29,461 bases of DNA from an uncultured Clostridia bacterium (GTDB taxonomy: Bacteria; Bacillota; Clostridia; Christensenellales; UBA1242): the NCBI GenBank assembly GCA_944372595.1, contig CALVZT010000001.1, forward strand, positions 1-29,461. Reading direction: 5' to 3'. Below the pieces are notes generated by a model. The model was not told the DNA's origin. It saw nothing but the letters and a program-made list of their open reading frames with translations, and searched no databases. The stretch's first letter is position 1. Each line of letters opens with the position of its first letter. The position numbers were made by a program, and so were the translations under genes. This document shows positions 1 through 29,461 of this stretch, piece by piece.

Positions 1-843
1 TTTCATTAACATTGCCATTGTTATTGCACACATAATATTTTCAATGTTGTGTCTGCCTAATAATTTAATATCTTTAACATCAATTATTTTTGTAGTCTTT
101 TTGTCGCTAAAATATATTGTGTTATCTATACAATATGTACCTTTTAATTTTTCAAAACCAAAATAATATCTTTGAGCAGGCGAAATAATTTTTTGAGAAA
201 TGTTACAATCTTTATTTAGTACAAGATAATCATGTATTGTCATATTTTTAGCAATTTTGTATTTAGCACTTATGTAATTTTTGAAGGTTTTATGAAAGTC
301 CAAATGATCAACTGTTATGTTTGTAATAGCGGCAATATGCGGTTTGAATCTATCAATATTTTCTAATTGAAAACTACTAACTTCACACACAAAAGCATCT
401 TTTTTTGTTTGCTTTGATATTACAGAACTAACAGCAACTCCAATATTTCCCGCAACAGTTACGTGTCTTTTGGCACAACTTACGATATGACCTAATATGC
501 TTGTTGTTGTCGTTTTGCCATTTGTACCAGTAATAGCATAAAAAGCATTTTTGCAATTACGGTATGCAAATTCGAGTTCGGGCATTACTTGTACACCTTT
601 GCTAATTGCATATTTTAATATCTCATTGATTTTAACAGATGGACTTATAACTATAATATCCATCGACTTTGCAATCTGTTTGGTCATTTTTTCAATTACA
701 AAAACATTATAATTTTGAGCCCATTCTTTATTAACACCGTTATCGTCAAACAAAAATATGAGGTTGGACGTATCAAGTAGATAAGAAAGTACCCCTCTAC
801 CACTTTTGCCAAGTCCCCATATTAAAACTTTTTGATTTTTCAT
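1..843 (-). CDS. murD: UDP-N-acetylmuramoyl-L-alanine--D-glutamate ligase MurD, 5' portion; runs off the left edge of the window
   Basis: Not in the ORF track. Manual translation from the ATG at 843 gives MKNQKVLIWGLGKSGRGVLSYLLD (GLGxSG start typical of MurD). The Mur-ligase P-loop AITGTNGKTTTT lies near 505-540. SD-like AAGGTG upstream; directly follows mraY. Confidence 0.95.
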   Translation of the reverse strand, partial: MKNQKVLIWGLGKSGRGVLSYLLDTSNLIFLFDDNGVNKEWAQNYNVFVIEKMTKQIAKSMDIIVISPSVKINEILKYAISKGVQVMPELEFAYRNCKNAFYAITGTNGKTTTTSILGHIVSCAKRHVTVAGNIGVAVSSVISKQTKKDAFVCEVSSFQLENIDRFKPHIAAITNITVDHLDFHKTFKNYISAKYKIAKNMTIHDYLVLNKDCNISQKIISPAQRYYFGFEKLKGTYCIDNTIYFSDKKTTKIIDVKDIKLLGRHNIENIMCAITMAMLMK

Positions 844-846
844 ACA

Positions 847-1839
847 TCACCTTATAATATTTATTAATATACAACCGATAGCAATTATGGTTGTTATAAT
901 AATATATATGGTAACAATTTTACTTTCATTACAACCTTTTTTTTCAAAATGATGATGAAGAGGTGCCATAAGAAATATTCTTCTTTTTGTGCGTTTATAA
1001 TGGAGTACTTGAATAATAACCGACAAACTCGACACGACATACATCACCCCAAGAATGATAATATACAAACTATAACTACTAAGTATTCCAACTGCCCCAA
1101 CCAATGCTCCAATTGCCATCGAGCCAGTATCACCCATAAATATTTTTGCCTTATAACTATTAAAACAAAGAAAGCCAATAAGTCCACCGGCCATTGCTCC
1201 ACAAACGACAATTATATTACCAAGTTGCAAAGCATAATCACTGGTTACTAAACCACTTGTTGCAAATAGCGACAAAAGTATACCAAATCCAATAAAATAT
1301 ACAGCACTTACTCCCCCTGCTAGTCCATCAAGTCCATCAGTTAAGTTAACACTATTTGATGTTGCGAGAATTACGATAATTGTATATGGTATCATAAACC
1401 AAGACAATCTTATTAAAATATCAGAAAAAGGTAAATATATCCCCTCAGTCATAGAGTTAGTATAAGCATAAACAGCAATTATGAGGGCAAGTCCAACTTG
1501 TCCAATTATTTTTTGATAAGGGCGAAGTCCAAGATTTCTTTTGCACTTGATCTTAATAAAGTCATCCAAAAATCCAAGCACAGCAAAGCCAAAAAATAGA
1601 GCAAGACACATAAGTGCAAAGTGAAATGAAGCGTCAAAAAATATAACACTCGAAGCTATGGTCGAAAATATAAAAATTATTCCACCCATAGTTGGTGTGC
1701 CTTGCTTTTGAGTATGTGATTCAACATAATGCAATATATTTTGCCCAAATTTTAAACGTTTTGTAAGTTTAATAATTAATGGAGCAACAATCACTGCTAT
1801 AAAAAATGATACTAAAAGTGCAGATAAAAATTTTGCCAC
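847..1839 (-). CDS. mraY: Phospho-N-acetylmuramoyl-pentapeptide transferase MraY
   Basis: Motifs KQGTPTMGG, LGFLDDFIK, NSVNLTDGLDGL, FMGDTGS and MAPLHHHFE; about 10 hydrophobic segments; GTG start with AGGAG SD; dcw context. Confidence 0.98.
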   Translation of the reverse strand: MAKFLSALLVSFFIAVIVAPLIIKLTKRLKFGQNILHYVESHTQKQGTPTMGGIIFIFSTIASSVIFFDASFHFALMCLALFFGFAVLGFLDDFIKIKCKRNLGLRPYQKIIGQVGLALIIAVYAYTNSMTEGIYLPFSDILIRLSWFMIPYTIIVILATSNSVNLTDGLDGLAGGVSAVYFIGFGILLSLFATSGLVTSDYALQLGNIIVVCGAMAGGLIGFLCFNSYKAKIFMGDTGSMAIGALVGAVGILSSYSLYIIILGVMYVVSSLSVIIQVLHYKRTKRRIFLMAPLHHHFEKKGCNESKIVTIYIIITTIIAIGCILINIIR

Positions 1840-1848
1840 AATTATCTC

Positions 1849-3258
1849 CTATTTTTTATAATATTCTTTAACAATTTCATAATCGCTAAACGGATATTTG
1901 ATGCCTTTTATCTCTTGATAATCTTCGGCACCTTTACCACAAATCAAGACAATGTCTTTTTTTCTTGCAATATCCATTGCCTTGTAAATTGCAATTTTTC
2001 TATCGGCGATATAATAAGCGTTACCATTAATACCCTCTTTTATATCTTCAATAATTTTTTCTGGATCTTCATCTCTTGGATTATCACTTGTAACAATTAC
2101 GATATCACTAAGTCGCGAAGCGACTTCTCCCATAATTTTTCTTTTCTTTTTATCACGATTACCCCCGCAACCAAAAACTGTAATAATTTTACCTTTACAA
2201 AATTGCTTTACTGATTCTAGTACTTTTTGTAAGCCATCAGGGGTATGTGCATAATCAATGGCGACATGTATTTTACCCGGCACCAATTCCAATCTTCCAT
2301 CAACATGGACTTGCTTTATACCTTTGATTATATCCTTTGTTTTTACTCCTATACTAATTGCGATTGCAGTTGCACACATTGCGTTGTAAATATTAAAATT
2401 GCCAAGTAGTGAAGTTTTTGCTTTATAACTTTTACCATTAATAACCAAATCAAAAACTGTTTTTTTGCTATAATATTTTGCGTTTTTATAACTTATATTT
2501 CCATTGACACCATACGTAATACTTTTGCCTTCTCTTTGTTTGACATAACGTTTGCAATAATCATCATCAACATTAATAGCAATATTTGGACAAGCATTCA
2601 AAAAACTTAATTTTGTTAACGCATAATTGTCCATCGTTTCAAAAAAATCAATATGGTCTTGGGTGATATTAGTTATTGCACCAACTAAAAATTCAATATT
2701 ACTAATTTTACTAAGAGCAATAGCATGGGCTGATACTTCCATTACCACATATTCAACTTGTTTTTTAACCATTTCGGCAAAAAGCCCATTTAACTCAATC
2801 GGATCGGGAGTGGTAAGAGAGCAAAAATATTTTTGCCCCATAATTTTTGCACCATTTGTGCCGATAATGCCGACTTTTTTACCACATTTTTGTAAAATAT
2901 TTGCAACTATGTTAGTAGTTGTTGTCTTGCCATTAGTACCTGTAATACCAATAATTTTCAATTTATTTTGGGGATTGTTATAAAAGTTTGATGCAATTAT
3001 ACTAATTGCTTGTCTTGTGTCTTCAACTAAAATTTGTGGGATATCAACATTTAACTTTTTTTCTACTATTAAAGCAATTGCCCCATTATCAATGGCTTCA
3101 TTTACAAAATCATGGCTATCAACACTAACCCCTTGATAACAAAAGAACAATGAATTTGGCTTTTGATATTTTGAATTTGTCATTAAATTGTCAATCTCTA
3201 AATCTTCAAAATTAATTTTATTACATTGCAAATTTTCAATAATTTTGCTTAATTTCAT
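1849..3258 (-). CDS. murE: UDP-N-acetylmuramoyl-L-alanyl-D-glutamate--2,6-diaminopimelate ligase MurE
   Basis: GITGTNGKTTT, TTPDP, MEVSAH, DYAHTPDG, FGCGGNRD and SDNPR (DNPR is the m-DAP-specific motif); AAGGAG SD. Confidence 0.97.
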   Translation of the reverse strand: MKLSKIIENLQCNKINFEDLEIDNLMTNSKYQKPNSLFFCYQGVSVDSHDFVNEAIDNGAIALIVEKKLNVDIPQILVEDTRQAISIIASNFYNNPQNKLKIIGITGTNGKTTTTNIVANILQKCGKKVGIIGTNGAKIMGQKYFCSLTTPDPIELNGLFAEMVKKQVEYVVMEVSAHAIALSKISNIEFLVGAITNITQDHIDFFETMDNYALTKLSFLNACPNIAINVDDDYCKRYVKQREGKSITYGVNGNISYKNAKYYSKKTVFDLVINGKSYKAKTSLLGNFNIYNAMCATAIAISIGVKTKDIIKGIKQVHVDGRLELVPGKIHVAIDYAHTPDGLQKVLESVKQFCKGKIITVFGCGGNRDKKKRKIMGEVASRLSDIVIVTSDNPRDEDPEKIIEDIKEGINGNAYYIADRKIAIYKAMDIARKKDIVLICGKGAEDYQEIKGIKYPFSDYEIVKEYYKK

Positions 3259-3271
3259 AATTTACTCCTTT

Positions 3272-5155
3272 CTAACCCAGTTTTAATAATATAGTTGAAC
3301 CAACATACAATTTTGTATCAGGAGATGGAAATTGACTGACAACAATACCATCTTCTCCATCTACTTCAAAATAAAATCCTAAACCATTAAGTACGGAATA
3401 TGCTTCGGAGATTGTTTTACCTACCAAGTTAGGTACTGTTACTTGCTCTTGCTCGACAAAATTGCTTGGCTTAATATTTTTGTAATCAAACATTCCACTA
3501 AAAATTTGTTTAGCATAAGGGCTTGCTACAACACTTCCATAATACGCTCCACTACTTGGCTCATCAACACATAATAACATTACATATTCTGGATTATCAG
3601 CAGGATATGTCCCTATAAAACTTGATACATATTTGCCATTAGCGATAACCCCGTTTTCATATTTTTGAGCAGTACCAGTCTTGCCTCCAATTCTATATCC
3701 TTCAACAAAACTCTCTTTACCACCCTTGACACTAACTACCTCTTCCATCATCATATTGATTGTATTAGATGTTTCTTGACTAACAACATTTTTTCTTATA
3801 ATAGTACTTGTTAACTGGGTATCACCAATTTGTTTGACAAAATGTGGCTCGTATAATGTTCCACCATTAACAGCACAACAAACGGCACTAATTAGTTGAA
3901 GTGGAGTCACAGCGACCGCTTGACCAAAGCCAATACGGGCAAGGTCCACATTTTGAACACTATCAATATTCATTAGTATTCCTCCGCTTTCTCCTGCAAA
4001 ATCAACTCCTGTTTTTGAACCAATCCCAAAATTTTGAAGATAATTATATAACTTTTCTTTACCTAATCTAAGAGCAAGTTCCACAAAAACTACGTTACAT
4101 GAATTGCAAAAACCTTCAACAAGTGTTTCACTGCCGTGGCCTATTGTTCTCCAACATTTTATTTTTTGCCCATCAACAATCTTATACCCACTGTCATAAA
4201 ATTTATCTGTTGTTTTGGTTACGTTTTCATTAAGAGCGGCAGCAGTTGTCAATATTTTGAATGTTGAACCTGGCTCATACACGTCAACAATCATCGTGTT
4301 TTTGCTTAATGCATTGAGTGTACTAACGTCGTCACGTGGAAGATTGTTGTTGTCAAGACTTGGCAAACTTGCCATAGCAACAATCTCCCCATTTTTGGCA
4401 TTCATAATAATAGCACTTGCTTGTTTTGGCTTGTGGTCGACCATAATTTGTGCAAGAACATTCTCAACGATTAATTGAATGTTTGCATCGATTGTTAATG
4501 TAATTGTAAGTCCATCTACAGCTGGAATAAATGTATCAAGACTGTTTCCAAGTTCAATTCCTTTAACATCACTCTCAACAAGACTCTTACCATCTACTCC
4601 TTGCAAAAATTTATCATAATACATTTCAAGTCCTGTTTGCCCAATTCCATCAATAGTCGTATATCCAATCACCTTGCTTAACAGACTATTATATGGATAA
4701 TACCGTTTGACATTTTGACTTATATAAATTCCTGGCAAATTTTTATCAACTATTTTTTTTATGGTATTTTCATCAACTTGCATTTTTATTAGGACTTCAC
4801 TGGTTATACTGTTACTTATTTTGTTATATACGGTATCGTAACTTATGTTGAGTACGCTTGATAAATGAGAAGCAACTTCCCCTTTATCAACCACGTTTTT
4901 TGATCTTACATACACATCATAAGTTGTGTAAGACGTTGCAAGTACACTACCTTTTGTATCCAATATATCTCCTCTTTTGGCAACAATTGGTAATGCTCTT
5001 GTCCATTGACTAGACGCCAGAGTTTGCAATTCCTCCGCCTTTATTACTTGCAAAAATATCAATCTGCCTGCAAGTACCAAAAAAACAAAGGTTACTAGCA
5101 TTATTAACGCTAGTAACCTCTTTTGTAATGAAAATATAGAATATTTTAATTGCAC
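3272..5155 (-). CDS. spoVD: Class B penicillin-binding protein, SpoVD/FtsI type, with one C-terminal PASTA domain
   Basis: N-terminal TM anchor, dimerisation domain (RGDILD, RYYP), catalytic EPGSTFK (SxxK), SCN (SxN) and KTGTAQK motifs. KCWR...HG...SCN resembles SpoVD. VPNLVG marks the PASTA start. It could equally be the vegetative FtsI orthologue. Confidence 0.8.
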   Translation of the reverse strand: MQLKYSIFSLQKRLLALIMLVTFVFLVLAGRLIFLQVIKAEELQTLASSQWTRALPIVAKRGDILDTKGSVLATSYTTYDVYVRSKNVVDKGEVASHLSSVLNISYDTVYNKISNSITSEVLIKMQVDENTIKKIVDKNLPGIYISQNVKRYYPYNSLLSKVIGYTTIDGIGQTGLEMYYDKFLQGVDGKSLVESDVKGIELGNSLDTFIPAVDGLTITLTIDANIQLIVENVLAQIMVDHKPKQASAIIMNAKNGEIVAMASLPSLDNNNLPRDDVSTLNALSKNTMIVDVYEPGSTFKILTTAAALNENVTKTTDKFYDSGYKIVDGQKIKCWRTIGHGSETLVEGFCNSCNVVFVELALRLGKEKLYNYLQNFGIGSKTGVDFAGESGGILMNIDSVQNVDLARIGFGQAVAVTPLQLISAVCCAVNGGTLYEPHFVKQIGDTQLTSTIIRKNVVSQETSNTINMMMEEVVSVKGGKESFVEGYRIGGKTGTAQKYENGVIANGKYVSSFIGTYPADNPEYVMLLCVDEPSSGAYYGSVVASPYAKQIFSGMFDYKNIKPSNFVEQEQVTVPNLVGKTISEAYSVLNGLGFYFEVDGEDGIVVSQFPSPDTKLYVGSTILLKLG

Positions 5156-5167
5156 AAGTACCTCATT

Positions 5168-5689
5168 TTATCCTCCAAATATGGCAGAAATAAATTCGCA
5201 TACTTTATCGAACCAATTTGTTTCAGTAACATAGTCAACTTTTGAAAGTTTTTCGAGTTTTTTCAACTTTGTTATGTTATTGCTATCAATTTTGCTCATT
5301 CCAATGTCTTCTGGGGTGACACCATTGACATTTGCTAAAATTTCTTCAAGACTATCAAGTTTTGCCTGTTCTACTTCAAGCAAGGCAGATTTTTGAGCAA
5401 TAGATTCCCTATAATTTCCAATTGATACGGCATTGTATATTAGCAATGCCCCAAGCAATACTACAATCGTTGCATATACTGCAATGATAAGTTTCATTCG
5501 CAAACTGATATTAAGATGAGTACGAGTTTTTGCTTTTGCTTCTTGTCTGTCCGCAAGATTAAGTTCAATGGTTTGACTATCAATACGAGCATTGTCAAGT
5601 AATTGACTAAAATCTTGGGTCTTGTAAGAATTGTCAAATTCTTTCAACTCTACATCAACATCGGTATCTAATAAAGTTTTGCTAGACAT
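5168..5689 (-). CDS. FtsL-like cell-division protein (single TM plus coiled coil)
   Basis: Sits between rsmH and the class B PBP, the canonical ftsL position. Cytoplasmic N-terminus, one TM (LIIAVYATIVVLLGALLIYNAV), then a heptad-rich coiled coil. The sequence itself is not recognisably conserved. Confidence 0.65.
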   Translation of the reverse strand: MSSKTLLDTDVDVELKEFDNSYKTQDFSQLLDNARIDSQTIELNLADRQEAKAKTRTHLNISLRMKLIIAVYATIVVLLGALLIYNAVSIGNYRESIAQKSALLEVEQAKLDSLEEILANVNGVTPEDIGMSKIDSNNITKLKKLEKLSKVDYVTETNWFDKVCEFISAIFGG

Positions 5690-5724
5690 TGTATTATACT
5701 CTCCTTTTAATAAGATTAGAACAT

Positions 5725-6654
5725 TTATAACTTCTCGACTACTCTTAATTTTGCTGAGTGACTTCTTTTATTTATCTTTATTTCTTCATTACTTGGAACA
5801 ATAGGTTTTTTTGAAATTAATTTTATTTTTGCTTTGTGATGACATACACAAATTGGTAAATTCTTAGGACACAAGCAATCAGTTGCCTCACTTTTAAATA
5901 CATCCTTAATTATTCTGTCTTCTAGTGAATGAAATGTTAAGACACACATTCTGCCACCGACATTCAAACTATCAATCATTTCTTCGACAACTTCGGCTAA
6001 TTTATCAAGTTCCCCATTAACCTCTATCCTAATTGCCTGGAATATTCTTTTTACTGGGTTATTTGTAAAAACTAATTTGGCTGGAACACAACCCTCAATG
6101 ATTTTTACCAATTGACTGGTAGTTGTGATAGGACTATTTTCTCTACTTTTTACTATATTTTGAGCAATTACCTTCGAAAATTGCTCTTCTCCATATTCGT
6201 AGAAAATTTTTGTTAGTTGCTCTTGACTATAATTGTTAATGACGTATTTTGCATCAAATTCTTGTCTGCTATCCATACGCATATCAAGTTCGCCGTCATT
6301 AACATACGAAAATCCTCTTAATGGATTGTCTAATTGATATGACGATACTCCAAGGTCAATTAATATACCATCAACTTTATTAATTCTATTATCTGCTAGT
6401 ATTTTGGAATAATTTTTGTAATCATCATTTACAAAAATTTTTTTGCATTCACCTTTAAGTCTTGATTTGCTTACTGCAATCGCTTCGCCATCTTTGTCAA
6501 TACCAATTAAGGTCCCTTTGCTAGATAATCTTTTAATAATTTCTTGGCTATGTCCAGCGCCACCAATGGTTGCATCAACATATATACCATCAGGCTTGAT
6601 TGCTAACATATCAATACATTCATTAAGCATAATCGGTATGTGTTTAAATTCCAT
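5725..6654 (-). CDS. rsmH: 16S rRNA m4C1402 methyltransferase RsmH (MraW)
   Basis: HIPIML, DATIGGAGHS, DLGVSSYQLD, RGFSY, LDMRMD, FQAIRIEVNGEL, TFHSLEDRI and NKRSHSAKLRV. Start is either the ATG at 6654 or the GTG at 6660; overlaps the mraZ stop. Confidence 0.98.
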   Translation of the reverse strand: MEFKHIPIMLNECIDMLAIKPDGIYVDATIGGAGHSQEIIKRLSSKGTLIGIDKDGEAIAVSKSRLKGECKKIFVNDDYKNYSKILADNRINKVDGILIDLGVSSYQLDNPLRGFSYVNDGELDMRMDSRQEFDAKYVINNYSQEQLTKIFYEYGEEQFSKVIAQNIVKSRENSPITTTSQLVKIIEGCVPAKLVFTNNPVKRIFQAIRIEVNGELDKLAEVVEEMIDSLNVGGRMCVLTFHSLEDRIIKDVFKSEATDCLCPKNLPICVCHHKAKIKLISKKPIVPSNEEIKINKRSHSAKLRVVEKL

Positions 6655-7069
6655 ACTCACCTAGACTTATTAATAAATTATCATAATCCTTTTGCTTTTG
6701 GTCATAGTAATCATCCCATGATTTTTTATCCCATAGTTCCACACGATTACCAACTCCTACAAAAACAATGTCTTTTTGGATACCTGCCCACACTTTTAAT
6801 GGTTGTGGTAGCAAAAATCTGCCTTGGTTGTCTTCAATAATTTCAGAAGCACTCGAAAGCAATAATCTTAGTGAATCTTGTGCCGGACTAAACATTGGTA
6901 AATCATTTGATTTGTTTAATAAATTATTGAAAGTATTGCTTGGCAAAATATATAGACATTTATGACTACCTTTAATTATTGTCGCATTACTAAGTTCTGG
7001 CTTCAATTTTTTTGGTAATCTTAGTCTATTCTTTTCGTCTATTTGATGATAATAGACCCCAAGCAACAT
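6644..7069 (-). CDS. mraZ: Division/cell-wall cluster transcriptional regulator MraZ
   Basis: MLLGVYYHQIDEKNRL and IIEDNQGRFLLP (two DxxxR AbrB-like repeats), plus FVGVGNRVELW. Start moved from 7087 to the ATG at 7069 because GGAGG lies just upstream of it. Confidence 0.96.
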   Translation of the reverse strand: MLLGVYYHQIDEKNRLRLPKKLKPELSNATIIKGSHKCLYILPSNTFNNLLNKSNDLPMFSPAQDSLRLLLSSASEIIEDNQGRFLLPQPLKVWAGIQKDIVFVGVGNRVELWDKKSWDDYYDQKQKDYDNLLISLGEYGI

Positions 7070-7091
7070 AAGTATCCTCCTCGACATCTAT

Positions 7092-7121
7092 ATTGTACAA
7101 CATTTTTTTAACCACTTACAA
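7092..7121 (-). promoter_or_regulatory. Putative sigmaA promoter of the dcw operon (TTGTAA-N18-TACAAT)
   Basis: The minus strand reads TTGTAA at 7121-7116 and TACAAT at 7097-7092, upstream of the mraZ SD. The -35 overlaps the MraZ boxes. Confidence 0.55.
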
Positions 7122-7140
7122 CCACTTTTGACCACTTTTT
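7111..7140 (-). promoter_or_regulatory. MraZ-binding repeats (3 x AAGTGGT, 10-bp period)
   Basis: The plus strand reads accacttaca accacttttg accacttttt. Phased GTGG-type repeats upstream of mraZ are the established MraZ operator. Confidence 0.88.
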
Positions 7141-7194
7141 TGTTTTTTTTATAAATTTTTTATAAGTTTTTCATATTAAATTTTTACAAAAAAT

Positions 7195-7225
7195 AAAAAA
7201 AATCGACAAAAAAGTGCCGACTTTT
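7195..7225 (-). terminator. Rho-independent terminator after the glycosyltransferase
   Basis: Minus-strand AAAAGTCGGCA-loop-TGTCGATTTT stem (two G-U pairs) followed by a long T run, about 30 nt after the stop at 7256. Confidence 0.65.
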
Positions 7226-7255
7226 ACAATCAAAAATAATAAAAATTACTTTAAT

Positions 7256-8419
7256 TTATAAACTATTTTTAGTTTCTAATAATGATTTATACCTTTCATA
7301 CGCTTTATCAACTGCTTTGTCCCAAGGAACATACAAATCTTCAAATGCCTTTTGTCCTACCTGCAATAATATTTTATCATTACTTGTAATATCAAACATT
7401 TTTTGAGCATATTTTTGGGCATCATTATCAGCAACAAAACCATTTACTTCGGGGGTTACCGTTCCCGCCGTCACTGCTCCTTCAATAAATAATGTTGGAG
7501 TCCTTTGAGATGCGGCCTCAATTTGTACTATTGAACTCGAATCATATAATGATGGAAATAAAAACAAATCGGCTCTTTTGTAATATTGACTTTTAAGATA
7601 ATCATCGGTTACTTTGCCACACATAATGATTTTGTCTTTTATGCCGCTTTTATCTATATATTTTTCTAATATGCTTCTATCTTGACCGTCGCCTACAAAC
7701 AACATTTTAAAATTGGGATTAAGTTGGTTATACTGGACAAGCGCATCAACAATAAATAATAAATTTTTAACAAGGTTAATTCTTCCTAAGAACAAGAATA
7801 CCTTTTCATTACGTTTTAGATTATATTTCTTATCTAATTCTTGGCAATCATCTTCAATTGGTACTAAGTTTGTTGCGTTATTCATAACAATTGATTTACC
7901 AACATAACCATACTGCTTAAATAATTTTTCAACTTCTTGGTTAACCGCCCAACCCTCATCTGCCATATTAAAAGTCTTCATTATTTTTTTCAATACAATA
8001 TTAGTTATAAGTTTGCTTTTTGTTACTTTATAGATATCTTTTTTAAATTGCGAATGGAATGTTGCAATTGCAACTTTATTATGCTTTTTTGCATATCTAA
8101 ATGCCATTTTGCCCACCCCAAATGGCGAATGTATGTGCACTATGTCTGGATTAAATTCACAAAGTGCCTTTTTGAATTTTTTATCAACGTTTGGTGTAGG
8201 AAGATTATAGTCAAGAAAAAAAACTTTTTTGGACTTGCACCTTACAACTTTATATTCAAAATTATCAACATAATTTTTATCCATAGTTGGACAAAATACC
8301 ATTACATCCACATCGTCTTTTTTATTTAAAATGTGAGCGTAATTATCCACTACATTTACAACTCCATCTATCATTGGATAATATGTATCGATAAACAATG
8401 CAATTTTTATTTTTGACAT
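7256..8419 (-). CDS. GT4-family (GT-B) glycosyltransferase, similar to 1,2-diacylglycerol 3-alpha-glucosyltransferases
   Basis: IALFIDTYYPMIDGV, DIVHIHSPF, ATFHSQF, FLGRINLVKN, LFVGDG and ADLFLFPSLYDSSSIVQIEAA (GT4 ExxxxxxxE-type motif, with D in the first position). Confidence 0.88.
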   Translation of the reverse strand: MSKIKIALFIDTYYPMIDGVVNVVDNYAHILNKKDDVDVMVFCPTMDKNYVDNFEYKVVRCKSKKVFFLDYNLPTPNVDKKFKKALCEFNPDIVHIHSPFGVGKMAFRYAKKHNKVAIATFHSQFKKDIYKVTKSKLITNIVLKKIMKTFNMADEGWAVNQEVEKLFKQYGYVGKSIVMNNATNLVPIEDDCQELDKKYNLKRNEKVFLFLGRINLVKNLLFIVDALVQYNQLNPNFKMLFVGDGQDRSILEKYIDKSGIKDKIIMCGKVTDDYLKSQYYKRADLFLFPSLYDSSSIVQIEAASQRTPTLFIEGAVTAGTVTPEVNGFVADNDAQKYAQKMFDITSNDKILLQVGQKAFEDLYVPWDKAVDKAYERYKSLLETKNSL

Positions 8420-8421
8420 AA

Positions 8422-9120
8422 TTATTTAATCCTTACTAACGTATTATTAACCTTATCACAACTTGTAAGATAATAAGTCGTTTTTTTGCGTTTAGTAATA
8501 AGTGTTGATTTGCTTTTACCATGCAAATGCCCGTATATAACAATTTTAATATCGTTATCTTCAATAATTTTAGTAAATTCCGACTCTTCTAATTTGCTAT
8601 TAAATGGTGGATAATGCATAATGCACACTAATTTATCTTTTTTGTTTGATATTTTTTTTGCACTATCAATGGACATTTTTAATCTTATTTGTTCCCTTTG
8701 ATAAATTTTGTTATCTTGTTCTGATAAACTTTTTTTATCTGGGAGCATCCAACCTCTACTACCACAAAAGACATATTTACCAATCCTTAAACTATCATTT
8801 TGTAATGCATATAACTTCTTTGGTAACGATTTTCTTACATTAGATATTGTACCCCACCAATAATCGTGATTGCCCTTGATGATAATTTTATGACCTTTAA
8901 GTGTTGATAAAAATTGCAAATCGGGGATTGCGTTTTCAAGTGTCATTGCCCAACTAATATCTCCTGCAATAACAACTATATCGTTGTCCCTGACTTTTTT
9001 GTCCCAGTCATTTTTTATTTTTTGTAAATAATCTTGCCAATTACCCCCAAAAATATCCATTGGCTTGGGATTATTGATTGACAAATGCAAATCGCTAATT
9101 GCAAATAACCTACTTCTCAT
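8422..9120 (-). CDS. Calcineurin-like metallophosphoesterase
   Basis: AISDLH, AGDISW, KGNHDYWW, MHYPP and YGHLHG give the complete metallophosphoesterase motif set. Confidence 0.92.
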   Translation of the reverse strand: MRSRLFAISDLHLSINNPKPMDIFGGNWQDYLQKIKNDWDKKVRDNDIVVIAGDISWAMTLENAIPDLQFLSTLKGHKIIIKGNHDYWWGTISNVRKSLPKKLYALQNDSLRIGKYVFCGSRGWMLPDKKSLSEQDNKIYQREQIRLKMSIDSAKKISNKKDKLVCIMHYPPFNSKLEESEFTKIIEDNDIKIVIYGHLHGKSKSTLITKRKKTTYYLTSCDKVNNTLVRIK

Positions 9121-9131
9121 GTGGTAAGTAT

Positions 9132-9159
9132 ATCATAACATTTTTTTTAAGTTAAACAA
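9132..9159 (-). promoter_or_regulatory. Extended -10 sigmaA-like promoter (TGtTATGAT) for the metallophosphoesterase-GT4 pair
   Basis: Minus-strand TG-T-TATGAT ends 11 nt before the ATG at 9120, with TTGTTT upstream. There is no SD in between. Confidence 0.5.
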
Positions 9160-9237
9160 ATAAATAATTAAATTTTACTTTTTAGAAAAATATTTTTTGT
9201 TATCGACAAATTAGTATGTAATGTAGTTAAAATTAAG

Positions 9238-9266
9238 TTGTAAAATAAGTTTTAATATGATATAAT
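9238..9266 (+). promoter_or_regulatory. sigmaA promoter of the tig-clpP-clpX-engB operon
   Basis: TTGTAA(9238)-N17-TATAAT(9261) with a TG extension (TGaTATAAT); AAGGAG SD before tig. Confidence 0.72.
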
Positions 9267-9295
9267 TAGTTCGCTAATATTAGAAGGAGAAATAT

Positions 9296-10570
9296 ATGAA
9301 ATACAACGTAAAAAAAGAAAAAAATCAATACAAAATAACAATTTCCCTAGACGAGAAAGAATGGGAAGAAGCAATTGAAAATGCTTATCAAAAAAATAAA
9401 AGCAAATATAATATTCAAGGATTCCGCAAAGGCAAAGCTCCACGAAAAGTAATTGAACAAACTTATGGCAAAGGAATCTTCTTTGAAGATGCAATAGATG
9501 GATGTTTCTATAAATATTACTTTGAGGTACTTGGTAAAGAGAAAGAAATTGAACCAATAGATGCCCCACAAGTAGATATTCAAGATTTATCAGATAAAGG
9601 TATTACTCTTGTAGCAATAGTTGACAACAAGCCAGAAGTTAAACTTGGTGCATACAAAGGTCTTACAGTTGCGAAAGACAAAGTATCCGTAAAAGCAAGT
9701 GAAATTGATAAAGAAATAGAAAAAATGGCTGAAAGTCGAGCAAAATTTGTTGAAATTACCCGTCCTGTACAAAATGGGGATTTTGTAACGATTGACTTTG
9801 CTGGAAAAATTGATGGTGTATTATTTGAAGGTGGCACAGGAGTTGATTATGAATTAGAGATTGGCTCACACACATTTATCGATAACTTTGAAGAACAAAT
9901 TATTGGAATGAATATTGGTGAAACAAAAGATATCAATGTTAAATTCCCAGACAATTATCATGCCGAAGCTCTCAAAGGCAAACCAGCAGTATTCGAAGTA
10001 ACTGTCAAAAATATCAAAACAAAAGAATTACCTACAATTGATGACAAATTTGCAGACGATTGCAGTGAACATTCTACTCTTGAAGAACTCAAAAAAGATA
10101 TTAAAGAAAAGATAAAAGCGAGAAAGGAACGTGACGCTGAGCAAAAGCAACAAGAAGAAATACTCAAAATGATTACCGATGCATCTTCTGTTGAAATTCC
10201 AAGTACTTTGATAGATAGACAAGTTGAAGACTTTATCAAAGACTTTGAATACCGTTTGAGTTATCAAGGTTTAAAAATAGAAGATTATGTAAATTATATG
10301 GGTACAACCATTGAAGATTTGAAAAAAGACAAGCGTGCTGATGCTGAGAATACTGTTAAAACTCGTCTTGTTATAGAAAAAATCTTAACTGACGAAAAAA
10401 TTACAGTGACCGATGAAGATATCGCTGAAAAATATAATACTGGCAGAGAAAAACCATTAAGCATATCTGAAATCAAAAAAGAACTTAATAATGAACAATT
10501 AGCATATATGGAAAACGGCTTGTTATTAAAGAAATTTTTTGATTTCTTAAAAGCAAACAACAATATGTAA
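9296..10570 (+). CDS. tig: Trigger factor
   Basis: GFRKGKAP ribosome-binding loop; FKBP domain GDFVTIDFAGKIDG...FIDNFEEQIIGM...FPDNYHAEALKGK; precedes clpP. Confidence 0.98.
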   Translation: MKYNVKKEKNQYKITISLDEKEWEEAIENAYQKNKSKYNIQGFRKGKAPRKVIEQTYGKGIFFEDAIDGCFYKYYFEVLGKEKEIEPIDAPQVDIQDLSDKGITLVAIVDNKPEVKLGAYKGLTVAKDKVSVKASEIDKEIEKMAESRAKFVEITRPVQNGDFVTIDFAGKIDGVLFEGGTGVDYELEIGSHTFIDNFEEQIIGMNIGETKDINVKFPDNYHAEALKGKPAVFEVTVKNIKTKELPTIDDKFADDCSEHSTLEELKKDIKEKIKARKERDAEQKQQEEILKMITDASSVEIPSTLIDRQVEDFIKDFEYRLSYQGLKIEDYVNYMGTTIEDLKKDKRADAENTVKTRLVIEKILTDEKITVTDEDIAEKYNTGREKPLSISEIKKELNNEQLAYMENGLLLKKFFDFLKANNNM

Positions 10571-10592
10571 TTAATATTAGGAGGATAAAATT

Positions 10593-11180
10593 ATGTTAAT
10601 TCCTATGGTAGTTGACCAAACTGGCAACGGTGAAAGGTCATACGATATTTATTCAAGATTACTTGAAGACAGAATAATATTCCTAACTGGCGAAATTGAT
10701 GACAATACAGCAAATATTGTCGTTGCCCAACTAATATATCTTGAAGGCAAAAATCCAGATAAGGACATTTCTTTATATATAAATAGTCCAGGCGGTAGTG
10801 TATCAGCTGGTCTTGCAATATATGATACCATTAACTATATCAAATGTGACGTTAGTACGATTTGTATTGGGCTAGCTGCATCGATGGGAGCATTTTTGCT
10901 TAGCAGTGGTACAAAAGGCAAAAGATATGCCCTACCTAATTCTGAGATTATGATTCATCAACCACTTGGAGGTGCAAAGGGTCAAGCGAGCGATATCCAA
11001 ATTCAAGCAAATCAAATTCAAAAAATCAAACATAAAATAAATGATATATTATCAAAACAAACTGGTAAACCATACGAACAAATCGAAAAAGATACCGATA
11101 GAGATTTTTATATGACAGCAGAACAAGCAAAAGAATACGGGCTTGTAGATGAAATATTTTATACTCGCAAAAAGAAATAA
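10593..11180 (+). CDS. clpP: ATP-dependent Clp protease proteolytic subunit
   Basis: [31 protein letters not shown] (catalytic Ser), MIHQP (His) and DTDRDFYM (Asp); AGGAGG SD. Confidence 0.99.
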
Positions 11181-11195
11181 CATTAAGGAGGCAAT

Positions 11196-12461
11196 ATGCC
11201 AAAAGACAATAAATTAGTATGTTCATTTTGTGGCAAAACTCAATCAGAGGTCAAAAGACTAATTGCAAGTCCAGACGGAGAAAGTTTTATATGCGACGAA
11301 TGTATAAATATTTGCACAGAAATAATTAAGGAAGATAAATATACAAAAACTCAAAACAAAATTGACCTCCCTCTTCCCCATCAAATCAAGGAAATGCTTG
11401 ATCAATATATTATAGGGCAAGAAGAAGCAAAAAAAGTTTTGTCCGTTGCGGTATATAATCATTATAAACGAATTAATTATAATGCAGATATTAAAAAGAC
11501 AAAACCAACCGAACAACCAATAGAACTTGAAAAAAGTAACGTATTAATGATAGGCCCAACTGGTAGTGGTAAGACATTACTTGCAAAAACACTTGCCAAA
11601 ATTTTAAAAGTGCCTTTTGCAAGTTGCGATGCAACTACTCTAACAGAGGCAGGCTATGTTGGAGATGATGTTGAGAACATTCTTCTAAAATTAATTCAAG
11701 CTGCTGATTATGATATTGAAAAGGCTCAACGTGGTATAATCTATATCGACGAGATTGATAAAATTTCGAGAAAAAGTGAAAATCGCTCTATTACAAGAGA
11801 CGTATCCGGCGAAGGTGTTCAACAGGCATTATTAAAAATACTTGAAAGCACAGTAGCAAGCGTTCCTCCACAAGGTGGTAGAAAACATCCACAACAAGAA
11901 ATGATAGCAATTGACACAACAAATATACTCTTTATTTGTGGTGGTGCCTTTGTTGGACTTGAAAAAATTATTAATAAGCGCATAACTGATGCATCATTAG
12001 GATTTGGAGCAGGTATCAAGTCATCAAAAGATGATGTTGAAAATTATGAATTAATTAAACAAATTACTCCTCAGGACTTAATCAAATTTGGCCTTATACC
12101 AGAATTTGTTGGAAGGCTACCAATTGTTGTTGGACTTCACGACCTAACCGAAGACGCATTAAAAATAATTTTAACTACTCCAAAAAATTCAATTACCAAA
12201 CAATATCAAAAAATGTTTGATATGGATGGAATCAAATTATCATTTGACGAAGGTGCAATTGATGCCGTTGCAAAAAAAGCAATGAAACTCAAAACTGGCG
12301 CAAGAGGATTAAGAACGATATTAGAAGAATCAATGTTATCATTAATGTACACTGCTCCTGCCGACAAATCAATTGATAGCATTACTATAAATGAAGACTT
12401 TATCACAAAAACTGCCGAACCAATTATTCACAGAAAAAAATCAGAAGAAGAGAGTGCTTAA
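11196..12461 (+). CDS. clpX: ATP-dependent Clp protease ATP-binding subunit ClpX
   Basis: C4 zinc finger CSFC...CDEC, Walker [44 protein letters not shown] loop and GARGLR. Confidence 0.99.
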
Positions 12462-12464
12462 AGT

Positions 12465-13040
12465 ATGGCAATTGAATTTATAACCAGTGTAGCAAGTGCT
12501 GATAAATTATTACAAACTTCATATCCCGAAGTCGCTTTTGTCGGCAGAAGCAACGTTGGTAAAAGTTCAATTATAAATTTAATCGCTGACAACAAAAAAC
12601 TAGCCAAAACTTCATCTACCCCAGGAAGAACACGACTTGTTAATTACTTTTTAGTAAATAATAATTATTATCTAGTTGACTTACCAGGGTACGGATATGC
12701 TAGGGCCAACAAATCCATCAAATCGACTTGGGATAAATTGTTAGATAGTTATTTAACCAAGAGCAAAAATTTGAAATGTGTTTATCTGTTACTAGATATT
12801 AGACATCTACCTAGCCAACTTGATAAGCAAATGGTGGAATATTTATACTACAACAACATTCCAATAGTTTTTATTTTAACTAAGGCCGACAAACTATCAA
12901 AAGCACAACAAAATAACAATGCAACAAAAATTGCAAACGAACTTGGTATTCCAAAAGCCAACTTTATAATAACTTCGGCAGAAAAAAAATTGGGCAAAGA
13001 CCAAATAATTGCAGATATAATCAATAAAATATCCCAATAA
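12465..13040 (+). CDS. engB: Ribosome biogenesis GTP-binding protein YihA/YsxC (EngB)
   Basis: G1 GRSNVGKSS, G2 TPGRT, G3 DLPGYG and G4 TKADK; conserved position after clpX. Confidence 0.97.
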   Translation: MAIEFITSVASADKLLQTSYPEVAFVGRSNVGKSSIINLIADNKKLAKTSSTPGRTRLVNYFLVNNNYYLVDLPGYGYARANKSIKSTWDKLLDSYLTKSKNLKCVYLLLDIRHLPSQLDKQMVEYLYYNNIPIVFILTKADKLSKAQQNNNATKIANELGIPKANFIITSAEKKLGKDQIIADIINKISQ

Positions 13041-13055
13041 TATTATGATAGTAAT

Positions 13056-13082
13056 AGAGAACATTAATTGTTCTCTTTTTTT
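13056..13082 (+). terminator. Rho-independent terminator of the tig-clp operon
   Basis: AGAGAACA-ttaat-TGTTCTCT followed by a T run. Confidence 0.8.
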
Positions 13083-13088
13083 CTTTAT

Positions 13089-13118
13089 CACAATTTTTAT
13101 TTTTTTTGCATAAGATAA
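13089..13118 (+). promoter_or_regulatory. Putative sigmaK (late mother-cell sporulation) promoter
   Basis: CACA(13089-13092)-N16-CATAAGATAA(13109-13118) matches the B. subtilis sigmaK consensus mACm-N16-CATAnnnTA. It lies just after a terminator and about 30 nt before AGGAGGT-ATG. Confidence 0.62.
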
Positions 13119-13148
13119 AACGTATAGGTAAAACATAGGAGGTAAAAA

Positions 13149-13802
13149 ATGTCATTTTATACTAGCAATCGTACAGGTAACTGCCCAGGAACTCTTAACG
13201 GCAATGCAATGAATGGAATTTGTGAAAAAGCATGTATCGAAGTAAACAAAGTTCTTGATGCTTGTATGAAACAAACTCAACAATCAATGCAAGTTACCCT
13301 TACAAATCAAACTCCTGCAAGTCCTACTACACCTTTAACTTTTGTTAGCGCGACCACAAATGGTCAATCCACTTTAACTGATTTAGTTGTAGAGCGTTTG
13401 GTAGATAGACCTAATTTTGCTCGTGTAACCGGCAACGTTAACATCCCTATTCTTGTTACATACACCGACGCAAACAATGTAACTGGTACAGGTGAAGCAA
13501 CACTAACAATACCATTTGACGTGATTTTGTTTGTGCCTCAACCATCAATAGTACCATTTACAATCGAAGCATTCGGCAGTAGTTCAAGCCCTAGTGGTAG
13601 TTATGTTAGCGGAAGTGTATTCAATATAAATACATGTGTTGCGGTTATAATAAAAGTAGTAGTAGAAGCAGACATCTTAGTACCAAGTTACGGATATTGT
13701 TCTTTCCCACCATGCCAAGAATATACCCAGGATGTTTGCACAGGTTTCTTTGATTTGCCACTATTCCCTACCGCAGTACAAACTGGCCGTTGTGGAACTT
13801 AA
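13149..13802 (+). CDS. Conserved Cys-rich soluble protein, probable spore coat/exosporium-associated protein
   Basis: 217 aa, 9 Cys, no TM or signal peptide. Motifs ACIEVNKVLDAC and LVPSYGYCSFPPC. Strong SD, with its own sigmaK-like promoter and terminator. The function is inferred. Confidence 0.55.
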   Translation: MSFYTSNRTGNCPGTLNGNAMNGICEKACIEVNKVLDACMKQTQQSMQVTLTNQTPASPTTPLTFVSATTNGQSTLTDLVVERLVDRPNFARVTGNVNIPILVTYTDANNVTGTGEATLTIPFDVILFVPQPSIVPFTIEAFGSSSSPSGSYVSGSVFNINTCVAVIIKVVVEADILVPSYGYCSFPPCQEYTQDVCTGFFDLPLFPTAVQTGRCGT

Positions 13803-13835
13803 AAAAAACACCCTACTTCAAAGGGTGTTTTTTTT
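13802..13835. terminator. Bidirectional Rho-independent terminator between convergent genes
   Basis: AAAAAAACACCCT-acttcaa-AGGGTGTTTTTTTT, flanked by A and T tracts. Confidence 0.9.
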
Positions 13836-13841
13836 ATTTTA

Positions 13842-14222
13842 TTAAAACAAAGCAATAATTGCAAAAATTGTCATTCCACAAAATATACCACTCAAACATA
13901 TAAATAACAATGATGGTAAAAATACATCCATTTTACCAAGTCCACGTATTTTACTTTTTGGTTTGCCCTCTCCAATATAATATTGACCTTCGTCATAACT
14001 ATATTCACTTGCATCAAATATTTCATCTCTTGGATCATAGGATATTTTGTTCCTATATTTTTTTATTGACTTAATAGCACTCATAATACATGCAACAGCC
14101 ATAAAAAGCGAGAATAACAAATAAAATATCTCAGCTACTGCAATTAATGGAACACAAATAATACCAATGCCATACATCACAAGCATTGCAATGTTGTATT
14201 TGTCTTTAAAATACTCTTTCAT
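13842..14222 (-). CDS. Hypothetical membrane protein (2 N-terminal TM plus 1 C-terminal TM)
   Basis: AGGAG SD, hydrophobic segments at both ends, charged middle; last gene of the sepF/lspA operon. Confidence 0.75.
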   Translation of the reverse strand: MKEYFKDKYNIAMLVMYGIGIICVPLIAVAEIFYLLFSLFMAVACIMSAIKSIKKYRNKISYDPRDEIFDASEYSYDEGQYYIGEGKPKSKIRGLGKMDVFLPSLLFICLSGIFCGMTIFAIIALF

Positions 14223-14231
14223 TCAATTCTC

Positions 14232-14483
14232 CTACACAAAATATAATGCAACTATTGCAATTAAAGCAATAATTAATAAAATCATAAATATTACACTTCT
14301 TTTGCTTTTAGCATAGGAAAAAGCAACCATAGCAGTTACTACAAGCCCTAACACCGAAGATATTATTTTACAAACTTCCGCCGTCTTAGGAAATATCACT
14401 CCTACTGTCATACTTGCCAAAATTAATAATATTGCAATATAAGCAACAAACTGAACAAACCTTCTTAAAGTAACATTAGTCAT
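14232..14483 (-). CDS. Small hypothetical membrane protein (3 TM)
   Basis: AAGGAG SD; 83 aa with three hydrophobic helices; 9-11 nt gaps to its neighbours. Confidence 0.78.
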   Translation of the reverse strand: MTNVTLRRFVQFVAYIAILLILASMTVGVIFPKTAEVCKIISSVLGLVVTAMVAFSYAKSKRSVIFMILLIIALIAIVALYFV

Positions 14484-14494
14484 ATTGTATCTCC

Positions 14495-15391
14495 TTATTT
14501 TGTTCTCAACTTATTAAGATATTGTACAAAATAATCTGGTTCTTTTGCAACAAATTCCATTAACTTTTTTGTTTTTGGATGAGTAAATATAAGTTTATAT
14601 GCATGTAGCAATTGCCCATTTAAACCACTTACTTCTTTTCCATATACTTTATCTCCAATAACTGCATGTCCAAGATAAGCACAATGAACGCGAATTTGAT
14701 GAGTTCTTCCAGTTTGTAAAGAAAATTCAACAAAACTTGCTCCCCTCAAATATTCCAATGTTTTGTAATGCGTTATTGCAAGTTTACCTTCATTATCGCC
14801 AACTACAAACATTTTTTTGCGTTCTTTTGTTCCTCTTGCAATGTGTGTAGTAATTGTGCCTTCTTCTTTCATTTTTCCTTCAACAATAGCATGGTATATA
14901 CGTTTGCAATCTTTATTTTCTATCTGTTTTGCCAAACATCTGTGTGCTTTATCATTTTTGGCAATTACTATAAGTCCAGAAGTGTCTTTGTCAAGACGAT
15001 GAACGATACCTGGTCGATACGAACCATTAACACTGCTTAATGACTTCATACGATACATAATAGCATTAACAAGCGTATGTGTATAGCAGCCACTTGAAGG
15101 ATGAACGACCATACCTTGTGGCTTATTAATAACTGCTAAATCATCATCTTCATATACAATCTCTAATGGGATATCCTCTGGCAAAATATCGCTTATTACT
15201 TCATCATCAACCTCAACTTGTATTAATTGACCACATTTGATTAATGTTCCCGCCTTTACATATTTACCATCAAGCGTGATTCGGTTATTATCTATTAAAT
15301 TTTTTATTTGACTACGCGACTTATCTAATTTGCTAGCTATATAATTATCAAGGCGTATTCCATCACAATCAACAATAATTTTTTCTATCAA
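14495..15391 (-). CDS. rluD: RluA-family 23S rRNA pseudouridine synthase with S4 domain (RluD-like)
   Basis: RLDNYI (S4), NKPQGMVVHP, RPGIVHRLDKDTSGL and TGRTHQIRVH. Start moved to the in-frame TTG at 15391 (TTGA overlap with the lspA stop) because the ORF-track start at 15460 lies inside lspA. Confidence 0.93.
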   Translation of the reverse strand: MIEKIIVDCDGIRLDNYIASKLDKSRSQIKNLIDNNRITLDGKYVKAGTLIKCGQLIQVEVDDEVISDILPEDIPLEIVYEDDDLAVINKPQGMVVHPSSGCYTHTLVNAIMYRMKSLSSVNGSYRPGIVHRLDKDTSGLIVIAKNDKAHRCLAKQIENKDCKRIYHAIVEGKMKEEGTITTHIARGTKERKKMFVVGDNEGKLAITHYKTLEYLRGASFVEFSLQTGRTHQIRVHCAYLGHAVIGDKVYGKEVSGLNGQLLHAYKLIFTHPKTKKLMEFVAKEPDYFVQYLNKLRTK

Positions 15392-15843
15392 CTCTTCTTC
15401 TTTTCCTTGTAAAAAAATAAAATATAAATAGTGAGTAGTACCGCACCAATAAACAAACAAGAATCCGCTATATTAAATATAGGAAAACTAGGCCAAAATT
15501 CAAATCGAATAAAATCTCTTACATAACCTAAAAATATTCTATCTATAAGATTTCCTAATGCACCACCGATTATTAATGATATAGAAATATTATAGAACAA
15601 ATTGTTGTTTTTAAAAAACCAGTCAAATAGTAAAATAGCAACTAAAAACACAATAGTAATTGTAAGTAATAACCACAATTTGCCTGAAAGAATTCCCCAA
15701 GCCGCCCCAGTATTATGGTGACTGTACACCGATAATAATTTGGGTATTAATACAAAATATTGACCTTCAAATAGTATTTTTGTGATTAAGTCAATTAATA
15801 TTACTATTGGAATTACAATGCATTTAGTAAGCCATTTTCTCAT
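15388..15843 (-). CDS. lspA: Signal peptidase II (lipoprotein signal peptidase)
   Basis: DLITK, HNTGAAWG, GGALGNLIDR, VRDFI and FNIADS are the LspA signatures; lspA-rluD synteny. Confidence 0.98.
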   Translation of the reverse strand: MRKWLTKCIVIPIVILIDLITKILFEGQYFVLIPKLLSVYSHHNTGAAWGILSGKLWLLLTITIVFLVAILLFDWFFKNNNLFYNISISLIIGGALGNLIDRIFLGYVRDFIRFEFWPSFPIFNIADSCLFIGAVLLTIYILFFYKEKKKS

Positions 15844-15856
15844 ATAATGTCCTTAA

Positions 15857-16165
15857 TTAATTTAATATATATTTATTATCATTAACTTTTTTCATATCAC
15901 ATTTAAGAGCATAACAAGCCCCACTCAAAAAGTCAATTATTTTTGTTTTGTTGCTTGATGATAACTCATCTAACAAAATAACAACCTGTTTTTTATTTCT
16001 TAACAATTGAACAACAACTTTTAAATCATTATTGGATTTAATATGATATTCATTAATTTGTTCAGCGGGAATATTGTTGTCATCATTGTTATTTTCAACA
16101 ACTTTTTGTTTCGTTTGTTTTTCTTCAAATCCTAAACCCTTAAATATAATATCAAAAAATTTCAT
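15857..16165 (-). CDS. sepF: Cell division protein SepF
   Basis: Amphipathic N-terminus (MKFFDIIFKGLGF), then LRNKKQVVILLD and KIIDFLSGACYALKCDMKKV (IDFLSG.YA is the SepF signature); AGGAG SD. Confidence 0.88.
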   Translation of the reverse strand: MKFFDIIFKGLGFEEKQTKQKVVENNNDDNNIPAEQINEYHIKSNNDLKVVVQLLRNKKQVVILLDELSSSNKTKIIDFLSGACYALKCDMKKVNDNKYILN

Positions 16166-16167
16166 AA

Positions 16168-16767
16168 TTATCTCCTGTTCTTTTCTTTATTAATAGTTGT
16201 TGTTCCGCCATGTCCAGGATATACAGAATACCCATCATACTTAAACAACTTTTGGATACTATTAATCATTTGGTCTTTATCACTTGTTTTTAAATCATAC
16301 CTTCCAACTGCACCTTCAAATAAAGTGTCTCCGGTAAAAATATTTTTACCAATAATAATCGATATTCCGCAGTTAGTGTGACCTGGGGTATAAATAATTT
16401 TTATTTTTTTTGGAAAAATATTCAATTCTTCCCCGTCTAAAACTTCCTTTAATTCATCTTTTTCAAGACTACTAATAATAGGTTCGCCAAATGTTAATGA
16501 TTCGTTCATTTGGGCATCTTTTATATTATAAAGAGCACATGTTGACAAGTAACATTTGCATTTAAAATATTTAATATATTCGTCAAGATAAGTTATGTGG
16601 TCAAAGTGTGCATGAGTCAAAATTACTCCTACCACTTCTTTTCCATTCGTAATTCTTTTTACTTCTTCAAGAGGACTGGAAGCATCAATTATGAGGGCTT
16701 TGTTGCCATCAAAACACACATAAGTATTATTTCTTAAACTTCCACTAATAATTCTAATAATTTTCAT
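16168..16767 (-). CDS. MBL-fold metallo-hydrolase (glyoxalase II-like)
   Basis: NNTY, IID, THAHFDH, TPGHT, FTGDTLF and YPGHG. Confidence 0.93.
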   Translation of the reverse strand: MKIIRIISGSLRNNTYVCFDGNKALIIDASSPLEEVKRITNGKEVVGVILTHAHFDHITYLDEYIKYFKCKCYLSTCALYNIKDAQMNESLTFGEPIISSLEKDELKEVLDGEELNIFPKKIKIIYTPGHTNCGISIIIGKNIFTGDTLFEGAVGRYDLKTSDKDQMINSIQKLFKYDGYSVYPGHGGTTTINKEKNRR

Positions 16768-16776
16768 TTGTGCACC

Positions 16777-19497
16777 TTAATTCGACTTTTTTATAGCATC
16801 TACTGGTCGCATTCGACTAATCTTAATTGTCGGTATTATTGTAGCAATAATTGTGACCACAAGACAAGCAATTAATATAGCAAAAATTGGTTGAATCCCC
16901 ACACTTAATAAAGAAATTTTATCAATAACGTCAGATTGGAGGTATGTTTTAAAATTTGAGGATAACAACGAATTAACTCCCCAAATTCCAAGGAACATAA
17001 GTCCCCAAGATACTATCGTTGTGATTGCCCCAACTATTAAAGCTTCAATTAAAAATATTTTTGACACATCTGTGCCTTTGGCTCCAATTGCACGCAAAAT
17101 ACCAATTTCTTTCTTTTTATTTATAACACTAAGAGAAACAAAATTAAATAACAGTATCGTAGAAAAAATTCCTAAAATCAAAGCAACCCATTGAAATATT
17201 ATGGAAAATATTGCAAATATTTGACTTACCATATATAACGTATCGGATATTTCCGATTCATGATAAAGATAATTATCGTTTGCTGACTCTAATAATTTTT
17301 CAATTTCATACACATTTTCGGGGGTATCAACGTACACACCTTTTCTTGCAAAGTTGTTAATATTTAATTCATTAACTTTCTCATCGCTTAATATTCCGCC
17401 CAAAGACAACGAATAAATATCAGGCACTTCATATAAGGCAACAATATGGTAAGTCTCTACTTCGTATGCCACATTATCAACCGAAAACATTTTAAATGTA
17501 CCGATATCTATACTTTTAGGTTCAAAACCTTCAAAGTTATTGTTACTTGCAATATTTGTATTAAATATTTTGTTATACTCACTAGTCGATATTATAATAT
17601 TGTTTTTGTCTTGATTAACTAAATTAACATAATCATTGCTACTAAATTTTATATCAATATTATCCAAAGTGAGCAAATATATATAACTTGCTTTGAACAT
17701 ATATGCAGAAGAGGTCATACTTTTGGGAAAATCTTGTTCGTCAGAACTTTTTATCTTATAACGAGTCATATATGCACCCAAATTCGAAGAAGCAATATCA
17801 TTAACAATATCTTTGTTATATGTGTACATTATTGATAAAAAATTCGAAACTTCACTTGCAAATTGATTATAATCTTTGTGCCCCGTAAATTGCGAACTAT
17901 CCGCATTATATGTATTAATTAAATCTTGATATTTGGTTAAATAGTCTGTACCAATCACGGCAACTATGGGTACTGTTGTACCAAAATTATCAATAAGGTT
18001 GTATTTACCATCTCTATCAATTGCACTATAAATTTCTTCGGCACTTATTGTAGTAAGAGAAGCCTTGGCTCTTACAAAACACTCGATAAAGTAATCGGTA
18101 ACAATTACTCCATTGTTTGCATTGTCTAAATTACCAGATATAACATTTAAGTTGTCTTGTTTAAAATATTTTTTTAAATTATCTTCATTTGTAACAAGTA
18201 AACCACTAGTGTTTGATAAATACACAGAATCAACACTCTTTCCCATCAATGACATTATCATATTAATTATGTTAGAAGAAGAATTGTTAGAAAAAACCAA
18301 ATCAACACCATAATAATCATCGATATTATTAACTTCACCAAATACAGTGCGATATGTTTCATCATTTAAATTATTTTCAACATTGTAATTTAATGTTTCA
18401 TATTCATAATTATACTCACCTTGTTTGAGTATAATCGTATCAATATTATTTTTCTTAAAACTATTTGCCGAAGCGGACACAATATCATAGCCCGCAAATG
18501 TTTGACTTAGCCCAAACAAAGTCAATGCAATAACTGTTAAAAATATTGTTACTATCAATCTAAATTTTTTATGTGCAAAATTAGACACACCTATTTGAGT
18601 TGCAAATTTATTTGGAAGTCGCGATTTTATTAGTTTGAACTCTGATTTGTTTTTATTAATTACTTTTGTAGTTTTTTTGTATTCACTCTTTGCTAATTTT
18701 AACTTCGCGTTTTTATTATTGCTTATTGTATCATTTATTTTAGCTATTTGAGAAGCATTAAGGGGCTTGTTATATGGTATTGTGATTTCATCATCGTTTA
18801 CTTGAAATTCGATATTAGTATCATTTATTTTTGATACATCATTTATTACCTGTCCATCGTGTAATTCAATAATTCTATCTGCATATTTTTCAGCAGAATC
18901 TTTATCGTGAGAAACAATAATTATTAATTTCTCCTTTGCAAGATTTCTAAGTATATCAAATATTTGTTCAGATGTTTTTGAATCCAAGTTTCCAGTTGGT
19001 TCATCTGCAAGTATGATATCTGGATTTTTAACCAATGCTCTTGCAATAGCAACTCTTTGTTTTTGCCCACCACTTAGTTCATTCGGTTTTCTCTTTTCTA
19101 ATCCGTCAAGTCCAACTTGTTGCAAAATGTTTTCCACATCATTTTTGTTAACTTTTTTATTTTGCAATTTCAAAGCAAGCGAAACATTATCATATACAGA
19201 AAAATTATCCATAACATTGTATTCTTGAAATATAAATCCAAGATAAGTGTTTCTATAAGAATCATAGTCTTTGTATGAAAAATTTTTACTTGATTTATTG
19301 CGAATAATTATTTCACCTTTATCGGGAGCATCAAGTCCGCCAATAACATTCAAAAAGGTTGATTTACCACTACCACTTTTGCCCAACACAAAAACAAGTC
19401 CTTTATCTGGGAACTTAATATTCAAACCTTTAAGTGCCACACAGGAAGAACCTTTTTTGCTTTTATATGATTTATACAAATCCTTAACTTCTAGCAT
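16777..19497 (-). CDS. MacB-like ABC transporter, fused ATP-binding domain and FtsX-type permease
   Basis: Walker A GKSGSGKST, LSGGQKQR, Walker B ILADEPTGNLD and SHD H-loop. One TM near aa 315, a large extracytoplasmic domain, then three C-terminal TMs with KKKEIGILRAIGA and PVDAIK. Confidence 0.95.
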   Translation of the reverse strand: MLEVKDLYKSYKSKKGSSCVALKGLNIKFPDKGLVFVLGKSGSGKSTFLNVIGGLDAPDKGEIIIRNKSSKNFSYKDYDSYRNTYLGFIFQEYNVMDNFSVYDNVSLALKLQNKKVNKNDVENILQQVGLDGLEKRKPNELSGGQKQRVAIARALVKNPDIILADEPTGNLDSKTSEQIFDILRNLAKEKLIIIVSHDKDSAEKYADRIIELHDGQVINDVSKINDTNIEFQVNDDEITIPYNKPLNASQIAKINDTISNNKNAKLKLAKSEYKKTTKVINKNKSEFKLIKSRLPNKFATQIGVSNFAHKKFRLIVTIFLTVIALTLFGLSQTFAGYDIVSASANSFKKNNIDTIILKQGEYNYEYETLNYNVENNLNDETYRTVFGEVNNIDDYYGVDLVFSNNSSSNIINMIMSLMGKSVDSVYLSNTSGLLVTNEDNLKKYFKQDNLNVISGNLDNANNGVIVTDYFIECFVRAKASLTTISAEEIYSAIDRDGKYNLIDNFGTTVPIVAVIGTDYLTKYQDLINTYNADSSQFTGHKDYNQFASEVSNFLSIMYTYNKDIVNDIASSNLGAYMTRYKIKSSDEQDFPKSMTSSAYMFKASYIYLLTLDNIDIKFSSNDYVNLVNQDKNNIIISTSEYNKIFNTNIASNNNFEGFEPKSIDIGTFKMFSVDNVAYEVETYHIVALYEVPDIYSLSLGGILSDEKVNELNINNFARKGVYVDTPENVYEIEKLLESANDNYLYHESEISDTLYMVSQIFAIFSIIFQWVALILGIFSTILLFNFVSLSVINKKKEIGILRAIGAKGTDVSKIFLIEALIVGAITTIVSWGLMFLGIWGVNSLLSSNFKTYLQSDVIDKISLLSVGIQPIFAILIACLVVTIIATIIPTIKISRMRPVDAIKKSN

Positions 19498-19522
19498 TTA
19501 TTATCCTTTATAATACTATTTA

Positions 19523-19550
19523 ATTATATCACTAAATTAGTATGATTCAA
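19523..19550 (-). promoter_or_regulatory. sigmaA promoter of the ABC-MBL-sepF-lspA-rluD operon
   Basis: Minus-strand TTGAAT-N16-TATAAT with a TG extension (TGaTATAAT). Confidence 0.65.
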
Positions 19551-19599
19551 ATAAAAATATTGTATTTTTATATACATTTAGCATAAAATTTTTAGTAAT

Positions 19600-19629
19600 A
19601 AAAAAACAAAGATGAATTTATCTTTGTTT
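19600..19629 (-). terminator. Terminator closing the SDR-MTase-DAC-HEPN-like-YgjV unit
   Basis: 10-bp inverted repeat AAACAAAGAT-gaattt-ATCTTTGTTT, followed by a T run on the minus strand, 6 nt after the YgjV stop. The stem is AT-rich. Confidence 0.6.
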
Positions 19630-19635
19630 ATACTA

Positions 19636-20160
19636 CTAAATCAAATTTTTAATTTTTTTATTGTTTATGTAATTTACTATTACGAATATTAATGCACTAA
19701 TTAATGTAATTAACTCGATCAGTGCATTAATATATCCAGCATAAAGAATATTATAAATTATATTCATAATAGCCGCTCCAATAACAAAATATCTTAATCT
19801 TACTCCCCTTTCAAGACAAAATCCATGATTATATATAAGTCCAGCCATCATAGATAACAAAGTTATTGGTCCTATCCATACTATACCCAAAGTCACAATA
19901 ATTGCCAACTGAAAAAACAAATACAACCATATAGAATATTGCATTTTTTTATTTTCGAACAAAACTATTGTAAATGACCTAATAGAAGCAAACAACACTG
20001 CAATTCCACCCGCTATTGCTCCTAAAAGAAAATTACTAATAGAATACAAAATATTAGATGGAAATTGAAGTAGCATAATTATTTTTTTGTTTTTGCATTG
20101 CATACTAATAACAGCTAATATTAATGCAATTGCCGATATACATTGTGTTAAATAAAACAT
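19636..20160 (-). CDS. YgjV-family inner membrane protein
   Basis: Pattern Q.I..IALILAVISMQCKNKKIIMLLQ...LLGAIAGG...IR, then a second half ..LR....I.YNI...Y; 5-6 TMs. Family recognised by eye. Confidence 0.8.
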   Translation of the reverse strand: MFYLTQCISAIALILAVISMQCKNKKIIMLLQFPSNILYSISNFLLGAIAGGIAVLFASIRSFTIVLFENKKMQYSIWLYLFFQLAIIVTLGIVWIGPITLLSMMAGLIYNHGFCLERGVRLRYFVIGAAIMNIIYNILYAGYINALIELITLISALIFVIVNYINNKKIKNLI

Positions 20161-20162
20161 AC

Positions 20163-21374
20163 TTACCTTAAAAACTTTTTACTGATTAATTCACTAATTG
20201 ATTTATAATCTTTATCAAGACCATATTTTACAATACCGATATTAGGCACTTCTTCATCAATGTAAATGTACAAAATCATATCACACAAAGATTTAATCTT
20301 TGTTTTACTATCAAAAAGACTCACAAGTAAATAAAAATTATTAAAAAAATAATTTTTAAAATAATTATTCCACCTATCAATCGTAATTGTGTTTATGTAC
20401 TTTTCTGCAATTATTCTACTGTTAACATTTACAGCATAATCATTACCAACGTATGCAAGAATTAACAATGGTATAACAAGTATCGAATAATCATTTGTTA
20501 CCATAATATTATCCAACAAATTATTAAGTACCGAAGATTCTATACTATAACCGCTAACATCATAATGTAAATAATTAATTTCTTTACATTTAGTGTATAA
20601 TTTTTCAAATGCTTTAACTTCTCCAACAATGTCCGCGAGTTTAATATATTTATCAGCATAATTTTTATAATCTTTCAAAAAATAACTAAAAATTAATTTT
20701 TGTCCATTTGTAAAATTATTGGAAATAGCAGGTACAATAACACTAATATTTTTATCTAACACATCGTTGAATTTTTCAACAACTAACATACATAAAAGTT
20801 GCATTACAACGATGATTTTTCTCACATCACTCTCAATAATATCAATATAAATTTGACTAAGAGGCAACAATTCTTGTGTATGAAGACTTGTTGCAAAATT
20901 TATGTATGATGTAACAAAGTCTTTATAATCTTTTGCAAAAACAGATTGACAACATACTTTAAGAAAGTATAAAAATTCTTTTTGTGATACCTTTTTGTTA
21001 ATATCCAAAAATTTTATTGCTTGAATAAATTCAACTAATCTTGTTAAATCTTTATATTCTTGCGAAGTAATAAGTCCCAAATCGCATGAAGAATTTAATA
21101 AATATATACCATTCAAAAAAGACACACTGGCAGGTTCAAAAATAATATAAAATCTAAGAATGTTATAATTGCCTAATTGCTTTAAGGTATTATGGAGTCT
21201 TGTCATAGTTTTGGTGTATAAAAATTCAAGTGCAGTATTATAAAATTCTGCTTTGCAAAAATTTGTAATCTTGTCTTTATCTATATCCCTAATACCAACA
21301 AAAGACGTTGAGTTAAAAACGTCCAAGTCAAAATTATCGTCAAGTTCAAGACTTTTTGGAACAGACCAAATCAT
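20163..21374 (-). CDS. Hypothetical all-helical protein; N-terminal region resembles a DUF4145/HEPN-like fold without an Rx4-6H motif
   Basis: 403 aa, perfect GAGGAGGT SD, ATGA overlap with the upstream DAC-like gene. The pattern F...FY..A..FLY.KTM..L...L..LG...L....DLGLIT...Y..L fits the helix order of HEPN-like families. The fold call is inference. Confidence 0.5.
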   Translation of the reverse strand: MIWSVPKSLELDDNFDLDVFNSTSFVGIRDIDKDKITNFCKAEFYNTALEFLYTKTMTRLHNTLKQLGNYNILRFYIIFEPASVSFLNGIYLLNSSCDLGLITSQEYKDLTRLVEFIQAIKFLDINKKVSQKEFLYFLKVCCQSVFAKDYKDFVTSYINFATSLHTQELLPLSQIYIDIIESDVRKIIVVMQLLCMLVVEKFNDVLDKNISVIVPAISNNFTNGQKLIFSYFLKDYKNYADKYIKLADIVGEVKAFEKLYTKCKEINYLHYDVSGYSIESSVLNNLLDNIMVTNDYSILVIPLLILAYVGNDYAVNVNSRIIAEKYINTITIDRWNNYFKNYFFNNFYLLVSLFDSKTKIKSLCDMILYIYIDEEVPNIGIVKYGLDKDYKSISELISKKFLR

Positions 21375-22405
21375 CTTTTTACCTCCTCATAGAAGACCTC
21401 ACCTTCTTGAGATTGAAAATATACTCCAATAATTTTTTTCTTTTTAGAGTTAAGTATTGTATAAGCGGCGCGTTTTCTCGCCCCACCGAGTATTTTTTTT
21501 GATACCGATGCCGTTGTTTCAACAAAAACATTATAAGCAAGAATTCTTCCTGCATTATCAATTATCGTAATTCCATCATAGTTAAGCATATCAATAAATA
21601 GACCAGCAATAGTCGAAAGTTGTGCCTCAGAATAAACCTTAGCTTGCAAATAACTTTTTGAAAAATCGATAGGTTCTCTTAACCAAATACCATCTGAAAA
21701 TATACCCGTATCCATATAATCTTTATCAACGATTACACAAATTGTACCATGTATATCTTTAAATGCTCTTTTTAAAATATTTTCTTGTAAAATTTTTATT
21801 TCATTTAATTTTTTCTTAGTAGTTTTTAATTTTTGCAGACTCGCCGAAACAAATCTTTTGATAACTGTATCAACATCAACAATTATATCGTCGCTTAAAG
21901 TAAAGTTTATTTGTAGTTCTCTTCCCTTAATCCCTTTTAGTTTTATTGCATAAGAACTTACAGCATCAATAAAAATCATTGATATTTTGTTATCAAAAAC
22001 AATCTCTTCATCAAACAACAATTGAGACAAATCTTTCTCTTTGATACTATTCATTGCTTTGCAAATGCCGTATGTAAATTGTGCATCTTTGTAAGAAATA
22101 TAAACAATCCAATCATTATTACAAAAATTAGCAAGACTTTTAACCCTTGGCTCAAAAGAACTCTCATCATTATCCACAAACAAATCAAGTTTGTAAGCAT
22201 TTGGTACGGCTTTTATTATTGAATCAATATCACTACATATTAAAATTGATGGACGAACTTTTGTACCTTCTTCTTCGTAATTACAAAATTTATAGAAAAA
22301 ACTATACAAGCGCACCAAAAATTTTTCTGGTAGCGTAGGAAATTCCAAACTAACAAAATTAACAACCGAATCTTTTGCATCAGAATAAAATACTTTTTCT
22401 ACCAT
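21371..22405 (-). CDS. Atypical soluble diadenylate-cyclase-like protein (C-terminal DisA_N/DAC domain, N-terminal putative sensor domain)
   Basis: C-terminal IHGTICVIVD...MLNYDGITIIDNAGRILAYNVF...GGARKRAA aligns with the DAC motifs HGALIV / DGA / G(T/A)RHRAA. No TM (so not CdaA) and no HhH tail (so not DisA). GGAG SD. Confidence 0.8.
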   Translation of the reverse strand: MVEKVFYSDAKDSVVNFVSLEFPTLPEKFLVRLYSFFYKFCNYEEEGTKVRPSILICSDIDSIIKAVPNAYKLDLFVDNDESSFEPRVKSLANFCNNDWIVYISYKDAQFTYGICKAMNSIKEKDLSQLLFDEEIVFDNKISMIFIDAVSSYAIKLKGIKGRELQINFTLSDDIIVDVDTVIKRFVSASLQKLKTTKKKLNEIKILQENILKRAFKDIHGTICVIVDKDYMDTGIFSDGIWLREPIDFSKSYLQAKVYSEAQLSTIAGLFIDMLNYDGITIIDNAGRILAYNVFVETTASVSKKILGGARKRAAYTILNSKKKKIIGVYFQSQEGEVFYEEVKR

Positions 22406-22423
22406 TACTTCTCCATAATAAAT

Positions 22424-22957
22424 TTAATATTTTTTTTCAAACAAATATCCTATGTCTTTTTTTTGATCACCATTTATAAATTCGTTAGGTACTTTAGTCT
22501 CTAATTTTTTTATGAGTTTGTAACCACATTTTGTTGCAAATTTTACAATATTCATATTCAATGCAATATCTTTATCTTCAATAATAATAAGATATCTAGT
22601 AATAAATCTAAAAATTCCATTTAATAATTCTTTTAAATCCATATTATTGTCAATACCCCTTGTCAATACAAGATGAGCAAGACACAAATCATAGCCTTTT
22701 GTAATATGTTGCTTTCGAATATCCAACTTAACTAAGTTATATTTAACAGTTTTGATAGAATCCGCTATTAATTTAATTCTCTCAAAGTTATATATTGGAT
22801 ACATAGCGTCAATTTTTGCATATCCAAAGTAATTACCTAACATATACAAACTAGTTCTTCCCGTTCCGATATCGGCAATATAACTAATGTTATTGTCTTT
22901 TATGATATCAAAAAATGTTTTCATTATATATGTATGCTCTGCCCTTGGATAATACAT
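22424..22957 (-). CDS. Class I SAM-dependent methyltransferase-like protein
   Basis: Motif I IADIGTGRTSL, acidic LVKLDI and YDLCLAHLVL. Start is the ATG at 22957 (or GTG at 22960) after GGAGG, overlapping the SDR stop. Confidence 0.68.
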   Translation of the reverse strand: MYYPRAEHTYIMKTFFDIIKDNNISYIADIGTGRTSLYMLGNYFGYAKIDAMYPIYNFERIKLIADSIKTVKYNLVKLDIRKQHITKGYDLCLAHLVLTRGIDNNMDLKELLNGIFRFITRYLIIIEDKDIALNMNIVKFATKCGYKLIKKLETKVPNEFINGDQKKDIGYLFEKKY

Positions 22958-23745
22958 CACTTTCCTCCCATAGTTTTATATATAACTTTATGAAGCATAT
23001 TATATGGTAAAAATCTCATAATGAAATGCAATAATTTAAATTTAAATCCAATTATATAATAAGGCTTAATTTTTTTCTTATTTATTAACCTAAATATCTT
23101 TTTGCCTACTTTTTCAACACTTGCACGCTTATCATTTTTGCTATCGATTTTTTTTGCAGCATTTTCAATTTTTGTTCCATATCTTTCATTTGTATCAAAG
23201 ACTTTAACTCTATTTTGAGTAAAATTAGTTTTTATTTCAGATGGACAAATAGCACATACTCTAACGCCAAAATTTCTACACTCCATGTCTAATGAATAAC
23301 TCATTAAATTAAGTGCCGATTTCGAGGCGCAATAGATACCTCTAAACGGAACTGGATAAAAAGCACACACCGAGCTAATATTTATAATTTTGCCACCTTT
23401 GTTGATAATAGGTAAAAATTTTTGAACAAGTGAAACAACAGCAAAAAAGTTAACTTCAAACAAATTTTTAATGTTATGTAAAGGCAATAATTCTGTTGCT
23501 CCGGACAATCCAAAGCCAGCATTATTTATCAATATATCAATATGACTATATTTTTGCTTTATTTGTTCACAAACAACAACAATGTTTTCTTCATTGCTAA
23601 GATCACAAGCAAAATTATCAACATTTTGAATATCACAAGAATGTCTTGCAATATTTATCACTTTATCGCCCTGAGCAATAAAAGATTTACATAAATTGTA
23701 TCCTACTCCACTACTACCACCAGTAACAACAACAATTTTGCTCAT
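22957..23745 (-). CDS. Classical short-chain dehydrogenase/reductase (SDR)
   Basis: TGGSSGVG, ILINNAGFG, NISS and YCASK (YxxxK). Confidence 0.95.
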   Translation of the reverse strand: MSKIVVVTGGSSGVGYNLCKSFIAQGDKVINIARHSCDIQNVDNFACDLSNEENIVVVCEQIKQKYSHIDILINNAGFGLSGATELLPLHNIKNLFEVNFFAVVSLVQKFLPIINKGGKIINISSVCAFYPVPFRGIYCASKSALNLMSYSLDMECRNFGVRVCAICPSEIKTNFTQNRVKVFDTNERYGTKIENAAKKIDSKNDKRASVEKVGKKIFRLINKKKIKPYYIIGFKFKLLHFIMRFLPYNMLHKVIYKTMGGK

Positions 23746-23766
23746 AAATCACCTAACTTTAAAATT

Positions 23767-23794
23767 ATTATAACATTAAAAAAGAAAAAGTAAA
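23767..23794 (-). promoter_or_regulatory. Extended -10 sigmaA promoter of the five-gene SDR...YgjV unit
   Basis: Minus-strand TTTACT-N16-TATAAT with TGtTATAAT; AGGTG SD before the SDR ATG. Confidence 0.6.
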
Positions 23795-23882
23795 AATAAA
23801 TATTATTAATAAATAATCAAAATTCACAAAAAAAATAAATTTTGTATAACTTTTTTAACCAAAAAATGACAAAAAAATTTTT

Positions 23883-23911
23883 TTGAAATGTGAATAAAAA
23901 AGTATTATAAC
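23883..23911 (+). promoter_or_regulatory. sigmaA-like promoter of the small zinc-ribbon gene
   Basis: TTGAAA(23883)-N17-TATAAC(23906). Confidence 0.55.
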
Positions 23912-23958
23912 CTCAAACTAATAACAAGCCAACAGGCTAAAAATCAAGGAGGTACAAT

Positions 23959-24102
23959 ATGTCTTGCGATTGTTGTACAGGCGAAAAGCCAGGTGCAGGT
24001 AGTTATAGTTGTTGCAATTGCGGTCAAAGAGTTGACATTGGCAAAAACGACAAAATGCCACCATGCCCAAGATGTAATAACACTACATTCAAAAAAGCGT
24101 AA
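23959..24102 (+). CDS. Small Cys-rich zinc-ribbon protein (47 aa)
   Basis: Not in the ORF track. MSCDCCTGEKPGAGSYSCCNCGQRVDIGKNDKMPPCPRCNNTTFKKA. AAGGAGG SD 6 nt upstream, CxxC...CPxC ribbon with a TGEKPG.G.Y lead-in, and its own promoter and terminator. Confidence 0.9.
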   Translation: MSCDCCTGEKPGAGSYSCCNCGQRVDIGKNDKMPPCPRCNNTTFKKA

Positions 24103-24111
24103 TGTTATTAC

Positions 24112-24145
24112 AAAAACAACTCAAAATCTTTTGAGTTGTTTTTTT
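24112..24145 (+). terminator. Rho-independent terminator after the zinc-ribbon gene
   Basis: AAAAACAACTCAAA-atct-TTTGAGTTGTTTTT, a 14-bp perfect stem ending in a T run. Confidence 0.85.
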
Positions 24146-24160
24146 ATTATTTTACTTTGT

Positions 24161-24189
24161 TTGACTTATAATATTAATATATGTATAAT
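24161..24189 (+). promoter_or_regulatory. Near-consensus sigmaA promoter
   Basis: TTGACT(24161)-N17-TATAAT(24184); AGGAGG SD at 24206-24211. Confidence 0.8.
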
Positions 24190-24216
24190 TGGTTATGGAT
24201 TATATAGGAGGTTAAT

Positions 24217-24969
24217 ATGAAAGATTCAAATTTTTTTATAGATAATATAACATGGTTTATAGCGGGAATAGTTGCAATCATGATTGTTATTTCTATTGTC
24301 CTTATAATCAAAATAGTTAGACTAAAAAAGGAAGATAATCCTGATAATAAATCAAACAATCAAGACAAGGAACAAGATCAGTTTTCGCAACTTTTAGCAA
24401 ATAACATTTGGGAAGGAAGTGAAACCGCTCACCAAGTTACAGACAAAAATGAAGAAAAAATAAAAGCTACTAAAAAAGCAAAAAAAGATAAAAATGACAA
24501 AAAAGGATTAAAGTTGGGTGATGAAGGATTTAGACCAAAAATGATATTTACTAACGACAACAATAATGACGAACAAGAGTCGCAACCAACAGATAATACC
24601 AAAATTGTAGAACAACCAACTGCACACGAATTTCAACCTCAAAATGTAGAAAACAAAGATAATAATATCTTAAAATTCAAATTATCCAAAACTTCAAATA
24701 ATAAATACAGATTCAAACTTGAAGAGAATAATATAACTCAACTTTTATCAATTCCTTATAACAGCATTGATGAAGCAAAATCACAAATGAATAAAGTTAT
24801 TGCACACATCAAATCAAACAAATTTGAAGTTGACAATATTAATAATGGTTATAGATTTGCAGTAAAAATTAATGATAAAATCGTCGCAGTATCTAATACC
24901 TATCCAAATATCGAAACAGCCCAACAGGAAAGTAAACGTATTTACCAAATAATAATAAACAAATTTTAA
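24217..24969 (+). CDS. Membrane-anchored protein with two C-terminal DUF1508/YegP-like repeats
   Basis: N-terminal TM (ITWFIAGIVAIMIVISIVLII), charged low-complexity linker, then FKLSKTSNNKYRFKL...SIPYNSIDEAK and FEVDNINNGYRFAV...VAVSNTYPNIETAQ, matching the YegP pattern F.i......yRF.l....ii..S..Y.....a. Confidence 0.72.
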   Translation: MKDSNFFIDNITWFIAGIVAIMIVISIVLIIKIVRLKKEDNPDNKSNNQDKEQDQFSQLLANNIWEGSETAHQVTDKNEEKIKATKKAKKDKNDKKGLKLGDEGFRPKMIFTNDNNNDEQESQPTDNTKIVEQPTAHEFQPQNVENKDNNILKFKLSKTSNNKYRFKLEENNITQLLSIPYNSIDEAKSQMNKVIAHIKSNKFEVDNINNGYRFAVKINDKIVAVSNTYPNIETAQQESKRIYQIIINKF

Positions 24970-24984
24970 TATATTGCAAATATT

Positions 24985-25013
24985 AAAAAATGCTATTTCA
25001 TATAGCATTTTTT
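24985..25013. terminator. Bidirectional terminator between convergent genes
   Basis: AAAAAATGCTAT-ttcat-ATAGCATTTTTT. Confidence 0.85.
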
Positions 25014-25020
25014 TATAAAT

Positions 25021-25860
25021 TTAAAATTGATTTTTTAACTCTACCCTTTTACCATTAAGATATTTTAACATTCCGCAGTCAATATTGAATATTATTCCAA
25101 CTGCAAAAAGTTGTTGTCTTGTTATTTTGTATTGTTTATTTTTATTAATGTCACCATATTTATTATCTCCTACTATTGGTAATTTGTAATAAGATAGATG
25201 ACACCTTATTTGATGAGTTTTACCCCCGTGAATTTTAACTTCAAGAGTAGATATTTCTCCTTCTTTGCCTAACAAACTGTATTCTGTTTGTATTTCCTGA
25301 TTTTTGATAGTTTTTTTATTTTCAATATAGCACATTTTTTTATCACTATCTTTAAATAAAAAATCATTTAGTACCGCATATTTTTTAGGAGTTCCAAAAA
25401 CTTTGGCTATGTATACTTTTGTTATTTTTTTATCATCAAAAGCTTGTTTTATTTCTTTAAATACATCCTGATTTTTGGCAAATATAACTAGTCCCATTGT
25501 ATTCATATCAAGTCGATTACATGGAATAATATTTGGATATTCTTTTTTTATCTCATCAAAAAGACTATTACCTTTATCGTTACTCACTTCTATTAGTATT
25601 GGTTTGTTAACAATAAGCAAATTTTCATCTTCGTAGCATTTTTCAATATTTAATTTAACAATTTTATTATATACTACAATTTCGTCCCCAATATTAATAT
25701 CAACATTACTATTTACTCTTTTGTTATTAACTTTTATATCTTTTTTTCTTAATAACTTATTACATTCAGCATAACTAATATTGGGCGAATACGAAGTAAT
25801 TGCTTTAATTAATGTATTTTTTTTATCACAAACAAATCTTATCATAACTATATGATACAT
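25021..25860 (-). CDS. RluA-family pseudouridine synthase with S4 domain (RluC/RluD-like)
   Basis: LRKKDIKVNNKRV (S4), VNKP, CNRLDMNTMGL (catalytic Asp), GGKTHQIRCHL, PIVGDNKYG and QQLFA. Confidence 0.93.
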   Translation of the reverse strand: MYHIVMIRFVCDKKNTLIKAITSYSPNISYAECNKLLRKKDIKVNNKRVNSNVDINIGDEIVVYNKIVKLNIEKCYEDENLLIVNKPILIEVSNDKGNSLFDEIKKEYPNIIPCNRLDMNTMGLVIFAKNQDVFKEIKQAFDDKKITKVYIAKVFGTPKKYAVLNDFLFKDSDKKMCYIENKKTIKNQEIQTEYSLLGKEGEISTLEVKIHGGKTHQIRCHLSYYKLPIVGDNKYGDINKNKQYKITRQQLFAVGIIFNIDCGMLKYLNGKRVELKNQF

Positions 25861-25869
25861 TAATGGCGT

Positions 25870-25901
25870 AAAAAAAACAACTTTATAAAAGTTGTTTTTT
25901 T
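25870..25901 (-). terminator. Terminator hairpin after the 25900-27066 gene
   Basis: AAAAAAACAACTTT-at-AAAGTTGTTTTTTT, a perfect inverted repeat starting at the stop codon. Confidence 0.8.
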
Positions 25902-27066
25902 ATTCCGCAACTGGACTTTCCAATTCAACTATCGGTTGTGTAACACTTACAATGTTACCACTTTCATCAATTAAGCCTAGTACCTTTGCTTCATCTGCCG
26001 TTAATGTTACTGGATGTCCCAATAACGCCATGTTAATACTTGCCAAATCTCCTTCCTTTTGATCAAATATTGCTCTTTCAATAGTTGTTGACTCATAAGA
26101 TGTTGCTTTGTCAAAAGAATTTTTGATAATTTCAATTGGATTGCTACCCTCCACTAGGTTTACACTGTATGCCGCATATTTATCTACTTCTTTTTCGCTA
26201 CCATCTTCGTTGTATTCAAGCCCAACCATATATACTTTGCCCATATCTTTATCAATCAAATACTGTATTTTACAATTCTCATTAAAGATTGCTTCTTTTT
26301 CTTCTGTTTGTGCTTCTTCACCAGTTTCCCCTTCTGTTGGAACCTCTTCATCAACTTTTTCGCTCAAAATATAATATACATTTTGTCCATTCATAGTTTT
26401 AATCGTCTCATCGCTAAGACTAGATTTTCTAAATGCAGTAAGTGGGCTCTTGCCTTGATCCATAACAGTAATTTTACCATTACTTTTGTATGTATCTAAA
26501 TTTTCTACAAACTTTTTAATCGCTTCATTTATATTTTCAGCATTACTTGTTTTATCAGCATTTAAAATATTTTCTATGCTTGCTCCATCAATAGTAATAG
26601 TATTAAATATTTTATTACCATTTGCATCAGTCGATTCAACATCAATCAAAACAAAATTCTTACCAATTCTTGTTTTTGCATTTGAGCAACTTGTTATACT
26701 TATAGATTTGCTAAGTTCGGCATCAAGTCCTAACACTTCACCAATTTTTGTTTTAAAGTCATTCATCTTGTTAATTACAATTGGATTAACTTCAACGCCC
26801 AAAACATTAGCTTCTGATTGCAAATCTTCTATCGAAATTTGCTCAGAAATCACATTTTGATTGTTTTCATCAACATTTTCCTCATCAGGCAATACCGCAA
26901 AAGTAATCCCTGTAACAATACCAGCTGTAATACCCAATGTAATCAATCCGGTGAATATTTTATGATTTTTAACCCAATTTTTGAAATTTTTCCATTTGGT
27001 CGTCCCTGTTGCTCCTGTTGGTGCGGTTGGTGCCGTTCTTGTTGACCTCCTTTTCTTTGGTGCCAT
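25900..27066 (-). CDS. Hypothetical type II membrane-anchored acidic surface protein
   Basis: Start moved to the ATG at 27066 (GGAGGGA SD, 1 nt after the upstream stop). Basic N-terminus, one TM (IFTGLITLGITAGIVTGITFAVL) and a Glu/Asp-rich ectodomain. Confidence 0.75.
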   Translation of the reverse strand: MAPKKRRSTRTAPTAPTGATGTTKWKNFKNWVKNHKIFTGLITLGITAGIVTGITFAVLPDEENVDENNQNVISEQISIEDLQSEANVLGVEVNPIVINKMNDFKTKIGEVLGLDAELSKSISITSCSNAKTRIGKNFVLIDVESTDANGNKIFNTITIDGASIENILNADKTSNAENINEAIKKFVENLDTYKSNGKITVMDQGKSPLTAFRKSSLSDETIKTMNGQNVYYILSEKVDEEVPTEGETGEEAQTEEKEAIFNENCKIQYLIDKDMGKVYMVGLEYNEDGSEKEVDKYAAYSVNLVEGSNPIEIIKNSFDKATSYESTTIERAIFDQKEGDLASINMALLGHPVTLTADEAKVLGLIDESGNIVSVTQPIVELESPVAE

Positions 27067-27067
27067 T

Positions 27068-29461
27068 TTATCCCTCCATTGTTCCATTTGTAATTTCGAT
27101 TATGTAATTATTTTCAGTAAATGCATTGGTTTCTATTGTCAAATTTGCATTTTCACAATTCCATTTTGTCAAAATAATTTTACCTTGCTTGTCACCTTCA
27201 TTAGTATTATTTATACCACTATTAGCAAAACTATTTTCTTTTAATGTCCATCCGTTTAATCCAGACGTTCCTAAATCATTACCGAATACAACTTCATTAA
27301 GAGTAGAAATTTCAGCAAAAGCGTAAGCTTCAACAATGGTTGTTTTGTCGTCATACATATTATCAAGTGCCACATTAACTAATCCTGTTTTGTAGAAAGC
27401 ATATTCTCCAATGCGATTAATTTTTGTGGTATATTCTTCGTCTTGGGTTCTCATAAAGTCAATACCAACAAGATTAGTACATTCTTCAAACGCATGTGCT
27501 TTTATCTCAGTAATACTTCCAGAGAAGTAAACATATTCTAACGTTTTAATTCCAAAGAATGCACCTTCATCTATATATGCAACATTGTCTGAGAAAATTA
27601 ATGTGCTTCCATCTGTTTCATCCCAACTTGGATAAGTAAGAGCAGTGTTTCTAAATGCATATTTGCCAAAGTGAGTTAACTCAGTATTATTCAAGGTTAC
27701 ATTTGCTAAATTTGTACAACCATCAAACATATAATCAGTAAGATTTGGAACAAGATTTAATGTAACAGTTTTTAATGCTGTATTTTCTTTGAATAGTCCA
27801 GTACCAATTTTATTTTCAATTAATAAACTATCTTTTAAAGCATTGATATTAACCATAGTGAATGTAGTTCTTGCAAATGCTTCGTTACCAATTGTTGCAT
27901 CATCAATTAATTCAAATGAGAATTCACCAACTGATTCAGCTTTGGTATTAAATGCTTGTATTGAACTTCCATCAAAAGCATTATTACCAATTACTGATAT
28001 ATTATTTTGCTCAGTTACTATAACATATTGCAATTGAGAAGTACCAGCAAAAGCACTTTCTTCAATAGTAGTAATGGTATTAGGTATAACAATATTTTGT
28101 ATGCTAGTATTATTTTTAAATGCATTTGCAGAAATTTTTATTACATTGTATGAGAATATAGTTTGTGGAATAGTAACAGTGTCTTCTACAACTGCTCCAT
28201 CAACAATTCCAGTAATACCTACACCAATAGTAACATCGTCAAGATTTTTAATTTCTTCGTATGCAAATATAGTATAAACAGGATAAACTTTCACATTATT
28301 GGCAGGCATGCTTTCAATAGTATTATTAAGAATTTGTTCTCCACCTTCATATTGCCAGCCTATAAAATTATATCCTTCCATCTCAAATATATCGGTTCTA
28401 AGAGTAACTTTTGAACCAAATTTATGAGTTTCTTGTTGGGTAATCTCTTTACCTTGTCCATCATAACCAATTACATATATAACTTGATAATCTTTTGGAA
28501 CAACATTAATTACAACGTTTACTGGATTAATTACATTTGTAAAGTTAATTGTTTCAGTCAAGCCATAATTTACTTCATTATAAATTAATTCGGTAACTTC
28601 ATAACCTTCTTGTAATGCCCCGGTAATTAATGCCTTTTCTTCATCTGTTATTACAAATTCAAGGTTTTGTCCATAACTTACTTCTCTACTAAATAATTCT
28701 TCTCCATTGAACAAGAAAGATACTTTATTAACCGTAAGAGAAGTTTTTGCGTATAATTCTTTTGTATATGTTTCTTTACCAGTACCAAAGAATGCTTCAT
28801 CAAGCACAACACTTGTTCCTAGTGCTTCTCCAGTATAATCTGCATTATCGTACCAACCATCAAACACATATCTATCAGAATTAATATATTGTGATACTAA
28901 TTCATTTAAGTTAAGAGTGTCGCCAAATTTTTTGGATATCGTTTGTTGTGCAGGCTCTCCATTTGCATCACTATAATTGATTGTAATTGTTGCAGGTTTT
29001 CCTTCGTAAACAGGAGTTAATGAGTAATTTTTGTTTGCGTCAACCTCTTGTCCAGCGGTATAAGTTGTATTCCCATCGCTCCAACCTTTGAAAATGTAAC
29101 CAGTTTTATCAATTTCATCAGGAATTGTAAACTTAACGCCTTCGTTATATTGTTTTGTGATTTCAATTACTTGACCTTCGGCATTTGTATAACTCATCAC
29201 AAAATCTTTATTTCTCCACACTGGATACAATACAACTTCGTTTTCTGTCCAATCAATTGCATAAGATTGATTTGCTTGATAAGTAACATCTTCTATGGTG
29301 TTTGCGCTAGTTAAGTTTCCAGTAGGGGTATCTTTTTTCCAACCCAAGAAGTCATACAAACTTAAAATGTCATTGTTAACATTTGATAATGGTAATACTA
29401 CATTAGCGCCATATTCATAGATTCTTGTTGCACTATCATCAAGTTCATATCCACCATTATT
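27068..29461 (-). CDS. Large surface protein with InlB B-repeats (Flg_new type) and C-terminal BspA-type leucine-rich repeats; 5' end beyond the window
   Basis: The frame stays open to the window edge (NNGGYELDDSATRIYEYGANVVLP...LYDFLGW). Repeated GY.F.GW units (FLGW, FKGW, FDGW, FIGW) are followed by LRR_5-like units (IPNTITTIEESAF, I..IGNNAF, V..IDEGAF, ITEIKAHAFEECTNL). Confidence 0.9.
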   Translation of the reverse strand, partial: NNGGYELDDSATRIYEYGANVVLPLSNVNNDILSLYDFLGWKKDTPTGNLTSANTIEDVTYQANQSYAIDWTENEVVLYPVWRNKDFVMSYTNAEGQVIEITKQYNEGVKFTIPDEIDKTGYIFKGWSDGNTTYTAGQEVDANKNYSLTPVYEGKPATITINYSDANGEPAQQTISKKFGDTLNLNELVSQYINSDRYVFDGWYDNADYTGEALGTSVVLDEAFFGTGKETYTKELYAKTSLTVNKVSFLFNGEELFSREVSYGQNLEFVITDEEKALITGALQEGYEVTELIYNEVNYGLTETINFTNVINPVNVVINVVPKDYQVIYVIGYDGQGKEITQQETHKFGSKVTLRTDIFEMEGYNFIGWQYEGGEQILNNTIESMPANNVKVYPVYTIFAYEEIKNLDDVTIGVGITGIVDGAVVEDTVTIPQTIFSYNVIKISANAFKNNTSIQNIVIPNTITTIEESAFAGTSQLQYVIVTEQNNISVIGNNAFDGSSIQAFNTKAESVGEFSFELIDDATIGNEAFARTTFTMVNINALKDSLLIENKIGTGLFKENTALKTVTLNLVPNLTDYMFDGCTNLANVTLNNTELTHFGKYAFRNTALTYPSWDETDGSTLIFSDNVAYIDEGAFFGIKTLEYVYFSGSITEIKAHAFEECTNLVGIDFMRTQDEEYTTKINRIGEYAFYKTGLVNVALDNMYDDKTTIVEAYAFAEISTLNEVVFGNDLGTSGLNGWTLKENSFANSGINNTNEGDKQGKIILTKWNCENANLTIETNAFTENNYIIEITNGTMEG

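Follow-up and report, generated by a model that had tools for sequence, protein, structure and literature searches.

Two translationally coupled genes of an uncultured Clostridia bacterium form, with a probability that we put at roughly 55%, a conserved nucleotide-signalling module of a defence type that has become fixed in this lineage as a vertical operon. They lie on the minus strand of the stretch of DNA analysed here (29,461 nt, referred to as the window in the following), which comes from a lineage of gut Christensenellales with a reduced genome of about 1 Mb. The upstream gene encodes a soluble 344-aa protein, predicted to combine an N-terminal sensor-type domain with a divergent, catalytically equipped DAC domain; judging from its sequence and its structural model, it most likely condenses two NTPs to c-di-AMP or to a variant of this cyclic dinucleotide. 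The downstream gene encodes a 403-aa protein, which would be made in step with the enzyme by way of translational coupling. This partner appears to be non-catalytic, with a HEPN-like N-terminal bundle and a conserved C-terminal domain, and is predicted to act most likely as a sensing or regulatory subunit, or as a receptor of the signal, rather than as an RNase. The two proteins may bind each other, and regulation would presumably run from the partner to the enzyme or, in the case of a receptor, from the signal to the partner. The module is probably of defence origin, since its relatives elsewhere reside on plasmids and beside CBASS, restriction-modification (R-M) and Lamassu systems, and in this CdaA-less lineage it would now be maintained as a vertical operon under strong purifying selection. 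We therefore describe the pair as a previously undescribed signalling module of a DAC enzyme and a helical partner, which is defence-associated elsewhere and fixed here, and for which a defence role here is unproven.

Gene arrangement and translational coupling

The original prediction had described two open reading frames that overlap in an ATGA, with a perfect Shine-Dalgarno sequence inside the upstream gene, and our reading of the minus strand agrees with it in each of these points (Table 1). The ATG of the partner gene occupies positions 21374-21372 and the TGA stop codon of the 344-aa gene positions 21373-21371, while the GAGGAGGT element (21388-21381) is spaced 6 nt from the partner ATG. 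According to the list of open reading frames, the DAC-like gene and the two genes upstream of it, one of them coding for a short-chain dehydrogenase (SDR; Pfam adh_short, E=3e-43), are separated by overlaps or by gaps of at most 18 nt, and a promoter-like site lies near the upstream end of this transcription unit (23794-23767). On the other side, a YgjV-family gene begins 2 nt past the partner stop codon.

This arrangement recurs. In all 32 related loci with a partner gene, the partner lies immediately downstream of the DAC-like gene and the two overlap by 4 nt or 1 nt; the SDR is a conserved upstream neighbor in 32 related loci. Given that the overlap is also present in distantly related pairs, the coupling is conserved and not a product of chance.

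Table 1. Features of the gene pair and its immediate surroundings (window coordinates)
Feature	Position	Strand	Basis or remark
YgjV-family membrane protein, 174 aa	19636..20160	-	Pfam Imp-YgjV, E=4e-20
403-aa all-helical partner gene	20163..21374	-	ORF list
C-terminal helical domain, partner residues about 160-403	20166..20897	-	conservation table
HEPN-like helical bundle, partner residues 25-153	20916..21302	-	VIA-align
344-aa DAC-like gene, stop included	21371..22405	-	ORF list
ATGA start/stop overlap of DAC-like gene and partner gene	21371..21374	-	sequence reading; translational coupling
DAC-fold domain, residues about 180-344	21374..21868	-	VIA-align, Foldseek, invariant residues
Shine-Dalgarno sequence GAGGAGGT of partner gene, within DAC-like gene	21381..21388	-	read from sequence
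N-terminal alpha/beta domain of DAC-like protein, residues 1-175	21881..22405	-	invariant residues
GGAG ribosome-binding site of DAC-like gene	22411..22414	-	read from sequence
Upstream SDR (262 aa) and 178-aa protein without known family	22424..23745	-	shared tightly packed transcription unit

A divergent DAC fold with a conserved N-terminal domain

The DAC-like protein has 679 homologs of 42-65% identity, and its relatives are spread over 214 GTDB species. In its AlphaFold model (pLDDT 87), residues 180-344 superimpose with VIA-align on DisA (3c1y, Z 11.6), DacM (10.6), 2fb5 (10.4), CdaM (9.9) and CdaA (9.8), and a Foldseek search of the PDB identifies DAC structures with a probability of 1.00 (E about 7e-4). 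On the sequence level, the likeness is weak: the Pfam family PF02457 matches the protein with 20 bits (E=5e-4) and does not reach its gathering threshold of 27 bits, and it matches 15 of 32 relatives at E<=1, with a best value of about 5e-4. An hhalign comparison of the enzyme family with CdaA of related genomes is in the expected register at a probability of 1%, that is, with no statistical support, and a profile search of the family against PDB sequences returned no match. The model and the weak Pfam match thus place the 344-aa protein firmly, by structure, as a true but very divergent DAC fold. This is in line with the original prediction of a DAC-like protein that matches none of CdaA, DisA and CdaS.

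In its catalytic motifs, the domain carries D277-G278-I279 in place of DGA and G308-A309-R310-K311-R312 in place of GTRHR, the exchanges being alanine to isoleucine, threonine to alanine and histidine to lysine, and D277, G278, G308, R310 and R312 are invariant in the family. The aspartate and glycine of DGA and the glycine and first arginine of GTRHR are unchanged even in relatives of 22% identity; these four are reported, in a preprint on PanDA, to be the sole residues conserved in all DACs (10.64898/2026.08.10.743972). By contrast, the histidine of RHR is replaced by K, T, S or R across the DAC-like family, so the chemistry of the enzyme may differ from c-di-AMP synthesis.

The N-terminal domain has its own set of invariant residues, namely Y43, E45 and E46 (a Y-x-E-E motif), P52, K89, W99 and G113, which hold even in the 22%-identical relatives from Vibrio and Agrobacterium. 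Compared with PDB structures in VIA-align, it yielded nothing above Z 4.2. The Pfam domains DACNG, DACNH and DACNV were not found in the protein or its family: DACNG (PF21752) gave no match in the 344-aa protein at E<=0.1 or in 32 relatives at E<=1, nor did DACNH (PF21750) match the protein or its relatives. DAC proteins with N-terminal sensor domains in the AlphaFold database align with the 344-aa model over its full length. As a separate lead, clusters of DACNH-DAC proteins, about 346 aa in length, are among the language-model neighbors of the enzyme.

The helical partner

The partner is modeled as a soluble, all-helical protein (pLDDT 88.5), and its family comprises 165 clusters at 50% identity. 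It belongs to no Pfam, NCBIfam or PADLOC family. A Pfam search with 54 relatives at E<=1 produced noise and neither DACNG nor any HEPN family, the family profile found only noise among PDB sequences, and Foldseek found no match for the partner in the PDB.

Eight of the nine best VIA-align matches to residues 25-153 are HEPN proteins, which cover 109-120 residues at Z scores of 6-8.4, values that at about 8 are borderline and that helical bundles may reach by chance. Among them are 1wwp (8.4), 5yep_B (8.1) and 2hsb (8.0), as well as 1jog, 8xdj, the AbiA HEPN domain 8oz7, and 7ae2. The bundle may resemble the HEPN superfamily (PMC3710099), with its HepT/MNT toxins, Abi proteins and Csm6, in its four-helix up-down topology and its size, and relatives of the partner share the conflict-system context of that superfamily. 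The description of the partner as HEPN-like holds tentatively for its N-terminal bundle, by structure and at a borderline score, but not for the catalytic motif: the Rx4-6H motif that the original prediction had found wanting in this protein is not conserved among 54 family members, nor is any pair of Arg and His residues in this domain, and there is no sequence match to HEPN proteins.

These results bear on whether the partner could be a HEPN ribonuclease activated by a cyclic nucleotide, in the manner of Csm6 or Csx1. HEPN structures lead the matches to its bundle, in favor of this reading, yet the lack of a conserved Rx4-6H motif argues that the partner is not a HEPN RNase, and neither a CARF- or SAVED-like sensor domain nor a HEPN Pfam match even at E=1 was detected. 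We reject this function as highly improbable, and the proposed analogy to CARF-HEPN and HEPN-MNT systems fails with it, as the HEPN catalytic motif is absent.

Furthermore, unlike in HEPN proteins, the bundle is followed by a helical domain of 250 aa with a motif of its own, H-x3-NNFYNEP in most members, and with the conserved polar residues D248, E252, H270, E279, G310, N311 and W335. In the copy studied here, this motif is degenerate (H270 and E279 are kept, N275 is changed to G) and several near-invariant family residues are lost, including N275, P293 and W218, the last of which is 98% conserved in the family and replaced by Ser. We recognized no catalytic motif or membrane segment in the partner. 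A complex prediction for the two window proteins scored 0.00, which is neither support nor counter-evidence for the joint action envisaged in the original prediction.

The pair in its own lineage

Related loci share a neighborhood of core genes (SDR, uridine-kinase-like, GroEL, SepF, LspA and PheT) that is syntenic across dozens of species, and a PADLOC scan of four neighboring genes revealed no known defence gene. The DAC-like gene itself is single-copy, vertically inherited and syntenic within the clade, and purifying selection on it is very strong. Compared with the related locus L108, its dN/dS is 0.022 and that of the partner 0.055, the partner having a non-synonymous rate about 2.7 times that of the enzyme. 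In copy number, inheritance, synteny and constraint, the DAC-like gene thus corresponds to the vertically inherited, single-copy housekeeping cyclase that the original prediction had set against its own proposal.

The partner is less constant. Of the 76 related loci that could be scored, 44 lack it, among them one in a species of the same genus, and its distribution on the tree of DAC-like proteins needs at least four gains or losses. As the root of this tree is unreliable, owing to three very long outgroup branches, we make no claim on the ancestry of the partner in the clade. The partner appears to have been lost repeatedly while the DAC-like gene stayed, and so the enzyme does not need it.

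A low GC content of the partner gene had been read as a hint of foreign origin. With 25.1%, the gene is indeed below the mean of the window genes (30.2%, sd 3.4); the open reading frame at 11196-12461 has 33.4% and is presumed to be the clpX gene used for comparison in the original prediction, an assignment made without a domain search. However, four further window genes are at or below 26%, so the partner gene is no outlier and its composition is no evidence of foreign origin, an explanation that we reject. With a composition that is not foreign and no defence island around the pair, the proposal of an anti-phage module in this particular genome is weakened.

Conserved pairing and defence contexts in other bacteria

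Homologous pairs with 15-24% identity exist in other phyla, where both gene order and overlap are preserved. One deep pair, on a metagenome contig (L100), consists of a DAC-like protein with an hhalign probability of 99.2% and a partner (P0133), overlapping by 4 nt. On a Vibrio plasmid, a second overlapping pair has an R-M system and IS3 as neighbors. The third is carried by an Agrobacterium plasmid, where hhalign relates the partner at E=8e-95 and a type I CBASS with a CD-NTase (E=9e-120) and a patatin effector (E=1e-154) adjoins the pair. Together with the 32 related loci, which share this arrangement, these pairs support the two genes as a real, evolutionarily conserved module, and the pairing is ancient. 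In addition, a 564-aa protein in the AlphaFold database (A0A1M7IXE7) matches both models, ranking second for the enzyme and eighth for the partner, which suggests a natural enzyme-partner fusion.

Defence neighborhoods, as expected in the original prediction, are likewise found for these relatives elsewhere. Besides the CBASS and R-M systems above, one partner-family copy (P0132) adjoins the Lamassu genes LmuA and LmuB, and the G078 copy is flanked by PDC-S35 and a restriction endonuclease. Some proteins carry the partner domain joined to a caspase, Ser/Thr kinase or metallophosphatase domain. Stand-alone members of the partner family are moreover encoded on small plasmids, so the partner does not need the enzyme.

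It is from these contexts that an active anti-phage system in the present genome could be argued, in which the partner would respond to infection, or to a missing decoy signal as in Panoptes, and would act with the cyclase to bring about growth arrest or cell death. The swapping of the partner domain onto effector domains is reminiscent of modular immune proteins, the module has a patchy distribution (it is carried by 10 of the 24 genomes in its family, and the partner by 1 of 400 genomes sampled from the phylum), the partner has the higher non-synonymous rate, and experiments have established defence by DACs in other architectures. Yet we consider this reading doubtful: the surroundings are syntenic core genes, the dN/dS values of 0.02-0.055 are typical of core genes, the GC content is not atypical and no effector gene was recognized. 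Moreover, PADLOC-DB v2, the check proposed in the original prediction, had no match for either protein, for the partner family or for distant DAC-like relatives; NCBIfam had none for either protein, and 50,697 phage records held no relative of either. A second word-index search with a broader alignment retrieved the close clade only.

The tight coupling of the genes would also suit a toxin-antitoxin-like arrangement, with the helical partner as a toxic effector that is restrained by the enzyme or its nucleotide product. Panoptoo operates in such a manner, stand-alone partner homologs are found among HicB, Phd/YefM and MazF modules on small plasmids, and the frequent retention of the enzyme without the partner is what the loss of a toxin would allow. 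But partner homologs without a DAC-like neighbor are hard to reconcile with an obligate antidote, and the partner shows no recognized catalytic motif or membrane segment, which makes this arrangement improbable.

A search for c-di-AMP machinery in the host

CdaA has been lost in the family of the host: canonical PF02457 proteins are missing from the host genome itself and from 23 of the 24 genomes in its family, but 15 of the 16 other families in the order have them. The 344-aa protein is the only DAC-fold enzyme found in the host genome. This raises the question whether it has become the physiological cyclic-dinucleotide synthase after the loss of CdaA, with the partner as a dispensable regulator comparable to CdaR or GlmM. 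The strong constraint on the single-copy, syntenic gene, its retention where the partner is lost, and the presence of a 315-aa DHH/DHHA1 protein, by which the product could be broken down, would all fit. On the other hand, 14 of the 24 family genomes have no match to the DAC-like protein, and since 13 of these lack a canonical DAC as well, the function of the enzyme is not essential for the family. Nor did we find the usual c-di-AMP targets in the host genome, which is 89.7% complete (the riboswitch RF00379, CdAMP_rec, TrkA_C and PgpH were searched), and elsewhere the related genes are accessory and reside on mobile elements. A housekeeping replacement is thus a possibility that we hold only tentatively, below the reading of a defence-type module fixed as a vertical operon.

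Components of CBASS were searched in the host genome as well. There was no match to SMODS (CD-NTase) and there were two to patatin; one of these two genes was scanned and shows no more than a generic similarity to CBASS phospholipases.

Comparison with known DAC systems

DAC enzymes are known from anti-phage signalling in CBASS-DAC/DS-2 (PMC13092281; PMC13069673) and in Panoptoo/PanDA (10.64898/2026.08.10.743972), and the DAC catalytic residues are required for DS-2 defence (PMC13092281; PMC13069673; 10.64898/2026.08.10.743927). CdaG, or DS-2C, is like the 344-aa protein a soluble multi-domain DAC protein with a putative N-terminal sensor domain. It is associated with CBASS operons, a context that we see for the present family in the Agrobacterium relative, with its CD-NTase and patatin, but not in the host genome. 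DS-2C is a single protein of about 550-575 aa with the Pfam domains DACNG, DACNH and DAC, a description that sets it apart from the present pair of a 344-aa enzyme and a separate helical partner of 400-440 aa without a Pfam family. A search for CdaG (DACNG) in 400 genomes of the phylum found no example, with the controls likewise unmatched. The pair might conceivably be a split relative of CdaG, and the AlphaFold database protein A0A1M7IXE7, with its matches to both models, is the single observation that bears on this idea.

Panoptoo/PanDA is a two-gene operon of a DAC-fold enzyme (PanS) and one fixed partner (PanE), as is the case here, and shares with the present family the remodeled DAC motifs and the frequent proximity to CBASS. 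However, PanS is a lone DAC domain of about 150 aa, whereas the present enzyme has 344 aa with an N-terminal domain of 175 aa, and PanE is a membrane 2TM beta-barrel effector, whereas the present partner is soluble and all-helical.

With the housekeeping enzymes CdaA, DisA, CdaS and CdaM (PF02457), the DAC-like protein shares the catalytic fold and the Asp-Gly and Gly...Arg invariants. It differs from them in lacking transmembrane helices, an HhH tail and CdaS-type helices, it has DGI for DGA and RKR for RHR, and its Pfam score is below threshold. Neither a CdaR or GlmM context nor any known c-di-AMP target was found in its genome.

Discussion

It was only in 2025-2026 that DACs were shown to take part in phage defence, in one architecture as DS-2C of CBASS and in another as the minimal PanS paired with a membrane effector; the present pair would be a third. 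With a DAC score below threshold and a partner that has no family, it would escape screens that rely on Pfam. As a candidate new nucleotide-signalling module, it would extend across Bacillota, Actinomycetota and Pseudomonadota, and the recombination of the partner domain with caspase, kinase and phosphoesterase domains would open the question of whether it is a sensor or an effector to direct tests.

On a bolder and rather unlikely extension, the partner would represent an undescribed cross-phylum family of modular immune sensors or regulators, marked by the H-x3-NNFYNEP motif and deployed alone on plasmids, fused to caspase, kinase or metallophosphatase effectors or coupled to a sensor-DAC able to supply CBASS-type effectors, and the pair would have been domesticated after the loss of CdaA as the only cyclic-dinucleotide synthase of this lineage.

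For the host, a symbiont-like bacterium of about 1 Mb, the pair would be a natural case of a defence-type module that has become a fixed part of the core genome, where the canonical c-di-AMP synthase is lost and a search for the usual c-di-AMP targets found none. It would thereby bear on the uneven need for c-di-AMP among Firmicutes, to some of which it is essential and to others dispensable.

Organization of the locus

The DAC-like gene and the gene for its helical partner overlap in an ATGA on the minus strand, and a GAGGAGGT element lies just before the second start, as noted in the original prediction. They belong to a tight run of five genes encoding an SDR (short-chain dehydrogenase), a 178-aa protein, the DAC-like enzyme, the partner and a YgjV-type membrane protein. 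The intergenic overlaps or gaps in this run do not exceed 18 nt. Ahead of the SDR gene lies a promoter-like site, and a search of the run yielded no convincing internal terminator. The 178-aa protein gives no match in Pfam, NCBIfam or PADLOC; the nearest relatives keep its gene ahead of the DAC-like gene (tblastn match in locus L004), and a 180-aa ORF in locus L109 corresponds to it by position. Directly downstream of the operon follows a MacB-like fusion of an ABC ATPase and an FtsX-type permease, whose PADLOC 'mad3' match reflects generic ABC-ATPase similarity.

The low GC content of the partner gene had been read as a hint of foreign origin. At 25.1%, it lies 1.5 standard deviations under the mean of the window's genes, and four other genes are equally low, so that this reading is not supported.

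Features of the locus and of related loci (positions without a locus handle refer to the window)
Feature	Position	Strand	Remark
DAC-like gene, 344 aa	21371-22405	-	ORF
Partner gene, 403 aa	20163-21374	-	ORF
GAGGAGGT	21388-21381	-	6 nt ahead of partner start
178-aa gene	22424-22960	-	between SDR and DAC-like genes
MacB-like gene, 906 aa	16777-19497	-	downstream of operon
Truncated DAC-like genes	L101:115-486; L102:5-376		Bacillus assemblies
204-aa gene	L106:3225-3839		Vibrio sp. dhg plasmid
103-aa ORF	L059:7047-7358		partner-less subclade
Caspase-partner fusion	L099:2284-4407		
Stand-alone partner-family genes, ~470 aa	L112:3761-5179; L113:3770-5188; L114:3911-5311; L115:3740-5191		small plasmids

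The enzyme has a DAC fold and retains the universal DAC residues

In Pfam, the enzyme yields only a sub-threshold DAC match (E=5e-4; 20 bits against a cut-off of 27 bits). In its AlphaFold model (pLDDT 87), however, the C-terminal domain (residues ~180-344) aligns with DisA, DacM, 2fb5, CdaM and CdaA at Z-scores of 9.8-11.6, with the next matches reaching only 4.2, and Foldseek concurs with this assignment. All aligned family members share D277-G278 and G307-G308-A309-R310-x-R312-A313, even the Vibrio and Agrobacterium relatives of 22% identity; in the register of CdaA, D277-G278 falls at the DGA motif and G308-R312 at GTRHR. Compared to CdaA, these motifs carry Ile for Ala, Ala for Thr and Lys for His, the last at a position that varies across the family. 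In a 2026 preprint, only the Asp, Gly, Gly and first Arg of DGA/GTRHR are reported as conserved in all DACs (10.64898/2026.08.10.743972), and since the enzyme retains all four, its altered motifs do not speak for an inactive protein.

The first 175 residues have an invariant set of their own (Y43, E45, E46, P52, K89, W99 and G113) and match neither a solved structure nor a Pfam DACN-type domain. [quoted passage not shown]

The partner is an all-helical protein with a HEPN-like domain

The partner matches no family in Pfam, NCBIfam or PADLOC. A profile search of 1.84 billion representatives places it in a family of 165 clusters, mostly of 430-445 aa. Its model is all-helical (pLDDT 88.5), and Foldseek found nothing significant for it in the PDB. 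In an exhaustive structural alignment of residues 25-153, HEPN-domain structures, among them 1wwp, HepT toxins, AF_0298, HI0074 and the AbiA HEPN domain, occupy eight of the nine top ranks at Z-scores of 7.4-8.4. As such values can arise by chance among helical bundles, we refer to this predicted domain as HEPN-like rather than HEPN. The lack of an Rx4-6H motif, noted in the original prediction, extends to the family, where none is conserved. The specific analogies with CARF-HEPN and HEPN-MNT systems find no support.

The conserved polar residues of the family sit in the C-terminal domain (D248, E252, H270, E279, G310-N311 and W335). Most members carry an H-x3-NNFYNEP motif there, which is degenerate in the copies of this lineage, and the window's copy has also lost W218, which is 98% conserved in the family.

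Enzyme and partner recur as a pair

The pairing of enzyme and partner is real. Among 80 related loci in GTDB genomes, the partner is present in 32, and its gene always lies directly downstream, overlapping the enzyme gene by 4 nt or 1 nt; another 44 have unrelated genes after the enzyme, and 4 end too early to be scored. Pairs of very low identity also occur outside this clade: on a metagenome contig, where a 342-aa protein that matches the enzyme family in hhalign (probability 99.2%) overlaps a 437-aa partner homolog by 4 nt; on a Vibrio plasmid (339 and 441 aa); and on an Agrobacterium plasmid (352 and 443 aa; partner hhalign E=8e-95). In Bacillus genomes, a C-terminal enzyme fragment precedes the partner at a contig end. 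In two such assemblies (L101 and L102), only the last 108-124 codons of the DAC-like gene remain and the contig stops 50-160 nt further upstream, which suggests a repeat or insertion element at the truncation spot.

A 564-aa AlphaFold DB protein matches the models of both enzyme and partner, suggesting a natural fusion of the two. Two metagenomic proteins, P0233 (280 aa) and P0209 (355 aa), join the N-terminal domain or middle part of the enzyme directly to the C-terminal part of the partner and look like deletion-fusion remnants of the pair.

Some loci carry further genes. On the Vibrio plasmid (L106), a 204-aa gene without Pfam or PADLOC match overlaps the partner gene end by 1 nt and may add a third component to the module in Vibrio. 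In one partner-less subclade (L059 and six other loci), a conserved 103-aa ORF without Pfam family follows the DAC-like gene, overlapping it or after a 1-8 nt gap, and could encode an alternative small partner.

Defense context of the relatives and inheritance in this lineage

The link to defense islands is real at the level of the family. A type I CBASS system stands back to back with the Agrobacterium pair (PADLOC: cyclase E=9e-120, patatin effector E=1e-154), one partner homolog adjoins Lamassu LmuA/LmuB, another is flanked by a PDC-S35 candidate and a restriction-enzyme fragment, and the Vibrio pair is close to an R-M system and an IS3 element. The partner domain also occurs as the C-terminal 400 residues of fusion proteins with N-terminal caspase (P0141, P0145, P0146, P0150), calcineurin-like metallophosphatase (P0149) or Ser/Thr kinase domains (P0172, P0243); one caspase fusion gene (L099) adjoins a serine recombinase gene. 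Full-length members also stand alone, on small plasmids from C. perfringens, A. schindleri, B. thuringiensis and Streptomyces, where each may be a single-gene system resembling abortive infection; the copies in C. perfringens and A. schindleri are surrounded by toxin-antitoxin genes (HicB, Phd/YefM, MazF), ImmA/IrrE and recombinase genes. In an even sample of 400 genomes from the phylum, only one had the partner, and no relative of enzyme or partner was found among 50,697 phage records.

Next to the pair described here, PADLOC detects no defense gene among the four neighboring genes scanned. Related loci share core-gene neighbors (SDR, uridine-kinase-like, GroEL, SepF, LspA and PheT) in synteny over dozens of species. 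In a comparison with the close relative L108, the enzyme has a dN/dS of 0.022 and the partner one of 0.055 (dS ~1.2), the partner evolving ~2.7 times faster; judged by these ratios, both genes are clearly functional. When 96 enzyme sequences are placed on a tree, those with a partner fall into one derived clade (34 of 38 rows) and a small clade of three; G001, a species of the same genus, has lost its partner gene. At least four partner gains or losses are needed on this tree; because its root rests on very long outgroup branches, we draw no conclusion on the ancestral state. The module of this genome has the character of a fixed operon passed on vertically, not of a mobile defense island.

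Apparent loss of the canonical cyclase

The genome (0.82 Mb, 89.7% complete) and its relatives, gut and rumen MAGs of ~0.8-1.3 Mb labeled Clostridia or Christensenellales, belong to a Christensenellales family with ~1-Mb genomes that has apparently lost the canonical CdaA-type diadenylate cyclase. A canonical DAC (PF02457) was found neither in this genome nor in 23 of 24 family genomes, and is present in 15 of the 16 other families of the order. The sole PF02457 match in the family comes from a short contig in G010, whose assembly shows 4% contamination. The DAC-like gene was found in 10 of the 24 family genomes, and neither type in 13. A search of this genome revealed no c-di-AMP riboswitch, DarA-type receptor, RCK_C (TrkA_C), PgpH or CD-NTase, which, given its incompleteness, means 'not found' and not 'absent'. 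It encodes one 315-aa DHH/DHHA1 protein and has two patatin matches, of which the one that was scanned resembles CBASS effectors only in a generic way.

Discussion

DACs are known from two defense systems: CBASS-DAC/DS-2, with a CdaG-type protein (PMC13092281; PMC13069673), and Panoptoo/PanDA (10.64898/2026.08.10.743927; 10.64898/2026.08.10.743972). CdaG has 550-575 aa, whereas the enzyme described here has 344 aa and a separate helical partner; Panoptoo/PanDA, in turn, combines a minimal DAC with a 2TM-beta effector, in contrast to the 340-aa DAC and all-helical 400-440-aa partner of this module. The latter combination is not described in these sources or in other searchable papers. The core of the original prediction, an uncharacterized nucleotide-signaling module of a coupled sensor-cyclase and HEPN-like helical protein with affinities to defense, is supported.

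Many relatives use the enzyme with no partner, and elsewhere members of the partner family do without the enzyme. For this reason, we favor the view that the enzyme would be a cyclase equipped with an N-terminal sensor of its own, and that the helical partner may modulate its activity or output, or read that output.

Follow-up and report, generated by a model that had tools for sequence, protein, structure and literature searches.

The DNA examined here encodes a protein resembling a diadenylate cyclase (DAC) whose signature motifs depart from the canonical DGA and RHR, raising the question of whether it still synthesizes a nucleotide signal and, if so, which signal and in what service. This protein, here DACL, has two domains and 344 residues (21371..22405 of the window, i.e. 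of the whole stretch of 29,461 nucleotides that was analysed; all features described below lie on its reverse strand). On balance we lean slightly towards DACL being an active cyclase or synthase of an undescribed two-gene nucleotide-signalling module, defence-island in type and fixed here in the core chromosome.

DACL is coupled to a partner gene in a conserved chromosomal region

The host is a gut bacterium with a genome of 0.82 Mb. The DACL reading frame, taken from the ORF list and supported by homologues and an AF2 model (mean pLDDT 85.9), opens with ATG and has a GGAGA ribosome-binding site. An ATGA overlap joins it to the reading frame of p403, an all-helical protein of 403 residues (20163..21374), indicating translational coupling. 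Close by there are also YgjV, an SDR gene and an orphan of 178 aa, and genes of housekeeping type are found around DACL (ClpX, RluD-type synthases, LspA and an ABC transporter). Synteny around DACL is kept across species and, like the housekeeping neighbours, is unlike what is seen in a mobile defence island. DACL shows the highest conservation in the neighbourhood: its median pairwise identity is 69%, higher than that of the SDR gene (54%) and of p403 (45%). The G+C content of DACL (29.4%) is average for the genome; that of p403, at 25.1%, lies below the genome's 30.3% and falls in the 3rd percentile among 1.2-kb windows, a deviation too mild to serve as an argument for recent transfer. Scanning the locus for promoters and terminators gave results at chance level.

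We collected 679 DACL homologues of about 345 residues and, in another set, 582 representatives of clusters at 50% identity. No relatives were present in 50,697 phage records. Neither DACL and p403 nor the homologues on plasmids were recognised by PADLOC, and PDB sequence searches (phmmer and profile hmmsearch) with DACL, the family profile and the DAC-domain profile returned nothing relevant.

No canonical c-di-AMP network turned up in the host

CdaA, PgpH, DarA, RCK_C and the ydaO c-di-AMP riboswitch were not found in the host genome, which is 89.7% complete. CdaA was missing in 23 of the 24 sister genera; PgpH, DarA and the ydaO riboswitch were not found in most of these genera either, and RCK_C was detected in only three. 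Among 16 other families of the order, CdaA was present in 15 and PgpH matches in all 16, 14 of them above the cut-off. DACL itself was absent from 14 of the 24 sister genera, and 13 of those carried no DAC of any kind, indicating that an essential c-di-AMP function is not general in the family. An apparent second DAC in one genome (G009) was discarded, its weak DAC match being a phosphofructokinase. Given that the canonical machinery was not found in the host, DACL, a very divergent relative of cyclic di-AMP enzymes, probably runs a private, undescribed nucleotide signal.

CdaM is the c-di-AMP synthase of mycoplasmas, and by analogy DACL might stand in as a c-di-AMP synthase that keeps potassium and osmolytes in balance, p403 acting as a CdaR/GlmM-like regulator. 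The strong purifying selection on DACL, the conserved synteny in a core region, the completeness of the catalytic core described below and the absence of canonical CdaA from almost all sister genera agree with such a replacement. We nevertheless consider it unlikely, as the targets and turnover of the pathway are missing together with CdaA, as most sister genera without DACL have no DAC at all, and as the gene pair is plasmid-borne next to defence genes in Proteobacteria. Full-length homologues of both DACL and p403 were detected on two plasmids (hhalign probability 99.3-99.5%), the two loci examined that have a defence-type context: the Vibrio pair adjoins a restriction-modification system and an IS3 element, and the Agrobacterium pair lies 320 bp from a CBASS consisting of a CD-NTase and a patatin.

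The altered DAC domain retains a conserved catalytic core

The C-terminal domain of DACL (residues 195-344; 21374..21823) has the DAC (DisA_N) alpha/beta fold. The Pfam scan suggested along with the original prediction matched PF02457 (DisA_N) at 20 bits (E 5.4e-4), under the cut-off of 27, a difference from the DAC domains of CdaA/DacA, DisA and CdaM/DacM; the best match among 50 diverse DACL members (E 7e-5) likewise fell below the cut-off. In an hhalign comparison with a canonical CdaA from the same order (E 2e-4), DGI paired with DGA and GGARKRAA with GTRHRAA. The reading of canonical DGA as YDGI at 21569..21580 was correct to the base, with D277-G278 as the Asp-Gly of DGA and Ile in place of Ala. 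GGARKRAA is present too and retains R310 and R312, with Lys for His; it occupies 21464..21487, the range of 21461-21487 given originally being one codon (Tyr) too long. The substitution of Lys for His is real, but it does not define the family, which admits K, R, S, T or D here. Distant members have I, V or A as the third residue of the DG motif, and the family signature reads DG[IVA] ... GGAR-x-RA, differing from CdaA, DisA and CdaM in the DGI of DACL and in the variable position for the RHR His.

D277, G278 and the entire G307-G308-A309-R310-K311-R312-A313-A314 are invariant in 28 close homologues. Across 50 relatives with identities as low as 21%, there is no variation at G220, D277, G278, G308 and R310 and almost none at R312, and H219, F294, S332, Q333, [D/E]334 and G335 are kept in at least 90%. 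Because of this invariance in the close homologues, and of the core residues in the 50 relatives, YDGI and GGARKRAA are, as judged from the alignments, not chance strings. The Asp-Gly of DGA is hence preserved throughout, whereas RHR as such is not, its His position being variable. Further residues could be placed by hhalign: H219-G220 (21746..21751), at the start of strand beta1, align with the G of canonical GALIV, and F294 (21524..21526) falls in the column of the CdaA aromatic residue (CF/CY-LPLS), which presumably stacks on adenine (Tyr187 in L. monocytogenes CdaA). SQEG (residues 332-335; 21401..21412), beyond which the protein continues for only 9 residues, lies outside the hhalign alignment and by its spacing may correspond to the SEETG strand bearing the metal-binding Glu of CdaA.

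The lost RHR His, the bulky Ile for the Ala of DGA and the marginal similarity to active DACs (20 bits in Pfam, no PDB sequence match) might instead denote a pseudo-enzyme or receptor, whose non-catalytic DAC fold binds only a nucleotide or a protein. Dead enzymes, though, usually lose the residues that perform the chemistry, and in DACL no positions are better conserved, down to 21% identity, than the Asp-Gly, both Arg, the stacking aromatic and the acidic strand. Moreover, defence-associated DACs with partial conservation of DGA and RHR are active in vitro (10.64898/2026.08.10.743927), and a non-catalytic DACL appears improbable. We infer that DACL is probably catalytic.

As for the product, it had been proposed that the substitutions could change it or make activity dependent on a trigger. 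T. maritima DisA contacts adenine via T107 and T111, and DACL has Ala at both of these Thr positions, which flank RHR. E. coli PanS, like DACL, has small residues at the adenine-contact positions and makes cyclic UMP-AMP besides c-di-AMP (PMC13640721). By this analogy, a changed product would be favoured.

The N-terminal domain carries an invariant Glu-Glu pair

Residues 1-190 (21836..22405) form a family-specific alpha/beta domain that matches no known fold. The segment FYKFCNYEEEGTKVRPSILI, noticed originally in this part of the protein, is indeed there (residues 37-56) and contains the motif YEEEG (residues 43-47; 22265..22279). Like the two DAC motifs, it is no chance string: Y43-E44-E45-E46 is invariant across the 28 close homologues and E45-E46 in the 50 relatives down to 21% identity, distant members carrying YKEEG, YREEG, YQEEG or YTEEG. 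The suggested resemblance to DACN-type sensor domains found no backing in Pfam, where none of DACNV, DACNH and DACNG matched significantly. DACNV (PF21751) matched 4 of the 28 close members at E 0.15 or worse and none of the 50 diverse members, DACNH (PF21750) gave no match to the family, and DACNG (PF21752) gave none in 78 family members or, with E allowed up to 10, in the genome to which the window belongs. Among 401 sampled genomes of the phylum there was no DACNV protein above threshold and a single DACNH protein. ESM-Atlas features of residues 1-192 scored only 0.76 to the DACNH/DACNV clusters, and hhalign alignments to true DACNH proteins were collinear but non-significant (E 0.32 and 0.026), a weak lead to a possible kinship with these sensor domains. 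The idea that the N-terminal domain might be a degenerate DAC duplicate was dropped for want of an hhalign signal (E 0.38, 0.21 and 0.52).

p403 is a helical partner found in some DACL genomes

Of 81 loci, 35 have p403 next to DACL (this window and 34 related ones), and nearly all adjacent pairs overlap by 1 or 4 bases. Of the genomes searched, 3 of 11 that carry DACL and 0 of 30 that lack it contain p403; DACL must therefore work without p403 in the remaining 8, a genome of the same genus included. Searches of Pfam, PADLOC and PDB sequences with p403 gave no match. Its AF2 model has a pLDDT of 83.1, and Foldseek matched the fold to nothing but helical repeats, never significantly (E at least 0.14). 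Residues 24-153 (20916..21305) may form a HEPN-like four-helix bundle; R-x(4-6)-H occurs nowhere in the 403 residues, and the family alignment shows no conserved pair of this kind. Inspected by eye in the alignments, few polar residues of the HEPN-like part of p403 recur in the plasmid homologues. At the level of its sequence, p403 is devoid of recognisable effector chemistry. It differs from HEPN-MNT toxin-antitoxin pairs and Csm6/Csx1 in having no Rx4-6H, CARF or MNT component. That DACL puts a nucleotide on p403 or another protein and so switches its HEPN-like partner, in the way that HEPN toxins are AMPylated by MNT enzymes, seems very unlikely.

Relative to HEPN partners, p403 has an additional helical region of 250 residues with conserved residues of its own (H...NFY-x-E, G, W). 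The conserved C-terminal module within it (residues 250-374, with H270 ... E279, G310 and W335; 20253..20627) is fused to the enzyme in two distant relatives, P0233 (608 aa) and P0220 (521 aa): hhalign aligned the p403 profile with the C-terminal tail of P0233 at a probability of 85% (E 6.5e-6) and with P0220 at 50% (E 1.6e-4). The predicted DACL-p403 complex scored 0.32 versus 0.00 for the best of three controls. Of 80 solved complexes 58 passed this mark, as did 2 of 110 mismatched pairs; those that passed with a score of 0.60 or less were just 7 of the solved complexes and the two mismatches. The prediction runs shared at least 87% of contacts with a partner pLDDT of at least 83, and weakly suggest that the two proteins may bind.

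A candidate two-gene signalling module

We propose that the C-terminal domain of DACL would be a very divergent yet catalytically complete diadenylate-cyclase fold and that two such domains, head to head, would make a cyclic dinucleotide by condensing a pair of NTPs; the likeliest product is 3'3'-c-di-AMP or a relative that mixes purine and pyrimidine. The N-terminal domain with its invariant Glu-Glu pair would control or localise this activity, and p403 would be an accessory subunit binding the enzyme and/or reading the product. The module would be mobile and of defence-island type in Proteobacteria; in the reduced gut Clostridia lineage it would reside in a syntenic core region and run without the canonical c-di-AMP components that were searched. 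A bolder version, which we hold to be possible though doubtful, is that DACL and p403 constitute an undescribed anti-phage or conflict system using a dinucleotide other than or besides c-di-AMP, that the N-terminal Glu-Glu site is an infection sensor or a second catalytic centre, and that reduced gut Christensenellales first shed the entire canonical c-di-AMP network and then domesticated the enzyme for a core function, in many cases without p403.

As none of the searched canonical components was found in the host, the product of DACL should act through very few receptors, which would make product and target unusually easy to trace; no candidate phosphodiesterase, and no receptor besides p403, was identified. 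If p403 reads the signal, it would represent a new receptor/effector class in cyclic-dinucleotide signalling. A gut-wide census by Pfam and InterProScan assigned every retained DAC to CdaA, DisA, DacZ or CdaS (PMC12901056), and a DACL-like family was therefore probably undercounted; if so, tallies of c-di-AMP-capable bacteria are too low for this lineage.

Comparison with known DAC systems

Galperin reportedly defined 22 DAC families in 2023. Roles of the DAC fold beyond osmoregulation and DNA-damage signalling are recent: CBASS-DAC was described in April 2026 (PMC13069673), and preprints on PanDA/Panoptoo and DS-2C followed in August 2026. The DACL family would add a further, larger-bodied architecture missed by Pfam and PADLOC. 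Compared with CdaA, DisA and CdaM, DACL carries the extra N-terminal domain of 190 residues. It has neither the three-helix N-terminal membrane anchor of CdaA/DacA (no hydrophobic segment was present, the maximum 19-residue Kyte-Doolittle mean being 1.23) nor the cdaA-cdaR-glmM operon, and the C-terminal linker and helix-hairpin-helix DNA-binding domain of DisA are absent.

CdaG/DS-2C of CBASS-DAC (Liu-DS2) is a protein of ~550-580 aa with the order DACNG-DACNH-DAC followed by a helix bundle (PMC13069673; 10.64898/2026.08.10.743927; PMC13640721). Like it, DACL is a soluble DAC with a non-catalytic alpha/beta domain at the N-terminus and a His-Gly ahead of strand beta1, and the Agrobacterium plasmid relative provides a similar tie to CBASS. 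The helical C-terminal part of DS-2C is a separate gene in the DACL family, or fused as in P0220 and P0233. Unlike DS-2C, DACL has no DACNG, and its DACNH similarity is non-significant: a true DS-2C from a Citrobacter plasmid matched DACNG at E 2.3e-67 and DACNH at E 1e-30, whereas against the DACL profile it reached E 0.026 (probability 1.9%, hhalign), and the p403 profile did not match the DS-2C tail (probability 0.1%). PanDA/Panoptoo, which pairs the minimal DAC PanS with the 2TM-beta effector PanE, resembles DACL/p403 in joining a divergent DAC to a private partner in a two-gene operon that in some hosts lies beside CBASS. PanS consists of the DAC domain alone (~150 aa), unlike the larger DACL, and where PanS has the membrane effector PanE, DACL has a soluble, helical partner in p403.

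A divergent DAC-fold family with its own N-terminal domain

DACL, a 344-aa protein encoded on the minus strand (21371-22405) from an ATG start preceded by a GGAGA ribosome-binding site, carries the strings YDGI (21569-21580), GGARKRAA (21464-21487) and YEEEG (22265-22279). The sequences are as originally predicted, though the range first assigned to GGARKRAA was one codon too long, and they are not chance occurrences, as all three segments are unchanged across 28 homologues at 49-65% identity. The finding is real and of more interest than a motif variant: DACL is a member of a large unnamed family with the diadenylate cyclase (DAC) fold and its own N-terminal domain, the family ancestrally has its own partner, and in the host none of the usual c-di-AMP machinery searched for was found. 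On balance we favor the reading that DACL is a catalytically active cyclase serving a two-gene signalling module of its own. An exhaustive profile search collected 582 cluster representatives, the majority of about 340-355 aa with both domains.

The match of DACL to the Pfam DAC family, proposed as a check in the original prediction, exists (E 5.4e-4, 20 bits) but does not reach the cut-off of 27 bits, and no cyclase was matched when the Protein Data Bank was searched by sequence, whether with the protein itself, its family profile or the profile of the domain. Fold similarity, the other check, was found: residues 180-344 of the AlphaFold2 model (mean pLDDT 85.9) superpose on DisA (3c1y; score 11.5, rmsd 3.1 Å over 125 residues), DacM (10.6), CdaA (9.3) and CdaM (9.3), and all significant Foldseek matches were diadenylate cyclases. 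Profile-profile alignment with canonical CdaA of sister families of the same order (E 2e-4) paired HGTICVIV with the GALIV strand, DGI with DGA, F294 with the aromatic residue of CF-LPLS and GGARKRAA with GTRHRAA; judged by spacing, S332-Q-E334-G335 would be the counterpart of the CdaA SEETG strand.

Conservation of the catalytic core

Aligning 50 of the 582 representatives, with identity down to 21%, revealed that E45, E46, G220, D277, G278, G308 and R310 are invariant and that Y43, K89, W99, G113, H219, Y291, F294, G307, A309, R312 and S332-Q-D/E-G335 are kept in at least 90%. Asp-Gly is followed by I, V or A, and the x of R-x-R varies among K, R, S, T and D, so that lysine in place of histidine, initially regarded as distinctive, is no special change of DACL; the signature of the family, read from the alignment, is DG[IVA] ... 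GGAR-x-RA. In the PanS cyclase, which has been crystallised, four residues (D71, G72, G107 and R108) are reported as fixed at the active-site base (10.64898/2026.08.10.743927), and the Asp, Gly and first Arg of the signature correspond to three of these. Mycobacterium tuberculosis DisA loses both ATP binding and activity when its entire RHR motif is changed to AAA (PMC3328451). We conclude that cyclase activity of DACL is very probable.

Unlike Thermotoga maritima DisA, which contacts adenine via T107 and T111, DACL has alanine at both positions (A309 and A313). At the equivalent positions, Escherichia coli PanS has Gly and Ala and makes cyclic UMP-AMP besides c-di-AMP, while Acinetobacter PanS has Ala and Thr, with c-di-AMP its sole product (PMC13640721). 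Given these product differences, the base specificity of DACL is not to be assumed.

The N-terminal domain

No sequence relation of the N-terminal domain to the DAC domain was found. Its conserved residues are Y43, E45, E46, P52, K89, W99, Y112 and G113, and the invariant acidic pair E45-E46 points to a site for ligand or metal binding or for catalysis. That this domain is a DACN-type sensor was not confirmed; the DACNV and DACNH leads concur in direction and none is significant. DACNV matched in 4 of 28 members (E 0.15 or worse), ESM-Atlas features of residues 1-192 pointed to DACNH and DACNV clusters with a score of just 0.76, and hhalign placed YEEEG on an F-K-Y-E-G segment within the DACNH match of a Bacillota protein (E 0.32, non-significant). 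Likewise, a genuine DS-2C encoded on a Citrobacter plasmid was collinear with DACL through DACNH and DAC, non-significantly (E 0.026, probability 1.9%). This bona fide DS-2C/CdaG (plasmid NZ_CP029730.1, at 4296-6041 of the locus examined; DACNG E 2e-67, DACNH E 1e-30) itself has no Pfam DAC match at E up to 0.1; defence-type DAC domains seem to fall generally below the Pfam DAC model.

Apparent loss of the canonical c-di-AMP network in the host lineage

Dependence on c-di-AMP is usually taken to be the rule in Bacillota. All close homologues of DACL come from gut MAGs that carry the labels Clostridia, Christensenellales or Christensenella, and the window's own assembly comprises 0.82 Mb in 111 contigs (89.7% complete). 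Searches of this genome, at that completeness, found no canonical DAC, PgpH, DarA, RCK_C or ydaO riboswitch. We compared 24 sister genera of the same family, with genomes of about 1 Mb, with 16 further families from the same order. Canonical DAC (CdaA) was present in 1/24 sister genera, there on a short contig of a bin with 4% contamination, and in 15/16 other families; the corresponding counts were 0/24 above cut-off and 16/16 (14 above cut-off) for PgpH, 0/24 and 7/16 for DarA, and 3/24 and 15/16 for RCK_C. DACL itself occurred in 10/24 sister genera, whereas the count for the other families was 0/16. Together, these counts indicate that the canonical network appears to have been lost by the whole family of ~1-Mb genomes and that DACL was retained in under half of its genera, which argues against simple housekeeping replacement.

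The partner gene p403

p403, encoding a 403-aa all-helical protein (20163-21374, minus strand), starts within the DACL stop codon with an ATGA overlap. A homologue directly follows DACL in 35 of 81 loci, overlapping nearly always by 1 or 4 bases; at the other loci, most of which belong to more distant homologues, the neighbours are of housekeeping type, among them PheS/PheT, RecD2, peptidases, a PLD-type synthase and an SPFH protein. Among related genomes, p403 was found in 3 of 41, adjoining DACL every time, and in none of 30 lacking DACL, and a genome of the same genus has DACL and no p403. The dependence thus runs in one direction, with an enzyme that functions by itself and a partner that requires it.

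The C-terminal module of p403 carries H270, E279, G310 and W335. In two distant DACL relatives, hhalign detected this module fused to the enzyme C-terminus (P0233, 608 aa, probability 85%, E 6.5e-6; P0220, 521 aa, probability 50%, E 1.6e-4), suggesting that DACL and p403 act together. Complex prediction scored the pair 0.32, with 0.00 for the best control; a pass at about this score is more often wrong than right unless pairing is likely beforehand, and the predicted complex gives weak support.

The pair on plasmids

Searching 72,556 plasmids by tblastn with DACL and one distant member matched two records, one of Vibrio and one of Agrobacterium; no relative was found in the phage records searched. 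On both plasmids a DACL homologue (339-352 aa) is followed at once by a p403 homologue (441-443 aa), and hhalign related them to the window's proteins with probabilities of 99.3-99.5% (the two partners at E 1e-20 to 1e-23; of the enzymes, the comparison took in the Vibrio one, at E 3e-23), H270, E279, G310 and W335 matching identical residues in both partners. The Vibrio pair is flanked by a helix-turn-helix gene and a BsuBI/PstI and Eco57I-type restriction-modification system with an IS3 transposase. The Agrobacterium pair diverges, 320 bp apart, from a CD-NTase and patatin CBASS (PADLOC E 8.6e-120 and 1.1e-154). This setting recalls CBASS-DAC (PMC13069673) and PanDA systems (PanS with the effector PanE), which are reported to tend to adjoin CBASS (PMC13640721), a likeness drawn from two loci only. 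On the Vibrio plasmid (NZ_CP028945.1) a third gene (3225-3839 of the locus examined), encoding a 204-aa hypothetical protein, overlaps the partner gene at the latter's end. This third gene matches nothing in Pfam or PADLOC and lacks a counterpart at the Agrobacterium locus or in the window; its product may be a further component on the Vibrio plasmid.

Neighbourhood in the window

The neighbours of DACL within the window are housekeeping genes. The order SDR, DACL, partner is common to many species, and within the block DACL shows the highest conservation (median identity 69% vs 54% for SDR and 45% for the partner). A 178-aa orphan (22424-22960, minus strand) lies just upstream of DACL and shares a 4-base overlap with the SDR gene; no Pfam family matches it, its DIGTGRT segment resembles a SAM-binding glycine loop, and a homologue lies near DACL in 7 other loci. 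A 250-aa protein of no family (24217-24969, plus strand) has one N-terminal hydrophobic helix and a low-complexity middle rich in Asn, Lys and Asp, and a 395-aa protein (25900-27087, minus strand) has no Pfam match. The protein at 27068-29359 (minus strand; 763 aa, rising to 797 aa should the frame leave the window) contains BspA-type leucine-rich repeats and Listeria-Bacteroides repeats and is thus likely a surface adhesin, a notable candidate for so small a genome. At 16777-19497 (minus strand) an ABC ATPase and an FtsX-type permease are joined in a single 906-aa, MacB-like polypeptide; several species encode homologues of 870-960 aa a few genes downstream of DACL.
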